NCBI GenBank assembly: GCA_963675785.1
Contig: OY776562.1
Coordinates: 3,136,001-3,200,000, forward strand
Direction of reading: 5' to 3'
Length of the DNA stretch: 64,000 nucleotides
Source of the DNA: Anaerolineae bacterium
GTDB taxonomy: Bacteria > Chloroflexota > Anaerolineae > UBA1429
In this document: positions 1-64,000 of the stretch, in pieces
Layout of the letters: every line of letters starts with the position of its first letter
Numbering within the stretch: the stretch's first letter is position 1
The notes under the pieces: generated by a model
What the model was told of the DNA's origin: nothing
Databases searched by the model: none
The model's input: the letters and a program-made list of their open reading frames with translations, nothing else
Program-made: the position numbers and the translations under genes

Positions 1-1369
1 TTAGCGAAGATTCGGGCGAAATATCGATTGTGATGCCATCGACTCCCGTCAATATACTAGCCAGTGAAGTAAGCTCGGCGTGTGTTTGTTCTATCGTGGG
101 TTCGTAAGGATCAAAATCCAAAACGATCTGCCGATAGGATTCTGTGGTCAGTACATCTACGCCCACGGAGCGAAACGGCGGTGCATATTCCAAGAGCTGG
201 GCATAGTCGTTTTCGTCCAATAACTCTTGACTTTCTTCAATAGCTCGGTTTGTCTCTCCCTGGTTGGCAAGTTGAGCCAGCCATTCCAAATAGAGAGTTC
301 TGGTTTCTTCTTCATCCAAGGCAAGGCCACCGAGATCTTGCGCGTATTCTAAATAGTGTAGAGCAGAAACTGGATCACCGTCTTCAGAAAGCTTGACGGC
401 GATGCGATAGTAAATTTCGGCCAGAGAGGCATCTACGTCAAGCGAAGTATCGGCAGTTTTGGCTTGCTCGAGTTGATCTGCTGCAATCAGTAAATAGTTA
501 AGGCTTTCGGCATTCACAGTGCTAGCTTTTTCTAACCATATATTGACCAACATGATTCTGGCGCTACTGTCCTGAGGATTGTTGTCGATGACGGTCTGCA
601 ATTCTCCGGTCAGGCGATCCGTCCAATTCTCATCCTCAATGCCCAGATTTTCTGTTGCTTGTGTGATCTCCGATAGGAGGGCAGCTGTCGCCACATGATC
701 TTGTTGTTCTTCAGCTGTACGCAACGAGGTCCATATTGCGGGAACCAGCATCACAACATGATGTGCAGGCAAGGCCTTTTCTTCGTATGACCAGAAAAAC
801 TCTTTGCCGTCCAAGGCTTGGCCGTGTGGGAACATGGTGAAAAAGGCTTCGTCTGTGGCAATGGCACCATAATTCACACGTACCGAGGCACTGGCTGGGG
901 TTCCCCAGTGCGACAAAAGGTCAGTTTGCGATTGCCAGTCAAGGATGATGGCGTTTTCGATGCCATAACTAGAGCGCATCCGTAAGGTTGTCTCGCCAGC
1001 AACCAGGCCGATAGTCCAAGTTTGGTTTTCACTTGCTGAAACTGCCGTTTGGTTCGCCGTGAGTTGCCGTGTTGGCTGAATGGCGCTCTCGGACTCGTAG
1101 TCAGGCAAGTACAATGTCACCGCTGTCAGGCTCTCGCTATCCAGAAGGTATTCCTGGGTGCAAACCACCTCGTTGACGCCGATCTCAACTTCTTGGATGT
1201 AGGCTTTTAACGTGACGCCAGAGGGCAAGTTGGCGGGCAATAGGGGCATGTCCTCGATAATGGCGATCGACGATTCGGCGGCAACAGATTGGGGCAGCAC
1301 AAATGCTGGCAACATAAATGCAGCCAACAAAATGATCATGGCGATTGCAAAACGAGGCGTATTTTTCAT
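1..1369 (-). CDS. Secreted/membrane-anchored hypothetical protein with TPR-like helical region (3' end runs off the window)
   Basis: Not in ORF track. Manual translation from ATG at 1369: MKNTPRFAIAMIILLAAFMLPAFVLPQSVAAESS (signal-peptide-like). Later helical segment SLAEIYYRIAVKLSEDGDPVSALHYLEYAQDL. The frame is open in the segments checked, including the window edge. Confidence 0.75.
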   Translation of the reverse strand, partial: MKNTPRFAIAMIILLAAFMLPAFVLPQSVAAESSIAIIEDMPLLPANLPSGVTLKAYIQEVEIGVNEVVCTQEYLLDSESLTAVTLYLPDYESESAIQPTRQLTANQTAVSASENQTWTIGLVAGETTLRMRSSYGIENAIILDWQSQTDLLSHWGTPASASVRVNYGAIATDEAFFTMFPHGQALDGKEFFWSYEEKALPAHHVVMLVPAIWTSLRTAEEQQDHVATAALLSEITQATENLGIEDENWTDRLTGELQTVIDNNPQDSSARIMLVNIWLEKASTVNAESLNYLLIAADQLEQAKTADTSLDVDASLAEIYYRIAVKLSEDGDPVSALHYLEYAQDLGGLALDEEETRTLYLEWLAQLANQGETNRAIEESQELLDENDYAQLLEYAPPFRSVGVDVLTTESYRQIVLDFDPYEPTIEQTHAELTSLASILTGVDGITIDISPESSL

Positions 1370-1457
1370 GCGGCTCCCGAAGATGTCCAGACCTTGCAGT
1401 AGACACTATGCAGATAATAGCCGTCTGCGATGTTGCGGTCAATCGTGTGCCGGGGCA

Positions 1458-1487
1458 TTGTAAGGTATTACCTGGGCATGCTATAAT
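1458..1487 (+). promoter_or_regulatory. sigma70-type promoter for proBA
   Basis: TTGTAA-N18-TATAAT with extended TGn. Confidence 0.6.
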
Positions 1488-1514
1488 CGCGACACCCGTT
1501 GTAGGAGGTATTGG

Positions 1515-2633
1515 TTGAGCGCATCGGAAATTTCCCGTTGGCAACGCATCGTCATCAAAGTAGGAACCAGCACACTTACGGCTGGCCAAAAACGCTTGAA
1601 CCCACCCCGCATGGTTGATCTCTGTCGGCAGATTGCGGTTCTGCGCTCGTGGGGTGCGGATGTGGTGCTGGTTACCTCGGGGGCGCAGCAGGCTGGCCGC
1701 GAGCGCTTGGGGAATGGTCAAGAAGAGAGTGGCATTCCCTACAAGCAGATGCTGGCTGCTATTGGCCAGGGGCGTATCATGCAGTTCTGGGAGCAGTATT
1801 TTGAGCTGTACGAGATCATTGTGGGGCAGGTGCTGCTCACCCGCGAGGATATCGAGGATCGCAAGCGCTATTTGAGCGTGCGCGATACTTTTGAAACATT
1901 GCTCAAGCATGGCATTGTGCCGGTGGTGAACGAGAATGACGCCGTGGCTACTGACGAGATCAAGGTGGGCGAGAACGACAGCCTTTCGGCGCTGGTTGCT
2001 AATCTCATCGGCGCTGATTTGTTGGTGCTCCTCACCGATATCGACGGCCTTTACTCGGCGGATCCTTCTGTCAGTCCAGAGGCCGAACTCATCGGGCAGG
2101 TCGAGGTGATCGATGAGAGTATCTATGCTTTGGCCTCAGGCAGCAGATCTGGCCTTGGCACTGGCGGCATGTACACCAAGATTCTGGCCGCCGATATTGC
2201 CACGCATTCGGGTACTTCAGTGCTCATTACCAACGGTGGGCGGGACGGCGCACTGCTGGAGGCTCTCGCGGATCAAAAGGGTACCTGGTTTCCGGCGACT
2301 ATTACGCCTTCAGAAGGGCGTAAACGCTGGCTGTTGACCCAAAAAGGGGATGCCAGTGGTGTGATCGTGGACGATGGCGCGGCCAAGGCTATCAAGTCCG
2401 GCGGCACGAGCTTGTTGGCGGTCGGTGTCAAAGGCATCGTTGGCTCCTTTGAGCGCGGTAGTGTCATTGCGGTACATACGGGCTCGGGTGGAGTGATTGC
2501 CCGCGGCCTGGCCAATTATTCTGCTACTGATGTATCCCAAATTGCTGGCAAACGATCGGGAGACATCCAGAATATTCTCGGATACGATTACGGTCCAGAG
2601 ATTGTTCACTGCGACAACATGATTCTGCTTTAA
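1515..2633 (+). CDS. proB: Glutamate 5-kinase with C-terminal PUA domain
   Basis: VIKVGTS, NENDAV, GTGGMYTK motifs; AGGAGG RBS; adjacent to proA. Confidence 0.97.
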   Translation: MSASEISRWQRIVIKVGTSTLTAGQKRLNPPRMVDLCRQIAVLRSWGADVVLVTSGAQQAGRERLGNGQEESGIPYKQMLAAIGQGRIMQFWEQYFELYEIIVGQVLLTREDIEDRKRYLSVRDTFETLLKHGIVPVVNENDAVATDEIKVGENDSLSALVANLIGADLLVLLTDIDGLYSADPSVSPEAELIGQVEVIDESIYALASGSRSGLGTGGMYTKILAADIATHSGTSVLITNGGRDGALLEALADQKGTWFPATITPSEGRKRWLLTQKGDASGVIVDDGAAKAIKSGGTSLLAVGVKGIVGSFERGSVIAVHTGSGGVIARGLANYSATDVSQIAGKRSGDIQNILGYDYGPEIVHCDNMILL

Positions 2634-2652
2634 GCGGGTTGGGAGGACGACC

Positions 2653-3924
2653 GTGGTAGATGTTCGCGAGCTTGCGAATCGGGCACTGGCCGCTAGCAAA
2701 CAGCTGGCGCTGCTTTCTACGGATGTGCGCAACAGTGCCTTGCTGGGCATTGCCCAGCGGCTGGATGACGCTGGTGAGGCCCTGTGGGAGGCTAATCGCG
2801 CCGATATTGCGGCGGCGCAAGAGGCGGGTGTGGCTGCTCCCCTCATCGATCGCGCCACGCTGACCCCGAAAAAGCTGGTTGGCATGGCTCAGGGTTGCCG
2901 CGACGTGGCCGCTTTGTCTGATCCTCTCGGCGAACTATTTGATGCTCGCACCATGCCTAATGGCTTGCGCCTGGCTAAAAAGCGCGTCCCCCTGGGCGTG
3001 ATGGCGGTGATATTCGAATCTCGCCCCAACGTGACCATCGATATTGGCGCGCTGGGCATCAAGACGGGCAATGCCGTAATCATGCGCGGTGGGCGCGAAT
3101 CGTTGCAGACCAACATCATTTTGGCTGAATGGGTGCGCGAGGCTTGTGTAGAAGCTGGCGTACCAGCGGATGCTGTGCAGCTCATCACTTCCACCGACCG
3201 TTCGCTGGTACCCGAGCTGTTGGCCATGGACGACATCATCGATCTGGTCATCCCCCGCGGCGGCTCCGGTTTGCAGGCTATGGTCAAAGAGCACGCCCGT
3301 ATGCCGGTGATTTACGGCGGCATCGGCGTTTGCCATCTCTATGTCGATGAATCCGCCGACCTGGAGCGCTCTCTGCCTATCATCAACAACGCCAAGACCC
3401 AGGCTCCCTCGGTATGCAACTCGTTGGATACAGTATTGGTAAACAAAGCCGTGGCAGCACAATTCGTACCGATGATGGTAGCCGACCTGACGGCTTCTGG
3501 TGTCCAAGTGCTGTGCGACGAGGGTTCTCTGGCTTGTGCGCGGGCTGCGGAGGGCATTGATCAAAGTATGATAGATGAGGCCACCCCTGAGGATTACGGT
3601 CGCGAGTTTCTTTCGCTAGCCCTTTCGGTCAAGGTGGTGGATTCCCTCGATGAGGCCATTGCCCACATCGACCGCTTCAGCACGCGGCATTCCGATGGCA
3701 TCCTCACCAATGATTATGCCCATGCCACGCGTTTTACCAACGAGGTCAACTCAGCAGCCGTTTTTGTGAATGCCAGCACGCGCTTTAATGATGGTGGTGA
3801 GTTTGGCCTGGGTGCCGAAGTGGCCATCAGCACCCAAAAGATGCATGCTCGCGGTCCTATGGGCCCCAAAGAGCTGACGACGTACAAGTGGGTGGTGCAA
3901 GGTGATTGGCACTGGCGCAAGTAA
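2653..3924 (+). CDS. proA: Gamma-glutamyl phosphate reductase
   Basis: VPLGV..IFESRPNVT, PSVCNSLDT, NASTRFNDGGEFGLGAE, HARGPMG. Confidence 0.97.
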   Translation: MVDVRELANRALAASKQLALLSTDVRNSALLGIAQRLDDAGEALWEANRADIAAAQEAGVAAPLIDRATLTPKKLVGMAQGCRDVAALSDPLGELFDARTMPNGLRLAKKRVPLGVMAVIFESRPNVTIDIGALGIKTGNAVIMRGGRESLQTNIILAEWVREACVEAGVPADAVQLITSTDRSLVPELLAMDDIIDLVIPRGGSGLQAMVKEHARMPVIYGGIGVCHLYVDESADLERSLPIINNAKTQAPSVCNSLDTVLVNKAVAAQFVPMMVADLTASGVQVLCDEGSLACARAAEGIDQSMIDEATPEDYGREFLSLALSVKVVDSLDEAIAHIDRFSTRHSDGILTNDYAHATRFTNEVNSAAVFVNASTRFNDGGEFGLGAEVAISTQKMHARGPMGPKELTTYKWVVQGDWHWRK

Positions 3925-3940
3925 ACGGAGAGAGACATTT

Positions 3941-5323
3941 GTGAATACGATTGTCGAGCCATCACACGAACTGCCGATTATTGCCGATGTGGATGTAGTT
4001 GTTGTGGGCGGCGGCCCCGGCGGATTTCCAGCGGCTATTGCTGCGGCACGCCACGGTGCCAAGACACTGCTCGTTGAGCGTTATGGCTTTTTGGGCGGTA
4101 TGGCCTCTGCGGGGTTGGTTGCTCCGGTCTTGGGTCACACGGCTCACGAGACTACCGAGCCCATTGTCGAGGGCATTCTCAAAGAAGTAACCGAACGGAT
4201 GCACGCCTTGGGCTGTGCACCTGCCTGGCGAGAGACGCTGGAACGACAAAATATCCCCTTTGATGCTGAAGCACTCAAGATTGTGTTGGATGAGATGTGC
4301 GCCGAGGCCGGTGTGCAAGTGCTGTTTCACACCCGTTTTGCCGATGCCATTGTCGAGAATGACCGCATCACAGCGATCATTGTGGAGAATAAGAGCGGGC
4401 GGCAGGCCATCACCGCCAAGATATTTGTGGACGCCACCGGAGATGCCGACTTGGCTGTGGCGGCTGGCGCCCCTACCACGCACGGGCGGCCTTTCGACGG
4501 CAAGGGCGAATCCATGGGCTCATTCTTTCATTTGGGGGCTGTGCCCGAACTGAGCGAGGAACGGCGCCGCGAGATTACGGCCCAGATCGAACACGAGATG
4601 GAAGACGGTCGTTTCCATTTTTACAACCCCGGTTTTTTGGCCAAGAACAGCTACCATAAGGATCACACCGCAGCCAACATGACCCGTTTCAGCGGCAATC
4701 CCGATTCGGGTGCTGATCTGAGCGCGGGTGAAGCCTCTGTACGGCGCGATGTGTGGGACTTGGTGCGTTATTTGCGCACCACCGTGCCGGAATTTGCTGA
4801 TATCTATATTCAGCAGACCTCGCCACAGATCGGTCCGCGCGAGAGCCGCCAGATTGTCGGCCCCTATGTGTTTACTGGCGAGGACGTGAATACAGGGAAA
4901 AAGTTCGAAGACGCTATCGCTCGCGGTTCTTGGTGGATCGACATTCACTGTCCCCTGGGGAATACTTATCCGGTGCATCTCTGCGTCAAGGATTGCCCTA
5001 TGGGTGCCGATTGCCCCTATTGGGCGGCAGAGCACGAGAACATGCGCCTGACCAGTGAGCTCTACCCGCCCTATGGCGATTGGTACACCATTCCTTACCG
5101 CAGCTTGTTGTCTGTCAAGGTGCCCAATCTCTACGCTTCGGGGCGCTGCATCTCGGCTACCCACGAAGGCATTGCCGGGGCGCGAATCATGAGCACCTGT
5201 ATGGCCATCGGCCAGGCGGTGGGGACAGCGGCAGCCATGGCTCTTGAAGCTGGCTGTGAGTTGATCGATGTCGATACGGCCCGGCTTCGCGATATGCTGG
5301 AAAAAGACGGCGCCCTGGTCTGA
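3941..5323 (+). CDS. FAD-dependent oxidoreductase (FAD_oxidored-like family) with a 4-Cys segment
   Basis: DVVVVGGGPGG, FVDATGDAD, GPRESRQIVG, YTIPYRSL, GRCISATH; GTG start at 3941 after GGAG RBS. Confidence 0.85.
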   Translation: MNTIVEPSHELPIIADVDVVVVGGGPGGFPAAIAAARHGAKTLLVERYGFLGGMASAGLVAPVLGHTAHETTEPIVEGILKEVTERMHALGCAPAWRETLERQNIPFDAEALKIVLDEMCAEAGVQVLFHTRFADAIVENDRITAIIVENKSGRQAITAKIFVDATGDADLAVAAGAPTTHGRPFDGKGESMGSFFHLGAVPELSEERRREITAQIEHEMEDGRFHFYNPGFLAKNSYHKDHTAANMTRFSGNPDSGADLSAGEASVRRDVWDLVRYLRTTVPEFADIYIQQTSPQIGPRESRQIVGPYVFTGEDVNTGKKFEDAIARGSWWIDIHCPLGNTYPVHLCVKDCPMGADCPYWAAEHENMRLTSELYPPYGDWYTIPYRSLLSVKVPNLYASGRCISATHEGIAGARIMSTCMAIGQAVGTAAAMALEAGCELIDVDTARLRDMLEKDGALV

Positions 5324-5333
5324 TGCCGGACGC

Positions 5334-5362
5334 TTGACAGGGCTGCTGGGGCGCAACATAGT
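5334..5362 (+). promoter_or_regulatory. sigma70-type promoter for the Gfo/Idh/MocA-TIM barrel pair
   Basis: TTGACA-N17-CATAGT. Confidence 0.6.
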
Positions 5363-5394
5363 TTGCAGGCAAGCACATGCCAAAGGAGGCTAGT

Positions 5395-6588
5395 ATGGTT
5401 AGTGGCAAGGATGAACAAAGGATCTTTCCGCGCAAGCTAAAGATGGGCATGGTCGGCGGTGGCCGTGATGCCTTTATCGGTGCCGTACATCGTCGCGCTG
5501 CTCAGTTGGATGGCGATGTCGAGCTGGTGGCCGGCTGTTTTTCCTCCAATCCTGAGAAATCCCAAGCCTCGGGGCGTGACCTTTATGTTGCTCCCGAGCG
5601 GACCTATGGCACCTATCAGGAGATGGTTGAGAAGGAAAGCCAGCTGCCTGAGGGCGAGCGCATCGATTTCGTCTCGGTGGTTACCCCCAATCACATGCAT
5701 TATCCGGTATCCAAGGCCTTTGCGGAAGCGGGTTTCAATGTGGTTTGCGATAAACCGCTGGTGCATACCATGGAGCAGGCCCGCGATCTCAACTGTGTGG
5801 TCAAGAAAGCGGGCGTCTGTTTTGCCGTCAGCTATAACTATACCGGCTATCCCATGGTCAAGCAGGCTCGTTACCTGGTGCAATCGGGCGCGCTGGGCGA
5901 GATTCGCAAAGTCATCGTCGAGTATCCTCAGGGCTGGTTGGCGGAACGTGTAGAGAACGAGGGCAGCAAGCAAGCCGCTTGGCGCACCGATCCGGCACGT
6001 TCGGGTATATCCGGCTGCATTGGCGATATTGGCTCCCACGCCGAGAATCTGGCTTCTTATATTACTGGTCTAGAACTCGAAGCAATCTGTGCCGACCTGA
6101 GCATCTTTGCCCCTGGTCGCCAGTTGGACGACGACGGCAACATTTTGCTGCGCTATACCAATGGCGCTCGTGGTGTGCTGACGGCATCGCAGGTATGCCC
6201 TGGCCAAGAGAACAGTTTGCGCATTCGCGTTTGGGGCACCAAGGCGGGCATCGAGTGGGTACAAGAGGAGCCGAATTTCCTGTATGTGTTCAGCAACAGC
6301 GAGCCTCTACAGGTTTTCAAGCCGGGCAATGGCTATGTGTGCGAGGCCGCTGCTGCAGCGACACGCCTGCCTGCCGGGCATCCGGAGGCTTTTATCGAGG
6401 CTTTTGCCAATATCTATCATGGTTTTTGCGATGATGTACGGGCCAAACTGATGGGCCAGGAATTGGGCACCTCGCTTCTTGACTACCCCTCGGTGTTGGA
6501 GGGCGCGCGGGGCGTTTACTTTATCAACAAGGCCGTAGAGAGCAGCCATTCGGACGTCAAGTGGCTACCCATGGCTTTTGAGCTCTAG
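5395..6588 (+). CDS. Gfo/Idh/MocA family NAD(P)-dependent oxidoreductase
   Basis: GMVGGG..AFIGAVH, VTPNHMH, CDKP, GDIGSH; ATG at 5395 after AAGGAGG. Confidence 0.92.
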
Positions 6589-6611
6589 TGGCATAGTAAG
6601 AGGAGAATGAG

Positions 6612-7616
6612 ATGACCAGACCTGTAACGCTTTTTACCGGCCAGTGGGCCGATCTGCCCTTTGCGACGGTTTGTGAAAAGGCAGCTTCTTGGGGATATGA
6701 TGGCCTGGAGATCGCCTGTTGGGGTGACCATTTCGATGTGGTCAAGGCTGTTGAGGACGACACCTATTGCCAGAATCGCTGGGACATTCTCAACAAGTAT
6801 GGCTTGAAATGCTACGCCATCAGCACGCATCTGACGGGGCAGTTGGTGTGCGATTACCCATTGGATGAGCGCCACAAGGACATGGCTTTGCCGCGTGTTT
6901 GGGGCGATGGCGATCCCGAAGGCGTGCATCGGCGTGCCGCCGAAGAGGTCAAGACTACGGCTCGCGCCGCGAAAAAGTTTGGTGTGGACATTGTGAACGG
7001 TTTTACTGGCTCGAGTGTGTGGTACACCCTGGCCATGTTCCCACCCACGCCCGATGCGATGATCGCCCGCGGCTATCAGGATTTCGCTGACCGTTGGAAT
7101 CCCATCATCGATGTGTTCGACGAAATGGGCGTCAAGTTTGCGCTCGAAGTGCACCCCTCTGAGATCGCCTATGATTTCTGGAGCACCAAGCGCACCTTGG
7201 AGGCCATCGGTAACCGCGAGGGCTTTGGCATCAACTTTGACCCCAGCCATCTCTATTGGCAGATGGTCGATCCGGTGCTCTTTGTGTACGAGTTTGCTGA
7301 CCGTATCTATCACATGCACGTCAAAGAGTCGGTGCGTAATCTCGATGGACGCAATGGCATCCTCAGCTCCAACCTACCTTTTGGCGATCATCGCCGCGGC
7401 TGGAACTTTGTCTCTCCGGGGCGTGGCGGCGTGCCCTTTGAAAAGGTATTCCGGGCGCTCAACGATGTGGGCTATACTGGGCCGCTCTCGGTTGAGTGGG
7501 AAGACAATGGCATGGACCGCATGCAGGGCGCGCCTGAGGCGTTGGCCCTCTGTCGCCGTCTGGATCTTACGCCTTCTGATGTGGCTTTTGATGCCGCTTT
7601 CAGCAGCGAGAAATAA
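6612..7616 (+). CDS. Xylose-isomerase-like TIM barrel (sugar phosphate isomerase/epimerase, AP_endonuc_2 family)
   Basis: [30 protein letters not shown] metal-binding motifs. Confidence 0.9.
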
Positions 7617-7630
7617 ACTGCGGAGAACGC

Positions 7631-7663
7631 AAAAACGGGGGCGAGTTATTCGCCCCCGTTTTT
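7631..7663. terminator. Bidirectional intrinsic terminator
   Basis: AAAACGGGGGCGA-GTTAT-TCGCCCCCGTTTTT between convergent genes. Confidence 0.88.
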
Positions 7664-7669
7664 GCTTGC

Positions 7670-8701
7670 TTAGGGTTCGAGGATGACCTTCATCAAGCCC
7701 GGTTCGTGCTTGTAGAGCCGCTGGAACCAATCATCGCCTTCAGAAAGCGGTGCTATGGCGCTAATGAGCGCCTCGACATCGATGACGCCGCGAGCGATCA
7801 TATCCAGGCAAGCGGGGTATTCGCCAGCCGAGGCACAAGAGCCATAGAGCGTGATTTGCCGTGTAACCACCTGCTGCAGCGGAAAGTTGGTTTTCGGCGC
7901 CACATTGCCCACCAGCGTGACGGTGCCGCCCTTGTGGATGCAGGTGAGCGCCGTTTGCAGGGTGGGATCGATGCCCACCACTTCAAAGGCGTGGTCAGCA
8001 CCTTGTCCACGGGTGAGGGCCTGTATTTCTACTGCGGTATCTTGCAGATCCGAGCGAATGGCGTGGTCGGCACCCAGCGTGAGCGCTTTCTCCAGGCGGC
8101 CAGCATCCAAATCGACGGCGATGATGGTGCCGCAACCGGCAGCGCGCAAGGCCTGAATGACCAGCAGCCCGATCATGCCGGCGCCTACCACCACGGCACT
8201 ATCATTCAGCTTGATGGGCGTGCGGTCCACGGCGTGAAAGGCCACCGAAACCGGCTCGACCATGGCTGCCTGTACAAAGGAAACATCATTGGGCAGGGCA
8301 TAGAGGATGTGTTGAGGCACCACCACGTATTCGGCAAAGGCCCCATCCTGGCGATAATCCTCGCAAGAGACGCCCAGTACACGGCGATTATCGCAGAGGT
8401 TGATGAGCCCCTGGCGGCAATAGCTGCATTCGCCGCAATAGATGGTCGAGTCAAAGGTGACGCGGTCGCCTGGCTGCCAGCCTGTAATACCAGAGCCGAC
8501 GCTTTCGATGATGCCAGCGGCTTCATGCCCCATGATGACTGGGGGAACGCGGCGCCCCGTGCTACCGTCCATACCATGCACATCACTGCCGCAAATGCCG
8601 CAGGCCTTGATGTGTATGAGTACCTCGTTAGCGGCGGGCTCAGGCTTGGGCACGTCGGTCAGGGTAAAACGGCCATATTCGGCCATCACAAGGGCTTGCA
8701 T
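7670..8701 (-). CDS. Zn-dependent alcohol/polyol dehydrogenase (galactitol-1-P / L-iditol dehydrogenase-like)
   Basis: CGICGSD, GHE, CGECSYC..G..NLC, GAGMIG. Confidence 0.9.
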   Translation of the reverse strand: MQALVMAEYGRFTLTDVPKPEPAANEVLIHIKACGICGSDVHGMDGSTGRRVPPVIMGHEAAGIIESVGSGITGWQPGDRVTFDSTIYCGECSYCRQGLINLCDNRRVLGVSCEDYRQDGAFAEYVVVPQHILYALPNDVSFVQAAMVEPVSVAFHAVDRTPIKLNDSAVVVGAGMIGLLVIQALRAAGCGTIIAVDLDAGRLEKALTLGADHAIRSDLQDTAVEIQALTRGQGADHAFEVVGIDPTLQTALTCIHKGGTVTLVGNVAPKTNFPLQQVVTRQITLYGSCASAGEYPACLDMIARGVIDVEALISAIAPLSEGDDWFQRLYKHEPGLMKVILEP

Positions 8702-8740
8702 AGTTATCTCCTTCAATCAGATACGGGCCAGGGCGTTATT

Positions 8741-9658
8741 TTACAGTAAAGCGCGCATGTTGCGCGATAGAGCTTGGCCCCACCAGGCGTCATTCAGGTT
8801 GAGCGCTTCGAGTGCATTTCTTGTTTTTTCGGGCAAATCGTCATATTCGCCGCCAGCGCAAATAGCGTCGATGTCGGCTTCATCAAAGGGATCCTCGACC
8901 GCCTCGGTGTGGATGTGCCCTTTGTCTTGCGGACAGGCCATCTGGCAGCGCATACAGCCGACAAGGGTGTGGTGCACCGAGGGGTTCAACCATTCGGGAA
9001 AATCGCCGCCGTGCTCGTTGAGATAGGTCAGGCAGCGTTCACCGTGAATGATGTTTCTATCGAGATCGATGCATTGCGTGGGGCAAGCGCGCACGCAGAC
9101 TCGGCAGGTTTCACATTCAGGCATACGCGCTGCGGGTCCCCAAGTATAATCATCTGGCGCTGGCATGTCGCTAACAAAAGCGTTGAGACGGATAAAACTT
9201 CCGAATTGCGGATTGTAACTGATGTTGTTGCGCCCATAAAGACACAGTCCACTTCTTACGGCAGTTAGCTTCATGGGGATTCCGCCAGGGCGTTGGCACT
9301 GGAAACCGGCTTGTTCCATAACGTCCTGAACGTGCTGCTTTGTCCTGGCATCGTTGCGGCCATAGGCATAGCCTGGCGGTAGAATGAACTCGTGTCGTTT
9401 ACCGCGATAGGTTAAATGCAGAAAAAGCATGGGTTCGGGTGTTACCGTCACAATTACCGAGCGTGCTTCGGGAAACTGTGTTTGCAGGTTTGTTTCAAAA
9501 TAGCGCTTGTAGCTCTTGGCGAACTTGTCATCCAGGCTGTCTGAATTAAAGAGGGCGCGCATTTCATCAAGGGCTTCATCGACGCAGGTTATCGGCAGGA
9601 TGCGAACTTGGCATTCGCTGTTCTGAAGAGCGGCTCGTACTTGATCCTGGATTTTCAC
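8741..9658 (-). CDS. 4Fe-4S double-cluster protein, QueG (epoxyqueuosine reductase)/reductive dehalogenase-like superfamily
   Basis: KLTAVRSGL..YGRNN, CETCRVCVRACP, RCLTYLNE, GCMRCQMACP. Confidence 0.75.
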   Translation of the reverse strand: MKIQDQVRAALQNSECQVRILPITCVDEALDEMRALFNSDSLDDKFAKSYKRYFETNLQTQFPEARSVIVTVTPEPMLFLHLTYRGKRHEFILPPGYAYGRNDARTKQHVQDVMEQAGFQCQRPGGIPMKLTAVRSGLCLYGRNNISYNPQFGSFIRLNAFVSDMPAPDDYTWGPAARMPECETCRVCVRACPTQCIDLDRNIIHGERCLTYLNEHGGDFPEWLNPSVHHTLVGCMRCQMACPQDKGHIHTEAVEDPFDEADIDAICAGGEYDDLPEKTRNALEALNLNDAWWGQALSRNMRALL

Positions 9659-9796
9659 TAGGCCCCTCCATGTTCAGTTGGTTCAATCATGCCCATCAGT
9701 CAATCATTCTGTACAAGAGCATTTTCCTTGTCTCTTATAGCATGGCCTATCGCTTGCCGCAATTATCAGCGTTCCTGGCTTAACAGGTGACGTGCT

Positions 9797-9825
9797 TTGA
9801 CAGGCCTGTGGCCCCGGTTTAGAAT
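9797..9825 (+). promoter_or_regulatory. sigma70-type promoter
   Basis: TTGACA-N17-TAGAAT. Confidence 0.7.
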
Positions 9826-9854
9826 CGTAGCATCCTACCTTTGGAGGCATTTTC

Positions 9855-10802
9855 TTGCGCAAAATCCTCAAATTCCTGCTCAACATAATCGTTGCTCTCA
9901 TCTTGATCCTGGCTGCTGCGGCTATTTTGTTAGCGGGTTATTCTGCAGTGATGGCGGGGAATTGGGAGCAGTATTCTCTGGATGAAAACGCTCAAGGCGG
10001 AGAATGGACTTGGATTGACGATCAACCCTACCACTATGAGACCTGGGGGCCCGATGATGGCCCGGTCATCGTTCTGATACATGGCGGTTATGTCGAAGGC
10101 TCCAAAACCTGGGAGAACAATGCCACCGACATCGCTCGTTCAGGCGTACGTGTGGTTGCTGTGGACCTTGCTGGCCTTGGCCTGTCTTCTCGCAATGTAG
10201 ACCAGGATTTCACGCTAACAGGGCAGGCGCAGCTTGTGGCTATGGTGCTGAACGAATTGCGAATCGTCAATGCTACGGTGGTTGGCCACGATTATGGCGC
10301 CGCAGTGGCATTGGAACTCGCCCAGATCCAGCCGCAATTCGTGGGCAGTATAGCACTCATAGCGCCGCAGCTCGATGCTACAGCCTGGCCTAGTTGGCGT
10401 AGGTGGTCTAGCATATCTTTTCTGCGTAACGGTTTTGCTTGGGCCTTGGATTGCGGGGGGCTGTTCTGGAAGAACAGAATCGCAAGCGAATTTGTCGATC
10501 CCTCGATTGCCGCCGATTATATCGAGACGCAGCGACCCATGACACAGATCGATGGCACAATGAATGCCTTGGTAGCCATTGCCCAGACGGAAGAGCCCGG
10601 CTTGAGGGAGCAATGGCAAGAGCTGGATTTGCCGATGATGGTTATCGTTGGCGATTCGGACCCAGAAATTGATGCGGACAAGATCGGCGATGAATTCCCG
10701 AACGCCGAGCTGCGTATCATCGAGAACGCTGGGCACATGCCGCAGGTAGAAGCCAGTACACAGGTCAACCGGCTGTTGGTTCAGTTCTCTTTGGAAGATT
10801 AA
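9855..10802 (+). CDS. Membrane-anchored alpha/beta hydrolase
   Basis: N-terminal TM helix; LIHG, GHDYGA (Asp nucleophile elbow), AGHMPQ. Confidence 0.85.
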   Translation: MRKILKFLLNIIVALILILAAAAILLAGYSAVMAGNWEQYSLDENAQGGEWTWIDDQPYHYETWGPDDGPVIVLIHGGYVEGSKTWENNATDIARSGVRVVAVDLAGLGLSSRNVDQDFTLTGQAQLVAMVLNELRIVNATVVGHDYGAAVALELAQIQPQFVGSIALIAPQLDATAWPSWRRWSSISFLRNGFAWALDCGGLFWKNRIASEFVDPSIAADYIETQRPMTQIDGTMNALVAIAQTEEPGLREQWQELDLPMMVIVGDSDPEIDADKIGDEFPNAELRIIENAGHMPQVEASTQVNRLLVQFSLED

Positions 10803-10845
10803 AATAAAAAAAGAGGGGCTCGTAAGAGCCCCTCTTTTTTTATTT
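10802..10845. terminator. Bidirectional intrinsic terminator
   Basis: Perfect inverted repeat AAATAAAAAAAGAGGGGCTC-GTAA-GAGCCCCTCTTTTTTTATTT. Confidence 0.92.
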
Positions 10846-10861
10846 GCGGGAGAGATAGATA

Positions 10862-12448
10862 TTAGTCAGCGCGGTAATGGCAGCCGTGGCTGGCGCGATT
10901 TTCCCAAGCGGCACGTGCGACGATTTGTGCTGCCAGTGCAGCATGTCGCAGACTGATAAGGCTTTCTTCAAGCTGTGCGGAGCGGTAAAAGGCGTCGATA
11001 TCGTTGCCCAGATTGTTTAGATCAGACAGGGCGCGCCTGAGCCGCCGTGAGGTGCGAATGAGCCCCACATAGTACCACATGGTATGGCGTATGGTGGCCA
11101 TATCGTGCTTGATGAGCGCCGGGTCAGCCGGGTCAATGGCCTCTTTATCCGACCATTCAGGGATGTTTTCCGCATTGACCGGACTCAAACTATCGAGGGT
11201 GACGGCGATATTGCGCGCTGCGCGATAACCCCAGACCAGTCCCTCCAGCAACGAGGCGCTGCCCAGACGATTGGCGCCGTGTACGCCTGTGCACGAGACC
11301 TCACCTGCGGCGTAAAGCCGCTGCAAGCTAGTGCGTCCCCATTTATCTACCCAAACGCCACCACAGAAATAGTGGGCTGCCGGCACCACAGGAATCGGTT
11401 CCTTGGTGGGATCGACGCCATATTTCATGCAGGATTCATAGATATTGGGAAAGCGCTGCTTGATCTTGTCGGCTGGCATGACGGAGGCGATATCCAGATA
11501 GACGGAGGAAGCACCTGTGGTCAGCATTTCCTGATGGATGCCTCGGGCAACCTCATCGCGTGGTGCCAGATCGCCCCATTCAGGTGCGTAGCGGTGCATA
11601 AAGGGCTCACCACTGGCATTCAACAGATGGGCGCCTTCGCCACGTAAGGCTTCAGAGATGAGGAACTGAGAATCACCTTTGTAATAAAAGGTGGTTGGAT
11701 GAAACTGGACATACTCGGCATTGATGATGCGAGCGCCGGCCCGGTAAGCCATGGCCAGTCCGTCTCCGGTAGCTCCCTCTGGGTTAGAGGTGTGCAAGAA
11801 TATCTGCCCCAGACCGCCGGTAGCCAGAATGGTTACTTTGGCAACCACAGTGATGGTCTTGTTGTTTTTGAGGTCATAAGCATAGGCGCCCACACAAGAG
11901 AGCGGCTCATAAACGGCCCGAGGATCGGTCGAGTGATGGGCGGGCGTGAGTAAGTCAACGGCAACATGTTGGGTGAGGATATGCACGTTGGGTCGATCTT
12001 TGAGGGCATGCATCAGGGCCCTCTCAATTGCGTTTCCGGTTGAATCATTGACGTGCAAGATACGGCTGGTCGAATGGGCTGCCTCACGCGTGCGCTCTAG
12101 CAGGTTGTTCTCATCCATGGTAAAGGGTACGGCGTACTCATCTACCAATAGTTGGCGAACCAGCTGAGGCCCCTCGTGGGCTAGAATATCCACGGCCTCG
12201 CGGTTGTTGATGTCATCGCCAGCTCGAATCAGGTCTGCTGCAAGCTGCTCGGGAGAGTCCTCATTGCCCTGATAGATAATACCACCCTGCGCATAACGGG
12301 TATTGGTCTCCTCGGGCTCTTTGGATTTGGTGATGATCATGATGCGCAGCTTTTCGTTCTCCGAAAGACGTAGCGCTGCCGTGGCCCCGGCAATGCCGCA
12401 GCCGATGATCAGCACATCACAGGTTAGCTTTTCGCCATTTTCACTCAT
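10862..12448 (-). CDS. nadB: L-aspartate oxidase
   Basis: GCGIAG, YAQGGI, EAAHS..RILH, QFHPT, HGANRLGSASLLE; start placed at MSENGEK. Confidence 0.95.
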   Translation of the reverse strand: MSENGEKLTCDVLIIGCGIAGATAALRLSENEKLRIMIITKSKEPEETNTRYAQGGIIYQGNEDSPEQLAADLIRAGDDINNREAVDILAHEGPQLVRQLLVDEYAVPFTMDENNLLERTREAAHSTSRILHVNDSTGNAIERALMHALKDRPNVHILTQHVAVDLLTPAHHSTDPRAVYEPLSCVGAYAYDLKNNKTITVVAKVTILATGGLGQIFLHTSNPEGATGDGLAMAYRAGARIINAEYVQFHPTTFYYKGDSQFLISEALRGEGAHLLNASGEPFMHRYAPEWGDLAPRDEVARGIHQEMLTTGASSVYLDIASVMPADKIKQRFPNIYESCMKYGVDPTKEPIPVVPAAHYFCGGVWVDKWGRTSLQRLYAAGEVSCTGVHGANRLGSASLLEGLVWGYRAARNIAVTLDSLSPVNAENIPEWSDKEAIDPADPALIKHDMATIRHTMWYYVGLIRTSRRLRRALSDLNNLGNDIDAFYRSAQLEESLISLRHAALAAQIVARAAWENRASHGCHYRAD

Positions 12449-12449
12449 C

Positions 12450-13502
12450 TCAATTTGCCTCCAACATGCGCTCGAGAGCGAGGCGTGCCCACCTAGCAAT
12501 CTCTTGAGGAACGGTGACAACATTGTGGGGTTCGCCCGCAACCAGGCCTTGCAGCACATTGAGTAAATGCTGGGGAGTGGTTATGCCCATAGTTCGGCAG
12601 TATCGCTCTGCAAGCGGAACGATGGTTCTATCAGGATATTCTCTATCTAGACGGTGAACGAGATTGCACTCGGTGCCGACGACGATGGTCGAGCCAGGGG
12701 CGGATTCCTCGACGAAAGCAATGATGCCCGTTGTCGAACCAGAAGCATCGGCCAAAGCGACGACCTCGTGGCGGCATTCCGGATGAACGACGATGCGTGC
12801 ATTCGGATAGGTCTTTCGCGCATTCATAACGTCCTGCACGGTCATGCCCTGGTGCACTGAACAAAAGCCCTTCCAGACGACAACACGCTTATCTGCAAAA
12901 GTCTCTGGTGATGCTGATGAACTGGGATTCCACAAACCAATTTCTTCGAGGGGGATGCCCATTTGCAGGGCGGTGTTGGTGCCCAGATGCTCGTCGGGCA
13001 TGAACAGGATGTGGCCTTGGCGAGCAAAAGCCCACTTGAAGATGGCCTCAGCATTGGCAGAAGTACACACTGCACCGCCGTGTTGGCCAACAAAGGCCTT
13101 GGTTTCCGCGGTCGAGTTCTGGTAGGTAATGGGAATCAAATCGTCACCCCAGACCGTTTGCAGAGTCTGCCAGGCAATCGCCGCATCTTGGGCTGTAGTC
13201 ATACGCGCCATGGGGCAGAAGGCCTCTGGCGCCGGTTGCATAACAGTCTGTTTTGCGGAACAAAGAATGGCGGCTGTTTCCGCCATAAAAACTACACCGC
13301 AAAAGATGATATAGGGTGCACTGGTAGCGGCTGCTTGTTTTGAAAGCCCCAACGAATCACCACGGTAATCTGCAAATTGGATGACCTCATCGGGCTGGTA
13401 ATGGTGCCCCAGAATGGTGATACGTTCACCAAGCTCTGCTTTGAGGCGTGCAATCTCCGCAAGGACATCTTCTGTTGCGTTTGAAGACATTTCAGGGACC
13501 AT
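12450..13502 (-). CDS. nadA: Quinolinate synthase
   Basis: LGHHYQ, GDS, FCGVVFMAE, FCPMA, VCTSANA, GFCSVH, VHPEC. Confidence 0.96.
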   Translation of the reverse strand: MVPEMSSNATEDVLAEIARLKAELGERITILGHHYQPDEVIQFADYRGDSLGLSKQAAATSAPYIIFCGVVFMAETAAILCSAKQTVMQPAPEAFCPMARMTTAQDAAIAWQTLQTVWGDDLIPITYQNSTAETKAFVGQHGGAVCTSANAEAIFKWAFARQGHILFMPDEHLGTNTALQMGIPLEEIGLWNPSSSASPETFADKRVVVWKGFCSVHQGMTVQDVMNARKTYPNARIVVHPECRHEVVALADASGSTTGIIAFVEESAPGSTIVVGTECNLVHRLDREYPDRTIVPLAERYCRTMGITTPQHLLNVLQGLVAGEPHNVVTVPQEIARWARLALERMLEAN

Positions 13503-13503
13503 A

Positions 13504-14361
13504 CTATCGCCTTTTCTGGAGGGGACTATCGACGATGGTCACATCCAGACTGATATCGAGAGCTTTGACCGAATGGGTCAGAGCACCCACCGAGATAAAA
13601 TCAACACCGGTTGCCGCCACCTCGGCTACGTTCTCCAGAGTGATGCCCCCAGAGGCTTCAAGCTCAACTCGCCCTGCGACCATTTCGACGGCCTGGCGCA
13701 TCATGGCGGGAGGCATGTTGTCCAGCATGATGCGGTCCACGTGAAGAGCAAGTGCCTGTTCGAGTTGGTCGAATTGCTCGACTTCGACTTCGATCTTGAG
13801 ATGTGGCGCTGTGGCACGCGCCCGGGCCACGGCGGCCTCGATGGATCCGGCTGCCTCAATATGGTTATCTTTGATCATGATCATGTCATAGAGGCCGTGG
13901 CGGTGGTTGGTAGCGCCGCCAATTGCTACGGCCATTTTGTCCAACAGGCGCAGGCCGGGCACGGTTTTACGCGTATCCAGAATGATGGCCTTGGTGCCAG
14001 CCGCCGCTTGCTGATATTGATGCGACATGGTGGCTATGCCAGACATGCGCTGTAAGAAATTCAGAGCCAGGCGTTCTGCCGTCAAAATGCCCGGCCCCTT
14101 GCCCTGTACGCGGGCAATAATGTCGCCCTTGGCAACCGAAGAGCCGTCAGGCAAGAGGGTGGTAAAGGCAATCCTCTCATCGACTTGGCGGAATACTTCG
14201 ATGGCCACCTCGATGCCAGCGACGATACCATCGGCCTTGGCCAGAAACTGTCCTTCGAGGAGCGTATTGGGAGGAATCGTGGCCAAGCTGGTCACATCAC
14301 CGGGACCGATATCTTCGGCAAGCGCTCGTGCTACGATGTCCTGGATTTGTGCTTGGATCAT
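13504..14361 (-). CDS. nadC: Nicotinate-nucleotide diphosphorylase (quinolinate phosphoribosyltransferase)
   Basis: ALAEDIG.GDVT, DTRKTVPG, HRHGL.D..MIKDNH, MLDNM, EASGG. Confidence 0.96.
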   Translation of the reverse strand: MIQAQIQDIVARALAEDIGPGDVTSLATIPPNTLLEGQFLAKADGIVAGIEVAIEVFRQVDERIAFTTLLPDGSSVAKGDIIARVQGKGPGILTAERLALNFLQRMSGIATMSHQYQQAAAGTKAIILDTRKTVPGLRLLDKMAVAIGGATNHRHGLYDMIMIKDNHIEAAGSIEAAVARARATAPHLKIEVEVEQFDQLEQALALHVDRIMLDNMPPAMMRQAVEMVAGRVELEASGGITLENVAEVAATGVDFISVGALTHSVKALDISLDVTIVDSPLQKRR

Positions 14362-14398
14362 GGTCTTCTCCAGCAGCCTTTCAAAGTGTATTGTTTCT

Positions 14399-14427
14399 AT
14401 TTTACCGCTCTGTGCCAAGACGCGCAA
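14399..14427 (-). promoter_or_regulatory. sigma70-type promoter for nadCAB
   Basis: Minus strand TTGCGC-N17-TAAAAT. Confidence 0.55.
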
Positions 14428-14442
14428 AGGTTCGCCAAATAT

Positions 14443-14475
14443 AAAAATGCACCCGCATCACTCGATGCGGGTGCA
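14443..14475 (-). terminator. Terminator of the ilv-leu operon
   Basis: TGCACCCGCATC-GAGT-GATGCGGGTGCA followed by TTTTT on the minus strand. Confidence 0.88.
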
Positions 14476-14491
14476 CGGCATTATGTAGAAA

Positions 14492-15415
14492 CTAGGAGGC
14501 GTGCGTAAGCCAGCCATACACATCTGGTGCTTTACCGGTGGCGATATCAAAGAAGCGTTCTCGGATCGCTTCGGTGATGGGCCCAACTAGACCATTACCG
14601 ACCGGAAGGCCGTCAACTGAGCCAATAGGCGTGATCTCTGCGGCGGTGCCGCAAAAGAACAGCTCGTCAGCTATATACAGGTGTTCGCGCGCGATCTGGA
14701 CTTCATGAGTCGTATAGCCCAATTCGCTGGCGATTTTCAACACGGCGTTGCGGGTAATGCCACCCAGGATAGAACCGGCCTGGGGGGTCAAAAGTTCGCC
14801 ATCGCGCACCATAAAGATGTTCTCGCCGCTGCCCTCGGCCACATAACCGTAAACATCCAAGGCGATGGCTTCATCATAGCCATGCTCGTGGGCTTCCATG
14901 TTCAAAAGTTGCGAATTGGTATAATGCCCCCCCGCTTTGACTGCCGCTGGGAAGGTATCGGGCGCCATACGACGCCAGGACGATACACCAGCACGTACAC
15001 CCTTGGCTTCGTCGGCCTCGCCTACAAGATACTTGCCCCAATCCCAGGCCGCGACAATGACCTCTACTGGGCAGCCAAAAGGAGATACGCCAAGCTGCTC
15101 ATAACCTCTGAAAACGAGCGGCCGAATATAGCACCCCTTGAGGCCGTTCTTGGCGACGGTGTCCACAATGGCTTTTTCGATTTCTTCAGGAGTAAAGGGA
15201 ATCTCCATGCGGTACACTTTGCAAGATTCGAACAGGCGACGAACGTGTTCTTTCAGGCGAAAGACAGCCGGGCCCTTGGGTGTGTCATAGGCACGAATAC
15301 CCTCAAAAATGCTCGATCCATAATGAAGTGCATGGCTCAGCACGTGGACTTTGGCATCATCCCAAGCGACAAACTCGCCATTGAACCAGATGTACTCGGA
15401 TTTGTTGAACGGCAT
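14492..15415 (-). CDS. ilvE: Branched-chain amino acid aminotransferase
   Basis: [43 protein letters not shown]. Confidence 0.96.
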
Positions 15416-15431
15416 ACTGCCCTCCTGCTCG

Positions 15432-16499
15432 TTATTCGTTGACGATTGAAACGATCAAATCGCCCATTTCGCGCGTGCCCAGCGTTTGGCATGTGGGCTC
15501 GGCGATATCGGCGGTACGATACCCGCGAAGCAAAACTTGTTGAATGGCTGCCTCTATGCATACGGCTTCTGCTTCTAACTTGAGCGAATAGCGGAGCAGT
15601 AGCGCGGCACTGAGGATGGCAGCCATGGGGTTGGCAATGTTCTTGCCGGCTATATCTGGTGCAGTACCGTGAATTGGCTCGTAGAGGCCAAATGAACCCT
15701 CAGCCAGCGAAGCCGAAGGCAACATACCCATAGAGCCGGTGAGCATGGAAGCTTCATCAGTGAGAATATCGCCAAATAGATTTGCGGTGACGATGACATC
15801 AAAAGCTGCTGGCCGACGAATGAGGTGCATAGCACAGGCGTCTACCAAGAGTTCATCGTAGGCCACATCGGGATATTCACTGGCTACCTTGCGGGCGGTC
15901 TCTCGCCATAACCGTGAGCTCTCGAGCACGTTGGCTTTGTCGACCGAAGTAACGTGCTTTTTGCGCCCACGGGCAAGTTCAAAGGCTTTACGCACCACGC
16001 GCTCTATCTCGGCTCGGGTGTAGATCATGGTATCGTAAGCGGTGTTACCGTCGTCTTTGCGTCCGCGTTCGCCAAAGTAGATGCCGCCAGTGAGTTCACG
16101 CACGACCAGCAGGTCTGTGCCCTTGAGCGTCTCGGCCTTGATGGTGGATGCCTCGACGAGTTCTGGGAAGAGCTTGACTGGGCGCAGGTTGGCATACAGC
16201 CCCAAGCTCTTACGGATGCCCATGAGCCCCTGCTCAGGGCGAACACTGGCGGTGGGGTCATCCCATTTGGGGCCACCTACGGCGCCAAACAAGACGGCAT
16301 CCGAGTTCTTGCAGAGCACAATGGTTTCCTCGGGCAATGGATTCCCAGTTGTGTCGATGGCAATTCCGCCAATCAGGCCGCCCTTGAAGGTAAAGCTGTG
16401 CCCGAACTTGGCCGCTACAGCAGTGAGCACCTTGCGGGCTTCGGTTGTTACATCAACGCCGATACCATCTCCGGCGAGAACTGCAATATTCGCATCCAT
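15432..16499 (-). CDS. leuB: 3-isopropylmalate dehydrogenase
   Basis: [48 protein letters not shown]. Confidence 0.97.
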
Positions 16500-16519
16500 G
16501 CTTGTAACCTCTCGTTTAT

Positions 16520-17365
16520 CTATGCCTGACTGAGCGGTTGTTTGGCGCGTGAATAAGAGCCAAAGACGCGCACAAAGGTCGTCATTTCTTCCAACTGGTC
16601 AAGGGCTTTTTGGCAGCGTGTTTCGGCCAAGCTTCCCTGAAAATCGAGATAAAAGACATACTGCCAGGGCTTGCCGCGCAATGGCCGGGACTCGATCTTG
16701 CTCAGGTCAATGCCGCGTAGTGCAAAGGCAGCAATACACTGGAACAAGAGACCGGGCTCGTTCTGTCCGGCAAAAGCCAGGGAGGTTTTTGCATCTTTGG
16801 GGTCATCCAAAGGTTCACGCCCAAGGAGCACAAATCGCGTAAAATTGGAGGGATCATCCTCCATGTGCTCATCCAGGATCTGCATACCGTACAGTTCGGC
16901 GGCACCCTTACCCGCCAATGCGGCGGCATCACGCCAGCCTTCAGTTTTGAGCATACGCACACTGCCGGCGGTGTCTTCGGCTACAAAGGTCTCTACACCC
17001 TCTAGGCGTTTGAGATTGTGTTCGCACTGGGCCAGGGCCTGGGGATGCGAATAGACGCGCTTGATCTCACTCAACGTAACGCCCGGCTGGGCAATCAGAC
17101 AGTGGCAAATCTGCTCGACATGCTCGGCACGAATATGCAGATCATGTTTGAGCAGCAGATCGTAATTGCGGTGTACGCTGCCCGCCAGCGAATTCTCCAA
17201 GGGAACGACGCCGAATTCACACTCGCCGCTTTCAATAGCCTCGAACACGTCATCAAAGCTCTGCTTGGGCAACGTTTCGGCATCTGGCCCTAATAGAGCA
17301 ACACAGGCGAGTTCACTATAGGCGCCATGTTCTCCCTGAAAGGCGACACGTGTTTTAGCTGGCAT
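16520..17365 (-). CDS. pheA: Prephenate dehydratase with ACT domain (no chorismate mutase domain)
   Basis: [42 protein letters not shown]. Confidence 0.95.
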
Positions 17366-17867
17366 CTAGTTTCTCCCTGGCGAGGCGTTGCTTGGTATGG
17401 GGCACCAAACCACCAGCATGAATGATATCCAACATAAACTGCGGATACACCGTTGCTTCGTACGATTTGTTCAGTGTTTCGTTGGTGATTTTGCCCAAGG
17501 CCAAATCCACCGAGAGCACGTGACCTTGTTTGGCTTCAGCCACGGCCTCTGGGCATTCCAAAATGGGCAGGCCGATATTAATAGCATTGCGGAAAAAGAT
17601 GCGGGCGAATGTTTCAGCGATGACGCAGCTGATGCCCGCCGCTTTGATGGCTACCGGCGCATGTTCTCGCGAAGAGCCGCAGCCAAAGTTACGGCCGGCG
17701 ACGATGATGTCGCCCGGCTTGATCTTGGCCAAAAAGGTCTCGTCGATGTCCTCCATGCAGTGCGCGGCCAGTTCCTCGGGATCAGAGGAGTTCAGGTATC
17801 GCGCCGGAATGATGGCGTCGGTATCTACGTTATTGCCGTAGCGAAAGACGGTTCCTTTGATGCTCAT
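17355..17867 (-). CDS. leuD: 3-isopropylmalate dehydratase small subunit (short type)
   Basis: [39 protein letters not shown]. Confidence 0.96.
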
Positions 17868-17882
17868 ATCGGCTCTCCTATA

Positions 17883-19220
17883 TTAGCTCTGCCGCCGTTC
17901 CAGCTCGCGGGTGATGGTGTCCTTGATGAGTACCGCATCGGCTGGCAATTCAATGGGCGGATTGGCATGCAATGATTCGACTTCTTCCAGTTGCTTTTGA
18001 TGGTAGGCGACCTTGAAATTGGTGAATTTCAGGCCATGAGCGGTCGAGATGACGATGACACGCTCGTTGTGTTTGATAACGCCACGGTCGAGCAGTTTGA
18101 ACAATGCTGCCAGGGCTACGCCAGTATGTGGGCAGGTGTACATGCCAGTCAGATCAGCGCGTGCTGTGGCGTCGGCCAGTTCGTGTTCGGTGGCCTGCTC
18201 TACCACGCCATCGAATGCTTGGAGAACTTTGACGGCCTTTTCATAGCTTACTGGGTTGCCGATCTGGATGGCGCTAGCAGCCGTCTTTTGGGCCTGGATG
18301 GGGGCAAAGGTCTCAAACCCCGTCTGATAGGCCAGATAGAAGGGATTGGCCCGTTCGGATTGGGCAGCCACCAGCCTGGGCAGCTTGTCGATGAGCCCCA
18401 ACTCTTTCATGAGCAAGAGGCCTTTGCCCAAGGCGCTGATATTGCCTAGGTTGCCGACGGGCATGATGATCCAATCGGGTACCTGCCAATCGAACTGCTG
18501 GACGATCTCGATGCCCACTGTCTTTTGGCCTTCGACTCGCAACGAGTTCATCGAATTGGCCAAATAGATCGAGTTATCCTGAGTGATCTCTTTGACGATG
18601 GCCATGCAGCCATCAAAATCGGTATCCAATGAGAGGACCATGGCTCCGTTGCAGGTAGGTTGTACCAGTTGGGCTGCAGAAACCTTGTCTCGCGGCAAAA
18701 ATACGATGGACTGGATGCCCGCAGCAGCGCAGTAAGCAGCCAGAGCAGCCGAGGTATCGCCAGTGGAAGCGCAGGCGATGGCTTGGACTGGCGATCCTTG
18801 GGACATCATCTGTTTGACTACGCTAACCAGGACAGTCATACCTAGATCCTTGAAAGAACCGGTGTGACTATTGCCGCACAACTTGACCCAAAGCTCATCC
18901 ATGCCAAGTTGACGACCAAGGCGCTCTGCCCAGAACAAGTTGGTGTTGCCCTCGTACATCGAGACTACATTTTCAGGCTCGATCTGCGGGCATACCCACT
19001 CCTTTTTGCCCCACACGCCGCTGCCGTAGGGCCAGCTGGTAGTGTGTGCGCGCTCAGAGAACAGGCTCTGCCATTCCTCAGCAGTTGTTTGTTTCAGAGC
19101 CTCTACGTCGTGGCAGACCTCAAGAAGGCCGCCGCATTTTGGGCAGCGGTAGATGACGTCAAAGATCGAATACCGCCCCTCGCACCCACGTACACACTGG
19201 AACCAGCTATCCAGTTGCAT
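17883..19220 (-). CDS. thrC: Threonine synthase (plant-like subtype) with N-terminal Cys motif
   Basis: [47 protein letters not shown]. Confidence 0.94.
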
Positions 19221-19258
19221 GTCGATCCCCTTTTTACTACCAGTTCATTCCACGATGC

Positions 19259-20533
19259 TTATTCTAGCTCTTGTGGCGTAGCGATGCGACCCATGACGGC
19301 ACTAGCCGCGGCAACAGCCGGGCTGGCCAGATACACTTCGCTCTCGGTGTGGCCCATGCGCCCCACAAAGTTGCGATTGGTGGTCGAAACGCAACGCTCG
19401 CCGGCCGCCAGAACGCCCATATGGCCGCCCAGACAGGGGCCACAGGTTGGCGTGCTGAACACGGCGCCGGCATCCACAAAGATGGTGGCCAAACCCTCTT
19501 CGACTGCCCGGCGGTAAATGGCCTGCGTGCCGGGAATGATGATGCAGCGCAGATTCGGGTTGACCTGGCGCCCCTTGAGCAGGTTAGCTGCGGTAACCAG
19601 ATCTTCCCAACGGCCATTGGTGCAAGAGCCAATGACCACCTGATCGATGGTTACATCGGTGGATTCGCTGACGCCGCGGGTGTTGCTAGGTAAATGCGGA
19701 AAAGCGATTTGCGGCTCGATAGCGCTGGCGTCGATTTCGATGATCTGCGAGACGGGTGCATTAGCATCGCCGGCAATCGCCTTGTAGGGGCGCTTGGCCC
19801 TGGGCTGTACATAGGCTTTTGTGATAGCATCAACGTAGAACATGCCGGCTTTGGCACCCGCTTCAATGGCCATGTTGGACATGGTCAGGCGGCTATCCAT
19901 ACTCAAGGTATCGATGGTTGGGCCAGTGAATTCGATTGCGTCGTACAGAGCACCGTCTACACCAACTTTGCCAATGGTGTAGAGGATGAGGTCTTTTCCG
20001 CTCACCCAAGGCTGCAGCTTGCCGGTGTAGACAAAGCGGAGGGTTTCGGGCACTTTCATCCAGGCCTGGCCAGTAGCCATAGCCACGGCAATATCAGTAG
20101 ATCCCATACCGGTGGCAAAGGCCCCCACGGCACCATAAGTGCAGGTATGCGAATCGGCGCCGACGATGATGTCGCCGGGCAGCACCAGGCCTTGTTCGGG
20201 CAGTAGGGCGTGTTCGATACCCATGCGGCCCACTTCGAAATAGTTAACGATGCCGTACTTGTGGGCAAACTCACGCATCATCTTGGCTTGTTCGGCCGAT
20301 TTGATGTCTTTGTTGGGCGTAAAGTGATCGGGCACGAGGGTGATGCGTTCCTTATCAAAGACCTTGTCTACACCCAGCTTGCCAAACTCGATGATAGCCA
20401 ACGGGGCAGTAATGTCGTTGGCCAGCACCATATCCACGTCTACTTGCACCAAGTCGCCAGGTTTGACGAACTCTTGGCCACAATGGGCAGCGAGAATGGC
20501 TTCTGCCATGGTCATCGGGGCATGATTGCTCAT
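19259..20533 (-). CDS. leuC: 3-isopropylmalate dehydratase large subunit (short type 2)
   Basis: [40 protein letters not shown]. Confidence 0.96.
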
Positions 20534-22119
20534 GCGTTGCCTTCCTTTTCTTCAGAGGGGGTGCCGTTTTGTTGGGTGGACAGCAGTTTGTTCAAGGCAC
20601 TGAGATAGGCCTTGCCGCTTGCCACGATGATGTCCGTATCGGTGCCGTGGCCGCTAAAGGTGCGATGCTGTACGCCGGTTTGCGGATTGATTCCGCGGCT
20701 CGATTCGGCCTCAGCTTCGATACGGATGAGCACTTCACCTTGAGCATCGATACCTTCGGTGACCGAGTTGACGGTAAATTCGCAGAGCTCGTTGGGTACG
20801 CCAACGATGCGGTTGATGGCGCGATAGACGGCGTCTACTGGGCCAGCGCCGTGGGCCGAATCCGTCAGGACAGCGTTGTTGGGGCCGCGCAGTCTGACCG
20901 TGGCCGTGGGAATGGCGTGATCGCCGCAGGATACCTGTAGTTGTTCCAGCGCATAGACTTCCGTCGGCTGAAAGACCTCGTCAGATACCAGAGCTTCGAG
21001 GTCGGCTTCAGAGACGGTCTTTTTCTTGTCTGCCAGATCCTTGAATCGCTCATAGGCGCGGTCGAGCTGTTCTTTGTCCAAGTGAAAGCCCATCTCTTCC
21101 AAGCGTTCAGCCAGAGCATGGCGCCCCGAATGCTTACCCAGCACAAGGCGGCTGGCCGGAACGCCTACGGTGCTTGCATCCATGATTTCATAGGTCAGAC
21201 GGTTCTTGAGGACGCCATCCTGGTGGATGCCTGCTTCGTGAGCAAAGGCATTGGCACCGACAATGGCCTTGTTGGCTTGCACGTTCAGGCCGGTAAAAGA
21301 CGAGACCATGCGGCTGGATGGATAGATTTCGGTGGAGTGGATGTTGGTGCCGAGATCGTAGCGTGATTGCCTGACGTACAGGGCCATGACGACCTCTTCG
21401 AGGGCCGCATTGCCAGCACGTTCACCGATGCCATTGACAGTGCATTCTACCTGGCGAGCGCCATTCTCCAACCCGGCCAGGGTATTGGCTACTGCTAACC
21501 CCAGGTCGTTGTGGCAGTGCACCGAGATGATGGCTTTGTCGATGTCTGGCGTTTTCTCGGCGATGCCCTTGATCAGACCACCAAATTCGCTGGGTGTCAG
21601 ATATCCCACGGTATCGGGGATATTCAGGGTCGTAGCTCCAGCGGCGATGGCTTCTCCCAATACCTCATAGAGGAACTCGGGGTCCGAACGTCCGGCATCT
21701 TCGGGCGAGAACTCGACGTCCTCACACAGCGAACGCGCATAACTAACCATCTCGCGCGTCAGAACAACCACTTCAGCGGGCGTTTTGCCCAACTTGTGCT
21801 GCATATGAATCGGTGAGGTCGCGATAAAGACGTGAATACGGGCGTGTTCGGCATCCTTGAGGGCCGCCCAAGCCTTGTCGATATCGCTTCTGACGCAGCG
21901 GGCCAGGCCGCAAATCGTCGGGCGGCGCACACTTTCAGCCACCAGGCGCACAGCTTCCTGATCGCCGGGCGACGAGGCAGGAAAGCCCGCTTCGATGACA
22001 TCCACGCCCAGACGATCCAGCTGTTGAGCAATGCGGATCTTTTCGTGGGTATGCATGGTTGCGCCCGGAGATTGTTCCCCGTCGCGCAGGGTTGTATCAA
22101 AAATGATTATATTATCCAT
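20530..22119 (-). CDS. leuA: 2-isopropylmalate synthase
   Basis: [38 protein letters not shown], regulatory GPVDA. Confidence 0.96.
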
Positions 22120-22232
22120 GGAGAGTCTCCCAAAGGGTTCTTCGCCATTAACTGGCTCGGCTCGATGTTGTTAGGACCTGCTCAGGTGCTGCGGTTCTCC
22201 GTCCGATTGACCTTGTCCCTAGGCCACCGACC

Positions 22233-23810
22233 TTAAGAGGAGAACCGCCTGAGTAGCGGCAGCTCGTAACTATCGAGTAGAGCCTGAAAACTCGCTTCGA
22301 TGATGTTTACCGAGCAGCCAACGGTAGTCCACGTCGTCTCGCCATTGGTGGCATCGATCATGACGCGGGTGAGAGCGCCGGTGGTTGCTTCTGGATCCAA
22401 AATACGTACTTTGTAGTCGTGCAGGTGCACAGGTTCCAACTCGGGATAATAGGGCAAAAAAGCTTTGCGCATAGCCCTGTCCAGGGCATTCACGGGACCG
22501 TCGCCTTCGGCGGCAGTGTGCATAGGGTGCCCATCGACCAACGCTTTGACGGTGGCTTCGGCCAGCACCTCGGTGTTGCTGCGCTTTTCGACCCTCACCA
22601 AGAAATCGAGCACCTGAAAGGGAGGTGCATAGTCGGCTTGGCGGCGGCGCACCAACAGTTCAAAGGAACCTTCGGCGCCTTCGTACTGAAAGCCTTGGCT
22701 TTCGCGCACTTTGAGCTCTGAGGCGAGGGTGCGTACGATTTCGTCGTCAAAGTCCAGCCCCATGTTTAATTCGTTCAATTTAGCAGAGACGTTGGCCCGC
22801 CCCGCTAGTTCGGAAACCAGGATGCGTTGTTGATTGCCCACCAGTTCGGGTTCGACATGCTGGTAGCTCTGGGCCGATTTGGCCAGGGCGTTTACGTGCA
22901 GACCAGCCTTGTGGGCAAAGGCACTGCGTCCCACATAGGGTTGGTGATCGTCGGGGCTCATGTTGGCGATCTCAGCCACATAGTTCGACGTCTCGGCAAG
23001 CGTATGCAAACTATCAGCGAGCAATGCTTTGCACGCCATCTTGATTTCGAGACCGGGGATGACCACGCAAAGGTTGGCGTTACCGCAACGTTCGCCATAG
23101 CCGTTGATGGTGCCATGGACATGCGTGGCGCCGGCTTCTACGGCGACTAGCGTGTTGGCGTCGGCCATGCCGCTGTCGTTGTGGGCATGCATACCGAGCC
23201 GGGCCTCGGGCAGTGCTTGGTGCGTTTCGGAGACGATGCGGTAGACTTGGCCGGGCAACATGCCGCCATTGGTCTCGCAGAGTACCAGGCAGCTGGCGCC
23301 AGCCTCGTACGCAGCGCGGCAAGTCTCCAGAGCGTATTCGGTGTTTGCTTCATAGCCATCGAAATAGTGCTCTGCATCAAAAATCACTTGTAACCCTTGC
23401 CCACACAAATAGGCGGTGCTTTCGCGGATCATGGCCAAATTCTCTTCGGGCGTGGTGCGTAGTACATCATAGACCTGACGAATATCCGCTTTGCCCACAA
23501 TGACCGCCACGGGAGCACCGGAATCGATCATGGCCTTGAGATTGGGGTCATCTGTCACGTCAGAGCCAGGCCGACGCGTGCTGCCAAAGGCCGCCAACTT
23601 GGCGTGAGCCCAAGGCAGTTCGCGGGCGCGGGCAAAAAACTCGGCGTCTTTGGGATTCGAGCCAGGCCAGCCCCCCTCGACATAACTCACGCCCAGCTCG
23701 TCGAGCTTTTGGGCGATGCGCAGCTTGTCGACAACGGAAAAAGAGATGCCCTCGCGTTGCGCCCCATCGCGCAGTGTGGTGTCAAGGATTTCAACGTGTT
23801 GCCTGCTCAT
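22233..23810 (-). CDS. cimA: Citramalate synthase
   Basis: DTTLRDGAQREG, EGGWPGSNPKD, FDAEHYFDG, FAHKAGLH, DYKVRI; start placed at MSRQHVE. Confidence 0.9.
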   Translation of the reverse strand: MSRQHVEILDTTLRDGAQREGISFSVVDKLRIAQKLDELGVSYVEGGWPGSNPKDAEFFARARELPWAHAKLAAFGSTRRPGSDVTDDPNLKAMIDSGAPVAVIVGKADIRQVYDVLRTTPEENLAMIRESTAYLCGQGLQVIFDAEHYFDGYEANTEYALETCRAAYEAGASCLVLCETNGGMLPGQVYRIVSETHQALPEARLGMHAHNDSGMADANTLVAVEAGATHVHGTINGYGERCGNANLCVVIPGLEIKMACKALLADSLHTLAETSNYVAEIANMSPDDHQPYVGRSAFAHKAGLHVNALAKSAQSYQHVEPELVGNQQRILVSELAGRANVSAKLNELNMGLDFDDEIVRTLASELKVRESQGFQYEGAEGSFELLVRRRQADYAPPFQVLDFLVRVEKRSNTEVLAEATVKALVDGHPMHTAAEGDGPVNALDRAMRKAFLPYYPELEPVHLHDYKVRILDPEATTGALTRVMIDATNGETTWTTVGCSVNIIEASFQALLDSYELPLLRRFSS

Positions 23811-23826
23811 ACATGCGACTCCAGAT

Positions 23827-23859
23827 TGTGTCACGCCCCCAGCACGGGGGCGTGACACA
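23827..23859. repeat. 14-bp perfect stem-loop just 3' of ilvC, no U-tract
   Basis: TGTGTCACGCCCCC-AGCAC-GGGGGCGTGACACA. Confidence 0.85.
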
Positions 23860-23868
23860 GGTTGATGT

Positions 23869-24897
<1,029 letters not shown>

Positions 24898-24922
24898 TTA
24901 CCGTGCGGATGCTGCCTGTATG

Positions 24923-25417
24923 CTAACCGTTCGTGATACCCGACAAGCCGCGCACCATGCCCATACTGCCGGTGCGTGAAATCTCTTTGATGCCAAAGGG
25001 TCTCAAGAGATCGATCAGCGAGTCGACCTTATCCTGTGTGCCGGTGATCTCGATGATCATGGATTCCAGAGCCACATCAATGATCTGGGCACGATAGATA
25101 TTGGCCAGGTCATGAATCTCGCTACGCGTACCCGGTTTGCAGTGCACCTTGATCATGGTCATCTCGCGAATCACTGCCGCATCATCACTGATGTCGCTCA
25201 CTTTGGTGACGTTGACCAGACGGCGTAGTTGTTTGATGATCTGCTCGATGCGGTCGTTATCACCGAGAACGACTACGGTGAGACGTGAGATCCCCGGTGT
25301 CTCTGAATGCCCGACAGTAAGACTTTCGATGTTGAAATTACGCCGCCTGAAAAGGTTGACAACATGACTCAAGGTGCCCGGCTTGTCTTCCAGCAGGACG
25401 ACGAGCGTTCGTTCCAT
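24923..25417 (-). CDS. ilvN: Acetolactate synthase small (regulatory) subunit
   Basis: DKPGTL..V..LF.RR.FNIESLTVG; alternative start at 25444 overlapping the ilvB stop. Confidence 0.95.
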   Translation of the reverse strand: MERTLVVLLEDKPGTLSHVVNLFRRRNFNIESLTVGHSETPGISRLTVVVLGDNDRIEQIIKQLRRLVNVTKVSDISDDAAVIREMTMIKVHCKPGTRSEIHDLANIYRAQIIDVALESMIIEITGTQDKVDSLIDLLRPFGIKEISRTGSMGMVRGLSGITNG

Positions 25418-25440
25418 GTAGGGGCCTTCTATGATTGCGC

Positions 25441-27132
25441 TCATGCCTGGTCTCCTTTGCCGGAACGGCGGATCATCTCATCGATGGCCTTGCCGACGGG
25501 TACAATGGGAAAGACATTGTGCTCCCGTTCGATGCGAAAATCGATGAGGGCGGGGCCTTTTACGGCGATCGCTTGCTCTATCGCCGAGACGACGTCCTCT
25601 TTGCTCTCCACGCGGAACCCAGGAATGCCATAGGCCTGCGCCAACATGCAAAAATCGGGCCCAAGGAGCGGTGTGCCCTCATAGTTGTGATCAAAAAAGA
25701 GCTCTTGCCATTGCCGTACCATACCGAGAAAGCCATTATTGAGCAAGGCGATCTTGATGGGGAGTTTTTCTTGTACCACGGTGGCCAGCTCTTGCAGTGT
25801 CATCTGAAAGCCACCATCACCAGCAACTACCCACACCGGGGCATCTGATCGTCCCATGGCTACGCCGATAGCGGCGGGCAGGGCAAAGCCCATGGTACCC
25901 AAACCGCCCGAAGAGATCAGGCCGCCAGCGCGCAAGTGTTGATAGTACTGTGCTTCCCACATTTGGTTCTGCCCCACGTCGCTGATGACGATAGCTTCGC
26001 CCTTGGTGGCCTGACTCAAAGCCTGCATCACATACTGGGGAACCAGCTCGTTGGATTCTTGCCAGCCCTTTTCACGGGATTGGGTATCTACTCGCCAGGA
26101 TTCGATCTGCGTTATCCAGGCTTCATGAGAAGAAGCGGGCACCAGCGGCAGCATCTTTTCCAACACATCCTTGGCGTCACCCACGATGGGCAGATCGACG
26201 CGAATGCGCTTGCCAATCTCAGCTGGTTCGATGTCCATATGGATGATGCGCGCCTTGGGGGCAAAGGTGCCAGCCGTGCTGGTCAAACGGTCATCAAAGC
26301 GCGAACCGATGGCCAGGATCAAATCGGCATTCTGCAGGGCCATGTTGGTATAGCTCTCGCCGTGCATACCGCCCATGCCTAGGCAGAGCGGACTGTTATC
26401 CGGTATGAGGCTCTTGCCCAACAAGGTGGTAACGACGGGGATGTTGGCTCGAGTGGACAGTTCGCACAGCAGGTCCTGAGCCCCAGCGACGAGCACGCCT
26501 CTGCCGGCTATGATGATCGGCTTGTCCGATTCGGCCAGCATATCCACGGCCTGGTGAATTTGCCGGATGCTGCCACGCGTGTGCGGCTTGTAGCCAGGCA
26601 GCGAGATGGTTTCAGGATAGATGAACTCGGTCAGGGCCGTTTGCACATTGACGGCGATATCCACCAATACAGCGCCAGGGCGTCCCGAGCGAGCGATGTA
26701 AAAGGATTCCCGCAGGGCTTCGGCCAATTGATTGATATCAGTGATGAGATAGTTATGCTTGACCACGGGCATGCTAATGCCGGTGATATCGACTTCTTGA
26801 AAGGCATCCGTGCCCAATTCGGGTACAGACACCTGCCCGGTGATGGCTACAATGGGCGATGAATCCATCTGTGCGTTGGCGATGCCGGTGATCAGATTGG
26901 TTGCGCCGGGCCCCGAGGTGGCGATGCAAACGCCCACCTTGCCCGTGGCGCGGGCAAAGCCATCGGCAGCGTGTGCCGCGGCTTGTTCGTGCCGCATGAC
27001 CACCTGCTTGATGGGGTAGTTGCGCATCTCGTGAAACAGCGGAATGACTTTGCCGCCGGTAATCCCGAAAACCGTCTCTACGCCTTCACGAACCAAGCAC
27101 TCCCAAACGATTTGGGCTCCGTTCAACTTCAT
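25441..27132 (-). CDS. ilvB: Acetolactate synthase large subunit
   Basis: RHEQAAAHAADG, TSGPGATN, DAFQE, GDGGFQMT..ELAT, GMVRQWQ. Confidence 0.97.
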   Translation of the reverse strand: MKLNGAQIVWECLVREGVETVFGITGGKVIPLFHEMRNYPIKQVVMRHEQAAAHAADGFARATGKVGVCIATSGPGATNLITGIANAQMDSSPIVAITGQVSVPELGTDAFQEVDITGISMPVVKHNYLITDINQLAEALRESFYIARSGRPGAVLVDIAVNVQTALTEFIYPETISLPGYKPHTRGSIRQIHQAVDMLAESDKPIIIAGRGVLVAGAQDLLCELSTRANIPVVTTLLGKSLIPDNSPLCLGMGGMHGESYTNMALQNADLILAIGSRFDDRLTSTAGTFAPKARIIHMDIEPAEIGKRIRVDLPIVGDAKDVLEKMLPLVPASSHEAWITQIESWRVDTQSREKGWQESNELVPQYVMQALSQATKGEAIVISDVGQNQMWEAQYYQHLRAGGLISSGGLGTMGFALPAAIGVAMGRSDAPVWVVAGDGGFQMTLQELATVVQEKLPIKIALLNNGFLGMVRQWQELFFDHNYEGTPLLGPDFCMLAQAYGIPGFRVESKEDVVSAIEQAIAVKGPALIDFRIEREHNVFPIVPVGKAIDEMIRRSGKGDQA

Positions 27133-27175
27133 CGCATTCCTCCAGTTGGGCGTGAGTCCATGATTTCGCTCCTCA

Positions 27176-28870
27176 TTAGCGGGTCATATCGGCGTAAAAA
27201 ACTGCGCCGGTGTCGGCCGAACTGACCAATTGCGAATAACGGTTGAGATAGCCGCGTCTGATCGTAGGCTCGAATGCGCCCAAGGCCTCAATACGGGATG
27301 CCATCTCTTCTTCTGAAAGTTCGACGGTGAGGACATGATTGGGAATATCGATGACGATCATATCGCCATCCTGCAGGGCGGCGATTGGGCCGCGGGCGGC
27401 TGCTTCTGGTGAGATGTGGCCGATAGCCGCACCGCGCGAGGCGCCGGAGAAGCGTCCATCGGTGAGAAGAGCTACTTTGTCGTCCACACCCATGCCCGAG
27501 AGCAGTGAGGTGGGCGTGAGCATCTCGCGCATTCCCGGGCCGCCTTTGGGGCCTTCGTAGCGGATAACGAGCACGTCGCCGAGTTCGAATTTGTGTGCCA
27601 TGATGGCGCTTGTGGCCTCTTCTTCCGAATCGAAAACGCGAGCCGGGCCGCGATGCTGCATCATGCTGGGGGCCACTGCTGCACGCTTGACCACGGCGCC
27701 TTTGGGAGCCAGGTTGCCAAAGAGAATGGCCAGGCCGCCAGTGGGCGAGTAGGCATTATCTGGTGTGCGGACGACGTTGCGGTCAATGCAACAGTAATCG
27801 GGTGCCCAGGGCGAACCTACGGCCAGATTTTCACTTATGGTCATGCCAGTGCAGGTGAGACAATCGCCATTCAGCAGGTCGATACCGGCCAGCTCGGCCA
27901 GAATGGCACCGATTCCGCCCGAATAGTAAAGGTCTTCGATATGCTGCTCGCCAGCGGGGGCCAGCTTGCAGATATGGGGCGTGGTGTCAGAGAATTCGTT
28001 CAATAGGCTGAGATCAAAATGCTGGCCCGCCTCATTGGCGATAGCCAGCAGATGCAGTACTGAATTAGTAGAACCACCCATGGCCATATCGGTACGAAAA
28101 GCGTTCACAAAAGCCTCACGGGTAAGGATGGCAGAAGGACAGATATTCTGCTCAAGGAGCTTCATCACCTGCATACCCGCTTTTTTAGCCAGTACCAAGC
28201 GTTCGGAATTGACGGCGGGGATGGTGCCGTTGCCGGGGAGGGCCAGACCAAGGGCTTCACAGAGGCAAGCCATGGTGTTGGCAGTGAACATGCCCGAGCA
28301 AGAGCCACAAGTGGGGCAGCAGGCGCACTCGATGCGATTGACCTCTTCCATCGACATGGTGCCGCTGCTGGCAGCGCCGACGGCCATAAAGGCGCTATTG
28401 AGGTCAAGTATTTCTGTGCCGCGGCGACCGGCAAGCATGGGGCCGCCCGTCACCATCACAGCGGGAATATCCAACCGAGCCATGGCCATAGCCATGCCGG
28501 GGATGATCTTGTCGCAAGAGGGCAGCAGGACGATGGCATCAAAGGCATGGGCCTGCACTACAGTCTCTACCGAATCGGCGATGAGCTCTCGCGAGGCCAG
28601 TGAATATTTCATGCCCTGGTGGCCCATGGCAATGCCGTCACAAATGGCGATGGTATCGACTTCAAAGGGGGTTCCGCCAGCCATATACACGCCAGCTTTG
28701 ACGGCCTCGGCCATCTGCCGCAGGTTCATGTGGCCGGGTACGATCTCGGAATAAGAGCTGATAACGCCTATTAGCGGGCGGTCGAGTTCTTCTTGTGTGC
28801 GGCCAAGCGCTCGGATGAGGGATCGGTGTGGGGCGCGTTCCAGCCCACGGGTTACAGCATGGCTTCTCAC
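27176..28870 (-). CDS. ilvD: Dihydroxy-acid dehydratase
   Basis: [52 protein letters not shown]. Confidence 0.97.
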
Positions 28871-29047
28871 GATGGTTCACTCCTTATCGCTGCAGAGGCG
28901 TATATATGGCTCATTCCGATTATTGGAAGAGTTCACTCTCGCAGCAGCGCGGAGTAGACAGAATCAAATCTGTCTGGGGGTCAACTGGCGTTGTTGACCT
29001 TGGTACCTGGGCCGCTTCAATGCGGCAGGAATGCACGAATCAGGTAT

Positions 29048-29082
29048 AAAAAAGAGCCTCACCCCTGGCTGGGGGAGGCTCT
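29048..29082 (-). terminator. Attenuator terminator in the ilv-leu leader
   Basis: Minus strand AGAGCCTC-CCCC-AGCCA-GGGG-T-GAGGCTC-TTTTTT, between the leader peptide and ilvD. Confidence 0.88.
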
Positions 29083-29105
29083 CCTTGCGTCAACAGGTCT
29101 TGGCT

Positions 29106-29201
29106 CTAACGACCCTCGCTCCCAACCAGCACTGGCCCCTCAATAATGAGGAGCTGTACTAGAACGAGAATCATAAAGAATGCTGCAACCAAGTTAGACA
29201 T
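29106..29201 (-). CDS. Leader peptide of the ilv-leu-thr-phe operon, 31 aa: MSNLVAAFFMILVLVQLLIIEGPVLVGSEGR
   Basis: Manual translation; 6 Leu, 3 Ile, 5 Val, Phe-Phe; lies between a promoter and a terminator; AGGA upstream. Confidence 0.85.
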   Translation of the reverse strand: MSNLVAAFFMILVLVQLLIIEGPVLVGSEGR

Positions 29202-29234
29202 GTATTACAATCCTAATCGTGCGAACTTGCCGAC

Positions 29235-29263
29235 ACCATAACACACCCGGCTGGCATTGTCAA
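29235..29263 (-). promoter_or_regulatory. sigma70-type promoter for leader + ilv-leu operon
   Basis: Minus strand TTGACA-N17-TATGGT with extended TGn. Confidence 0.75.
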
Positions 29264-29354
29264 CTCGCAGACTGACAAGTGCATGTTGTTTTGGTTGACA
29301 GGCTATGTGCATACGTGGTATTCGTCTTGAGCCGTTCTTTTCGTTAGGAGATAT

Positions 29355-29627
29355 ATGAAACGAACTTTGCAGATTCATCCATCTGATAATACTGTGGTGG
29401 CCCTGGAAGACATTCCAGCAGGAGAGACCATTCAGGTGAATGGATGCGAGCTAACTGTTGTGGAGGATGTGCGCTTTGGCCACAAGATTGCCATTGCCCC
29501 CATCGTCGCCGGCGAACAGGTTACCAAATACGGTGCCAGCATTGGCTTGGCTACGCAGCCCATTGCCGCGGGCGAGCATGTGCACACCCATAATCTGGTG
29601 AGTGTGCGAGGGAGTGCAGCCTCATGA
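29355..29627 (+). CDS. UxaA/GarD-family dehydratase small subunit (SAF domain)
   Basis: DNTVVAL, FGHKIA, KYGASIG, GEHVHTHN. Confidence 0.9.
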   Translation: MKRTLQIHPSDNTVVALEDIPAGETIQVNGCELTVVEDVRFGHKIAIAPIVAGEQVTKYGASIGLATQPIAAGEHVHTHNLVSVRGSAAS

Positions 29628-30787
29628 TAGTCGATACGTTTATGGGTTACCCACGCCCTGATGGGCATGTGGGTGTACGCAATTTGGTGGCGGTAATCCC
29701 TTCTTGTGGCTGCGCCAACCATGCTGCTCGACTGATTGCCTCGGCTGTGCCCGGGGCCGTCTTGATCGATTATCAGGGTGGTTGCAGCCAGACCGAGATG
29801 GACCTGGGCCTGGCTATGCGCATTTTGACGCAGATGGGCCAGCACCCCAACGTCATCGGCTCGGTGGTAGTGAGCTTGGGCTGTGAATCGCTGGATGCTC
29901 ACGGGCTGACTGAGCAGATCGGCCGGGGATGGGCACCCTGTGAGCTTGTGGTCATTCAAGAGGTGGGTGGTACTCGCGCGGCCGTGGAACGTGGCTGCCA
30001 ATACGCACGAGAGATGGCTCAGCAGGCTATGCAAAAGCGCCAGCCTTGCCCCGCCTCTTCTTTGCTGGTGGGCCTGGAGTGCGGTGGCTCGGACGCTACC
30101 TCGGGGCTGGCGGCCAACCCGGCGGTGGGCGCTTTTACCGATCGCCTCATTGCTCAGGGAGGCTCTGCCATTCTCTCAGAGACCAGCGAGTTGCTGGGAG
30201 CAGAGCACATTCTCTCTAACTTGGCGGCCAACGATGCTGTGCGCAAGGCCATGCTGGCCATCGTCAAGCGGGTAGAGCTTCAACTCAAGGCCACGGGCGA
30301 GGATTTGCAGGGCAAGCAGCCCAGTCCCGGCAATATCGAGGGGGGCATTACCACGGTGGAAGAAAAGGCCCTGGGCGACGTGCTCAAGGGTGGTTCTTCG
30401 CCCATTGTGGATGTGCTCGAGTACGGCGAATTGCCACGCGTCGCCGGCCTTTCGTTTATGGATACACCGGGCAATGATCCGGCTTCGGTGACGGCCATGG
30501 CTGCTGCGGGCTGCCAAATCGTCACCTTTACCACAGGGCGCGGTACGCCTTTGGGCAATGCCCTGGCCCCCGTGCTCAAGATCACGGCCAATGGAGAGAC
30601 CTACCGGCGTATGGGTAGCGATATCGATATCGATGCCAGCAGTATCATCAGCAGCCAGGCGACCATTGCCGAGGTAGGCCAGTGCATCTATGAGGCTGTG
30701 CTGGCTGCAGCCTCGGGTGAGCCGACCAGCGCCGAATTTGCCGGACATAATGAATTCGCTATTGTGCGTAACGGGCCTACTTACTGA
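29624..30787 (+). CDS. UxaA/GarD-family (altronate-type) dehydratase large subunit
   Basis: GY.RPDG.VGVRN, LGCE, ECGGSD..SG..ANP, PSPGN..GG.TT.EEK, FTTGRG; ATGA overlap with small subunit. Confidence 0.9.
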   Translation: MIVDTFMGYPRPDGHVGVRNLVAVIPSCGCANHAARLIASAVPGAVLIDYQGGCSQTEMDLGLAMRILTQMGQHPNVIGSVVVSLGCESLDAHGLTEQIGRGWAPCELVVIQEVGGTRAAVERGCQYAREMAQQAMQKRQPCPASSLLVGLECGGSDATSGLAANPAVGAFTDRLIAQGGSAILSETSELLGAEHILSNLAANDAVRKAMLAIVKRVELQLKATGEDLQGKQPSPGNIEGGITTVEEKALGDVLKGGSSPIVDVLEYGELPRVAGLSFMDTPGNDPASVTAMAAAGCQIVTFTTGRGTPLGNALAPVLKITANGETYRRMGSDIDIDASSIISSQATIAEVGQCIYEAVLAAASGEPTSAEFAGHNEFAIVRNGPTY

Positions 30788-31626
30788 TCTGAGAGCATCT
30801 CTCCTAGGCCATAAAAGCGAATAGCATTGTCCCCCAGGATGTCAGAGGCTGAGGGACCTTGATCAGCACAATAATCGGCAATCACATCGATGACCTGGGC
30901 ATAACTGCCGGCCAGGGTGCACACCGGCCAATCCGAACCCAGCATCAAGCGGTCAGGACCAAAGGCGTCATAAACGACATCGATATAGGGCCGCAGGTCA
31001 GTGAGCTGCCAATGCTGCCAATCGGCTTCGGTCACCATGCCCGAGAGTTTGCAATATACTGTCGGGGCTTGGGCCAGGCGGCGGATATCTTCTTCCCAGC
31101 CGTTCATTGCCCCCAAGGCGATGGGCGGCTTGGCCAGATGATCCAATACAAAAGGTTGATCGGGGCAGAGATCAACCAGTTCAGAGGCGGCTTGAAGCTG
31201 ATTGGGTCTCACCAGCAGGTCATAAGTGAGACCGTAGCTACCCAATAGCTGGACACCCCGCACGAAATCGTTCCCCAGTATGAAATCTGTTTCGGGTTCG
31301 TCCTCCACCACGTGGCGCACGCCAACGAACTGTCTCTCTATGCTAAACAGTTCCAGTTGCTCTTCCACCCTGTCAGAACGCAGGTCAACCCAGCCCACTA
31401 CGCCTTTGATGAAATCATACTTGTCAGCCAATTCCAAAAGCCAACGCGTCTCTTCCAGCGTTTGGCGAGCCTGTACGGCTACGGTGCCACCCATATCCAG
31501 AGCTGTAAGCAGTGGATGCAAATGCGCAGGTAGGTAATCGCGCTTGAGTGCGTCCATCTTGGCGCCCATCCAGCTGTATTCTTCATCATTGTAGTGCCAA
31601 AAATGCTGATGTGCGTCGATTTTCAT
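30781..31626 (-). CDS. Amidohydrolase-family sugar lactonase (L-fucono/L-galactono-1,5-lactonase-like)
   Basis: IDAHQHFW, VAVQA, GVRH, LDHLAKP, CKLSG, GSDWPVC. Confidence 0.88.
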   Translation of the reverse strand: MKIDAHQHFWHYNDEEYSWMGAKMDALKRDYLPAHLHPLLTALDMGGTVAVQARQTLEETRWLLELADKYDFIKGVVGWVDLRSDRVEEQLELFSIERQFVGVRHVVEDEPETDFILGNDFVRGVQLLGSYGLTYDLLVRPNQLQAASELVDLCPDQPFVLDHLAKPPIALGAMNGWEEDIRRLAQAPTVYCKLSGMVTEADWQHWQLTDLRPYIDVVYDAFGPDRLMLGSDWPVCTLAGSYAQVIDVIADYCADQGPSASDILGDNAIRFYGLGEMLSDQ

Positions 31627-32588
31627 GCTCTGGCCTCCATAGCGCCGTCGTCGAAATTTTCGGGTAGACCCGACTGCCAGGGGATGTTTTTGACCGGCCC
31701 GAGGATGGCAACAACGCCCGCCAACAGTTCGGGGTCTGGGGTGATGCCCACGTTGGCAATATTCTTTTCCACATGACGCGTTTTGCTCATGCCCACCAGG
31801 GTGGTGGCGGCGCGCTCGTAGCCCAGGGCATATTGCATGGCTAGATCGGCAATATCCACGCCGCGCTCGTGGCAATAGACGGCTGCCTCGCGCCCGGCTT
31901 GGATGACCGATGCAGGAGAGGGGTGCCATTCAGGTGCACCCTTTTCGGTGAGCACGCGCATGTGTAATGGCGAGGCGTTGATCAGCCCCGGCCCCTTTTC
32001 TTCGATTAGCGAACCCAGGCGGTTTTCTAAAGCGTCATCGAGTAGATTATAGCGGCAATAGGAGAGCACCGTATCCACTTCTGAGGCTTCGATGAGGTCC
32101 TTTAGTATGTTCAGTCCATAGCCAGTGACGCCCACGAAGCGAACCTTGCCGGTCTCCTTGAGGCGCAGCATGGCGGGGATGGTTTCGTTCAGGATTTGCT
32201 CTTTATGGCCAAACTCGACATCGTGAATCTGGTAGACATCGATATGATCGGTCTGGAGGCGCATCAGGCTCTCTTCGATGGAGCGAACCACGCGCTCGGC
32301 GGAAAAATCAAATCCGTCGGGCAGTGCCTGGTCATAACGACAGGCTTTGGTAGCCCAAATTACCTGGTTGCGATGTCCTACCAACGCCTCGCCGAGGCGG
32401 GTTTCGGCCAAGGTACGGCCGTAATAAGGGGCTACATCGAAATAGTTGATGCCCTGATCAATGGCTGCATGTACGGCACGAACACCTTCGGCGGGATCGG
32501 CGGCGCCGAACTCGTTTCCCAACGGCGAAGCGCCATAACCTAAAATAGATACATCGAGACCTGTTTTGCCTAACGTTCTATAGAGCAC
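31623..32588 (-). CDS. Aldo/keto reductase, L-galactose/L-fucose (D-threo-aldose) dehydrogenase-like
   Basis: LGYGASPLG, YFDVAPYYG...AE..LG, QIHDVEF, LSYCRY. Confidence 0.85.
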   Translation of the reverse strand: MLYRTLGKTGLDVSILGYGASPLGNEFGAADPAEGVRAVHAAIDQGINYFDVAPYYGRTLAETRLGEALVGHRNQVIWATKACRYDQALPDGFDFSAERVVRSIEESLMRLQTDHIDVYQIHDVEFGHKEQILNETIPAMLRLKETGKVRFVGVTGYGLNILKDLIEASEVDTVLSYCRYNLLDDALENRLGSLIEEKGPGLINASPLHMRVLTEKGAPEWHPSPASVIQAGREAAVYCHERGVDIADLAMQYALGYERAATTLVGMSKTRHVEKNIANVGITPDPELLAGVVAILGPVKNIPWQSGLPENFDDGAMEARA

Positions 32589-32591
32589 GTT

Positions 32592-33977
32592 TTACACTCC
32601 TGTGTTCGCCATCGACCAGCAACAAACGCACTGTAAGGTAAGGGCTTTCTCACTTGCTGAGAGCGAGAGGACTTCGGCCGAGTCGCTCTCGGGATAGGCT
32701 CTCCCCGTCAGGGCATAACGCTCGTTTACCAACACCTCGATGACCGAGACATCGACATAAATAGCCAGATGTAATGGTTCGCCCTCATCTAGTTGTACGT
32801 TGACCTTGACTATCTCGCTATAGGTATCGGGATTGCTGCTGGCCTGGGTAGTGTCCAGTGTCAGACTGGTGTGCCCATCCCAATGGAGGAGGCAAGCTTC
32901 GCTACCATCCGCTGCTGCCAGTATGCCAAGTGTGAAGGGGGCTGCCAAATCATCACTACCGACTTGCAGACGTATTTCCAATTGTTTACCTCGGGTCAAC
33001 TCGCAATGCGTGCCGGCAGGCAAGGTGATTCGCTCATCCAGCAGGCTCTGCTGACGGAGTGAATCTACCTCATCGGCGACACGCCAGGTGGGATGCCCTT
33101 TATCATCCAAGCCGATCTCGCGAGGCAGAGACATGACGCCCGACCAGCCGGCCTCGATTTGTGCCGCTCGGCTACGCCCTTCGCGTAGCCAGCCCCACAT
33201 GATGCGTCGGCCATCGGGAACCAACAGCGTTTGCGGGGCGTAGAATATCCGGCTGGCATCCACATCGTACAAGTTTCGCCGGGTAAAGCGCTTATTGGCG
33301 TAATGCCCGGTCATGCACAGCACGCGATCCAGCGGGATTGGCGAAAAGATGAGCATGTGCTCCTCGTCCAGGGCAAAGAAGTTGGGGCATTCCCACATGG
33401 TGCCGGTATCGCTCATCTCACCCGAACAGAGTTGACCATCGTACTGCCAGTGGTAGAGATCGGGGGAGGAATAGCTGAGAATTGTGCCCCCCTGGTCAAC
33501 TAGTCCCGATCCGATGATCATGTGCCATCCATCATTTTCGGCCCACACGCAGGGGTCACGAAAGCCGGTGGTCTGCAATCCTGCAGGTGGGACGGCGACG
33601 ACGGGGTTTGCCGTCGGTTTTTGAAAGGTGCGCAGGCCATCGCGACTTTCGGCAATACACTGAGTTTCGGGTTTTATACCGGTATAGACCAGTGTAGGTA
33701 CACCCTGATTATTCACCGCGCAGCCAGAATAGCAGCCGGCCCAGTCTGGGCTGCCAGGGATAGGCGCTAGCGCCATGGCCCAGTGCTCCCAGTGGAGCAT
33801 GTCTTGGCTGACGACGTGCCCCCAGTGAATGGTGCCGTGGAAGGCGCCATAGGGGTTGTACTGGTAGAACATGTGATACCGGCCCTGATGGTAAATCAGG
33901 CCATTGGGATCGTTCATCCAGTTGGCCGTGGGCGCAAAATGATACCCCGGGCGATGCCGGTGGTCGAAACCTCCCAT
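32592..33977 (-). CDS. GH32 beta-fructofuranosidase/sucrose-6-phosphate hydrolase
   Basis: WMNDPNG, FRDP, WECP catalytic motifs; no signal peptide. Confidence 0.93.
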   Translation of the reverse strand: MGGFDHRHRPGYHFAPTANWMNDPNGLIYHQGRYHMFYQYNPYGAFHGTIHWGHVVSQDMLHWEHWAMALAPIPGSPDWAGCYSGCAVNNQGVPTLVYTGIKPETQCIAESRDGLRTFQKPTANPVVAVPPAGLQTTGFRDPCVWAENDGWHMIIGSGLVDQGGTILSYSSPDLYHWQYDGQLCSGEMSDTGTMWECPNFFALDEEHMLIFSPIPLDRVLCMTGHYANKRFTRRNLYDVDASRIFYAPQTLLVPDGRRIMWGWLREGRSRAAQIEAGWSGVMSLPREIGLDDKGHPTWRVADEVDSLRQQSLLDERITLPAGTHCELTRGKQLEIRLQVGSDDLAAPFTLGILAAADGSEACLLHWDGHTSLTLDTTQASSNPDTYSEIVKVNVQLDEGEPLHLAIYVDVSVIEVLVNERYALTGRAYPESDSAEVLSLSASEKALTLQCVCCWSMANTGV

Positions 33978-34005
33978 GACACGCTCCTTTGTTTTTACAC
34001 GTTAG

Positions 34006-34038
34006 CAGGGGATGCGCATTTTTTATGCGCATCCCCTG
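34006..34038. repeat. 14-bp perfect intergenic stem-loop, no U-tract on the coding strand
   Basis: CAGGGGATGCGCAT-TTTTT-ATGCGCATCCCCTG. Confidence 0.85.
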
Positions 34039-34043
34039 GGTTA

Positions 34044-35333
34044 TTACTTGAGGAAGAGCTCGATGACGGGAACCTCGACGTTGGGTTGAACAACGGGTAG
34101 TTCGAGGATCAGGCTGGTATCGGTGGCGCCGAGCTGCTGCATGTGCCAGTCATTCTCGCCGGGGAACTGGACCTCAGATGCATCGTGGAGCAGTTGGGCG
34201 TATTCCACCTTGCCCCGCAGGCCATCTAGCTTGAGATGGCGAATGGGCCAGGCGAAGACGTACACATAAAGGCGGTTGGTCTCTGGATTATAAGTGAGGC
34301 GGCAATCCTTGGGCGCTGCGAACTCTTTTGGCGCCTGAGTACAGCCATAGATGGCGCGGCTATTGCGCTTCATCCACTCGCCCATGGCCTCCAGGCTACT
34401 GATGGCCCGACTATCGAATTCGCCGCGACCGGTGGGTCCAACATTGAGCAGCAGGTTGCCACCCTTGCTGACGGTATCGACGAGCAGCATGAGCAGCTGT
34501 TTGGGGCTCTTCCAGGTGGCCTCATCGCGATGGTATCCCCAAGAGCCGGAAAAGGTCTGGCAGGTTTCCCACAGCACCTTTTGGCCGTTGTATTCGACCC
34601 AATCGTCGACCATGACCTGCTCGGGCGTCTTGACGTCCCAACCATAATCAGTGTCCATCAAATCCAGGCGGTCGTTGACGATGATGCCTGGCTGGAGCTC
34701 GCGCACCATTTTGATCAGCTCCTCGGACTCCCAATCGTTGTGGCCTTTGCCGTCGTCACCAGGGTAGGAGAAATCGAAAAAGATATAGTCGATCTTACCG
34801 TACTCGGTGAGTAGCTCGCGCACCTGATTGCGCAGGTATTCGGCGTACTTGGCCACGTCGCGACACTTGGTAGTTTCGCGAAAAGCGGCGTCATCGCGCT
34901 GGGGATGTCGGGAATCCACGGGGAAATCGGGGTGGTGCCAATCCAGCAGTGAGTGATAAAAGCCGACCTTGAGACCTTCGGCGCGGAAAGCCTCTACCAT
35001 AGGGCGAAGCAGGTCTTTGCCATAGGGAGTGTTGGTCACCTTGTAATCGGTGTATTTAGAATCCCACAGGCAAAAGCCCTCGTGATGTTTGGTGGTGATG
35101 CAGAAATACTTCATGCCGGCTATTTTGGCCATGTGTGCCCATTCCTGAGGATCATAGAGATCGGGATTGAAATGGGTGAAATAGCGCTCATAACGCTCGT
35201 CGGTCATGCGCTCCATGTTCTTGAGCCACTCGTGACGAGCACCCAGAGAGTACAACCCCCAGTGAATGAACATGCCTAGCCGATCATGCACGAACCAATC
35301 TGTGTCGCCCAAACCCCTGCGTACGTCGTCCAT
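34044..35333 (-). CDS. GH29 alpha-L-fucosidase
   Basis: GMFIHWGLYS, TTKHHEGF.LW, YHSLLDW, FFDFSY, WETCQT, GNLLLNVGP. Confidence 0.94.
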   Translation of the reverse strand: MDDVRRGLGDTDWFVHDRLGMFIHWGLYSLGARHEWLKNMERMTDERYERYFTHFNPDLYDPQEWAHMAKIAGMKYFCITTKHHEGFCLWDSKYTDYKVTNTPYGKDLLRPMVEAFRAEGLKVGFYHSLLDWHHPDFPVDSRHPQRDDAAFRETTKCRDVAKYAEYLRNQVRELLTEYGKIDYIFFDFSYPGDDGKGHNDWESEELIKMVRELQPGIIVNDRLDLMDTDYGWDVKTPEQVMVDDWVEYNGQKVLWETCQTFSGSWGYHRDEATWKSPKQLLMLLVDTVSKGGNLLLNVGPTGRGEFDSRAISSLEAMGEWMKRNSRAIYGCTQAPKEFAAPKDCRLTYNPETNRLYVYVFAWPIRHLKLDGLRGKVEYAQLLHDASEVQFPGENDWHMQQLGATDTSLILELPVVQPNVEVPVIELFLK

Positions 35334-35348
35334 ATTTCTCCTCTGTTT

Positions 35349-37325
35349 CTATGCAAAAGTGATGCAAATCATCTGATGACCGCGAATTTCGGGGACGGTG
35401 AGATGGAGCACGTCATCCTGGCTGAAACCCAGAGCTGTGCCCTGAGGCTCGCAGGTGACGGTTTTAACGGGACGTTCGCAGGCAATCTCTAGACCAACGT
35501 TGTAGAGCGGAATGATGTCCTCGATGATATCCATATCCTGGCAACGTCGCTCAGGGATGTAATGCAGCAAGTGAACTACCTGTCGATTGAACTGCGCCTG
35601 CTCGTTGAGCGTGACTTTTAAGGTTGAAGGCCCATCGTGTTTCACCAGTGTGCGCCCTAACAGCATACGCATGGCGTTGTGTACCAGCAGCTTGCACCAG
35701 TTCGGCGCATTTTGAGCGTACTGGGAGAATAGGGGATGGGCGAAATAGATGATCTGCCCCTGTTGTGTCACCGCCGGATAGCCCGACTCGCCGGAGGAGG
35801 GCGTGTGGCGGTGAGAGCAATAGTGTTTGTAGGTGCGGTTGAAATAGGGGATGACCGTCTCACAAAGGACGTGTGTCTCACCTTGCGGCACCACCAAGGC
35901 CCCCTGCTTGTACATCACGTATTCGGTATGGCGCAAGCCTTCGCCCATGGCGCCTTCGGGCACGATGAAATCGGGGCTGTAAGGAGCATCGCCCTTGAAA
36001 GTTAGCCCAAAGAAAGCCGGGTACTGCCCCGTGATAGGATTCAAGCCGCCGCGATAAGAGGCGATAATACTGCCACCCTTGGCTACAAAGGCCGCCAGTT
36101 TCTTTTCCAGGGCCTGATCGCAAGGAATCTCGTCGGGCAGGATGACCAGTCGATAGCCCTCAATCTCCGCCTCGGTGTCGATGAAATCGAACTGAAAGCC
36201 GCCTTCCTCCATGATGTGCAGGGCTCCGCTGCTGGTAGCCGGCACGCGCTCGTCGCCGAATTGCTCGGCGGAATAGACGGCGATCTCGGTGAGGGGCTTG
36301 GCACCCACGCACCAGGGCTCTTTGGCTTCCACTTGGCTGTAGACCGCGCCGATTAGGTCATAGACATCGGGGTCGATTTGGCCCGAGGGATGCAGTTGAT
36401 CGCCGATGGAGCACTTGGCACCCAGGGCCAGCATGTTGAAACACTCGAACTCTAATGCTGCCTGGTTTTTAAAAGAGTGAAAATCGCCCCAGGAAGTGTG
36501 AAACTTGCCAGTCATGCCCAGGCAATCCAAGCCCAGGGTGCGGGCGTAGCGCATCGAGACGGGGAAATGATCGTATCCCCAGCCGCCACTGGGCAACGAT
36601 TCCAGCTCAAAGTGCGAGTGGGCGTCGCGAGAAGCGCGGTGCCGGTAGCCGATGTGACCGGGGTTATAGAATATGGTGCATTCAGGGTTGCGCGCCCAGA
36701 TCATAGTGCTGAGTTCATTCATAAATTCATTAAGACTGGCCAGGCCAAAGGCCTTGCGGTCGGTTTCGTCGGAGGGCTCTAATCCCTGTTCGACCATCTT
36801 TTCACGGCAGTAGCGGCAAGAGCAATCCATGGGGGCGGTGATGTCAAAGAAAAAGCCATCGGTAGGCAACAAATCCATGATCTCATTGGCCTGGGCCTTG
36901 AGGAACTCGCGATAGGGCGTATTGATGCACAAGCGCCGGTAAAAGCCGGCCTCGTAAGGCGGCGTGCCTTCCAAACTGCCGTTGGGGTTGACCACGCGCC
37001 ATTCGGGGTGCAGGTTGGCGGTGTACTGATCCCATTGCACAGTGACATAGATGGGCACGCGGATATCCAGCTTGTGGCAGGCCTCGATCTGCTCGGCCAG
37101 CAGATTGCGCGAGAGGTGAGGGTGCCTTCTCTCGGGGAACAGCTTGGAATCGTAATAGTTCCAGCCGTGGTGCCCGCGGGCAAAGCAGGTTACCGAGTTG
37201 ACATGGGCATGGGCCAGGGTAGTGGCAAACTCGTCGGCATCAAAATCATCGCCTATGCCGACGATAGCCTCGCTGGTGTGAAAGTCGAGATGTATCTGGC
37301 GGAATCGCAGTTCGGTGCGCGTCAT
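35349..37325 (-). CDS. GH151-like alpha-L-fucosidase / beta-galactosidase-trimerisation-domain protein
   Basis: FRQIHLDFHTS, FARGHHGW, DGFFFDI, HFELESLP.GGWGY, GKFH.SWGDF. Confidence 0.8.
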   Translation of the reverse strand: MTRTELRFRQIHLDFHTSEAIVGIGDDFDADEFATTLAHAHVNSVTCFARGHHGWNYYDSKLFPERRHPHLSRNLLAEQIEACHKLDIRVPIYVTVQWDQYTANLHPEWRVVNPNGSLEGTPPYEAGFYRRLCINTPYREFLKAQANEIMDLLPTDGFFFDITAPMDCSCRYCREKMVEQGLEPSDETDRKAFGLASLNEFMNELSTMIWARNPECTIFYNPGHIGYRHRASRDAHSHFELESLPSGGWGYDHFPVSMRYARTLGLDCLGMTGKFHTSWGDFHSFKNQAALEFECFNMLALGAKCSIGDQLHPSGQIDPDVYDLIGAVYSQVEAKEPWCVGAKPLTEIAVYSAEQFGDERVPATSSGALHIMEEGGFQFDFIDTEAEIEGYRLVILPDEIPCDQALEKKLAAFVAKGGSIIASYRGGLNPITGQYPAFFGLTFKGDAPYSPDFIVPEGAMGEGLRHTEYVMYKQGALVVPQGETHVLCETVIPYFNRTYKHYCSHRHTPSSGESGYPAVTQQGQIIYFAHPLFSQYAQNAPNWCKLLVHNAMRMLLGRTLVKHDGPSTLKVTLNEQAQFNRQVVHLLHYIPERRCQDMDIIEDIIPLYNVGLEIACERPVKTVTCEPQGTALGFSQDDVLHLTVPEIRGHQMICITFA

Positions 37326-37387
37326 GGGCAGCCTCCAAAAAGAGTACGACGCGCCAAGCATACTATGTTCCGTCCTGCTGGCAAAGC

Positions 37388-37419
37388 AAAAGCGGGCAGC
37401 CTGTCAAGGCTGCCCGCTT
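37388..37419 (-). terminator. Terminator after lysS
   Basis: AAGCGGGCAGCCT-TGAC-AGGCTGCCCGCTTTT on the minus strand. Confidence 0.8.
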
Positions 37420-37432
37420 GGTTTTGTATTGG

Positions 37433-38899
37433 CTAGTTGCGCAATTGTGGAAAGAGAATGACTTCGCGGATGGTAGCCTGGTTTGTATAGAGCATGACCA
37501 TGCGGTCAATGCCAAAGCCCAGGCCGCCCGTGGGGGGCATACCATGTTCCATGGCCAACAGGAAATCCTCATCCATGGGATGGGCCTCGTCGTCGCCCTC
37601 TTCAGAGTCGTGTCCTTGGGCAATGAATCGTTCACGCTGGTCGAGTGGGTCGTTGAGTTCGGAAAAGGCATTGCCGCATTCCATGCTGCCCATAAAAAAC
37701 TCGAACCGTTCTACCAAATGCGGGGCATCTGGCTTGCGCTTGGCCAATGGAGAAATCTCGACGGGATAGTCGATGATAAAAGTGGGTTGAATCAAGCCCG
37801 GCTCGACGCACTCACCAAACAACTCATCCACCATCTTGCCCCAGGTAGGTTGCTCGGCCACGGGGAGTTTCTTTTCTCTGGCGGCGGCTAATAAGCTCTT
37901 GAGGTCGCGCAGTTCTTCGATATCCAAGCCGCTTCCCTCAAGGATGGCATCACGCATGGTGATGCGCTTCCAGGGAGGTGTTAGATCAATCTCGTTATCC
38001 GCAAAAGTCAGGGTCATGGTGCCCAGTACTTTTTGAGCTACCGTCGACCAGAGGTCCTCCACTAAAGCCATGATGTTGTTGTAATCGGCATAGGCCTGAT
38101 AGAGTTCAATGCTGGTGAACTCGGGGTTGTGCTTGGTGGAAATGCCCTCGTTACGAAAGTTATGGCCGATCTCATAGACGCGATCCAACCCGCCGATGAT
38201 AAGCCGCTTGAGATAGAGCTCATCGGCGATGCGCAGATAGAGAGTGCGTTCCAACGCGTTATGTTGGGTGACAAAGGGCCGGGCCGCCGCGCCGCCATAG
38301 ATAGGCTGTAACACTGGCGTCTCTACCTCAATAAACCCCTTTTCGTCCAGGTAACGGCGGATGGCGCTAATCATGCGCGTGCGCTTGACGAAAATATCGC
38401 GCGTTTCCTCGTTGACCATCAAATCCAGATAACGCTGTCGGTAACGGGTCTCTATATCCTTGAGACCATGAAACTTTTCCGGCATGGGGCGTAGCGCCTT
38501 GGAAACGATTTGCACCGAATCGGCAAGAACGGTTACTTCGCCCGAGTGCGTGCGGAATAATTCGCCCGAGACCGCGCAAAAGTCGCCTACATCAAGGGTT
38601 TTCTTAAAGGCAGCATAAGCCTCATCACCAACAAGATCCTTGCGAACGTAAAATTGTAGGCGCCCACTGCCATCTTGTAAATGGGCAAAGCTTGATTTGC
38701 CCATCACACGCACGGCCAACAGACGGCCGGCTACGGCGACGCGAACCTTTTCATCTTCGGGAGTGGCTTCAAAAGCAGCAATTGCTTCTGCGGCCGTATG
38801 GGTGCGCTCGATGCGTGCGGGATAGGGATCGATGCCCGATTCGCGCAACTCATCCAGCTTTTCGATGCGCAGGTCTCTCTGTTCGGTACTCTCTACCAT
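37433..38899 (-). CDS. lysS: Lysine--tRNA ligase (class II)
   Basis: RYRQRYLDL, GGAAARPF.T, FRNEG...HNPEFT, GMPPTGGLG.GIDR. Confidence 0.98.
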   Translation of the reverse strand: MVESTEQRDLRIEKLDELRESGIDPYPARIERTHTAAEAIAAFEATPEDEKVRVAVAGRLLAVRVMGKSSFAHLQDGSGRLQFYVRKDLVGDEAYAAFKKTLDVGDFCAVSGELFRTHSGEVTVLADSVQIVSKALRPMPEKFHGLKDIETRYRQRYLDLMVNEETRDIFVKRTRMISAIRRYLDEKGFIEVETPVLQPIYGGAAARPFVTQHNALERTLYLRIADELYLKRLIIGGLDRVYEIGHNFRNEGISTKHNPEFTSIELYQAYADYNNIMALVEDLWSTVAQKVLGTMTLTFADNEIDLTPPWKRITMRDAILEGSGLDIEELRDLKSLLAAAREKKLPVAEQPTWGKMVDELFGECVEPGLIQPTFIIDYPVEISPLAKRKPDAPHLVERFEFFMGSMECGNAFSELNDPLDQRERFIAQGHDSEEGDDEAHPMDEDFLLAMEHGMPPTGGLGFGIDRMVMLYTNQATIREVILFPQLRN

Positions 38900-38919
38900 C
38901 AAAGGCTCCTGATATGGCG

Positions 38920-39384
38920 TTAGTTGATGTCAATAATCTCGAAAAAGATCTTTCCGCCGGGCGTTGCAACGCTCACTTTATCGCCCTTTTTGGCGCCCAG
39001 AAGAGCGCTTCCAATAGGGGACTCGTTAGATATCCGGCCATTTGCGGCATCGGCTTCAAAAGTACCTACGATGACAAAGGTTTCAGGCGCATAATTTTCT
39101 TCACGAACGGTGACTGTGGAGCCAATCTGGACATGGCCGTTCGACTTGCTCATATCGATGACCTGCACGTTACGCAGAATGTTTTCGATTTCCTTGATGC
39201 GTCCTTCAAGAAATGCCTGGTCGCGTTTTGCTTCGGAATAGCCAACGTTCTCTCGCAAGTCACCCTCTTCAATCGCAGATTTGAGCTGCGCCGCCACTTC
39301 TTTGCGCCGAACATCCTGCAAATAAGCGAGTTCTTCCTCTAGCTTTTCCCGACCTTCACGTGTTAGAACTTTATCTTCGGCCAT
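38920..39384 (-). CDS. greA: Transcription elongation factor GreA
   Basis: LTREG..KLEEEL, GDLRENVGY..AK, ISNESPIG.ALLG. Confidence 0.96.
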   Translation of the reverse strand: MAEDKVLTREGREKLEEELAYLQDVRRKEVAAQLKSAIEEGDLRENVGYSEAKRDQAFLEGRIKEIENILRNVQVIDMSKSNGHVQIGSTVTVREENYAPETFVIVGTFEADAANGRISNESPIGSALLGAKKGDKVSVATPGGKIFFEIIDIN

Positions 39385-39409
39385 ATCAAACATACCTCTT
39401 TGGGGCTAT

Positions 39410-39434
39410 AAAAAAGCGCGCCAATCGGCGGCGC
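39410..39434 (-). terminator. Intrinsic terminator within the greA 5' leader
   Basis: GCG-C-CGCC-GATT-GGCG-CGC-TTTTTT between promoter and RBS. Confidence 0.7.
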
Positions 39435-39456
39435 CTTGTGCACACCATGTTCTCTG

Positions 39457-39485
39457 ATTATACGTTGACGGCATGTCTGTGACAA
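39457..39485 (-). promoter_or_regulatory. sigma70-type promoter for greA-lysS
   Basis: Minus strand TTGTCA-N17-TATAAT. Confidence 0.8.
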
Positions 39486-39577
39486 ACTTTTACGAAACGG
39501 ACTTATGCGAGTCTAACGTATGGATAGCCCCTCTATGATAATCTAAGAGCATATTGTTCGCATCAAGGAGAATGACT

Positions 39578-40033
39578 ATGCGGCGTGTGCTTATTGCCAT
39601 GCTTTTAATCACCTGCGTTGCCATGGGGGCAACACGTGCTCTGGCTGACGACGACACCTCTCTTATTGCTGATATACCCTGGCATTCGGGTGAGGTCTAT
39701 GCCCAGACGCTTGTGCCTGCCTTGACTCTGCAAGCATACGATGCCGCTGTATCCAGTTATCCGCTTCCGGGAGAGGGTGATGAGGCTTACCCCGAGCCCT
39801 CACCTACGCCTACGCAGAATGGGCCAATGATCCCCATTTTGTTCAAGAACTATATCTACGAGGCGGAAGGTTATCCACTTCCGGAGGCAACGGCAGCTGT
39901 ACCTACAGCCACTGCCACGCCGTCTCCTACACCTTCACCAACGCCCTCTCCTACGCCAACGGCTACACCCACATCCACTCCTACGATGACACCAACTTTG
40001 GCAGCATACCCCCCGCCAACTGCTGCGGGTTAG
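39578..40033 (+). CDS. Secreted Pro/Thr-rich low-complexity protein with repeated YPxP motifs
   Basis: Signal peptide ending ALA|D; (TP/SP)n tract; AAGGAG RBS. Confidence 0.8.
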   Translation: MRRVLIAMLLITCVAMGATRALADDDTSLIADIPWHSGEVYAQTLVPALTLQAYDAAVSSYPLPGEGDEAYPEPSPTPTQNGPMIPILFKNYIYEAEGYPLPEATAAVPTATATPSPTPSPTPSPTPTATPTSTPTMTPTLAAYPPPTAAG

Positions 40034-40038
40034 TTTGC

Positions 40039-40067
40039 TTGCACCGTCGCTTGACTCTCGCTAGAAT
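40039..40067 (+). promoter_or_regulatory. sigma70-type promoter
   Basis: TTGCAC-N17-TAGAAT. Confidence 0.55.
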
Positions 40068-40100
40068 CTCCGCAACTGCGATATCAAGGTGGAGGTGCCC

Positions 40101-41153
40101 ATGTTTGGTTCGTTTGGTTTTGGTCTTGCTGGTATCCCTATGCTTTCCAATTCGGTGACGCGCTCCATTTCGGCAGAAAACCCGGATGGTTCAGTGGCGG
40201 GTGGCGCCCATGCCGAGCCTGACGAGCATTCAGCGGGTTCGTTGTTAGGGCGCGGCTGGAAGATTCGTCCTTGTATCACCTTGCCCGCCGGCTCGGTGAC
40301 TACCTTGGCCGATATCGAGGGGCCGGGCGTCATTCAGCACTTGTGGATCACCGTCAAACCTGCGGCCTATCGTTCTTGTGTGCTGCGTGTGTATTGGGAT
40401 GACGAGGCAGAGCCTTCCATCGAGACTCCCCTGGGAGACTTTTTCGCCAATGTCCATGGCATGCGCTACAACGTCAATTCGATGCCCATAACGGTCAACC
40501 CCTCTGGCGGATTCAACAGCTATTGGCCTATGCCTTTTCGTAAACATGCGCGTATCACCATCGAAAATGCCTATTGGGAGGATATTTCGGGCTTTTTCTA
40601 CCAGATCAATTATGCTTTGGGCGAGGTACCTGCGGATGCTGCCTATTTTCACGCCCAATGGCGACGTAGCACCACCTCGCGTGGTTACCCCGAGCATGTT
40701 CTGCTAGATGGTGTGCAGGGCCAGGGTCACTATGTGGGCACGGTGATTGGTTGGAATCAGTATTCCAACGGCTGGTGGGGTGAGGGAGAGGTCAAGTTCT
40801 ATATGGATGGTGATGGCGAGTTTCCCACCATCTGTGGCACGGGCACCGAGGATTATTTTGGCGGCGCTTGGTGCTTTGATGATGAGACTTATTCTACGCC
40901 CTTCCTGGGTTATCCCCTGTGGGACAAGCCAGAAGGCGGCGTTTCTCGCCATGGCCTCTATCGCTGGCATATCATGGATCCCATCCGCTTCCAGAGTGAT
41001 CTCAAGGTCACCATTCAGGCTCTTGGGTGGTGGTTGAACGGCAAGTACGAGCCGCTGGAAGATGATATTTGCTCTGTGGCCTATTGGTACCAGAGCGAAC
41101 CTCACGGAGCTTTCCCCGCTTTGCCCGATCTGGCTGGGCGTTGGCCTCGTTAA
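40101..41153 (+). CDS. GH172 (DUF2961) glycoside hydrolase
   Basis: SISAENP.G, GPG.IQHLW.T, PLGDFF, NSYWPMPF, WWGEGEVKFY.DG, GTGTEDYF. Confidence 0.9.
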   Translation: MFGSFGFGLAGIPMLSNSVTRSISAENPDGSVAGGAHAEPDEHSAGSLLGRGWKIRPCITLPAGSVTTLADIEGPGVIQHLWITVKPAAYRSCVLRVYWDDEAEPSIETPLGDFFANVHGMRYNVNSMPITVNPSGGFNSYWPMPFRKHARITIENAYWEDISGFFYQINYALGEVPADAAYFHAQWRRSTTSRGYPEHVLLDGVQGQGHYVGTVIGWNQYSNGWWGEGEVKFYMDGDGEFPTICGTGTEDYFGGAWCFDDETYSTPFLGYPLWDKPEGGVSRHGLYRWHIMDPIRFQSDLKVTIQALGWWLNGKYEPLEDDICSVAYWYQSEPHGAFPALPDLAGRWPR

Positions 41154-41184
41154 GCTCAGCGCATGGCACCATCCCTTGCCAAGT

Positions 41185-41217
41185 AAAAAGGCACGGTCTC
41201 TCGAGGCCGTGCCTTTT
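41185..41217. terminator. Bidirectional intrinsic terminator
   Basis: AAAAGGCACGGTCTC-TC-GAGGCCGTGCCTTTT. Confidence 0.85.
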
Positions 41218-41239
41218 GGGTGAACCGATCAAAATATGG

Positions 41240-41656
41240 CTACATTTCCTTTTGGTATCTGCTGATCAAGTACAGGCTCAGAATATTGTAGAGCAAATAG
41301 ACTCCAATTGTAACCAGGGTTACCCACAAGGGCGCTTCGATGATGATGGTGATAAAGGCAAGGCCTACGATGAACCATTGGGTAATATCGCCAGCTTGAG
41401 CTTTTGCCTTGCTGCGGATGAGGGTATTGCGCTCATCCTTGAGCTCGATTTGGTTCTGCTTTGTCAATTCGGGATTCTTTTCTTCCCAGCGCACCATGTA
41501 CAACTGGGCAATACTCATTCCAAACAAGCCAGCGCCAATACCGATGAGTACCCCCGACAAAATCTTTAATTCCTCACCACTTACGAACAAGCTGACGCCA
41601 ACCAGAACCAGCCCAAGCACCAGAGTGATGATGTAAAGCGTTTTTTTGCTCGTCAT
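41240..41656 (-). CDS. 4-TM membrane protein with DER motif (DUF2178-like)
   Basis: Four hydrophobic segments; IELKDERN..IR.KA; overlaps the Xre gene by 4 nt. Confidence 0.8.
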   Translation of the reverse strand: MTSKKTLYIITLVLGLVLVGVSLFVSGEELKILSGVLIGIGAGLFGMSIAQLYMVRWEEKNPELTKQNQIELKDERNTLIRSKAKAQAGDITQWFIVGLAFITIIIEAPLWVTLVTIGVYLLYNILSLYLISRYQKEM

Positions 41657-41853
41657 TCTTCTTCCTCATAGATAAAAATCTCTTCAATGGACATATCAAA
41701 GTAGTGCGCAATCTTGAACGCCAAGAGGATTGATGGATTGTAACGTCCGTTCTCCAGGGAGCCTATGGTCTGTCGCGATACTTCCAAAGTCGCCGCTAGT
41801 TCTTCTTGCTTTAAATTATGCTTTTTTCTGATTTCTTCTAGCTTGTTCTTCAA
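41653..41853 (-). CDS. Small Xre/Cro-family HTH transcriptional regulator
   Basis: Q.ELA..L.VSRQTI.SLENGRYNPS..LAFKIA..F. Confidence 0.95.
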   Translation of the reverse strand: MKNKLEEIRKKHNLKQEELAATLEVSRQTIGSLENGRYNPSILLAFKIAHYFDMSIEEIFIYEEEE

Positions 41854-41875
41854 GCTGCGCTCTCTTTCTCAATTT

Positions 41876-41940
41876 ATGGAAAGCATACTTTCCATCACAA
41901 TATAACGCAAGATGCAAGAAATGTCAAGCATACTTTCCAT
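41876..41940 (-). promoter_or_regulatory. Promoter bracketed by two palindromic operators
   Basis: ATGGAAAG-CATA-CTTTCCAT (41876-41895) and ATGTCAAG-CATA-CTTTCCAT (41921-41940); minus-strand TTGACA-N17-TATATT. Confidence 0.85.
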
Positions 41941-41985
41941 TGCTCTGCGAATTCATACTTTTGTCTGTTCAGATACTTTGCAAAG

Positions 41986-42014
41986 AAAAAGGCGGTGTGG
42001 ACTTCCACACCGCC
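41986..42014 (-). terminator. Intrinsic terminator
   Basis: AGGCGGTGTGGA-AG-TCCACACCGCCT-TTTT on the minus strand. Confidence 0.85.
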
Positions 42015-42035
42015 TGAAAACTCTACTGGTTACAC

Positions 42036-43439
42036 TTATTTAGATCGGATGATGCTCACCATATCGGATAGAAGATCGGTTACATCAAAGCTCTCCCAAT
42101 CACCACTGTCATCGCCAGCGTTGAATACTGCCATGCCTAGTACATAGGGATCACGCCGCAGTTCGTCGTCGTACCAGGAAAGCTGTTCGAGATACTGATA
42201 ATCTGTCATGGCATCTTTCCAGCCGCCAAAGGATAGGTCTTCTGTAAGGACGCCGCCATCAATGCCTGCTTCTGTAATGACCAACGGAATGACGAGGTTG
42301 GCGGGTTGGAGGTAATTATCGTACCAGATGCGATAACGCAGGGTTAGCGAACCGTAATCAGATCCCAGAGTTAACCCTGGCACACCAGCGCCAACGCCGC
42401 TCCACATATCGGGTGCGGAATATTCGTGCAGGGCCATGATGCCGTCATAGGATTGAGCTGTCTCAACGGCGGGCAGGAACTGGCCAAAGGTAGCTGGTTC
42501 GGGAACGCCCACAGAAAAATTGCCGATGGCAACTTTGAGCCCTAGCTCGGCCATGGCGATGACGCGCTCGGATTCAAATTGCGCATACCATGCCATGTCG
42601 GACTGGCTGCTGATCACTGGCTCGTTCCAGCCCAGCCAATAATCGACGGCGGGGTGTGAGAGATAGATTCCAGCGTTCTGGGCTACAAATTCTCGTGCCC
42701 GCTCTGTGGGGTCACCCTCGTAGGATTGATCACTCTCTGCCAACCGAGCCAGAGTAATAGTATCCGGAGAGGCTGCTTTTACGTCCGCTAGCCAGCCGAT
42801 ATCACCAACGGCAACAACGACACTGGGCTGGGCCTCTGTAACAAAGTCCATAATGGCAGGCGAATTGTTACGGGTGACATGGAGGCCAATCTTGCTGACG
42901 CCTGTGGGCTCATCCAGGGTGAGGGCTTCTTGCTGCATGTAATTGGCCATATCATAGGTAATCGCTACTTGCCAAACGGTGGTGGATCCCGGGGTAGAGC
43001 AGTCCATGAGAATAGTGCTCATCCCGTCGGCAATACTTATTTCAAGCTGATGACACCCGCCCTCAAGTGGGCCTTCAGTATACGTAAAGCAGACGCTGAC
43101 CGATTCGTCCGGCTCAACTGCGCCAGCAAACCATTCTTGCGATAGTTCCTCATCAGTCACGTATTCCGGGGTATAACGATCCAACACATGCAGCGATGGG
43201 ATAGACCAGGGGGTTGTATTGGTAACGGTTAGAATATAGTGGTGGGGCTGTCCGCGCAGCGAAGTAGCCTGTACAATGATGGCATAGTCCGTAGGGATTT
43301 CACCGATGGGGCCGGTATACAGCACCTCGGGATCGATGATCAGGGGATCATCGACTCTGGCTGAAACACTTGTTGGCGTTATTCCCATGATGATCAGAAC
43401 AGCGCAAAGGCTTGTAAGGATCGTCCAGCGTCTGTGCAT
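42036..43439 (-). CDS. Secreted protein: N-terminal beta-rich domain + clan GH-A-like TIM barrel glycoside hydrolase
   Basis: Signal peptide; GWNEP (acid/base), ALHEY, VITEAG (nucleophile). Confidence 0.7.
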   Translation of the reverse strand: MHRRWTILTSLCAVLIIMGITPTSVSARVDDPLIIDPEVLYTGPIGEIPTDYAIIVQATSLRGQPHHYILTVTNTTPWSIPSLHVLDRYTPEYVTDEELSQEWFAGAVEPDESVSVCFTYTEGPLEGGCHQLEISIADGMSTILMDCSTPGSTTVWQVAITYDMANYMQQEALTLDEPTGVSKIGLHVTRNNSPAIMDFVTEAQPSVVVAVGDIGWLADVKAASPDTITLARLAESDQSYEGDPTERAREFVAQNAGIYLSHPAVDYWLGWNEPVISSQSDMAWYAQFESERVIAMAELGLKVAIGNFSVGVPEPATFGQFLPAVETAQSYDGIMALHEYSAPDMWSGVGAGVPGLTLGSDYGSLTLRYRIWYDNYLQPANLVIPLVITEAGIDGGVLTEDLSFGGWKDAMTDYQYLEQLSWYDDELRRDPYVLGMAVFNAGDDSGDWESFDVTDLLSDMVSIIRSK

Positions 43440-43540
43440 CAGTCCCTCTGCATGCCATCGTACACTCTTTATATCAATTATACTCATAGGATACAACATA
43501 TGCCAGAGGTTTTCGTAAATCCCGAATAAATGGCCGGGGG

Positions 43541-43570
43541 TTGACGTTTCTTACCCCAACTTTCTATAAT
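43541..43570 (+). promoter_or_regulatory. sigma70-type promoter for the CHAT-ATPase gene
   Basis: TTGACG-N18-TATAAT. Confidence 0.7.
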
Positions 43571-43618
43571 GTACCATGCGCTGTTGTGCGCTCTTGGCTA
43601 GACTGGGGTGACATCCGA

Positions 43619-46312
43619 ATGGATTACTTGAGTTTTGACCTTCGACTTGGAGATTGGGATAGCAAATCAGGCCAGGGTATGGCCGAAGTACTCCAGTCCC
43701 CTGCTGGCGAAGGGCCCCGATATCCTTTCAAATTGGACGTTGATATCGATCGCATCGCCAAGGCCAATCAATATTCAACCTCGGACGCGGCCAGTTTGGG
43801 CCGACGTCTTTCTATGGAGATCTTTGCTCAGCAGAGTCAAACGCTTTGGTATGAGAGCTATCAGATTGCCCGCGAACGCGGCCGTGGTTTACGTTTGAGA
43901 TTGCATATTGATTCCTGGGAACTCTCGCGGCTTCCCTGGGAATTTTTGCATGATGCGCGCCGTGGCGATTTTTTGGTGTTCGATCCCCTTGTCTCGGTGG
44001 TGCGATATCTCCGACTGTATGCGTCGCCGCCGGCTTTGCGGCAGGGGCAGCGACTCAAACTCTTGGCTGTGGCGGCATCGCCCAAAGATCAAGCCCAGCT
44101 CGATTGGCGCAAAGAGTTCTCTGTTCTCAAAGAGGCTCTTGATGGCTTGGTCAAGACCCGAAGTGTAGATCTAGCCTTTTGTGAGGGCGCCACACGAGAG
44201 GCGTTGCATATGGCGCTGGCTGAGCACAAGCCCGATGTGGTGCATTATGTGGGCCATGGCGCTTATTCCACCGAACGCGATTTGGGTGTGCTGCTGCTTC
44301 AAGATGAAAAGGGTGGCAGTGTGCCCGTCACTGCCCACGATGCTGCCAGATTATTCCGCCATTACGGGGTGAACCTCGTTTTCCTCAACGCCTGCGAGAC
44401 GGCTCGGGGTAGTTGGGCCGGGTTAGCGCCCGCGCTCGTCCGCCGCGAGATCCCTGCTGTGCTGGCTATGCAGTGGCCGGTAGAGGATCGGGCGGCTATA
44501 CGTTTTTCACGCCATTTTTATCAGGCTTTGGCTTCTGGTAGGACTATCGACGAGTGCGTCTCTGAAGGCCGCGTGGGTGCCGCCGCTGGTGGCAGCGATG
44601 CCATGGCCTGGGCCGCACCTGTGCTGTTCCTGCGCTCCGGCAGTGGTCGCCTGTGGTCTTCGGAGAATGAGGCTGTTGCTGCGGGGCAGGCAACCACCGG
44701 TTCGGCGGTCTATACGGGCCAGGATCCCTGTTTCAAAACGCACGGCCCCCTCAATGCCGCTGATACCGATGTAATGATTGATCGCCCGGAATTGCGGCGA
44801 GCGCTCAAACTCGCCCAGCAACCGTCTATTACCCAGTACGTAGCCATACTCAGTGCCCGGCAGATGGGCAAGACGACGCTGTTGTTCCGTTTGATGGAAT
44901 TGCTCAAGGGGCGTTATCCTTGCGCGTTTGTGGATTTGGCAACCATGCGCGACCAAGGATCCGGCGCTTGCTTTCGTTATGTGGCTGAGCAAATCGCTAC
45001 TGCCCTCAAAACCAGCCCTTGGGCCGGGAGTCGCTTGCCCAATGCTAGCCAGGTGAGTGATTCGGTGGGGCTTGTTGGCTTTCTCGCCGACTTGGCTTCG
45101 TGTGTAACCAGCGATCGCCTGATTGTGATGGTGGACGAAGTTGGGGCGCTCAATTCCGAGGCCTCGGATGCGCTTTTCAATGCACTGCGCTCAGTGTTCA
45201 CACAGGGACGTGGTCCCAATCCGCGGCTGGCGCGTTACCTGTTCTACTTTGGTGGTGCTGTAGATCTCTATACGTTGACCTATGGCAGTAATTCACCGCT
45301 CAATATTTGCGAAAAAATCTATTTGAGCGAGTTTTCTCGCACGGATGTGGATCGGCTGGTGGGCGTTTTTCATCGCTTGAACGTTAGCGTGCCCGACGGA
45401 ATAAGTGAGCGGATTTTTTACTATACGGCTGGCCACCCTTATCTTACTATGCGTATGTGTGCCCTGCTACATAGCTATGGCTCCAACCAGTTGAGCATTG
45501 CCCAGGTGGATACTGCTGCAGAAGAAATGATCGTGGATGACGACAACATTCACCATCTGGTGCGCGAATTGGATCGACGCCCTATGGAGCGGCGCCAGTT
45601 GGCTCGCATTGCCATGGACGGCGAGGCCGTGCCGTTTTCTCGCAATAACCCGGTGCTGGCTTCGCTAGAGATGCTAGGCGCCCTGAGCCCGGCACAACCA
45701 GCAGCGATGCGTAACAGACTTTATGAGCGGGCCGCAAAGCAATATTTGGCTCAGCAAACGCCCGATTGGCGTAGCGGCGGTGTGCCGCTCAAGCGGCAAG
45801 AGGGCGTAAAGCAAGGCGCTCAATATGAGGTTATTGCCCGGCTCCGTTTCGATGCTGAGCAAAAGGGCGGCGATACCTGGGTAGAATACATCAGAGCGCT
45901 CTTCCGGCTGGTGCCAGCACTCTCTCTTTATACGAATGTGCGCGCTGGCAATGCGCGCTTTGCCGCGGTGCTGGCTGTCAACGCTGAGGAGACGGGCACA
46001 TACTGGCAAGCTTTTGAACCTGCCATTCCCGTAGTAAGACTCGATTTGAGCAAGGGGCATTCAGAACTCAACCTGCAAGACATATTCAAAAGTGCACGTG
46101 CAAGCCGTATCAAACTTGTGGTGGTGATGCTGGTGGGCGGCGGCGAACGCACTCAGGAAATCATCGAGACCGTCTCTGGCACCAAGGATGGTCTTTCTGT
46201 AGCTGTGCTGGATGATAATAGCCTGGGCCAATTGTTGACCGAGCATGGAGATCTAGAGTTGTTGCTTAAACGGCGCATCCTTGAAGCCCGCCTTCGGTCC
46301 CTTTCGGGCTAA
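43619..46312 (+). CDS. CHAT (caspase-like) protease + STAND/AAA_35-like ATPase + degenerate restriction-endonuclease-like domain
   Basis: LPWEFL, HYVGHG, FLNAC, AMQW, WAAPVLF; Walker A SARQMGKT, Walker B VMVDE, TAGHPYL; C-terminal call is by resemblance only. Confidence 0.85.
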   Translation: MDYLSFDLRLGDWDSKSGQGMAEVLQSPAGEGPRYPFKLDVDIDRIAKANQYSTSDAASLGRRLSMEIFAQQSQTLWYESYQIARERGRGLRLRLHIDSWELSRLPWEFLHDARRGDFLVFDPLVSVVRYLRLYASPPALRQGQRLKLLAVAASPKDQAQLDWRKEFSVLKEALDGLVKTRSVDLAFCEGATREALHMALAEHKPDVVHYVGHGAYSTERDLGVLLLQDEKGGSVPVTAHDAARLFRHYGVNLVFLNACETARGSWAGLAPALVRREIPAVLAMQWPVEDRAAIRFSRHFYQALASGRTIDECVSEGRVGAAAGGSDAMAWAAPVLFLRSGSGRLWSSENEAVAAGQATTGSAVYTGQDPCFKTHGPLNAADTDVMIDRPELRRALKLAQQPSITQYVAILSARQMGKTTLLFRLMELLKGRYPCAFVDLATMRDQGSGACFRYVAEQIATALKTSPWAGSRLPNASQVSDSVGLVGFLADLASCVTSDRLIVMVDEVGALNSEASDALFNALRSVFTQGRGPNPRLARYLFYFGGAVDLYTLTYGSNSPLNICEKIYLSEFSRTDVDRLVGVFHRLNVSVPDGISERIFYYTAGHPYLTMRMCALLHSYGSNQLSIAQVDTAAEEMIVDDDNIHHLVRELDRRPMERRQLARIAMDGEAVPFSRNNPVLASLEMLGALSPAQPAAMRNRLYERAAKQYLAQQTPDWRSGGVPLKRQEGVKQGAQYEVIARLRFDAEQKGGDTWVEYIRALFRLVPALSLYTNVRAGNARFAAVLAVNAEETGTYWQAFEPAIPVVRLDLSKGHSELNLQDIFKSARASRIKLVVVMLVGGGERTQEIIETVSGTKDGLSVAVLDDNSLGQLLTEHGDLELLLKRRILEARLRSLSG

Positions 46313-46343
46313 CGCAAGAAGCAAATGGCCGGCTGCAGGCAAA

Positions 46344-46372
46344 TTGACAGGTACTCCTCTCTGGGCTATACT
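46344..46372 (+). promoter_or_regulatory. tRNA promoter
   Basis: TTGACA-N17-TATACT. Confidence 0.8.
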
Positions 46373-46404
46373 TTTCTGGCCCTCTGGGGGTCATGGCCTC
46401 GTTT

Positions 46405-46487
46405 GGAGGGATGGCAGAGCGGTCGAATGCGGCGGTCTTGAAAACCGTTGATCGAGAGATCCGGGGGTTCGAATCCCTCTCCCTCCG
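46405..46487 (+). tRNA. tRNA-Ser(TGA)
   Basis: Acceptor GGAGGGA/TCCCTCC, anticodon loop CT-TGA-AA, long variable arm, TTCGAAT. Confidence 0.95.
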
Positions 46488-46510
46488 CCTTAAATCCTAA
46501 ATATTTGTTG

Positions 46511-46600
46511 GGGGAGGTGCCGGAGTGGACGAACGGGGCCGCCTGCTAAGCGGTTGTAGGGGGACGACCTCTACCCAGGGTTCGAATCCCTGCCTCCCCG
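46511..46600 (+). tRNA. tRNA-Ser(GCT)
   Basis: Acceptor GGGGAGG/CCTCCCC, CT-GCT-AA, long variable arm. Confidence 0.95.
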
Positions 46601-46675
46601 CTGTAAATGTTTGTTGTCTGCACGCGTCTTATTTTGTCTCAGAAGCGGTGCGTGCTATAATGCTTTTCGTTGTTA

Positions 46676-46749
46676 GCGCCCGTACCTCAATTGGATAGAG
46701 GACCGGTCTACGAAACCGTCTGTTGGGCGTTCGAGCCGCCCCGGGCGCA
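46676..46749 (+). tRNA. tRNA-Arg(ACG)
   Basis: Acceptor GCGCCCG/CGGGCGC, CT-ACG-AA, T arm GGGCG-TTCGAGC-CGCCC; extended -10 TGCTATAAT upstream. Confidence 0.92.
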
Positions 46750-46751
46750 CT

Positions 46752-46777
46752 GAAGCACTACCGTATGGTAGTGCTTC
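46752..46777 (+). terminator. Stem-loop/terminator after tRNA-Arg(ACG)
   Basis: GAAGCACTACC-GTAT-GGTAGTGCTTC then TTGCTTT. Confidence 0.65.
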
Positions 46778-46819
46778 TTGCTTTGGTAACGCTATGTTTC
46801 TATGGTATAGTTCACTTAT

Positions 46820-46891
46820 GCCCCCTTAGCTCAGTGGATAGAGCACTGGCCTCCGGAGCCAGGGGCAGGCGTTCGACCCGCCTAGGGGGTA
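46820..46891 (+). tRNA. tRNA-Arg(CCG)
   Basis: Acceptor GCCCCCT/AGGGGGT, CTGGC-CT-CCG-GA-GCCAG, TTCGACC. Confidence 0.95.
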
Positions 46892-46893
46892 CT

Positions 46894-46929
46894 AAAAAAG
46901 AGCAAGTTCATACGAACTCGCTCTTTTTT
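46894..46929. terminator. Bidirectional terminator
   Basis: AAAAAAGAGC-AAGTTC-ATAC-GAACTC-GCTCTTTTTT. Confidence 0.8.
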
Positions 46930-46940
46930 GTTATCTTTAA

Positions 46941-48008
46941 CTACTGCAACGCTTGCTCGATGGCCGCGTTATCCGCCAGTACAGTGAACTCGAGCAGATA
47001 TTCGCGCGATTCACCAGGCTCTAGGTATTGCAGGGTGCCCAGCTCGCGTTCGTGGGCTCTACCTTCGACATGGCAGTTCCCCGGTTCCAGGCCAGTGATA
47101 TAGGTACTGGCGCCTACCATCTTCCATTGAGTGAAGAAAGGCAGCTCTGCCTGACGGTAGCGCATCATTAGGCCCATCCCTTGCCCCTGGTTCAGGTTGT
47201 GATTAGCGAGTACGAGTTTGACCATGCCGTCAGTATCAGCTTGCATATCGTGATAAAAGCATTGCTCGGCATAGCCATCTTGCGGCGCTTCGTAGGTGGC
47301 ATGGGTAGCCAGTCCTGCAGCGGCGACCGCATCACGTGGTGTCACCTTGGTCGAGGGGGCAATGAGTTCAGCACCTTCTGCCAGTAGCGGGAAGCCGTAA
47401 TTGCAGTGATAGAGCATCATATGGGGAACCGCAACGGTACCTTCGTTGCTCACCACATCCCGCACAGAAAAGCGCGATTCGCCCAGGTTGGCCCAGATTC
47501 GGCGGGTGAGGGTCAGGTTTTCACCAAAGAGCACGGCCTGGCGCATCATGCCGCGCACCCACATCTCATAGGTATCATCGCGCCAGGAACCATCAGCCCA
47601 AACTCGCTCGGCGGGCAGGGTAGAGATGCGCCCGTGCAGACCCAGCGCCTCGCCCTCATCGACTGAAACAGCGCCAGCGGAAGTGAGTCCGCAGGTGACC
47701 AACATGCCTGCGTGAAAGGTTCTCAGCCAGCCAGTGCCGGTCGGCTCATAGTAAGTAGGATGAGCGGCACCCACGGGGGAGCGCCAGGTTAGCGGCGCCC
47801 CCTTGAATTTCACCATACCGATATCCATACCGCGGTCGAGCAGAACCTGCACCGAGAGGCCCGACCCCGTATCCAGTGTTGCTGTACGCACGTCGCGCTC
47901 TCGGCCATCGCCCAAATCACCCAGTGAAACACCGCCGAGTTGATCGATTTGGCCGGTGTAGCGCGTCAATTCCTGTCGGCTCCAATGCTTGCCGTAAAGC
48001 TCTACCAT
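46941..48008 (-). CDS. Aldose 1-epimerase-like protein (DUF4432)
   Basis: VLLDRGMDI, LVTCGL, LHGRIS, MMLYHCNYG, GLEPGN. Confidence 0.85.
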   Translation of the reverse strand: MVELYGKHWSRQELTRYTGQIDQLGGVSLGDLGDGRERDVRTATLDTGSGLSVQVLLDRGMDIGMVKFKGAPLTWRSPVGAAHPTYYEPTGTGWLRTFHAGMLVTCGLTSAGAVSVDEGEALGLHGRISTLPAERVWADGSWRDDTYEMWVRGMMRQAVLFGENLTLTRRIWANLGESRFSVRDVVSNEGTVAVPHMMLYHCNYGFPLLAEGAELIAPSTKVTPRDAVAAAGLATHATYEAPQDGYAEQCFYHDMQADTDGMVKLVLANHNLNQGQGMGLMMRYRQAELPFFTQWKMVGASTYITGLEPGNCHVEGRAHERELGTLQYLEPGESREYLLEFTVLADNAAIEQALQ

Positions 48009-48022
48009 GGTTTGCCTCGCTA

Positions 48023-49372
48023 TCAGCCTAGCAATAGATAGGGCTCTTCGATATAGCGCGTGATACCTTGTAGGAATCGTGCAGCAGGTCCACCATCGAC
48101 GAGTCGATGGTCAAAGGTGAGGCTGAGCCACATCTTTTTGCGAATGCAGATCTGTCCTGCGACTACGGCCGGCTCATCGGTGATGCGTCCGACACCCATG
48201 ATGGCGCATTCGGGTGAGTTGATGATGGGCGTGAACAGGTCGGTACCGAACATGCCCAGGTTGGTAATGGTAAAGGTGCCGCCGCTCAGATCATCGGGTG
48301 CCGACTTGCCCTCGCGGGCTCGGGTCACCAAAGTGCGGAACTGGCTAGCGATCTCTTTGATACCCAGCGTATTGGCATTGCGAATGACGGGGACCAAAAG
48401 CCCGCGTTCGCTATCCACGGCCATGCCCATGTTGACATAGGGCAGATAGTGGATGCCATCGTCTTTGAGCTGCACGTTCATATAGGGATACTCGCTCAGG
48501 CAGCGGGCGATGATCATGGCCAGGATGTCGTTATAGCCAATGTTAAAGCCGAGTTCTTTGGCATAGGCATCCCTGAGCTTTTCGCGCAGGGCAACAAACT
48601 CGGTGGCATCTACTTGGCTGTGCAGGGTAACGGAGGCCGTGGTGCTTTGCGAAGACGACATATGCTGGGCGACAATGGCACGGACGCCGCTCATGGGCAC
48701 GACCTTTTCCTCCCCCATAACTGGCGTAGCAGGTGCGGCTATGGTGGAGGTATGTGCGGTTGCCTGAGCCTTGACATCCTGAACTGTGATGCGGCTGCCG
48801 CTCGCCTGTACACTGGCGAGAGAGACGCCCATATCCTCAGCAACTTTTTTCGCCAACGGCGTGGCTGCCGGAGCACTGGCCAGGTACGTATCGATATCGC
48901 GCTCGATGATGCGTCCCTGGGGACCACTGCCTTTGACTAGGGTCAGATCGACGCCCTTTTCACTGGCAAGTTTGCGGGCACGCGGCGAGGCCTTGATGCG
49001 ATCACCATCGCCAATATCCTCGACAGCTACGGGTGTTTCGGCAGTGAGAGCTTCTTCGGCTTTTTCAGACATAGAAACAGCCGTGGCAGGTTTGCCGCCG
49101 CTGGCCTGCGCCAGTGCATCCGAGATGTCTTCATCCTCTTTGGCGATGATGGCTACTGGGGTGAGCACGGGCACAGTAACGCCTGCATCCAACAAGATCT
49201 TGCGGAGCACGCCCTTGGCTTTGGATTCTACTTCCAGAACGGCCTTGTCTGATTCAATCGTAAAAAGCACGTCCCCGCGATCAATGGGGTCGCCCTCTTT
49301 TTTAAGCCATTCGACGATGGCGCCTTCTTCCATCGTTTGCCCGAGTTTGGGCAAAATTACAGTTGTTGCCAT
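48023..49372 (-). CDS. Dihydrolipoamide acyltransferase (E2), one lipoyl domain, two E3/E1-binding domains
   Basis: ESDKA lipoyl Lys; ASPRARKLA and ATPLAKKVA; FTITNLG; DHRLVDG. Confidence 0.95.
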   Translation of the reverse strand: MATTVILPKLGQTMEEGAIVEWLKKEGDPIDRGDVLFTIESDKAVLEVESKAKGVLRKILLDAGVTVPVLTPVAIIAKEDEDISDALAQASGGKPATAVSMSEKAEEALTAETPVAVEDIGDGDRIKASPRARKLASEKGVDLTLVKGSGPQGRIIERDIDTYLASAPAATPLAKKVAEDMGVSLASVQASGSRITVQDVKAQATAHTSTIAAPATPVMGEEKVVPMSGVRAIVAQHMSSSQSTTASVTLHSQVDATEFVALREKLRDAYAKELGFNIGYNDILAMIIARCLSEYPYMNVQLKDDGIHYLPYVNMGMAVDSERGLLVPVIRNANTLGIKEIASQFRTLVTRAREGKSAPDDLSGGTFTITNLGMFGTDLFTPIINSPECAIMGVGRITDEPAVVAGQICIRKKMWLSLTFDHRLVDGGPAARFLQGITRYIEEPYLLLG

Positions 49373-49398
49373 GTTTCCTCCTGAAAGGAATGCTACGT

Positions 49399-51459
49399 TT
49401 AGCGAAGCACCTCGCGGATTCCGGCGATGATCGCATCAACATTCGGAATGGCTGCATCTTCCAGCGTTTCCGCCATGGGGACGGGGACGTCATGGGCAGC
49501 TACGCGAACAACCGGGGCATCCAGATAATCAAAAGCTGTCTCATTTATAACAGTAATGAGCTCACTTAGGAAACTTCCGGTTTTATAGGCTTCAGTAACA
49601 CCCACTACATGGCCGGTCTTTTCGACAGACTTGACGATGGTTTCGACATCCAGCGGTTTGAGCGTGCGCAGGTCGATGACTTCGACGCTGATGCCCTCTT
49701 CGGCCAGCTTTTCAGCGGCTTCCAGGGCACGCAGTACCATGCGCGAGTAGGTGATGACAGTCACATCCGAACCTTCGCGCTTGACGTCGGCAACGCCCAA
49801 AGGAATGACGTAATCTTCGGCGGGTACGGGGCCCTGCGTGCCATAAAGCATCTTGTGCTCGATGAACATGACGGGGTTGTCATCGCGAATAGCTGCTTTG
49901 AGCAAACCCTTGGCGTCATACGGCGTAGAAGGCATGACCACATAGATGCCGGGGAAATGCGTCCATAGGGCTTCTAGACTCTGGCTGTGGTGGGCGGCGA
50001 TGCTTCGTCCGGCGCCGCCCTCACTGCGGATCACCATGGGCACGCGAGTCTTACCACCAAACATATAACGGTTCTTGGCACCCTGGTTGGCAATCTGGTC
50101 CATGGCCAACGGTGTAAAGTCCACATACATGATCTCGGCGATGGGGCGCATGCCGGTCATGGCTGCACCAACGGCGGCACCACCGATGAGCGCTTCGGAA
50201 ATGGGCGTATCGATGACGCGGTCGCCGCCAAACTCTTTGAATAGATCTCGAGTGGCGCCATAAGCACCACCGTAGAGGCCCACATCTTCGCCCATGATGA
50301 AAACCTTGGGATCGCGTAGCATCTCTTCACGCATGGCGTCGCGCAGAGCTTGCCAGTAGGGAATGCGCGGAATACTCTCGTCAGTGCGGACGCGTTCGCG
50401 CAAGCGAGCTTCGGCTGCGATCTCGGAAGGCGTGGGCGCCTTGAGCACGTACACGTCGTTATCGACTTCGGCAGGATCGGGCATGGGCGAAGCCAGAGCA
50501 AACTCAGTAGCCTTTTTCACGGCCTCTTCAGCATGTTCTTCGACGGTTTCGAGTTCTTTAGGTGTGGCGATGCCGGCTTCTTCCAGCTTGGCTGCAAAGG
50601 TCTTGAGTGGGTCACGATCGTGCCAGGCCTGCTCTTCTTCCTTGGTGCGGTACTTGCGGGGATCGGAACGGGAATGGCCGTACCAACGGTAGGTCTTGGC
50701 TTCGATGAGCGTGGGGCCGTTACCTTGGCGGGCATTTTCAACAGCTGCCGAAGCGGCTTCGAAAACGGCGATGGGGTCCATACCATCTACAACAGCCGAA
50801 GGCATGTCGTAAGCTGAAGCGCGCGCAGCAATATCGGTCTGCGAGCTGATATTCTGGAAAGGCACAGACATGCCGTAGAGGTTGTTCTCGACTATGTACA
50901 CCACCGGGAGCTTCCAGGCGGAGGCCATGTTCAGCGACTCGTGAAAGTTGCCGGTATTGCTGGCGCCGTCACCAAAGAAGCAAACCACGACGCGATCCTC
51001 GTGTTGAAGCTTCATAGAGAGCGCTGCGCCTGTGGCTACAGGGATGTTGCCGCCGACGATACCGGTGGCGCCAAGGTTGCCCTTTTCTACGTTGGCAATG
51101 TGCATCGAACCGCCGCGGCCTTTGCAATAGCCAGTGGCGCGCCCACAGAGCTCGGCCATCATCTTGTCGAGATGTTCCTGATGCTCTTCAGGCGTTAGGC
51201 AGAGGATATCGCCACGAGCGTGGCAGTGACCGTGACCACGGTGGGTGCTGGTGATGAGGTCATCGTCGCGTAGGGCTTGAACTGCACCTACCGCTACGGC
51301 TTCTTCGCCAGCGTAGAGGTGCGAGGCACCTTTGATGATGTTCTGCCCGAGCAAATCATAGACGGTATCCTCAAAGAAGCGGATTTCCCACATGCGTCTG
51401 AGGATATTGAGCAGTTCTTGCTTGTTCAGTTCTCTGGGAAAGGCATTTGTTTCAGACAT
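49399..51459 (-). CDS. Fused E1 alpha/beta ThDP-dependent dehydrogenase (acetoin dehydrogenase AcoAB-like)
   Basis: THRGHGH, GRGGSMH, GDGASNTG.FHESLN; beta part MGEDVG, DTPISE, HHSQSLE. Confidence 0.9.
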   Translation of the reverse strand: MSETNAFPRELNKQELLNILRRMWEIRFFEDTVYDLLGQNIIKGASHLYAGEEAVAVGAVQALRDDDLITSTHRGHGHCHARGDILCLTPEEHQEHLDKMMAELCGRATGYCKGRGGSMHIANVEKGNLGATGIVGGNIPVATGAALSMKLQHEDRVVVCFFGDGASNTGNFHESLNMASAWKLPVVYIVENNLYGMSVPFQNISSQTDIAARASAYDMPSAVVDGMDPIAVFEAASAAVENARQGNGPTLIEAKTYRWYGHSRSDPRKYRTKEEEQAWHDRDPLKTFAAKLEEAGIATPKELETVEEHAEEAVKKATEFALASPMPDPAEVDNDVYVLKAPTPSEIAAEARLRERVRTDESIPRIPYWQALRDAMREEMLRDPKVFIMGEDVGLYGGAYGATRDLFKEFGGDRVIDTPISEALIGGAAVGAAMTGMRPIAEIMYVDFTPLAMDQIANQGAKNRYMFGGKTRVPMVIRSEGGAGRSIAAHHSQSLEALWTHFPGIYVVMPSTPYDAKGLLKAAIRDDNPVMFIEHKMLYGTQGPVPAEDYVIPLGVADVKREGSDVTVITYSRMVLRALEAAEKLAEEGISVEVIDLRTLKPLDVETIVKSVEKTGHVVGVTEAYKTGSFLSELITVINETAFDYLDAPVVRVAAHDVPVPMAETLEDAAIPNVDAIIAGIREVLR

Positions 51460-51515
51460 TTCTCCAGCTTTCCTATGTTATAGGGTGAATGAATACGATA
51501 TGTCGAGACGCCACA

Positions 51516-52445
51516 TCAGAGTGGCGTGACAACGACTTGATTGATGACAGCCTCTACGGCTGTGCGTGTGGGCATGGCGCTGCCAGCCCCGAGTGCTGCG
51601 GCTGTACCTGAAGCCACGCCCCAGCGTAAAACCTCTTGAGCAGGTTCGCCGCGCAGCCAACTACAAAAGGCTCCCGTTAGCAGACAATCCCCTGCTCCGA
51701 CGGCACTGACCTCTTGGATATGCGGCGCATGGCCAAACCAGGTACCCTGTTTGGTGATGATGGCGGCGCCGCGGCTATCCAGCGACATGAGCACCAGTTC
51801 AGGCCCCATGCTGCGAATTTCGCTCAGCGTGCGGTGGATCTCTTTGTCGGTATCCAACGCCGTGTCCACCAGTTCTTTGGCTTCGACAGCATTAGGCTTG
51901 GCCCAATTGGGGCGGGCGCGACATCCCACAGCTAGCGGCTCACCGCTGGTATCGAGCACAGCAATGGCGTCGCGCGCACGAATGCCTTTGATGAGTTGAG
52001 CATAGGTTTCCGATGGCGCCCCCGGCGGCAAACTGCCCGACAAAAAGCAGATGTCGTTCGGCTGCAAACGTGCCCAGAGTTGTTCTTCCAGAGCGCGCAG
52101 GTCGTCTTTCGTTACAGTAGGGCCGGGTTCGTTGAGCTTGGTCGTTTGATTGCGTGAGGCGTCGATGACAGTAACGTTGGAACGAGTTTCGCCGCTCACG
52201 TGCACAAAGGCGCATTCGAAACCCTCTTCACCCAACCCGGTTTCCAGGATTTTGCCGAAACGTCCCGCGGCAAAGCCCATGATCACGGATTCGTGGCCCC
52301 ATTCTCGCAGAGCCATGGATACGTTGACCCCCTTGCCAGAAAGGTCCAAGCGGGATTCGTAAGCGCGATTGAGTTCGCCGACGACTAGCTCTTCAAAGAC
52401 CAGTGTGCGGTCCAGGGTGGGATTCAGTGTCAGTGTATAGATCAT
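51516..52445 (-). CDS. PfkB-family sugar kinase (1-phosphofructokinase/tagatose-6-P kinase-like)
   Basis: TLTLNP.LD, GKGVNVS, SGSLPPG, KPN..E, VGAGD. Confidence 0.92.
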   Translation of the reverse strand: MIYTLTLNPTLDRTLVFEELVVGELNRAYESRLDLSGKGVNVSMALREWGHESVIMGFAAGRFGKILETGLGEEGFECAFVHVSGETRSNVTVIDASRNQTTKLNEPGPTVTKDDLRALEEQLWARLQPNDICFLSGSLPPGAPSETYAQLIKGIRARDAIAVLDTSGEPLAVGCRARPNWAKPNAVEAKELVDTALDTDKEIHRTLSEIRSMGPELVLMSLDSRGAAIITKQGTWFGHAPHIQEVSAVGAGDCLLTGAFCSWLRGEPAQEVLRWGVASGTAAALGAGSAMPTRTAVEAVINQVVVTPL

Positions 52446-53623
52446 GGCGTGAGGCCCTTGATCTCTGCATAGGCGTTGAGTACGGCTTGGCCCAGCGGTT
52501 CGCCGGGGTCGATTTCGCAAACTTCTGATAGAACTGCCGCCACACCTCTTTGAGCAATCTCTGCCTGCATTTCTAGTGCAAGAGTGTCTTCCGGTGCATC
52601 AAAGGCCAGCGCCGCGGCAATAGCCTTGGCTAGGTTGAGGGGCAGGATGCCGGCCTGTTCGGCTAACCGCGCGGCCCCCACCAGACGGTCATGGGGCGCC
52701 AGCTTGCGCAAGGGGTCACGAGCCAGACGAATGATAGGATCAGCCAGGGCATAGTTGGCAAAGCGTTCCATCAGATCGGCGGCATAGTTTTTCAGCCAAT
52801 TCGAGTCAGAGCCGTATACGGCGGCCAACCCTTGAATGGCTTCATGCATAACGCTGTTCAGCGTCTGGCGGATATCTGCGTCGACCAGTGCCTCGGTGCA
52901 CAGGGTATACCCCTTTTGGTAGCCGAGATAGCCCAATACCGCATGGCCGGCGTTGTGCATATAGAGCTTGCGTGGCGTATACACATCGAAATCATCGATG
53001 GCCTTGATGCAACTATCCTCGGGTAACGGTCCCAGGAACGTCTTGGCGTTGATGGGGAACTCGTTATAGGGTTCAGTGACCAGGACGGTGCGATCTTGTG
53101 CGATCAACTCTGCCGGAGGTTCGGGCACCATAATACCCACCACTGTCTCTACAAAGCTGACCCTGTCCTGCATATAACCCAAGGCAAAAGGCTCCAGATT
53201 AGCAACGACCAGATCGCGCAAAACAGTTGGCGCGCCATAAAGGTTCTCGCAAAGAACGATGTTCAGCGATGCTTGTACTTGGCGTGCCGCTCTGAGTTCA
53301 ATGCCTCTGGCAATGACGGGGGCGATATCTGACAAGGCGCGTGCCCCAACCGAAGTAGCTCCCAGTATCGAATGAGCGATCAACTCTGCCGTACGCTCTA
53401 TATCGGTGCTAGATAGGCAGGTAACAGGCGAGACCAACACATCCTCGCGGGATGTGTTGGTCACTAATCTGACTGTGTGTTGCCCGCGGTCATTCAGAGC
53501 GCTGACAAGGTCGGGAAGGATATCGATATAGTCGATGCGATAGCCGTAACGGCTGAAAAGCCGCCCGGTATAGGCTCGTCCGATCTTGCCTGCGCCAATG
53601 ACAAAGAGGCTCTTGGCCACCAT
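52442..53623 (-). CDS. Mannitol-1-phosphate 5-dehydrogenase-like long-chain dehydrogenase
   Basis: GAGKIGR, IVLCEN, RKLY.HNAGHA, RLARDPLRKL...DRL. Confidence 0.85.
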   Translation of the reverse strand: MVAKSLFVIGAGKIGRAYTGRLFSRYGYRIDYIDILPDLVSALNDRGQHTVRLVTNTSREDVLVSPVTCLSSTDIERTAELIAHSILGATSVGARALSDIAPVIARGIELRAARQVQASLNIVLCENLYGAPTVLRDLVVANLEPFALGYMQDRVSFVETVVGIMVPEPPAELIAQDRTVLVTEPYNEFPINAKTFLGPLPEDSCIKAIDDFDVYTPRKLYMHNAGHAVLGYLGYQKGYTLCTEALVDADIRQTLNSVMHEAIQGLAAVYGSDSNWLKNYAADLMERFANYALADPIIRLARDPLRKLAPHDRLVGAARLAEQAGILPLNLAKAIAAALAFDAPEDTLALEMQAEIAQRGVAAVLSEVCEIDPGEPLGQAVLNAYAEIKGLTP

Positions 53624-53626
53624 GGC

Positions 53627-54427
53627 CTAGCGCATCTCCTGGCCGCCGGTCACATTGATGGCCTGGCCGGTCATGTAGGAGGACTCGTCGGACGCCAAGA
53701 AGATCATCACATTGGCCACATCGTCGTACTGGCAACCCCGTTTCATGGGCACCTGGTCGATGTACTTTTGGCGAACTTCTTCTTCGGTGATGCCCCACTT
53801 GGCGGCATACTGCTTGTAAAGGCTGTTCACCCACAAGGGCGAATCCAACAAGTTGCCCGGGCAAATGGAATTCACACGAATGTTGTTTTCGGCCAGTTCC
53901 AGGGCCAGGCTTTGGGTGAGGCCGATACCGCCAAACTTGGAGGCCGCATAGGCCGAACTTTTGTAGCTGCCCTTTTTACCCGACTTGCTGTTGATTTGGA
54001 TGATGACGCCACCGCTGCTCTGCTGCTTCATGATATGAGCGGCAGCCCGCGAGACCATATAGTAGCCAATAAGGTTGACTTCGATGACCAACTTCCAGCG
54101 GGCGGCAGGCAGCTCGTCAATTTCACCAGCGAAAAGCACGCCTGCATTGGAAACAACGATATCGAGCTTGCCAAAGGTGTCGACAGCATGTTGCATCAGG
54201 GCCTGCGTATCTTGTTCACTGGTCACATCACAATGGACGGCCATGGTGCCCACACCGTAGGTCTCGGCAATCTCTTGAGCGACCTTTTCAGCTGCTTCGT
54301 CGGCGATATCGGCGACCACGACGTTAGCGCCCTCTTTGCCCAGCCGGTGGGCCAAAGCCTCTCCCAGGCCCTGGCTGGCGCCGGTGATGACGGCCGTTTT
54401 GCCGGCCAATCGACCACAGTCACTCAT
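53627..54427 (-). CDS. srlD: Sorbitol-6-phosphate dehydrogenase-like SDR
   Basis: TGASQGLG, IQINSKSGKKGS, YAASKFGG.GLTQSLALEL, GNLLDSPLW, TGQAINVTGGQ. Confidence 0.85.
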   Translation of the reverse strand: MSDCGRLAGKTAVITGASQGLGEALAHRLGKEGANVVVADIADEAAEKVAQEIAETYGVGTMAVHCDVTSEQDTQALMQHAVDTFGKLDIVVSNAGVLFAGEIDELPAARWKLVIEVNLIGYYMVSRAAAHIMKQQSSGGVIIQINSKSGKKGSYKSSAYAASKFGGIGLTQSLALELAENNIRVNSICPGNLLDSPLWVNSLYKQYAAKWGITEEEVRQKYIDQVPMKRGCQYDDVANVMIFLASDESSYMTGQAINVTGGQEMR

Positions 54428-56178
54428 GGCAACATCTCCTTGAGGAATTCTTCTTCAGCCTCGATCGTCCAGCTTTCCTGTGGGCCGAGTTTTTCATAAA
54501 CCTTGGGTAGCAAAGTCTTGAGATCCTCTAGACGCGTGACGGACAGGTCGCGAATCTGCGGATAGATGACGACTTTGCCGGGGTAGCTCTGATGCATGAC
54601 GCCTTCGATGCCCTCTTTGACGCCGATGAGACCCGAGACGGCGGCGACGGACATATTGGGGTCTAGCTCGCCGCTTTCGGCAGCGTTCAGCATTTTGCGC
54701 AGATCAGTGATGGATGAGCCGCTGGTGCCGGTGAACTGAATGCCCTTGTCGGTGACGGCCGAAAGAGCGATATTAGCCTTGGTGCCACGAGCCAGGCCAG
54801 CAAAGATGTTGATCATGGCGTTCTGGCCGGCCATGGGCATGGCGCCCTCGACGACGCGCGGGCTGGGGGCTAGCACCACGAGGTCATCAAAGCCGGTGCC
54901 GTCGGTCATATCCACCAGACTCTCGTTGAATGCAGCCGAGGATTGTCCCTCACTGGGAACGCGCAGTTCAACGCGACCACTGCTCTTGGCGATGATGTGG
55001 GCATACTTTTCCTGAATGACATCCAGGCGCTCTTTGACCAGGTCAGTAGCCACGATGAGCGCGGGTCCTGGCTCTTTTTGCACGGCGCGTTGCACGTGCA
55101 TCTGGCCCATGGGGCCTGCTGCACCGATGAATACAGCTTTGCCGCCTGGCTTGAGGTTGGTGCGAATGGGGCGGTAGCCATCGGCGATGACGTTGCTGTT
55201 GGTGCCCACAATGGCCAAGTTGTCATAATGCAGGCGTCCCACATCCACCGGAGCGGGAGCATCCAATTTGGAACCGCCAACCAGGTTGATCATGCCGCCC
55301 TTTGCGGCATAGACTTCCATGGTTTCATACAGAGCTGGGTCAACGCCCAATAGGACAATGTCGTCATAGGATTGAGCGTCGATACCCGCCAGCGCTTTTT
55401 CCGAAGCAGCACCTTTTTCAACGAGCTCAATGCTATCGGCTGCGGCCAGGGCGCGTAACTCGTCCAGCAGGGCACCGGAGAGACCAAAGGTCGTGATTGA
55501 AGCAGGCGCGCGCCCAGCGATATAAGGCTTGCCCAGTTTAGTGCAGCAAAAGGCAGCAGCCGGGCCCGCCACAATGGCTACCTTGCCGTCGAGCTTCCAG
55601 CTGGAGCGATAACTGACGTCGTAGGAGGCAGTGACGCAGGCCCAGGGCTCGGTCAGAGCGGCTTGAGCATAGCCGGTGGTCTCTTTGACAGGCAACAAGT
55701 AGCAGCCCTCGTCGCCATCCAACACGGGCGCGCCGACGATGTTGTACTGAGAAAGGCCGCCTTGCAATACATAGCCGTAGGCCAGCCCCACGCCCTTGTA
55801 GTACACATCAGCTTGGACGATGTAGCGCTGGCCGGGTTTGAACTCGGGGCGATTCTTGCCTGCTTTGATGACGGTAAGAATGACCTCATGGCCCAATACC
55901 ACGGGCTGATTTTTCATATCGCGGCCGCCCAATCGGGGATGATCTGGGCCAGCCTTGATGACCTTGGTATCAGAAAAGCACAGGCCGCAGGCATCATGAC
56001 GCACCAAAAGTTCATCATCGTTGGGTTCGGGCAGATCCACTTCGATGGGATTGCCCTCCTGGCCCAGGTTCTCTATGCCCGCGCCGTACAGGGGCCACAA
56101 CCAATACTTTTCTGGTAGCGGATCTTCTGCCTGGCGATAGCGCCGTAGCTTGGGATCAGTATAGAGTTTGTCTGTCAT
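54424..56178 (-). CDS. L-sorbose-1-phosphate-reductase-like MDR dehydrogenase with duplicated Rossmann domain
   Basis: GLCFSD.K, LGHE, GY...GGLSQY, LTEPWACV, GAAGPMG; 584 aa. Confidence 0.75.
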   Translation of the reverse strand: MTDKLYTDPKLRRYRQAEDPLPEKYWLWPLYGAGIENLGQEGNPIEVDLPEPNDDELLVRHDACGLCFSDTKVIKAGPDHPRLGGRDMKNQPVVLGHEVILTVIKAGKNRPEFKPGQRYIVQADVYYKGVGLAYGYVLQGGLSQYNIVGAPVLDGDEGCYLLPVKETTGYAQAALTEPWACVTASYDVSYRSSWKLDGKVAIVAGPAAAFCCTKLGKPYIAGRAPASITTFGLSGALLDELRALAAADSIELVEKGAASEKALAGIDAQSYDDIVLLGVDPALYETMEVYAAKGGMINLVGGSKLDAPAPVDVGRLHYDNLAIVGTNSNVIADGYRPIRTNLKPGGKAVFIGAAGPMGQMHVQRAVQKEPGPALIVATDLVKERLDVIQEKYAHIIAKSSGRVELRVPSEGQSSAAFNESLVDMTDGTGFDDLVVLAPSPRVVEGAMPMAGQNAMINIFAGLARGTKANIALSAVTDKGIQFTGTSGSSITDLRKMLNAAESGELDPNMSVAAVSGLIGVKEGIEGVMHQSYPGKVVIYPQIRDLSVTRLEDLKTLLPKVYEKLGPQESWTIEAEEEFLKEMLP

Positions 56179-56210
56179 TTTTCACTCTCCCTAAAGGAGG
56201 TACTTTTTCA

Positions 56211-56984
56211 CTAATCGATCTTGAGCTGTTGTCGGCGATAGAGTTCATCGGGGCGTGTGTGAATTCGCTCGACATCAGCCTCCGAAAGGAATCGAGGCCC
56301 ACCAAAGGCAAAGGTGCCAGCCAGAATACGGCAGGTCTTGACGTACATGGCCGAGATATTCTCGACCTCTGTCGGCGATTTTCCCAGGGCGATCATGCCG
56401 TGGTTCTGCATGACCAGCACTTTGGGGGTCTGATTCCACTTTTCGATATATTCGGCAAATACCTTGCGCACGGCGCGTGCCAGGGGCAAGCCAGGGTCGG
56501 TATAGGGCACGTAAGCCGGTTCAGGGCCGCAGACCACGATGGAATCGGGGAACATCTGCCCCTTGACCAGGCTTTCTACATCTTGTGAACAGGAAAGCGC
56601 GTTGACGGCAGTGGGGTGGGTATGCCCCACAAAGGTAGCGTCAGTTTCGGCAAGTGCCAGAGCATGTAGAACCGTTTCTACCGAGGGGCGCCTGCTCTCG
56701 TTGGGATCGACGCAGGCCGACTTGAGGGCTGCCTTGAGTTCCTCATCCGAGAGATTACCCTCATCAGCTAGTTTGCAGACTGGTTCGAGGTTGACGCGGA
56801 CGAATCCAGCGGCGTCGATGGTGCCCAACTGTGTGCCGCTAGCCTTGACCCAAAAGGTGCCGTCGTCGCAGATGGCGGAGGTATTACCCTCCCCCAGGAT
56901 GGCCAGATCGCGTTGGGTCTCACCCAGGGCGCGCGACATGGCAACTAGCTTTTCCAGAACGATTTCGCTGTTGCTCATCATCAC
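56211..56984 (-). CDS. Class II aldolase/adducin family protein
   Basis: GEGNTS, VKASG..L, RPSVET.LH, GHTHP, MQNHG. Confidence 0.9.
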
Positions 56985-58210
56985 GCTCCGGGGTATCCCG
57001 AGCTGTTCAATCCGGCGGCACGTTCCTGGCAGATCTTTTCGTAATAGCCGCTGGCCCTGTAGGCGGCGATGGGATCGGCGTCAATGCCCATGTCTTCACG
57101 GATTTTGGCCAACAGCGGACGCACGTCGGTGCGGAAGGCGTCGAGGAGGGTTTCTTCGGCCATCACCACGTCTCCACTGAGCTGAGCATCGCGTAGCTTG
57201 TTGCGGTCGATGCAGAGAGCACGAGCATAAGCCACCTGCACGTTGGCGATAGACTGGATCATGGCTTCGAGTTTGGGCTTGATGTTGTGCGACTGATCGA
57301 GCATGTAGGCCACGTTCATTTCGACGCTGTCGTCGAGGTCGCCGCTGACTAGCTCGTTGTAGATGAGGAATAGTTCGTAAGGATTGATCGAGCCCACGGT
57401 GAGGTCATCGTCGGCGAATTTTTTCGAGTTGAAGTGGAAACCACCCAACCGGCCTTCATCAATGAGGTAAGCCACGATCTGCTCGATGTTGGTGCCCAGC
57501 GGGTGGTGGCCCAGATCGACCAATACCTGGGCCCTGTCGCCCAGTTTGGTGGCCATCAACAGCGAGGTGCCCCAATCGCCAAGATCGGTGTGATAAAAGG
57601 CCGGCTCAAAGAACTTGTATTCGATGAGCAGGCGCATAGGCGCTGGCATAGCGTCGTAAACCTCATGCAGAACGGCTTCCAGGCGACGCTTGCGGTCGCG
57701 CATGTTATCTTGCCCAGGATAGTTGGTGCCATCGGCCAGCCACAGACTGATGATATCTGAACCGACTGTCTTGGCGATGTCGATGCACTCGAACATGTGG
57801 TCTAGCGCCTTGCGACGGATAGTTTCGTCGGCGTTACACAGGCTGCCCAACTTGTACTCGGGCTCCTGGAATAGGTTGGGGTTGATGGCGCCGAGGGTCA
57901 GGCCCAGTGAAGCGGCATACTGTTTGAGGGCGCCCCAATCATCGACGATATCCCAGGGGATATGTAGGGCTACCGAGGGTGTAATGCCGGTGAATTTGTT
58001 GACCTGGGCGGCATCTTCAAGTTTTTCCTGCGCAGTGCGCGCGGCGCCTGCTTGAGCGAATACCTTAAAGCGCGTGCCTGAATCGGCATAGCCCCACGAG
58101 GGTGTCTCGATGCGCTGCGCCTTGAGATTCACTTCGATGGCGGCAACGTCCAATCCTTTGGCCGTGAGCTGATCAGACAACACGCGATAGGCTGGCTGCC
58201 AATTTTTCAT
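56981..58210 (-). CDS. rhaI: L-rhamnose isomerase (RhaI-type)
   Basis: [61 protein letters not shown]. Confidence 0.88.
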
Positions 58211-58240
58211 GTTCAAACCTCCCGGATGTAATGCAATGAA

Positions 58241-59020
58241 TTACGCAAGAACGACACGAACCCCGGCATCTTTGATGCCGGCGATGAATACTGCATCGGC
58301 ATCCGTTGTGGTGAAAACGGTGTCGATATCCTCAATAGGAGCGCAGGTTGCAAAGGCAACTCGCCCCAACTTGCTGGGATCAATGATGACGTTGACGCTG
58401 GGTACGGTGCTGATCAATTTGCGTTTGAGTTCTACCTCCGCACGGTGGGCATCGGTCAGGCCTTCTTCCAGTGTTAGGCCTCGTCCGCCAAAGAACCCCT
58501 TTTGAAAATTGCCTTCATCTAGAATGCGTGAATCCAAACTACCGCTTATCGAGGCGGCTTCATGCCAAACGGTGCCACCGGGCATGAGCACAGTGATACC
58601 GGGTGCATTGATGAGTTCTAGAGCTACATAGAGGCCGGTGGTGAGCACGGTGAGATCATGCAGGCCCAAGAGGTTGCGGGCCATGTGCAGTGCGGTGGTG
58701 CTGGCATCGAGAATGATAGCCTCGCCGTCACGCACAGTAGCCGCCGCAGCGGCGCCAATAGCGCGTTTGTCCTCGATATTCTCACGCTGACGCACAGCAA
58801 AGGAGAGGGAGCCTTGGTCTTTGGGCATAGGCAACACGCCGCCGTGAGTGCGCAGAAGTAGGCCAGCCCTTTGCAAAAGGTTGAGGTCTGAGCGAATGGT
58901 TACTGCTGAGACAGTCATTTCTTCAGCCAAGTCGGCAACGCCAGCATATCCCTCACTTTGTACCTGCTGAAGGATGTACTCAAAGCGTTCTTGCTGAGTT
59001 AGGCGCCGATCACTCGTCAT
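58241..59020 (-). CDS. DeoR/GlpR-family transcriptional regulator
   Basis: VS.VTIRSDL..L, RTHGG, ILDASTT, D.SKLG. Confidence 0.95.
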   Translation of the reverse strand: MTSDRRLTQQERFEYILQQVQSEGYAGVADLAEEMTVSAVTIRSDLNLLQRAGLLLRTHGGVLPMPKDQGSLSFAVRQRENIEDKRAIGAAAAATVRDGEAIILDASTTALHMARNLLGLHDLTVLTTGLYVALELINAPGITVLMPGGTVWHEAASISGSLDSRILDEGNFQKGFFGGRGLTLEEGLTDAHRAEVELKRKLISTVPSVNVIIDPSKLGRVAFATCAPIEDIDTVFTTTDADAVFIAGIKDAGVRVVLA

Positions 59021-59030
59021 GAAGGTTACG

Positions 59031-59097
59031 TTTACTTTCGAATGGCTTCTTTTATTTTCACTGAGGCCATATTAGCATTTCTTATCGCAGGCGTCAA
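59031..59097 (-). promoter_or_regulatory. Promoter and candidate DeoR operator
   Basis: Minus strand TTGACG-N17-TAATAT (59069-59097); direct repeat TTTACTTTCG / TTTATTTTCA at 59031 and 59051. Confidence 0.6.
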
Positions 59098-59187
59098 TTG
59101 GCAGTAAGACTCATATTCCTCACCTCGTCCTTTGAACATATCATACTGAAAAGATACAAGCATTGTACAAAGATGAGGAAAGCCATC

Positions 59188-59484
59188 ATGCGCAAAATAA
59201 CATTCAACTTTTGGCTCGATCTGATGATTGCGCTGGCCTTTGTCATTGAGACCATATCGGGTGTCTTTTTGCTGGCTTTTACTAAAAGCTGGATTCCCAC
59301 GCAATGGGGCCTGGTGCGTTGGATCTATGCCGTCGGCCGCCTGACCTGGACGCGTTGGCATGATTGGGCAGCCTTGGTATTGGTTATCGGGGTGATACTG
59401 CACATTATCCTGCACTGGCGTTGGGTTGTTTCGATGGCCAAGCGTCTCTGGCAAGAAGCTTTTCATTCGAACGAATCAGCCTAA
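59188..59484 (+). CDS. DUF4405-like small membrane protein (His-containing, cytochrome b-like)
   Basis: NFWLD, ISG.FL, WTRWHDW, LHIILHWRW. Confidence 0.8.
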   Translation: MRKITFNFWLDLMIALAFVIETISGVFLLAFTKSWIPTQWGLVRWIYAVGRLTWTRWHDWAALVLVIGVILHIILHWRWVVSMAKRLWQEAFHSNESA

Positions 59485-59485
59485 G

Positions 59486-59520
59486 AAAAAAGGGCCCGCA
59501 CTAGGCGGGCCCTCTTCTTT
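59486..59520. terminator. Bidirectional terminator
   Basis: AAAAAAGGGCCCGC-ACTAG-GCGGGCCCTCTTCTTT. Confidence 0.8.
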
Positions 59521-61495
59521 AACTTAACAGATCTACATATTCCTCTAGAATAACCCCTTCGGAACCGACGCCAAAGGCGGTCAGCAACTCGGACACCATC
59601 CTTGCTTTGATGATGGCATCCTGCTCGGACCAGGTCCGGCTCTTGACCTCTATGAATAACCCATCTGCAACGGGTGCTGTGATGCGGTCGATGTTCACTG
59701 CAAAGTCCAGGCCTTTATAGCGAATGTGGTAGCGCTCGCGGTGTTTGGTCACCTCGTAGGTCTTTTTGGGCTCGAAATATTCCCTGTAAAACCGCAGGCT
59801 CTTGTCGGCGGGGGCGGTATAGCGTGAACGGCTAAGCACCACACTGCCGTGGTATTCGGCTTCACGTGCGAGGCCGGTCAGCGTCAGAAAATAGATGGGG
59901 GAGACATCGCTACTCTCGCCGAGCACGATATCCTCGCGGTAACGGAGGCGGCCCTCTTTGGGATCGTCAAACTCGAAATAGGTATCGTATTGGTCGCGCT
60001 TGGTGTGGCGCGTCACGGTAACCAAGTTGTTCTCGATGGCCGCCATAAAGGCGGAATCGTCGACTATGCGGCCCTTACCCTGCACTTCAAAAGTCTCCTG
60101 CTGCTCCAATCCACCAATGGAGAGCAGCTTGTCCAGCACACTGGCTCCGTGGGCTACAAAGAACTTGTTGACGCGCTGGCCGGTCTGGCTTGCTTGCTTG
60201 ACGAGATCCTCGGCGTCGAGCGTGAGCAGGTGGTGGTCTTGGACGGTCAAGCGCCCGTTGATGAGGACATCACGGACATCACTGCCCTTGGTGGCATAGG
60301 CCAGCCGCGAATAGACGTTCAGGCCGGTGGTCTCAAAGTGAGGCACATTGTGAATCGAATCCATGTTGACTACGATGATGTCCGCTCGCTTGCCCGCTTC
60401 GAGTGAACCAATCAGTTTCTCCATGCCTAGCACACGTGCGCCATAGATGGTGGCCATGGCGATGGCCTCTTGAGCAGGCAGGGCCAGCGGATTCCTGAGC
60501 ACGCCTTTGGGCAATAGGGCAGCTAATCGCGTCTCTTCGAACATGTCCAAATCGTTGTTGCTCGAAGCGCCATCAGTGCCGATACCCACATCGACGCCAG
60601 CATCCATCATTTCTATCACAGGGGCAATGCCGCTGGCTAGCTTGAGGTTGCTGGTGGGATTGTGCGCTACGCCTACATGATGAGCGGCCATGATCTGCAT
60701 CTCTTCGCGGTTCACGTGCACGCAGTGCGCCGCCACGCAGTGAGCATCGAGGATGCCCTGCTCTTCGAGCCAGCGGAAGGGGCGCATGCCAGTGGCATTC
60801 AGCCAGGAAGTGACCTCATCGGCTGTCTCCGATACATGAATCAATTGAGGAACGTTGTACTGACTAGCAATGGCGGTCGTCTGCTTGAGTATCTCGGCTG
60901 TCGTCATATAAGGTGAATGGGGTGCCGGAGCGGCAACGATGAGATCGTGGCCTTGCCAGCGCTGGCAGAAATCAGCAATATACTGGAGGCTTTTATCATA
61001 GCTGGTGGCATCTGGCGTGGGGAAGGTCATGACGGTCTCGCCACAGACGCCGCGCATGCCGGCTTGTTCGGCCGCCCAGGCAACTTCTTCTTCGTGATAG
61101 TACATATCCGCAAAGCAAGTGGTGCCGCTCAGCATCATCTCGGCACAAGAGAGTTGTGTTCCTAAAAAGCAGAACTCGGGATTGACGAATTCGCGCTCTA
61201 CCGGCAGCATGTAGCCATAGAGCCACACATCCAATCGCAGGTCGTCGGCAATACCCCGCAGAAGACTCATAGGCATGTGGGTATGGGTGTTGATCAGACC
61301 GGGCATAACAACGTGCGCGCTGCAATCGAGGGTGTTTTCCGCGATATATTTGGCTTCAAGTTCTGAACTTGGCCCAATCTCTAGGATCTCTGTTCCGAGG
61401 ATGGCCACGCCGCCATCAGGTATGATGTTTCTCTTTTCGTCCATGGTGACGATGGTGCCGTTGAGGAGCAGAGTATCGACTCTTGTCTGTGACAT
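59519..61495 (-). CDS. MTA/SAH-deaminase-like amidohydrolase fused to a C-terminal CYTH-like domain
   Basis: INTHTH, APHSPY, IHVSET..E, AHCV, SNLKLASG, GTDGASSNN; C-terminal FEVQGK, QYDTYF, RLRYRE, FIEVKS. Confidence 0.85.
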   Translation of the reverse strand: MSQTRVDTLLLNGTIVTMDEKRNIIPDGGVAILGTEILEIGPSSELEAKYIAENTLDCSAHVVMPGLINTHTHMPMSLLRGIADDLRLDVWLYGYMLPVEREFVNPEFCFLGTQLSCAEMMLSGTTCFADMYYHEEEVAWAAEQAGMRGVCGETVMTFPTPDATSYDKSLQYIADFCQRWQGHDLIVAAPAPHSPYMTTAEILKQTTAIASQYNVPQLIHVSETADEVTSWLNATGMRPFRWLEEQGILDAHCVAAHCVHVNREEMQIMAAHHVGVAHNPTSNLKLASGIAPVIEMMDAGVDVGIGTDGASSNNDLDMFEETRLAALLPKGVLRNPLALPAQEAIAMATIYGARVLGMEKLIGSLEAGKRADIIVVNMDSIHNVPHFETTGLNVYSRLAYATKGSDVRDVLINGRLTVQDHHLLTLDAEDLVKQASQTGQRVNKFFVAHGASVLDKLLSIGGLEQQETFEVQGKGRIVDDSAFMAAIENNLVTVTRHTKRDQYDTYFEFDDPKEGRLRYREDIVLGESSDVSPIYFLTLTGLAREAEYHGSVVLSRSRYTAPADKSLRFYREYFEPKKTYEVTKHRERYHIRYKGLDFAVNIDRITAPVADGLFIEVKSRTWSEQDAIIKARMVSELLTAFGVGSEGVILEEYVDLLS

Positions 61496-61532
61496 TTACA
61501 GAGACCTCCTTTGGTCTGGCTCCTAGTATGAT

Positions 61533-61559
61533 AAAAAGCGCAGCCCAAAAGGGCTGCGC
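61533..61559 (-). terminator. Terminator after dnaA
   Basis: GCGCAGCCC-TTTT-GGGCTGCGC-TTTTT on the minus strand. Confidence 0.8.
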
Positions 61560-61565
61560 ATGGCC

Positions 61566-62939
61566 TTATCCGTTGCTCAGGGATTGTGGTATTTGCACCC
61601 TGGCATACACGGCGTTCTTTATTTCTAGAATTTTGCGCCTCAGCGCATCGTCTCGCTCAAACAGGGCAGTGATCTTGTTACAACCGTGCATTACGGTGGT
61701 GTGATCTCGCCCTCCGAGAGCTTCACCAATCTGCGGTAGAGACATGTTGGTCATATCACGCATCAGGAACATGGCCACCTGACGGGCCATGGCTACTTCG
61801 CGTGTTCTGCGGCGCCCCATGATCTCTTCTTCCGTGACCCCATAGTTGCTACAAACCACTTCGGTGATGTGATGATAGTCCAGCGTGGTGGCATGATGTT
61901 GAAAACTCCCCAGGGCCTGTTCGGCCGTTTGTACACTGAGAGGGTAGCTCATAGTGCGGGCTAGAGCTAACACGCGCGTCAGGGCGCCTTCCAACTCACG
62001 GATGTTGCTCTGCACTTGCTGGGCGATGAACTCGATAACCGAGTTGGGCAACGTCACATGGAGCATATCGGCTTTGGCTTCGAGGATGGCCATGCGCGTC
62101 TCCAGATCGGGTGGCTGGATATCTGCCGTAAGGCCCCATTCAAAACGGGAACGAAGGCGTTCCTCTAATCCCACAAAGGCCCGTGGCTGGCGGTCACTGG
62201 AAAGCACGATCTGACGGTTCTCCTGGTACAAATCATTAAAAGTATGAAAGAACTCTTCTTGCGTACGTTCTTTATTGATAAGGAATTGGACGTCGTCCAA
62301 CAAGAGCACATCGATATTGCGATATTTGGCACGGAACTCTTCAGTGGTGCGGTTACGGATAGATTTGATCAGTTCGTTGGCAAAAGTCTCCGCACTCACA
62401 TACAGCGTGCGGCGTTTATCATGCATGGCCTGGTTGCCGATGGCATGCAAAAGGTGTGTTTTGCCAAGGCCCACGCCGCCATAGATGAAAAGCGGGTTAT
62501 AGGATGTCCCGGGGTTTTCTGCCACAGCAAGGCAGCCTGCATGAGCCAGACGGTTGGACTGCCCGATGATGAAATTATCAAAGGTGTACCGTCGGTTGAT
62601 GTGGGGATCGAGATCATCCTGCTCATCCATGCCGTCATCTGGAAATTCGGGGCTATCCAGCGGCTCGGTAGGTTGTGGGACGGTAGAGTGTGAATTGCTT
62701 CTTACCACAAAGCGCACAGAGACCGTTCGACCAGCTATTTGCGTCACCGTTTTTTGGATGCTCGCATAGAGCCGATTTTCAAGCCAGTCTTTAGCATAAC
62801 CAGACTTTACGCCAACGACCAGAACGCCGTCTTCGTAAGAGATAGCCTGAGTACCACTAACCCAGGTATCAAAGGATGGTCGCTCGAGCTGCATTTGCAG
62901 CTCGCCGAGTGCTCCTTGCCATAGTTGGTCTGCCTTCAT
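61566..62939 (-). CDS. dnaA: Chromosomal replication initiator DnaA
   Basis: YTFDNF, YNPLFIYGGVGLGKTHL, LLDDVQF, RLRSRFEWGL, NIRELEGAL, GGRDHTTV. Confidence 0.98.
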   Translation of the reverse strand: MKADQLWQGALGELQMQLERPSFDTWVSGTQAISYEDGVLVVGVKSGYAKDWLENRLYASIQKTVTQIAGRTVSVRFVVRSNSHSTVPQPTEPLDSPEFPDDGMDEQDDLDPHINRRYTFDNFIIGQSNRLAHAGCLAVAENPGTSYNPLFIYGGVGLGKTHLLHAIGNQAMHDKRRTLYVSAETFANELIKSIRNRTTEEFRAKYRNIDVLLLDDVQFLINKERTQEEFFHTFNDLYQENRQIVLSSDRQPRAFVGLEERLRSRFEWGLTADIQPPDLETRMAILEAKADMLHVTLPNSVIEFIAQQVQSNIRELEGALTRVLALARTMSYPLSVQTAEQALGSFQHHATTLDYHHITEVVCSNYGVTEEEIMGRRRTREVAMARQVAMFLMRDMTNMSLPQIGEALGGRDHTTVMHGCNKITALFERDDALRRKILEIKNAVYARVQIPQSLSNG

Positions 62940-63261
62940 GTGCTGCGCTCCGTGTCGTGGTGGTTCAGCCAGTTTCTTGGAGGCGGAGAGAAGAGGACGT
63001 GTTGCCTCAACTGTCCCACATCACAGGGCAAAGATTACTTGGAGTGTGGAAGGACTGTCTGCCCCATGCGTGGTCTATCGATTCTACCATTATGACATCG
63101 TTTTGCCAAGGATGTTTGGCATGAATCTCGTAACTCTGGGTAAAACTAGCGTAATCAGGTTTATGCATTATTGCGCTCATTGGGTTTATGCAGAACTTAT
63201 GCGCCTCTGTCATTGCCATGGTATGCTTTCTCCAGAGCGATTTTTGGGGGAGGCTGACGAC

Positions 63262-63606
63262 GTGAGCGTGTTAATTATCGACCGTGATAACAAACCGATC
63301 GATCGCGTACCCAATGTCGTGGTTTCGCAGGTTGAGCATCACCGGACCATGACTATGGTGCGATTTTTGGGGCGGCTTTTTGCCTATATGCCAGATGCCG
63401 GGCGTGGCTTTTATACCTGGGCATTGGTGGCAATGTATTGGCCGGCGCAACGTCTTTCTGTGCACCAATACAGTCCGCCTCATCTTCGATTGATTCTGTT
63501 CGGACGCTGGGAGTTTGGATTGGTGTTGGGGAGCTGGGCGTTGGGACTTAAATTAGGGCAGCCATTGATGTGGCTCAAGAGAGCAATGCCTGCGACTGGC
63601 AGCTAA
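63262..63606 (+). CDS. Hypothetical protein (about 114 aa)
   Basis: GTG after GGGGGAGG RBS, TGGTATGCT upstream, plus-strand terminator just after the stop; no recognisable motif. Confidence 0.45.
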   Translation: MSVLIIDRDNKPIDRVPNVVVSQVEHHRTMTMVRFLGRLFAYMPDAGRGFYTWALVAMYWPAQRLSVHQYSPPHLRLILFGRWEFGLVLGSWALGLKLGQPLMWLKRAMPATGS

Positions 63607-63619
63607 AGTGAATGCTTTG

Positions 63620-63651
63620 GGACCTGAGGGGAAACCTCAGGTCCTTTTTTT
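63620..63651 (+). terminator. Intrinsic terminator
   Basis: GGACCTGAGG-GGAAA-CCTCAGGTCC-TTTTTTT. Confidence 0.85.
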
Positions 63652-64000
63652 ATGACCGGGAAACGGCGCGGCTGGTGACAATGTCAACGCCAGTGCCGAG
63701 GATGTTGGTCATAACGGTTTGATGAGAGGCAATGGGTGCCTGGAGGTGAATGCTCCGCAAAAGCTTGGCAGCTTCTTGCACTAGATGCTTGGGCAGGGCC
63801 TGGTTTGAATGCACTGGCACCAATGGCAAAATGCCGTCATCCACACTTACAGTGGTCGTTAGCATACGACGTGGATTGGACATCTCTTCACGAACAAAGG
63901 CCTCGCCACGTTTGCAGCTGTTGCCCACAATCTCGATGACCTGATCTCCATCAACAATTGCTCGAATACTACAGCCCACTGGGCAGGTAACGCAAATGAA
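63650..64000 (-). CDS. DUF1667-like small Cys-rich protein (5' end outside the window)
   Basis: FICVTCPVGC, GNSCKRG, P.RMLTTTV, NILGTGVDIV.S. Confidence 0.85.
   Translation of the reverse strand, partial: FICVTCPVGCSIRAIVDGDQVIEIVGNSCKRGEAFVREEMSNPRRMLTTTVSVDDGILPLVPVHSNQALPKHLVQEAAKLLRSIHLQAPIASHQTVMTNILGTGVDIVTSRAVSRS

Follow-up and report, generated by a model that had tools for sequence, protein, structure and literature searches.

Bacterial NLR-like proteins that join an effector to an NTPase are usually patchy, mobile defence genes. In STAND proteins a repeat-type sensor (TPR, WD40 or LRR) placed after the NTPase is usual, though not universal, and a GxP motif in the helical domain is characteristic of the class; the Avs proteins carry C-terminal TPR-like sensors. 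A functional analogue is the Apaf-1/CED-4 apoptosome, where the separate protease caspase-9/CED-3 is recruited through CARD domains. The archaeal ATPases PABY2304 (2qen) and SSO1545 (2fna), reportedly placed among the STAND NTPases by Leipe and co-workers in 2004, stand alone without effector domains. An order of CHAT followed by AAA_35 is found in cyanobacterial proteins such as WP_167727962.1, a protein of about 710 aa annotated as 'AAA-like domain-containing protein', whose gene, on a plasmid of Tolypothrix sp. PCC 7910, has an integrase and a ParDE pair as neighbours, a conflict-type context, and forms a pair with a second gene, AAA_35+GUN4. Other STAND NTPases (about 600-640 aa, of the NACHT or nSTAND1 type) carry a C-terminal Mrr_cat domain and no CHAT, whereas tripartite CHAT-nSTAND1-WD40 proteins (1600-1900 aa) and the Chloroflexota AAA_35-TPR-CHAT protein P0287 combine CHAT and STAND NTPase in multicellular bacteria. 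In the EACC1-caspase two-gene system, according to the part of Kaur et al. (2020; PMC7159879) that describes it, a 5′ co-directional gene encodes a small single-TM EACC1 protein. No description of a three-domain family of CHAT, STAND and REase-like parts was found in the literature searched, where the supplementary tables of Kaur et al. and Kibby et al. could still list such architectures; the term 'iREase' is absent from PMC8195603.

A protein with these three parts is encoded in the window, the whole stretch of 64,000 nucleotides of an Anaerolineae bacterium that was analysed here, where the following features were located:

43541-46312, + strand, one open reading frame
43541..43570, + strand, sigma-70-like promoter match (TTGACG-18 nt-TATAAT), 49 nt 5′ of the start codon; consensus match only, 11/12 hexamer positions
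43619..46312, + strand, coding sequence (including stop codon) of the 897-aa CHAT / AAA_35 NTPase / predicted dead Mrr_cat protein; start from homologue alignment
43868..44626, + strand, CHAT caspase-like protease domain, residues 84-336 (Pfam CHAT, E 1.8e-34)
44255-44257, + strand, catalytic His213, in HYVGHG (Pfam CHAT and alignment)
44393-44395, + strand, catalytic Cys259, in FLNAC (Pfam CHAT and alignment)
44711..45793, + strand, STAND-type NTPase module, residues 365-725, with nucleotide-binding, helical and winged-helix parts
45791..46309, + strand, C-terminal PD-(D/E)xK domain derived from Mrr_cat and predicted catalytically dead, residues 725-897
46344-46372, promoter-like site of the tRNA cluster (consensus match)
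46405-46892, four tRNA genes, Ser-tga, Ser-gct, Arg-acg and Arg-ccg

The ATG at 43619 was chosen as the start codon on its fit to 33 aligned homologues beginning M-D/E-Y-L-S-F, the window protein reading M-D-Y-L-S-F. The original prediction had attributed to this gene an intact caspase-type dyad, intact Walker A/B and GHP motifs, its own promoter and a lack of TPR or WD40 repeats, and in all of these it was borne out, the promoter as a consensus match and the dyad at exactly the positions proposed. The CHAT domain (PF12770, a caspase-fold cysteine protease) scores 120 bits in Pfam against a gathering cut-off of 24, and His213 and Cys259 are unchanged in 34/34 aligned full-length sequences; the catalytic His-Cys dyad is intact and the domain is a predicted protease. 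The same 34 sequences keep K418/T419 of Walker A, D506 of Walker B and G605-H606-P607, the last matching the STAND GxP motif of the helical domain, and in the family alignment Walker A G417-K418-T419-T420 and Walker B D506-E507 are invariant or nearly so. AAA_35 (PF14516) is recognized in Pfam over residues 381-671 with 39.1 bits against a cut-off of 27, homologues reaching 73 bits, and the parts of the module follow the order of the STAND class, nucleotide-binding domain, helical domain and then winged helix. Neither the NACHT profile nor TPR, WD40 or other repeat families gave a match in the 897-aa protein (Pfam, E up to 1).

As for its general build, the original prediction of a bacterial NLR-like effector-NTPase protein is supported by the Pfam succession of CHAT and STAND NTPase and by the NLR-like fold of the latter. 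With the Avs/AVAST and bNACHT proteins the window protein shares the effector at the N-terminus and the STAND NTPase in the middle, the NTPase fold resembling those of EfAvs5 and eukaryotic NLRs, whereas the TPR, LRR or WD40 repeats are lacking and the gene has the spread of a core gene, not a patchy one. PADLOC-DB 2.0 gave no match to its Avs or NACHT models and none of its defence system models fitted the whole architecture; partial matches came through the CHAT part only (SAVED_CHAT, residues 175-341; BovA, 183-317), together with a P-loop fragment. The CHAT-nSTAND1-WD40 proteins and P0287 differ in their long repeat sensors and in NTPase family or domain order and match only 27-49% of the query length, and among proteins of 1571-4485 aa no orthologue covered more than 49% of it. 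Unlike the apoptosome, the window protein has its protease fused to the switch. WP_167727962.1 is like the short Anaerolineae forms described below (tblastn over residues 97-712, 25.6% identity) and, unlike the window protein, has no C-terminal nuclease-like domain. The EACC1-caspase arrangement, as far as that part of Kaur et al. describes it, is not matched here: the gene upstream is divergent, separated by 119 bp, and encodes a 487-aa, apparently secreted, glycosidase-like protein. This orientation and the nature of its product ruled it out as substrate or partner, as did its occurrence at only 12 loci of one subclade within an otherwise conserved synteny. No co-directional partner gene adjoins, only tRNA genes lie downstream, and neither a conserved partner nor a substrate gene turned up, in agreement with the claim that no substrate gene is adjacent.

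The last ~150 aa had been proposed to follow an Mrr-like PD-(D/E)xK layout with the catalytic D and ExK positions replaced, and both halves of this proposal held. Column by column the tail can be matched to Mrr_cat proteins that stand alone, and the columns of the catalytic E, D, E and K read V755, A781, V805 and L807, so that 0/4 of the tetrad is kept. Within the family the E-D-E-K tetrad is kept by 1/34 (alignment A1) and 0/28 (alignment A2) members, compared with 28/28 sampled relatives from outside, and 29 different tetrad patterns occur among 34 family sequences. These counts support a predicted loss of the catalytic residues: the tail is, as read from its sequence, a former Mrr-type nuclease that is predicted not to cut. 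Absence of the fold itself had been named as a refutation; a PD-(D/E)xK fold of the Mrr type is instead supported, by profile homology and by a structure prediction from the family alignment made at high confidence (pLDDT 89.8). A Pfam search with window residues 725-897 was empty up to E 10, and two family members pass the Mrr_cat (PF04471) cut-off of 21, the L029 tail with 26.1 bits and P0019 with 28.7 bits. At E up to 0.001 the profile of the tail family matches 207 proteins; in a sample of 30, Mrr_cat was recognized at the same E limit in 21, with 19 scoring above the cut-off. Foldseek returned nothing for the tail within E 0.001, its weak rows being RPB5, McrC and restriction enzymes, and the tail profile met only designed proteins and Mediator subunit 8, uninformative matches, among PDB chain sequences. 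NA-iREase1 (PF22722, NACHT-associated inactive REase) was found in 0/28 family tails at E up to 10, a count obtained with HMMER filters that drop weak matches and with the presence of the model in the searched copy unconfirmed.

The relatives outside the family place this domain in another light. The STAND NTPases with a C-terminal Mrr_cat belong to the same Mrr_cat subfamily, share its conserved Trp and, as in the window protein, carry the domain directly after the NTPase without repeats; their E-D-E-K is intact (the 28/28 outsiders, 14 of them of about 600-660 aa), and their NTPase is distantly like that of the window protein (hhalign probability 74%). In many of the outsiders the intact nuclease ends a STAND NTPase, an effector position. 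On such grounds the tail could be a functionless relic, in which an ancestral NTPase-nuclease effector gained CHAT, or already had it, and the redundant nuclease decays neutrally towards loss. The many routes taken by catalytic decay, the repeated loss of the whole domain and its being the least conserved of the three parts all agree with neutral decay. Short forms without the tail occur in at least four separate places on the family tree, with CHAT and NTPase conserved throughout; they are complete genes with other genes following, with open frames of 731-796 aa, and mean pairwise identity is 0.38 in the tail, the fastest-evolving part, and 0.61-0.62 in the other parts. The ratio of dN/dS, however, stays at 0.07-0.51 in the tail in 16/16 close pairs and is never near 1 (CHAT 0.03-0.19, NTPase 0.04-0.25), the fold is predicted with the confidence given above, W796 is invariant, several positions in the core and in the C-terminal helix vary little or not at all, and most genera still carry the domain; a mere relic is therefore very doubtful. 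The tail is, by these ratios and losses, apparently maintained under purifying selection yet dispensable, and the short forms show that neither repeats nor tail is likely to be needed. Small ORFs downstream of the short forms were considered as a split-off tail and rejected, as the same ORFs follow full-length forms (L009, L010, L012 and L032).

In the window's genome the gene is present in one copy, which is also the sole CHAT gene and the sole AAA_35 gene there. Across the order it was found in 40/42 genomes and 23/24 genera, in a sample where most genomes lie in many contigs and the two without a match are 94-95% complete; among 401 sampled genomes of the class, the window's own family is the only one with full-length matches (15/17), and six genomes from other families match the NTPase part alone. 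Identity to the window gene tracks that of a lysyl-tRNA-synthetase-type gene (Spearman 0.59 over 31 genomes, related genomes not being independent), and the neighbours are housekeeping genes, namely rpiA, AIR-synthase-like, CCA-adding enzyme, proA/proB-like, aaRS and GreA genes. Among plasmid and phage records, none reaches a coverage of 80% of the protein. By this survey the gene is to all appearance a single-copy, vertically inherited core gene of one Anaerolineae family. The survey of homologues that had been proposed for architecture and neighbourhood found the former family-wide and the latter of a housekeeping kind, the tail being absent from the short forms. The tRNA cluster announced beside the gene is there, but its adjacency seems incidental: a Ser/Ser/Arg tRNA cluster follows in only 2/34 related loci scanned, 3.7-4.6 kb off. 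Integration linked to tRNA genes was rejected on the same count, on a GC content equal to that of the surroundings and on the lack of an integrase nearby.

This distribution bears on the defence-type reading of the original prediction, of which the NLR-like build stands and a typical defence role becomes doubtful. An anti-phage protein of the Avs/bNACHT kind, acting by abortive infection, would bind foreign DNA or RNA through its dead nuclease fold, which would lead to oligomerisation of the NTPase and activation of the protease. The layout of effector, NTPase and C-terminal domain and the resemblance of the NTPase fold to NLRs and EfAvs5 would suit such a protein, as would the fast evolution of the tail, since short, fast-evolving C-terminal domains are proposed as bacterial NACHT sensors in part of the text of bioRxiv 10.1101/2022.07.19.500537, an idea that Avs/AVAST and bNACHT proteins would share with this one; the existence of a Pfam family named for NACHT-associated inactive REases and the plasmid location of the Tolypothrix relative beside an integrase and a toxin-antitoxin pair point the same way. 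On the other hand, the dead nuclease as a trigger sensor fits poorly with a tail lost at least four times while CHAT and NTPase are conserved, and sensing of nucleic acid fits poorly with an acidic domain (median pI 5.1, median charge -5) whose conserved positions are mostly in the hydrophobic core, where no conserved basic surface was found, and whose intact counterpart outside the family is a C-terminal nuclease effector. Moreover, a single-copy gene among housekeeping genes is unlike patchy, island-borne defence genes, the PADLOC check that had been suggested gave no defence model beyond the CHAT part, and dN/dS below 1 in 16/16 pairs gives, at this coarse level, no sign of positive selection on the tail. 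An anti-phage function of this kind thus appears unlikely. As counterpoints to the core-gene reading, near-universal presence is compatible with an immune role, a tail evolving faster than the rest resembles the sensors of immune NLRs, and the Tolypothrix plasmid relative is found in its conflict-type context.

A HetF-like protease with a housekeeping task in filamentous bacteria, in cell division or differentiation, and with the NTPase serving as a scaffold only, would agree with the spread of a core gene. HetF (NCBIfam NF045509, an equivalog) is the sole NCBIfam match of the protein, and Anabaena HetF is reported to belong to the divisome and to cleave as a CHAT protease that acts on PatU3 (PMC9457339 and PMC8406250). 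The match reaches 97.1 bits against a cut-off of 1200, however, and over the CHAT part only, the invariance of Walker A, Walker B and GHP speaks against a scaffold and for an active switch, the conserved neighbours in related loci include no division gene, and nothing in the data at hand ties the protein to the divisome, which makes this explanation highly improbable.

The reading that we prefer, with a probability of about one half, is a single-chain, nucleotide-switched protease activated by oligomerisation, with a non-catalytic accessory tail and fixed as a core gene of the lineage. By analogy with STAND and NLR proteins, from which we infer the oligomerisation, the mode of activation and the existence of substrates, the central AAA_35 NTPase would be held off in the ADP state until a trigger lets it bind ATP and oligomerise; the oligomer would bring the N-terminal CHAT domains together, which would then cleave cellular target proteins in trans. 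The tail may be kept as an accessory module that helps the switch and is not essential, its likeliest role being that of a protein-contact or regulatory surface, auto-inhibitory or tuning the oligomer. Since the gene belongs to the core, as a single copy inherited vertically, we also infer that its biological role is more likely endogenous (control of proteolysis during stress, cell death or the development of filaments) than that of a mobile anti-phage cassette. One copy per genome is kept across a whole Anaerolineae family, which suggests that the module was recruited to a fixed function in the cell; with nearly every family member carrying one inherited copy, the gene resembles a regulated protease built into the cell more than the usual mobile gene against phages.

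The tail offers a clean case of a restriction-nuclease domain predicted to be without catalysis and still under selection, for which the orthologues without it are natural deletion controls. Given a system for study, in culture or in a heterologous host, one could test directly what the protease cleaves, what triggers it and what the dead domain does. A bolder version of the preferred protease, quite improbable as a whole, would be a one-chain 'apoptosome' fixed as a core gene of a bacterial family, in which the caspase-like protease and the NLR-type switch joined to it would carry out programmed death or differentiation of cells in filaments, and the dead nuclease domain would read an internal state (for instance a partner protein, or nucleic acid that is foreign or damaged) and so set the threshold. 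If this were true, the long and short forms found in nature would offer a test of the threshold domain that is already set up.

The tail of the 545-aa paralogous NTPases was also considered as a homologue of the window protein's tail, and it was discarded at an hhalign probability of 0.1%. These paralogues show a weak TIR-like match, over the cut-off in 1/3 of them.

The gene lies in a single open frame at window positions 43541-46312 (+), and because the starts of all 33 aligned homologues, which open with M-D/E-Y-L-S-F, correspond to the ATG at 43619, its product is a protein of 897 residues. Since the upstream gene is on the other strand and the downstream tRNA genes have a promoter-like site of their own, the CHAT gene looks monocistronic from its sequence layout. 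Its GC content (0.575 at 44001-46000) is similar to that of the remainder of the window.

Features around the CHAT gene
42036-43499 (-): upstream gene, on the opposite strand to the CHAT gene
43541-43570: sigma-70-like match TTGACG-18-TATAAT (consensus match), upstream of the CHAT gene
43619-46312 (+): CHAT gene
46344-46372: promoter-like site of the tRNA genes
46405-46892: four tRNA genes downstream

The tRNA cluster, which with its promoter-like site spans 46344-46892 (+), runs Ser-tga, Ser-gct, Arg-acg, Arg-ccg, with a terminator-like hairpin (46752-46777) between the two Arg genes and, after the hairpin, a second promoter-like site (46783-46811). The upstream gene encodes a 487-aa product with an N-terminal hydrophobic segment, glycoside-hydrolase-like motifs (WNEP and ITEAG) and no Pfam match; in 12 loci it keeps this divergent position relative to the CHAT gene, and a DUF2961 gene (40089-41153) is its neighbour.

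What the original prediction had observed, a CHAT protease joined to a STAND ATPase and an apparently inactive nuclease-like domain, is confirmed. A Pfam search finds a CHAT domain at residues 84-336 (E 1.8e-34), an AAA_35 domain at residues 381-671 (39.1 bits, cut-off 27) and no repeat family in the 897-aa protein. The positions first given for His213 (44255) and Cys259 (44393) are exact, and both residues are invariant in 34/34 full-length relatives, as are K418/T419 of Walker A, D506 of Walker B and G605-H606-P607. An AlphaFold2 model of residues 365-725, computed from 41 sequences, has pLDDT 90.3. This part is the nucleotide-binding, helical and winged-helix module of STAND/ORC-type switches; the clade scheme of STAND proteins is reportedly that of Leipe et al. 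from 2004. Just ahead of this module, an F-x-T-x-G-P-L motif (residues 372-378, window 44732-44752) is invariant in the 34 relatives, reading FKTHGPL here against a consensus of FKTRGPL; the predicted model shows no regular secondary structure around it. The protein is a variant of the NLR-like effector-NTPase proteins, for which the sensor architecture of Avs proteins and the mechanism of the apoptosome serve as general points of comparison. Most likely it would be an ATP-switched CHAT protease activated by oligomerisation, with the dead Mrr-type domain acting as an accessory regulatory surface.

For the window's own tail (residues 725-897), Pfam gives no hit even with the E-value threshold relaxed to 10. 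The tail still belongs among the Mrr-type PD-(D/E)xK nucleases because two family members exceed the Mrr_cat cut-off of 21 bits (26.1 bits for the tail at locus L029 and 28.7 bits for protein P0019), because a profile built from 28 family tails retrieves 207 proteins (E up to 0.001) from 1.84 billion representatives, and because its alignment with stand-alone Mrr_cat proteins holds column for column. Mrr_cat is present at E up to 0.001 in 21 of 30 sampled profile matches (over cut-off in 19), and six of these, with lengths of 612-641 aa, have a NACHT match ahead of it. The window's genome holds two further open reading frames with Mrr_cat over cut-off (C1:1457583-1457846 and 1973819-1973980, in open frames of 561 and 790 aa), which lie outside the tail subfamily, since the tail profile finds only the CHAT gene there. 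At the Mrr_cat columns E, D, E and K, the window tail reads V, A, V and L.

Conservation of the E-D-E-K tetrad
Window: 0/4 positions kept (V-A-V-L)
Full-length family members (set A1): 1/34 kept (P0019); E-D-E-R in 1, E-N-E-K in 1
Family tails from genomes (set A2): 0/28 kept; E-D-E-R in 2
Added out-of-family relatives: 28/28 kept
Stand-alone Mrr_cat outgroup (alignment A3): 6/8 kept; E-D-Q-K in the other 2

As the tetrad is lost in the window and in nearly all of its family and kept in the added outsiders, the proposed inactive restriction-endonuclease-like domain is borne out, with Mrr-type homology. The window's tetrad is the most degraded of all sequences examined, and the window protein sits on a long terminal branch of the CHAT+NTPase tree (0.64 versus 0.15-0.30 for its five nearest relatives).

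The accompanying proposal that this dead nuclease works as a sensor is only partly supported, and several lines of evidence stand against it. On a tree of CHAT+NTPase columns (46 rows), tail-less forms of ~720-760 aa, which stop directly behind the winged helix, appear at four or more points, with a minimum of 4 changes of state for tail presence or absence; they are complete genes with further genes behind them, and typify whole genera (g12, 5/5; g11, 3/3; g18). The tails are also acidic (median pI 5.1, median charge -5; pI 7.0 for the window's own). Moreover, outsiders carry this domain as an intact nuclease behind a STAND NTPase, an effector slot. Conserved tail positions are mostly those of the hydrophobic core, plus the C-terminal helix, and the nearest paralogous NTPases (43% identity) either stand alone or end there in a weakly TIR-like tail unrelated to this one. 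The tail is not junk, since W796 is invariant in 34 aligned sequences and Nei-Gojobori dN/dS is 0.07-0.51 in the tail (CHAT 0.03-0.19, NTPase 0.04-0.25) over 16 close pairs, which are non-independent and about half of which have dS > 1. Lost repeatedly yet under selection where kept, the tail is a maintained, non-catalytic accessory part, dispensable to lineages. In one metagenome-assembled genome (locus L002, ~10600-10670), the last ~40 residues of the CHAT-family protein diverge from all relatives, which suggests a frameshift or assembly error.

One Anaerolineae family has fixed the gene as a single-copy core gene. In the window's genome (3.2 Mb, one contig) a single copy is present, the sole CHAT and sole AAA_35 gene there, and within the order, which comprises this single family, matches at E up to 1e-50 occur in 40/42 genomes and 23/24 genera; completeness is 94% and 95% for the two genomes lacking a match, and where a genome has two matches, these are fragments lying on different contigs or side by side in one frame. 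Across 401 evenly sampled genomes of the class, full-length matches are found only in the window's family (15/17), and six genomes from other families match in the NTPase part only. Around the gene, both in the window and in 46 related loci, lie housekeeping genes (class II lysyl/aspartyl-type tRNA synthetase, GreA, ribose-5-phosphate isomerase, AIR-synthase-like protein, CCA-adding enzyme, glutamate-5-kinase-like, aldehyde-dehydrogenase-like and 2-oxoacid dehydrogenase), and next to the CHAT gene no integrase or defence gene was observed. Of 34 other loci scanned, only 2 have the Ser/Ser/Arg tRNA cluster downstream, at distances of 3.7 and 4.6 kb. Identity to the window protein (40-55%) climbs with tRNA synthetase identity (65-72%; Spearman 0.59 in 31 genomes, over a narrow identity range and with related, non-independent genomes). 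None of 76 matching plasmid records covers 80% of the protein, nor does any phage record, the one partial phage match being to CHAT only. Such a core-gene distribution favours an endogenous role over a mobile defence role, with an immune function fixed in this family as a conceivable alternative.

Known systems resemble the protein in part. PADLOC models match the CHAT part only, the HetF model reaches 97 bits, its cut-off being 1200, and proteins above 1570 aa (CHAT-nSTAND1-WD40 proteins and one AAA_35-TPR-CHAT protein) are similar over just 27-49% of the query. In a language-model atlas, residues 365-897 lie near clusters of ~520-610 aa with a STAND/AAA_35 NTPase and a nuclease-fold tail, one of them carrying Mrr_cat, nSTAND1 and 'NA-iREase1'; these are leads only. 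Two studies on conflict systems of multicellular bacteria (Kaur et al. 2020, PMC7159879; Kaur et al. 2021, PMC8195603) describe STAND NTPases, caspase-fold peptidases, REase effectors and numerous enzyme domains that are catalytically inactive. A third (Kibby et al., bioRxiv 10.1101/2022.07.19.500537) reports that bacterial NACHT proteins have C-terminal sensor domains which are short and evolve fast. No description of the CHAT/AAA_35/dead-Mrr_cat family was found in the literature searched. On a plasmid of Tolypothrix sp. PCC 7910 (L048, 3725-8380), a CHAT+AAA_35 gene (709 aa) adjoins an AAA_35+GUN4 gene (837 aa), likely a conflict-system pair; it lies beside a tyrosine recombinase (integrase) and a ParDE pair, and is annotated only as 'AAA-like domain-containing protein'. 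In four loci of other Anaerolineae (L039, L040, L042, L044), an operon encodes an nSTAND1-type NTPase (677-1278 aa), in one case with BNR/sortilin repeats, followed by a 545-568-aa AAA_35 NTPase; this second protein, the nearest paralogue of the window's NTPase, has a weak TIR-like tail in 3/4 loci, and at L042 a Ser/Thr kinase gene lies upstream.
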